Source of the DNA: a virus | Taxonomy: Duplodnaviria; Heunggongvirae; Uroviricota; Caudoviricetes | Length of the DNA: 5,965 bases | IMG/VR virus record: IMGVR_UViG_2695420564_000014 | Coordinates: 1 to 5,965 of that record | Direction: 5' to 3' (one strand) | Shown: positions 1-5,965 of the stretch, in pieces | Layout of the letters: the number at the start of each line of letters is the position of its first letter | How positions within the stretch are numbered: position 1 is the stretch's first letter | Program-made: the position numbers and the translations under genes | Notes under the pieces: model-generated | Seen by the model: the letters and a program-made list of their open reading frames with translations, nothing else | What the model was told of the DNA's origin: nothing | Database searches by the model: none

Positions 1-67
1 GTGAATTTCCTCAAAAGTCAGCGGGGCAAAAGCGCCAAAAAACGGCAGATTGCCGAAAAAGGCCGCA

Positions 68-96
68 ATTATACACAAAATCCCTGAGTTTGTCGG
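68..96 (-). promoter_or_regulatory. Candidate sigma70-like promoter on the minus strand (-35 CCGACA, 17-bp spacer, -10 TATAAT), firing toward the window's left edge
   Basis: Reverse complement of 68-73 is a perfect TATAAT; reverse complement of 91-96 is CCGACA (4 of 6 matches to TTGACA) at 17-bp spacing. No downstream ORF is visible inside the window. Confidence 0.2.
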
Positions 97-223
97 GGGT
101 ACTGCTGATTTTAGACGACGATCGTTTTCATTTGAAAGACAACGTAAAAAGAAAATAGTCTTTTTTCCTCCATTTATTATTTAAGCTAATGTTAAAGCTC
201 TTCTTGTTCTTTTTNAAACCAAT

Positions 224-595
224 ATGATCGACGGTTATGAACTTACGCGCATAAAAATCAGACAGGACGTGGCGGTCAAAGGCCCGGCCACCTTTATCTC
301 CGGGAATAACCGGACAGAGCAGGCAACGGGTATCTATCTTATTGGCGCCGGAGACTGCATTCGCCTGGAATGCGGACTGAGCGCCCTGGAACTGTTTGCC
401 AGCGGGGCGATTCGTCTTGCCGGAGAGACATTCAATATTGCGGCCAGAGGCGATGGCGTGATCACAACTCAGGGAAAACTGGGCCTGAATCCTTCTTCAC
501 CGGGCGAACCGGCCACTCCGCCGGGCAAGGATTACAAAAAGGAACTCACCACGCTGGTGAGTCAACTGTTTCCCGAAAAGGATAAATCATCATGA
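224..595 (+). CDS. Hypothetical protein, 123 aa, unplaced; Gly-punctuated beta-strand-like repeats and a Pro/Lys-rich C-terminal tail
   Basis: ATG at 224 to TGA at 593-595, which overlaps the ATG at 592 of the next ORF (ATGA). No Shine-Dalgarno motif upstream. An in-frame TAA at 182-184 blocks upstream extension. Translation shows alternating hydrophobic stretches broken by Gly (GIYLIGAGDCIRLECGLSALELFASGAIRLAGETFNIAARGDGVITTQGK). Codon usage resembles the neighbouring genes. I do not recognise a family. Confidence 0.4.
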   Translation: MIDGYELTRIKIRQDVAVKGPATFISGNNRTEQATGIYLIGAGDCIRLECGLSALELFASGAIRLAGETFNIAARGDGVITTQGKLGLNPSSPGEPATPPGKDYKKELTTLVSQLFPEKDKSS

Positions 596-743
596 AAATC
601 TACCCTNTGATGTTTTGCTGGCGCTCATGTTGCTGGTCGGGCACTGGTACGAAAACCGGGAAAATTCCTCAGATGTCAGCAAGGCACCAGTCCCGTTTGG
701 TTTTTCTTCTCTGCTGGAGCCTTATCGTTTTATTCCTTTGTAG
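592..743 (+). pseudogene. Disrupted or gapped head-tail connector gene (gp6-like adaptor family); only the C-terminal ~44 codons are recognisable
   Basis: ATG at 592 (MKIYP) is followed by N at 607. Downstream the only sensible frame is a different one (609-743, ending TAG 741-743), translating DVLLALMLLVGHWYENREISSDVSKAPVPFGFSSLLEPYRFIPL, which resembles the C-terminus of gp6-like connector proteins. That frame has a TGA at 558-560, so it cannot extend upstream. The ORF-track reading 592-774 (MFCWRSCCWSG...) looks out of frame. Confidence 0.45.
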
Positions 744-751
744 GAGGAGAC

Positions 752-1090
752 ATGCAGGCGGGCAGATTACGTGATCGCGTAATTATTCTGAATGTCACCA
801 CCGCCCGCTCTCCGTCAGGGCATCCGGTGGAGACGGTGACGGAGGGAGCTACCGTATGGGCAGAAGTTAAGGGTATCAGCGGGAGGGAGATAATCTCAGA
901 CGGAGCAGAAACCGCTCAGGCTACGGTCAGAGTCTGGATGAGATTCCGGCGCGATGTGACAGCGACTTCACGTCTGAAAGTGCTGACCGGTGCATTTAAA
1001 GGGGCCATTCTGGGTATAGAAGGTCCACCAATACCGGATGCACGCGCTACCCGGCTTGAAATACTCTGCAGCCTGAAGGGGAATGTGTGA
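752..1090 (+). CDS. Phage head closure / head-tail joining protein (SPP1 gp16-like, Phage_H_T_join family)
   Basis: ATG at 752 with AGGAGGA Shine-Dalgarno at 742-748. The 112-aa product has the RDRV...VWAEV...VRVWMRFRRDV pattern typical of this family, and the gene sits in the expected position after the connector. Confidence 0.8.
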   Translation: MQAGRLRDRVIILNVTTARSPSGHPVETVTEGATVWAEVKGISGREIISDGAETAQATVRVWMRFRRDVTATSRLKVLTGAFKGAILGIEGPPIPDARATRLEILCSLKGNV

Positions 1091-1536
1091 TGGATTTCAG
1101 TCTTGATTTTTCCGGCCTGGCGGATATTGCACGGGATTTGGAGACGCTCAGCAGGGCAGAAAACAATAAGGTTCTGCGCGATGCCACCCGTGCCGGTGCT
1201 GAAGTTATGCGGGATGCAGTTGTTGAACGTGCGCCGGAGCGAACCGGGAAACTGAAGAAAAATGTGGTTGTTCTCACTCAGCGTTCAAAGCGTCGGGGGG
1301 AAATTATCTCGGGTGTCCACATTCGCGGACGGAACCTGCGAACCGGAAACAGTGATAACAGCATGAAAGCCAGCGATCCCCGAAATGCATTTTACTGGCG
1401 CTTTGTGGAGCTGGGAACGATAAACATGCCCGCGCATCCATTCATTCGCCCGGCTTTCGATACGACAGAGGAGCTGGCGGCGCAGGTTGCCATACAGCGA
1501 ATGAATCAGGCTATTGATGAGGTCTTAAGTAAATGA
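1090..1536 (+). CDS. HK97 gp10-family phage protein (tail completion / neck component)
   Basis: ATG at 1090 overlaps the upstream TGA (1088-1090) as TGATG; a GTG at 1087 is an alternative start. AAGGGG Shine-Dalgarno at 1074-1079. Product begins MDFSLDFSGLADIARDLETLS, with size and position matching HK97 gp10-like proteins. Confidence 0.78.
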   Translation: MDFSLDFSGLADIARDLETLSRAENNKVLRDATRAGAEVMRDAVVERAPERTGKLKKNVVVLTQRSKRRGEIISGVHIRGRNLRTGNSDNSMKASDPRNAFYWRFVELGTINMPAHPFIRPAFDTTEELAAQVAIQRMNQAIDEVLSK

Positions 1537-1877
1537 GGGAGGCCACACTGTATTCCCTGTTGTCTCAGCTGGCCGGAGGACAGGTTTATCCTTATGTGGT
1601 CCCGCTGACGGAGGGAAAGCCTGCGGTATCTCCGCCGTGGCTGGTGTTTTCTGTGGTGTCTGACACGGTATCTGATGTGCTTGATGGGCAGGCTGAATCC
1701 AGAATTACCGTGCAGATCGATGTCTGGGCGACAGTACCTGATGACGCAGATAATATTCGTGAGCAGGCGCTTGATGCGGTAAGAAAACTGGCACCCTCCG
1801 TTATTTCTAAAACGCAGGGTTATGATCCTGACTCCCGTCTGAGCAGAGCCACGCTTGAATTCCAGGTAATAGCCTGA
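1533..1877 (+). CDS. Phage tail terminator / tail completion protein (gpU-like or DUF3168-like, about 114 aa)
   Basis: ATG at 1533 overlaps the upstream stop as ATGA (coupled translation); stop TGA at 1875-1877. It lies immediately upstream of the major tail protein gene, and its size and the motif VYPYVVP...WLVFSVVSD...ITVQIDVWA fit small tail-terminator proteins. Confidence 0.65.
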   Translation: MREATLYSLLSQLAGGQVYPYVVPLTEGKPAVSPPWLVFSVVSDTVSDVLDGQAESRITVQIDVWATVPDDADNIREQALDAVRKLAPSVISKTQGYDPDSRLSRATLEFQVIA

Positions 1878-1897
1878 GGTCATTAATGATTTTACCC

Positions 1898-1925
1898 ACC
1901 CGCCGCTGGCGGGTTTTTTTATTTT
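1898..1925 (+). terminator. Intrinsic-terminator-like hairpin plus T-tract between the tail terminator and major tail protein genes
   Basis: GC stem CCCGCC (1899-1904) pairs with GGCGGG (1908-1913) around a 3-nt loop, followed by TTTTTTTATTTT (1914-1925). Confidence 0.5.
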
Positions 1926-1937
1926 CAGGAGACGAGT

Positions 1938-2642
1938 ATGTCCTCTAATTTTGAGCGTTCGCAACTGACGAAAATTATGATTTCGTCTGCACCGGTAACA
2001 GCAGAAACCCTGGATTCTGCCAGCTATCTTGGCCTGAGCTGTACAATCAAAGAGGTGCAGTTTACCGCAGGACAAAAGCAGGATATTGATGTCACCACGC
2101 TGTGTTCTGTTGAGCAGGAAAATATTAACGGTCTTGGGGCTGCTTCAGAGATTTCCATGTCAGGCAACTTTTATCTGAATGCTGCCCAGAACGCGTTGCG
2201 CAGTGCCTATGACAATGACACCACGTATGGCTTTAAAGTTATTTTTCCGTCAGGCAACGGATTTACCTTTATGGCAGAGGTGCGTCAGCATACCTGGTCT
2301 GCAGGAACCAATGGTGTTGTGGCTGCAACGTTTTCTCTGCGCCTGAAAGGTAAGCCTGTGCTGACGACAGAGCCGCTGAAAGTGAGGGTCGATTTAAAAA
2401 GCACGCTGCGGGTTGCTTCCGGAGCGAAACTTGAAATGGCGGTTGAGGCTGTGGGTGGTGTGCCGCCTTATTCTTATGCCTGGAAAAAAGGTGGTTCTCC
2501 TGTTTCCGGACAGACGGCGGCAACGTTCAGTAAGGCATCAGCAGCATCCGGTGATGCCGGTGCGTATACCTGCGAGATTTCTGATTCAGCGAGCCCGGTT
2601 AACAAAGTGACCTCCACTTCCTGCACTGTAACCGTCAGTTAA
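1938..2642 (+). CDS. Major tail (tube) protein with a C-terminal Ig-like domain
   Basis: ATG at 1938 with AGGAGA Shine-Dalgarno at 1927-1932; 234 aa. The position directly upstream of the G/T chaperone pair is the canonical major tail protein slot. The C-terminal ~85 residues (VGGVPPYSYAWKKGG...GDAGAYTCEISDSASPVNKVTSTSCTVTVS) have the hallmarks of Big_2/I-set Ig-like domains. Confidence 0.82.
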   Translation: MSSNFERSQLTKIMISSAPVTAETLDSASYLGLSCTIKEVQFTAGQKQDIDVTTLCSVEQENINGLGAASEISMSGNFYLNAAQNALRSAYDNDTTYGFKVIFPSGNGFTFMAEVRQHTWSAGTNGVVAATFSLRLKGKPVLTTEPLKVRVDLKSTLRVASGAKLEMAVEAVGGVPPYSYAWKKGGSPVSGQTAATFSKASAASGDAGAYTCEISDSASPVNKVTSTSCTVTVS

Positions 2643-2656
2643 TGAGGATGGATGTG

Positions 2657-3028
2657 ATGACTAAAAATATCCGTAATCTGGCACTGGCAACGATGTCGGG
2701 GTTTCGCCATAAAACCGTTGATGTGCCTGAATGGGAGGGAGCAACGGTTGTGTTACGGGAACCTTCTGCAGAAGCCTGGTTGCGCTGGCAGGAGATCGTT
2801 AAAGCAAAAGATGATGAGACACCGTTATCCGTTGCGGAGCGCGCCCGCCGAAATCTGGAGGCAGATGTTGAACTGTTCATTGATGTTCTGTGTGATACCG
2901 GACTGCAACCCGTATTTTCAGAGGATGATCGTGAACAGGTGATTGCCGTGTATGGCCCGGTGCATGCGCGGCTTCTTCGGCAGTCTCTGGAATTGATCAG
3001 TGATGCCGGCGAGGTTAAAAAAAAGTAG
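2657..3028 (+). CDS. Tail assembly chaperone, lambda gpG analogue
   Basis: Preferred start ATG 2657, preceded by GAGGA at 2644-2648; alternative in-frame ATGs at 2642 (overlapping the upstream TAA as TAATG) and 2648. Ends GEVKKK with TAG at 3026-3028, directly after the slippery A-run. It is an acidic ~120-aa protein between the major tail and tape measure genes. Confidence 0.78.
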   Translation: MTKNIRNLALATMSGFRHKTVDVPEWEGATVVLREPSAEAWLRWQEIVKAKDDETPLSVAERARRNLEADVELFIDVLCDTGLQPVFSEDDREQVIAVYGPVHARLLRQSLELISDAGEVKKK

Positions 3029-3330
3029 CGCTTCCGGGGATGCGTTTTCTGATGATGCTGGCGCTCAGGATGGGGCGCACATTGTCAGAGTTACGCCGGG
3101 AAATGTCCGCATCAGAAATCATGATGTGGGCAGAATTTGACAGGTTCAGCCCGCTGGGGGACGAACGGGCTGATTTCCGGGCTGCCCAGATTGTTTCAGC
3201 TGTTTACGGTGCGCAGGGGGTCAAAGTGTCACTGAATGATGCGCTTCTTCAGTGGGAGAAGGAGCAGACAGAAGGCGCTTCAGATCCATTTGCCGGACTG
3301 GAAAATGCGCTTTTAATAGTGTCTCAGTGA
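2657..3330 (+). CDS. Tail assembly chaperone G-T fusion (gpGT analogue) made by -1 frameshifting at 3019-3025
   Basis: After a -1 slip, decoding continues GTA GCG CTT CCG GGG ATG CGT... (V A L P G M R F L M M...), the frame of ORF 3040-3330 (T-like, MRFLMMLALRMGRTLSELRREMSASEIMMWAEFDRF...). The T-like ORF has no Shine-Dalgarno motif of its own and lies exactly in the -1 frame of G. Confidence 0.62.
3019..3025 (+). other. Programmed -1 ribosomal frameshift slippery heptamer A AAA AAG (G to G-T)
   Basis: The heptamer is in phase with the G frame (AAA 3020-3022, AAG 3023-3025) inside an A8 run (3017-3024), 1 nt before the G stop. The -1 frame is open from here to TGA 3328-3330. Confidence 0.6.
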
Positions 3331-3338
3331 GTCAACAT

Positions 3339-3361
3339 AACCGCTTCGGCGGTTTTTTTTC
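3339..3361 (+). terminator. Intrinsic-terminator-like hairpin (TTCG tetraloop) plus T8 tract between the T-like ORF and the tape measure gene
   Basis: Stem ACCGC (3340-3344) pairs with GCGGT (3349-3353) around loop TTCG (3345-3348), followed by TTTTTTTT (3353-3360). It lies 9 nt after the T stop. Confidence 0.5.
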
Positions 3362-3370
3362 GTCCGGAGA

Positions 3371-5304
3371 ATGAGTGTGGCGACATTACGTGAACTGATT
3401 ATTAAAATCTCGGCAAACTCCCGGTCATTCCAGTCAGAGATCTCCCGGGCTTCGCGTATGGGGCAGGATTACTACCGCACCATGCAGAACGGAGGCCAAC
3501 AGTCTGCTGCTGCCTCCCGTGAAATGCGGCGTGCACTGGCAGAAGTGACGGATCAGATAAATACAGCTAAATCTTCGGCACTGAATATGGCGGGGGCATT
3601 TGCCGGGGCTTTTGCTACCGGTCATCTTATTTCTCTCGCCGATGAGTGGAATTCAGTAAATGCCCGTCTGAAGCAGGCCTCACAGTCCAGTGATGATTTT
3701 CAGGCATCACAGCGTGAATTAATGGCGATCAGCCAGAGAACGGGGACGGCGTTTTCTGATAACGCCAGCCTTTTTGCCCGTTCTGCATCTTCCATGCGGG
3801 AGTATGGTTACAGTTCTGAGGAGGTACTGAAAGTCACCGAGGCGATCTCCACGGGCCTGAAATTATCCGGTGCCAGTACAGCAGAAGCCAGTTCGGTGAT
3901 CATGCAGTTCAGTCAGGCACTGGCGCAGGGAGTGCTGCGCGGTGAAGAGTTTAACTCGGTGAATGAGAACGGCGATCGTGTTATTCGTGCGCTGGCTGCG
4001 GGAATGGGGGTTGCCCGTAAGGATCTGAAGGCCATGGCGGATAACGGAAAACTGACCGCCGATAAGGTTGTTCCTGCACTGATTAGTCAGCTTGGGGCGT
4101 TGCGTGATGAATATGCAGCAATGCCTGATACTGTTTCATCCTCTGCAACCAAAGTTGAAAACGCCTTTATGGCCTGGGTTGGTGGTGCGAACGAGGCAAG
4201 CGGAGTGACAAAGACACTCTCCGGTGTGCTGAATGGTGTTGCAGACAATATTGATACCGTGGCTGCTGCAGCTGGCGCACTGGTTGCCGTCGGGGTAGCC
4301 CGATATTTTGGCAATATGGCGTCGTCTGCTGGATCTGCAACTGCCGGATTAATTACTGCAGCCAGAAACGAAGTGGCTCTTGCTGAAGCGCAACTTCGGG
4401 GGACACAGATAGCAACCGCCAGGGCGCGTGCGGCGGTTTATCGTGCGCAACAGGCGGTTGTTGCTGCTCGCGGTACCGAAAGGCAGGCCGCAGCAGAAGC
4501 GAAGCTGACAGCTGCCCAGGCGTCACTTACCCGTAATATTGCGGCCAGAACAGCGGCACAGACAACGCTGAATACTGTCACGTCAGTGGGGAGTCGTCTG
4601 TTAAGTGGTGCGCTGGGGTTGGTTGGTGGTGTGCCGGGACTCGTCATGCTGGGGGCGACGGCCTGGTACACGATGTATCAGAATCAGGAGCAGGCCAGAG
4701 AATCTGCACGCCAGTATGCCGCAACAATCGACGAAATTCGCCAGAAAACGTCGGCAATGTCGCTTCCTGAAGCGTCAGATAATGAGGAAAAGACGCGGCA
4801 GGCACTTGATGAGCAAAACAGGTTAATTGACGAGCAGAAAAGTAAGATTAAATCCTTACAGGAAAAAATTGCTGGCTATCAGTATGTGCTGGCAAACCCG
4901 GGCTGGACAACCGATAACGGTTTTATGATTAACCACATGACGTCGGTAAAAACTGTCACAGAAGGGCTTGCAGAAGCAACAAATCAACTGGCAGTTGAAC
5001 AGTCCCGTCTCACACAAATGCAGGGCAAAGCGCAATCCATTCAGGATGTGCTTGCCGGGCTGGAGGAGCGACGGGTGGCGTTGATCCGTCAACAGGCCGC
5101 GGAACAAAACAAAGCGTATCAGTCCCTGTTGATCATGAATGGGCAGCATACCGAGTTTAATCGCCTTCTCGGGCTCGGTAATGAATTACTTCAGCAGCGA
5201 CAGGGGCTGGTGAATGTACCGTTACGGCTACCACAGGCAACCCTGGATGATAAACAGCAGACTGCACTGAATAACAGCGAGCGCGAACTGGCTCTGTCCC
5301 GCCT
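3371..5304 (+). CDS. Tail tape measure protein, lambda gpH-like, 3'-truncated at the N-run
   Basis: ATG at 3371 (alternative GTG at 3377 is better spaced from GGAG at 3366-3369). Product is Ala/Gln-rich with long predicted coiled coils, a glycine-rich hydrophobic segment (SGALGLVGGVPGLVMLGATAWY) and an N-terminal region typical of lambda-family tape measure proteins. It is the long ORF after G/T. Tape measure character ends at 5304 (NNSERELALSR). Confidence 0.8.
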
Positions 5305-5310
5305 NNNGGN
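5305..5310. other. Ambiguous-base run (NNNGGN) marking an apparent junction between phage and host sequence
   Basis: Flanking coding content is unrelated: tape measure coiled coil on the left, sufB 3' end on the right. Confidence 0.6.
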
Positions 5311-5473
5311 GGATCAACTGTTTTACTGCCTGCAACGCGGGATCAGCGAAGAAGACGCCATCTCAATGATTGTTAACGGTTTCTGCAAAGATGTTTTCTC
5401 GGAATTGCCGCTGGAATTTGCCGTTGAAGCACAAAAACTTCTCGCCATCAGTCTTGAACATAGCGTTGGATAA
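5311..5473 (+). CDS. sufB: 3' end of the Fe-S cluster assembly scaffold gene sufB (last ~53 codons)
   Basis: Translation [53 protein letters not shown], stop TAA at 5471-5473. This matches my recollection of the enterobacterial SufB C-terminus and parallels the SufD C-terminal motif. It is followed 9 nt later by sufC, as in the suf operon. Confidence 0.8.
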
Positions 5474-5482
5474 GGAATAAAC

Positions 5483-5844
5483 ATGTTAAGTATTAAAGAT
5501 TTACACGTCAGCGTGGAAGATAAAGCTATTCTGCGCGGATTAAGCCTCGACGTTCGTCCCGGCGAAGTTCACGCCATTATGGGGCCAAACGGTTCGGGGA
5601 AAAGTACCTTATCGGCAACACTTGCCGGGCGCGAAGATTATGAGGTAACGGGCGGCACGATTGAGTTTAAAGGTAAAGATTTGCTTGAGTTGTCGCCGGA
5701 AGATCGTGCAGGCGAAGGCATCTTTATGGCCTTTCAGTATCCGGTGGAAATTCCTGGCGTCAGTAACCAGTTTTTTCTGCAAACGGCACTTAATGCAGTG
5801 CGTAGCTATCGTGGTCAGGACGCGCTCGACCGCTTTGATTTTCA
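5483..5844 (+). CDS. sufC: 5' portion of the Fe-S cluster assembly ATPase gene sufC (first ~120 codons), interrupted by N bases
   Basis: ATG at 5483 with AAGGA Shine-Dalgarno at 5472-5476. Product MLSIKDLHVSVEDKAILRGLSLDV.PGEVHAIMGPNGSGKSTLSATLAGREDYEVTGG... contains the Walker A motif GPNGSGKST and closely matches E. coli SufC as I recall it, up to DRFDFQ at the N positions. Confidence 0.88.
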
Positions 5845-5853
5845 NATNGANNN

Positions 5854-5965
5854 CGCGCTTGGCAAACTCCAGGAACAAAATATCGATAGCCTGCGCAGCG
5901 ACCTGCGTGAAAAAGGCATCCCATATACCACCGTTCGTAAAGAAAATAACTACGGCCTGAGCATC
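5854..5965 (+). other. Unidentified coding-like fragment, in frame with sufC but not sufC; open to the window edge
   Basis: Translation ALGKLQEQNIDSLRSDLREKGIPYTTVRKENNYGLSI has no stop. SufC should continue with its ABC signature and Walker B region here, and this does not. I cannot place the family. Confidence 0.2.

Follow-up and report, generated by a model that had tools for sequence, protein, structure and literature searches.

An orphan reading frame beside prophage tail genes, identified as the 3′ end of a type VI secretion vgrG gene in a chimeric viral record

Introduction

What is encoded by a short open reading frame (ORF) that lies among phage genes but resembles none of them? The question is raised by a 5965-nucleotide stretch of DNA catalogued as a tailed virus (IMG/VR record IMGVR_UViG_2695420564_000014, positions 1 to 5965; hereafter the window), in which an ORF of 123 codons runs from ATG to TGA on the + strand at positions 224–595, between two ambiguous bases, N215 and N607. 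A preliminary description, made from the letters of the window, correctly recorded this ORF and the bases that flank it, but left it as the one element without a clear assignment. It was placed immediately upstream of the connector gene of an HK97-like phage, and the candidates offered were a head decoration or fibre-like protein, a moron, or a fragment of a beta-helical spike-type protein.

Here, we show that the ORF is the last 123 codons, roughly the last fifth, of vgrG, an ordinary and already known gene. With a probability of about 93%, positions 216–595 are the 3′ end of the chromosomal type VI secretion system (T6SS) spike gene vgrG (tssI) of an Escherichia albertii-like bacterium, severed at the N215 junction. 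The biology adds nothing new, since vgrG–eag–rhs modules and the VgrG1 tip have already been characterised in structure and function. The main value of the analysis lies in quality control: the window's one 'unassigned' element is explained and a chimera is exposed.

The window is a mosaic of unrelated segments

Five segments of Escherichia chromosome, unrelated to one another, make up the chimeric window (table 1). Its non-ACGT characters stand at 215, 607, 5305–5307, 5310, 5845, 5848 and 5851–5853, and because yjdM–proP, vgrG, the prophage, sufBC and secD are far apart on Escherichia chromosomes, these sites, whether a single N or a ragged run, are joins of unrelated pieces. The ragged patterns at 5305–5310 and 5845–5853 look like consensus over short spurious overlaps.

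Table 1. Features of the window, in order of position.
Feature	Positions	Strand	Basis or remark
yjdM–proP intergenic DNA	1–214		match to E. coli
junction N, yjdM–proP DNA left, vgrG right	215		E. albertii vgrG match from 216 on
vgrG–eag piece	216–606		match to E. albertii NBRC 107761 contig (L004)
3′ end of T6SS spike gene vgrG/tssI	216–595	+	L004 match; in-frame VgrG core upstream in L004 and L001
last turns of gp5-type trimerisation beta-helix, residues 1–35	224–328	+	Pfam Gp5_trimer_C on P0001
conserved distal beta-strand module (blunt spike tip), residues 36–89	329–490	+	alignment; VgrG1 residues ~558–612; AF2
Pro/Gly-rich linker and C-terminal amphipathic helix, ending at conserved F116-P, residues 90–123	491–592	+	
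likely Shine–Dalgarno sequence AAGGA for eag	578–582	+	read from the sequence, 9 nt before ATG 592; probable
first five codons (MKIYP) of DUF1795 Eag chaperone gene	592–606	+	severed at N607
junction N, vgrG–eag DNA and prophage DNA, within the head–tail connector gene	607		prophage match begins at 608
prophage tail module	608–5300		99.7% identity to prophage in E. coli genomes
end of sufB and start of sufC	5311–5844		~94.7% identity to E. coli
part of secD	5854–5965		

The piece that carries the ORF (216–606) matches a contig of E. albertii NBRC 107761 (L004), which was recovered by a scan of genome contigs. The two differ by six mismatches in 391 nt (98.5% identical DNA), and the alignment breaks exactly at both Ns; the earlier suspicion that the DNA between N215 and N607 may come from a different genomic segment was well founded. 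Two other matches emerged from the same scan, in Aridibacter and Pirellulaceae MAGs, at 27–28% identity. Megablast and sensitive blastn searches of 5426 complete E. coli genomes with 216–606 gave no matches, and this segment is not E. coli DNA.

The housekeeping pieces (1–214 and 5311–5844) are ~90–95% identical to nearly all E. coli genomes. Such values agree with an Escherichia other than E. coli, for example E. albertii, and suggest that their source was E. albertii-like. Bases 1–214, however, are 100% identical to 'E. coli' strain 14EC007, a strain that may be misclassified or divergent. An Rfam scan of the whole window detected no RNA families.

Because the window is a chimera, gene order cannot be read across its N positions, and this applies equally to an apparent 700-aa tape-measure ORF. 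That ORF (3371–5473) is an artefactual fusion across the Ns at 5305–5310, in which a 1075-aa tape measure protein, represented by its first ~640 codons, runs into the last 54 codons of SufB.

The slot before the connector gene

Adjacency to the connector gene is an artefact of the same kind: E. albertii similarity stops at N607 and the prophage starts at 608. The prophage that matches 608–5300 is present in 897 E. coli genomes. Base 608 corresponds to a point 182 nt into its 318-nt connector gene, of which the window keeps the last 136 nt only. In the intact prophage, the major capsid gene stands before the connector, just as the preliminary description had said of HK97-like gene order.

Could the ORF nevertheless encode a protein of the adjacent HK97-like prophage, such as a head decoration, a fibre or a moron? 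In its favour stand the physical proximity of the two in the window and a beta-rich sequence punctuated by Gly, and nothing more; gp5-type beta-helices themselves have a phage ancestry. The adjacency, however, is made by the N607 junction. A tblastn search with the ORF against 50,697 phage records produced no matches, and a PHROGs search with the ORF was equally empty. Head decoration, fibre and moron are rejected as candidates, with no phage homologues found and with the capsid gene holding that slot in the intact prophage, and a phage protein has next to no probability.

An internal fragment of a longer reading frame

ORF 224–595 is a genuine coding sequence, and it is neither a complete gene nor a phage gene. 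The ORF is incomplete: no stop codon lies on its 5′ side and the frame is open back to N215 (..T-N-M), so that its apparent start is merely the first Met past the discontinuity. The ATG at 224 is codon 34 of a 156-aa protein annotated in E. albertii (P0001) and is an internal Met of the vgrG reading frame. The absence of a Shine–Dalgarno motif before the ORF, which had been noted at the outset, is explained by this: neither a Shine–Dalgarno sequence nor a purine-rich ribosome-binding site can be read before ATG 224, because the ATG is an internal methionine. The stop codon (TGA) is at 593–595.

That the frame is coding is far beyond chance, as similarity to E. albertii proteins reaches E 8.8e-72. 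Comparison with a 64%-identical relative (L001) gives pN 0.24 and pS 0.77; synonymous sites are saturated in this comparison and pN and pS are hence quoted alone. The low pN against a saturated pS indicates that the tip module has evolved under purifying selection.

Relatives identify the frame as vgrG

A word-indexed protein search returned two relatives of the ORF: P0001, which is 98% identical and 33 residues longer than the 123-aa fragment, and a 154-aa protein with 64% identity. Within the cluster of P0001, every member whose source organism is named comes from E. albertii, and one bears the name 'type VI secretion system tip protein VgrG, partial'. Two E. albertii entries, WP_423241012.1 ('bacteriophage T4 gp5 trimerisation domain-containing protein') and EOJ4717448.1 ('VgrG, partial'), are 98% identical over all 123 residues; they come from the same locus in the same species, and are themselves leftovers or partial calls of the vgrG frame, 94–176 aa long.

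The DNA upstream of these relatives supplies what the window has lost. In L004, the same frame continues upstream as VgrG core sequence with two stops within it (TIR*KTYMGSGFNELKFDDATGKEQVYIHAQKNMDTEVLNDQ), and the contig ends 552 nt upstream. In L001, the frame is uninterrupted upstream to the contig end, and the resulting 222-aa piece matches Pfam Phage_base_V and Gp5_trimer_C, as well as positions 422–512 of 513 in NCBIfam TIGR03361. The OB-fold (Phage_base_V) is thus seen in the upstream frame of L001 and, interrupted by stops, in that of L004; the window itself lacks the region.

When 1.84 billion representatives were searched exhaustively with HMMER, 42 relatives emerged, including the full-length proteins P0004 (666 aa), P0039 (712 aa) and P0007 (846 aa). 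All three have the architecture Phage_GPD, Phage_base_V and Gp5_trimer_C, so that the gp27-like hub domain is also present in relatives, and the match to the window ORF falls at or near the C-terminal end (residues 546–663 of P0004). The TIGR03361 model ('type VI secretion system tip protein TssI/VgrG') gives P0004 a score of 601 bits, and a Rahnella VgrG falls in the same cluster. P0004 (WP_413531051.1, annotated TssI/VgrG, from Rahnella/Enterobacteriaceae) is the closest full-length intact relative, with 49% identity over its C-terminal match, and like the relatives of the window locus it has DUF1795 and then a large Rhs downstream; Rahnella inusitata and plasmid-borne copies are relatives of P0004 in its 90% cluster and not P0004 itself.

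Solved structures agree. In a phmmer search, the fragment alone matches residues 528–639 of the 643 residues of Pseudomonas aeruginosa VgrG1 (PA0091; 4MTK, 4UHV) at E 1.9e-14, aligning end to end at ~37% identity. A profile of 19 relatives raises the match to 4MTK/4UHV to E 4.3e-38, and finds P. protegens Pf-5 VgrG1 (PFL_6094; 7Q5P) at E 1.5e-31, over residues 534–642 of 645. The fragment itself matches the P. protegens protein more weakly (E 2.8e-7 over residues 28–98), and this protein belongs to another genus and another T6SS cluster. Taken together, the L004 and L001 frames, the full-length relatives and the matches to solved VgrG1 establish the ORF as the last 123 codons of vgrG; the cut at N215 is an assembly or concatenation junction.

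Of the original candidates, the beta-helical spike fragment came closest: the ORF is a spike fragment, although the spike is bacterial VgrG of a T6SS and not a phage protein. The preliminary description had regarded confident homology to a known housekeeping protein as evidence against its reading, and confident homology to a known protein is found, both with E. albertii proteins and with solved VgrG1. It had also proposed Foldseek on an AlphaFold model and a protein search with genomic context; VgrG1 chains come out top in the former, and the latter leads to vgrG–eag–rhs loci.

Why, then, did the fragment appear to be an orphan? Pfam, NCBIfam and PHROGs scans of the 123-aa fragment return noise (Ufm1, E 0.23; RadD, E 0.2) or nothing, because the curated models end before this region and ~90 residues lie outside every one of them. 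TIGR03361 ends at residue 518 of the 666-aa P0004, which is earlier than Gp5_trimer_C. Since curated VgrG models omit the last ~90 residues, which solved VgrG1 structures do contain, a domain scan will leave a detached 3′ piece of vgrG looking like an orphan.

Anatomy of the spike tip

The fragment begins in the trimerisation helix and ends beyond the spike tip (table 1). On the longer P0001, Pfam Gp5_trimer_C (PF22178) reaches 42.8 bits (cut-off 30.9) over residues 1–68, a span that extends to residue 35 of the ORF. Residues 36–89 are the best conserved (AGxxIRLxCGxSAIELxAxGxINxxGKxFNxxxxGxGxINTxxGxLxLN), and G43, G61, T82, L86, N89 and F116 are invariant columns in the 19-sequence alignment. 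The Gly-punctuated, hydrophobic-alternating stretches and the Pro-rich tail that had first drawn attention are real, and fall on conserved columns of this alignment. Linker residues 90–101 are Pro/Gly-rich and, together with the following helix, align to VgrG1 residues 612–639; the linker of the window (NPSSPGEPATPPGK) is more Pro-rich than that of P. aeruginosa VgrG1 (NSGGASEVDAKGK).

An AF2 monomer model predicts strands at residues 45–50, 53–58 and 63–66 (pLDDT 84–91) and a helix at residues 102–115 (nt 527–568; pLDDT ~82). Overall pLDDT is 68, with residues 1–35 below 50, a moderate result that is explained by a chain expected to fold only as an intertwined trimer. In the Foldseek search with this model, VgrG1 chains rank first, yet the RMSDs are poor (~20 Å) because a single chain cannot recreate a prism made of three intertwined ones.

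Homology with the P. aeruginosa and P. protegens VgrG1 proteins indicates how the complete protein would work. Three copies of VgrG would intertwine into a beta-prism. By analogy, the end of this prism would be the docking site for the prePAAR/PAAR domain of the Rhs effector, whose gene is the second one downstream. The DUF1795 Eag chaperone would keep the class I prePAAR-TMD-PAAR-Rhs toxin soluble, and the T6SS sheath would, as in characterised systems, fire the loaded spike. On this model, the stretch of spike that receives the toxin's PAAR domain is probably the one encoded by the fragment; that the protein trimerises, binds PAAR and is secreted is in each case attributed by analogy with homologues.

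Not every relative ends at the tip. P0005, P0007 and P0008 carry a C-terminal extension after the tip module, either a glucosaminidase or GH108 with PG_binding_3. The extension of such 'evolved' VgrG effectors is absent from the window ORF, which stops 7 residues past F116; P. aeruginosa VgrG1 likewise has no C-terminal effector domain. In the 'evolved' P0005, P0007 and P0008, the tip module acts as the junction to the fused effector.

The downstream eag and rhs genes

The vgrG stop codon overlaps the start of the next gene as ATGA (592–595). The window retains five codons of this gene before N607, and its counterpart in L004 (1020–1451) starts MKTYPLPE..., encodes 143 aa and matches Pfam DcrB/DUF1795 (E 3.4e-13). 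A PAAR-DUF6531-RHS gene comes after DUF1795 in L004, L001–L003, L010 and L011, and the order vgrG–DUF1795–PAAR-Rhs is shared by all four loci with non-extended VgrGs (L001, L004, L010 and L011). The gene neighbourhood is thus vgrG–eag–rhs. At their N-termini, the Rhs proteins of L004 and L001 carry the motif AARxxDxxxH (FAARQGDDIIH in L004, FAARLKDDIIH in L001), a sequence known as the prePAAR motif in class I Eag-dependent effectors (PMC7773334).

Both characterised systems resemble this neighbourhood. In the VgrG1–EagR1–RhsA and VgrG1–EagT6–Tse6 complexes, effector and chaperone are found at the tip of the VgrG1 trimer (PMC8765631). P. protegens VgrG1, which partners EagR1 and RhsA, has the same gene order, vgrG–eag(DUF1795)–prePAAR/PAAR-Rhs. 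The gene for P. aeruginosa VgrG1, like the vgrG of the window, also neighbours genes for an Eag chaperone (DUF1795) and a prePAAR effector, and the complex of this protein with EagT6–Tse6 has been solved (6H3L/6H3N); its cognate effector, however, is the small class II toxin Tse6 and not an Rhs protein.

The association of all four non-extended examples with DUF1795 and PAAR-Rhs is the basis for a more speculative idea, in which the last ~90 residues, outside both Gp5_trimer_C and TIGR03361, may be a distinct, uncurated 'VgrG1-type tip module' that specifically marks spikes loaded with Eag-dependent prePAAR effectors. Another such idea is that the E. albertii remnant may be expressed as a stand-alone tip protein. 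We consider these proposals improbable.

One form of stand-alone expression can be weighed directly, namely a small protein of ~156 aa made from an internal start and acting as a miniature spike tip or an adaptor for PAAR. NCBI does annotate a 156-aa CDS in E. albertii, as a 'gp5 trimerisation domain-containing protein' (PGAP), and the fragment would keep the end of the trimerisation helix together with the tip module. Nevertheless, the upstream frame is plainly a stop-interrupted vgrG, the short relatives in databases are incomplete genes, found on short contigs or at the ends of contigs, and the ATG in the window has no Shine–Dalgarno sequence. Without the gp27 and OB-fold domains, moreover, such a protein would have no seat on the Hcp tube. 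A stand-alone role is very improbable, and the ORF is better read as the severed end of a vgrG.

State of the locus in E. albertii

Whether this vgrG is still in use is a separate matter. In L004, the vgrG frame contains TAG (355–357) and TAA (490–492), 200–300 nt upstream, in one draft genome. The eag gene is intact, while rhs is limited to 429 codons (prePAAR-TMD-PAAR-DUF6531 only) and adjoins pptA, followed by yddH–nhoA–yddE–narVWYZ. With two in-frame stops in vgrG and a truncated rhs in the type strain, the locus may be decaying, and in at least one strain of E. albertii it resembles an auxiliary T6SS effector island in decay. The island occupies 1–2762 of L004, at the yncH–pptA (RhsE-type) position.

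These features allow a different reading of the same 3′ end, as a dead relic in a decaying locus that encodes nothing functional in the source strain. The stops in the type strain, whose DNA is 98.5% identical to the window, and the truncation of rhs at codon 429 favour it, as does the fact that NCBI annotations of the frame consist of leftovers only (145–176 aa). The window differs from L004 by three non-synonymous changes (A22V, N28D and G78S) and two synonymous ones, a ratio that might hint at loss of constraint, but five substitutions are uninformative for dN/dS and too few to demonstrate relaxed selection. Against a relic, eag is intact in L004, the stops rest on one draft genome and the window carries no sequence of its own upstream of the vgrG fragment. 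On balance, we place the relic a little short of even odds; it concerns the fate of the gene in its source strain.

A search of the literature on T6SS in E. albertii found nothing specific. A syntenic yncH–pptA island in E. coli IMT16316 (L007, 3066–8877) holds a different, 702-aa vgrG, whose tip is 26% identical to the window ORF and which is followed by ISEc1/ISAs1-family (H-repeat) transposases in place of eag–rhs.

Observations on the prophage tail operon

Two features of the prophage segment may be recorded. The tail assembly chaperone gene ends at 3014–3028 with GTT AAA AAA AAG TAG, which contains a run of eight A, and the next ORF (3040–3330) lies in the −1 frame and is annotated 'tail assembly protein T' in E. 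coli; we take this arrangement to be the classic lambda-like G/GT programmed frameshift. GC-rich hairpins with a T run are present at ~1893–1925, after the gp17-like gene (cccgccgctggcgggttttttt), and at ~3339–3361, after the T gene (ccgcttcggcggtttttttt). To judge by their sequence, both look like candidate intrinsic terminators inside the tail operon.

Follow-up and report, generated by a model that had tools for sequence, protein, structure and literature searches.

A reading frame of 700 codons (3371–5473, plus strand) in the window, our term for the whole 5965 nt stretch analysed here, begins as a phage tape measure protein and ends as the C-terminus of SufB. Does this frame exist as a gene in a cell or a virion, or was it made when the sequence was assembled? 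The window is identical (100%) to the 3′-terminal 5965 nt of the GenBank WGS contig CCBU01000120.1 (GCA_000940615.1), which is 13,327 nt long, belongs to a draft Escherichia albertii assembly and was reached through an exact protein match to the 123-residue ORF at 224–595. The E. albertii origin is borne out by the piece of the window carrying sufB and sufC, which has 99.1% identity to the type strain of that species and 94.7% to each E. coli tested.

The two parts of the product match two separate native loci, in agreement with the initial annotation, which had described the frame as a tape measure gene joined in frame to the 3′ end of sufB. The upstream part matches TMP_3 (PF20155; residues 85–274, profile positions 2–191 of 192, E = 2e-58) and, up to nucleotide 5302, Phage_HK97_TLTM (PF06120; E = 7e-84); the latter match breaks off at the join, at profile position 246 of 295. 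In the downstream part, codons 5312–5470 match SUFBD_core, of which only profile positions 209–232 of 232 are present, and encode a protein sequence identical to that of E. coli SufB. The stop codon of sufB (5471–5473) is followed by the ATG of sufC at 5483, preserving the native 9 nt spacer found in E. coli, as had also been noted. Both flanks of the join are cut within a gene and within a domain, and the fusion is not a complete member of either the tape measure or the SufB family. A GTG at 3377 serves as the start both in the gene call of the source contig and in the RefSeq homologue, giving a product of 698 residues.

Nucleotides 5299–5320 read CCGCCT-NNNGGN-GGATCAACTG, with the run NNNGGN at 5305–5310, letter for letter as first reported. 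At this point the native tape measure gene reads CCGCCT TAAGGGGGA AGCGCG and E. albertii sufB reads CGTAT TGGCGAGGA TCAACTG; the window has CCGCCT NNNGGNGGA TCAACTG. The match to native tape measure DNA persists until 5313, and that to E. albertii sufB starts at 5309. The break that had been placed near 5304/5311 is therefore upheld and refined to a 9 nt switch zone, NNNGGNGGA, at 5305–5313 (12,667–12,675 of the source contig), across which tape measure and sufB stay in phase.

The natives share the pattern GxGGA at the switch and the reading frame is kept, and both features would suit a fusion formed in vivo, by a microhomology-mediated illegitimate rearrangement or a prophage-mediated event. 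We looked for the join in other sequences. A 606 nt query over it (5005–5610) was covered to at least 80% by none of 5426 complete genomes, all of them E. coli rather than E. albertii; the matches took in one half or the other, ending at 5313 or beginning at 5312, with the two flanks at separate loci and no genome spanning both. When a 108-residue junction peptide was compared with 5.8 billion protein-cluster representatives, a set that would not reveal a fusion present only as a non-representative member of a cluster, no representative covered both halves; the best score was 118 bits, and among the matches listed all were SufB-only or tape-measure-only and none had both Pfam domains. Homologues conserving the 700-residue protein as one unit, which the initial annotation had named as a finding that would overturn its reading, were thus found neither among the 5426 genomes nor among the representatives. 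The exact junction pattern gave no match in the GTDB species representatives or IMG/VR, which is weak evidence in that a literal N may not be matched and the source assembly probably lies outside those sets.

The tape measure/sufB join is one of four apparently false joins in the window, which consists of five colinear blocks, each matching a different, unlinked native locus. In 5′ to 3′ order these are a spacer from beside yjdM, the 3′ end of vgrG, prophage DNA, sufBC and secD, and none of the 5426 complete E. coli genomes covers 80% or more of the whole. The window contains 11 N (at 215, 607, 5305–5307, 5310, 5845, 5848 and 5851–5853), and all 11 fall into four clusters (215, 607, 5305–5310 and 5845–5853). 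Every block switch coincides with one of these clusters and the rest of the window is free of N. In a comparison with proxy references, nine of the 11 lie where the two native sequences differ; the exceptions are the N at 5305 and at 5852, where the proxy references agree. Some mismatch positions in the switch zones carry a called base instead. The initial annotation had recorded the cluster at 5305–5310 and missed the N-marked switches at 215, 607 and 5845–5853.

The prophage block (608–5313) forms a single alignment of 4706 nt, with 99.6–99.7% identity, to a lambda-like E. coli prophage (L001), running from the middle of a head-tail connector gene to about codon 645 of the tape measure gene. 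Its head-tail joining and tail genes (608–3330, plus strand), assigned from a 99.6% alignment to that prophage and its RefSeq annotation, comprise the 3′ part of the connector gene, head closure, HK97 gp10-like, gp17 tail completion and Ig-domain tail tube genes and the chaperone genes G and T. A slippery heptamer, A_AAA_AAG, occupies 3019–3025 and abuts the TAG that ends the tail chaperone gene (3026–3028); a −1 shift there opens the T frame (ORF 3040–3330) with no intervening stop, which we take to be the classic programmed G/GT frameshift arrangement of lambda. At 3339–3364, in the interval separating the T gene from the start of the tape measure gene, is a terminator-like hairpin, AACCGCTTCGGCGGTT, with a T run after it; this is the one match to the consensus, no more than shuffled sequences give.

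The tape measure gene itself (3377–5304, plus strand) comprises the first ∼642 of 1075 codons, judged from the homologue in the prophage and from Pfam. The native coding sequence occupies 6770–9997 of L001 (3228 nt, 1075 residues), and the similarity of the window stops at 8706 of that sequence, at about codon 645. About 60% of the native protein is retained, and the claim that the gene is 3′-truncated holds. Downstream of its tape measure gene the native prophage carries counterparts of lambda M, L, K, I and J; in the window the G and T chaperone genes are present upstream, and sufB, sufC and secD stand downstream in place of the tail genes. Lambdoid prophages meet host DNA at attachment sites at the prophage ends and not inside the tail module, and the position of the boundary here contradicts lambdoid integration.

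On the other side of the join, the sufB piece (5312–5473, plus strand) holds 53 codons and the stop and has 99.1% identity to E. albertii NBRC 107761 and 94.7% to E. coli. The same alignment continues into the 5′ part of sufC (5483–5844, plus strand), 120 of 248 codons covering ABC_tran profile positions 1–76 of 137. After a total of 533 nt (5312–5844) the sufBC piece ends in a false join of its own, once more in frame, to an internal part of secD. The switch zone (5845–5853) reads NATNGANNN, against native GGATTTGAT in sufC and TATGGACAC in secD; of its five N, four are at mismatch positions, and four further mismatch positions carry the secD base. The internal secD fragment (5854–5965, plus strand) extends to the end of the contig and is 98.2% identical to secD in all of the E. 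coli genomes. In the source contig this region appears as a gene call for a 161-residue sufC–secD hybrid that runs off the contig end.

These observations bear on the second half of the original proposal of a misjoin or gap. N often denote gaps in assemblies, and on that basis the prophage and sufB might be genuine neighbours in the right order, separated by a stretch that the assembly lacks. The N at the join are, however, mixed with called bases agreeing with one native sequence or with both, unlike a sized gap; the next piece runs for 533 nt and then gives way to secD, which no genome searched places beside suf; and the prophage would have to end inside its own tail genes. An ordinary scaffold gap is accordingly a most improbable account, and of the two proposals the misjoin is the one that stands.

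The 5′ end of the window repeats the pattern. Nucleotides 1–214 are a chromosomal spacer with 98.7% identity to the region next to yjdM in E. coli 14EC007; yjdM itself is on the minus strand immediately before the window begins, and the spacer is contiguous with yjdM/yjdN in the source contig. Similarity to each of the two native loci stops at 215, a single N where the natives differ (T versus G) and where the sequence passes into the middle of vgrG. Nucleotides 216–595 (plus strand) are the 3′ end of an E. albertii type VI secretion system vgrG, the last 123 of 650 codons. The exact 123-residue product (ORF 224–595), which has no Pfam match, clusters with 650-residue VgrG, and the cluster members among those listed are all from E. 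albertii; the vgrG DNA at 216–606 found no match in the 5426 complete E. coli genomes. The native context is vgrG–DcrB–Rhs (in loci L003 and L006–L008), the 650-residue VgrG gene preceding DcrB and the gene for a 1468-residue PAAR–Rhs toxin. Natively, vgrG is followed by a DcrB-family gene, of which the window retains the first five codons (592–606, plus strand) and stops short of the rest; five loci (L003 and L005–L008) continue into a 143-residue PF08786 gene. At 607, again a single N where the natives differ (T versus A), the sequence breaks off and resumes midway through the phage head-tail connector gene, with only TG common to both natives after it. This join is out of phase and creates a spurious 60-residue ORF at 592–774.

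The first of these joins, at 215, recurs in CDRK01000210.1, a contig of a sister assembly (GCA_000936005.1), at 5983–5992 of that sequence. There the 10 nt zone has N at eight of nine positions at which the natives differ; the window has one. The occurrence of the same join in two assemblies could reflect a real repeat boundary or an artefact that is deterministic in one pipeline. At the point corresponding to 607, the sister contig and four other genomes continue natively, and the sister contig carries further N-marked joins of the same style. A full-text literature search found no paper naming CCBU01, CDRK01 or either GCA accession. Two more joins lie upstream of the window in the source contig, where N at 606–607 (in glcA) and at 2185 (in guaC) of the upstream sequence (L004) mark breakpoints that no E. 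coli genome tested spans, and the join density in the contig is about one per 0.1–4.7 kb. The gene calls in this region are fragmentary, among them an IMPDH-family protein of 108 residues and an EF-Tu of 196 residues. A further isolated N is present at L004 position 4771.

The contig as a whole thus weighs on the in vivo reading. A strain with this arrangement would carry truncated sufB, sufC and secD within 700 nt and, on one and the same 13 kb contig, truncated pieces of glcA, guaC, vgrG and a tuf-like gene, and it would do so with ambiguous bases exactly at every join, a boundary inside the tail module, and a junction absent from the 5426 E. coli genomes and the protein-cluster representatives searched. 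Set against the shared GxGGA and the intact frame, this makes a genuine rearrangement in the strain very hard to credit. Equally slight is the chance that a subpopulation of cells, or packaged phage or transducing particles, carries the tape measure–SufB hybrid gene as real molecules.

The reading frame is, very probably, an artefact of assembly rather than a real gene, a judgement that we base on sequence comparison. The contig would be a chain of fragments from unlinked places in the genome, butted together at points that share at most a few bases. The N would represent unresolved consensus at positions to which reads or contig ends from both true loci contributed, and with reads from both loci feeding the consensus, N would be expected to fall mostly at native mismatches. 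The real prophage almost certainly has a full-length tape measure gene of ∼1075 codons followed by the usual lambda-like tail genes, and sufB, sufC and secD are almost certainly whole in the real chromosome. That the 700-codon frame stays open would be luck, a one-in-three chance, the fragment of sufB having landed in its native phase. Of the three joins between coding sequences, two are in phase (5305–5313 and 5845–5853, the one at 607 being the exception), and at a chance of one in three for each this is not significant.

We also considered a stricter rule, under which every native mismatch in a switch zone would be an N. It fits only approximately and was rejected. At the tape measure/sufB join three of the four N agree with it, falling where tape measure and sufB differ, and the misfits are 5305 (T in both natives) and 5308 (G versus C, called as G). 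The rule predicted that sufB would read AT plus a base other than T, then GGG GAG, before GATCAA, and the E. albertii type strain has ATT GGC GAG.

A variant of the artefact explanation would draw the blocks from two organisms, with E. coli contamination supplying the prophage and E. albertii the chromosomal blocks. The prophage block has 99.6–99.7% identity to E. coli prophages, and the chromosomal blocks diverge from E. coli at the level expected of E. albertii (94.7% for sufBC, 92% for guaC and 88–90% for glcA), the sufBC block reaching 99.1% to E. albertii itself. The contig showed no chromosomal piece resembling E. coli, however, and near-identical lambdoid prophages are commonly shared among closely related enterobacterial species. 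The contrast in identity between prophage and chromosome fits either a prophage shared across species or a mixed sample, and we regard a cross-organism origin of the chimera as unlikely.

The value of these results is one of data hygiene only. The 698- or 700-residue `tape measure protein' and the sufC–secD hybrid are false proteins that are now in public protein collections. A tail length estimated from the fused frame would be wrong, as the initial annotation had warned: with 698–700 residues in place of the native 1075, the estimate would be ∼35% too short. The contig, and apparently its sister assemblies, are unfit for inferring prophage boundaries, insertion sites or gene fusions, and clusters of isolated N offer a practical marker of false joins in these assemblies.

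The fusion is no biological novelty, and the real components behind it are ordinary: a tape measure gene of the lambda gpH type and the suf operon of E. albertii. The first ∼642 codons of the tape measure are 99.3–99.7% identical at the DNA level to the gpH-like tape measure genes of E. coli GTEN_24 (WP_069354183.1) and phage vB_EcoS-733R4 (gene H, 99.3%), and the upstream order of tail tube, chaperones G/T and tape measure is that of lambda gpH-like systems. Compared with these, the window lacks the last ∼433 codons and the M, L, K, I and J homologues, and has sufB in their place. Likewise, what remains of sufB (its last 53 codons) and of sufC (its first 120), with the 9 nt spacer, is colinear with the Escherichia sufABCDSE operon, whereas ∼440 codons from the start of sufB and ∼128 from the end of sufC are missing, and phage DNA and secD stand at the flanks in place of sufA and sufD. 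In its unlinked blocks, little or no homology at the joins, ambiguous bases, truncated genes and repeated joins, the contig resembles other chimeric contigs in draft bacterial assemblies. Misjoins are more usually marked by long runs of N; the joins here differ from the usual kind in being unusually dense and in consisting of zones of 1–9 nt in which N and called bases are mixed.
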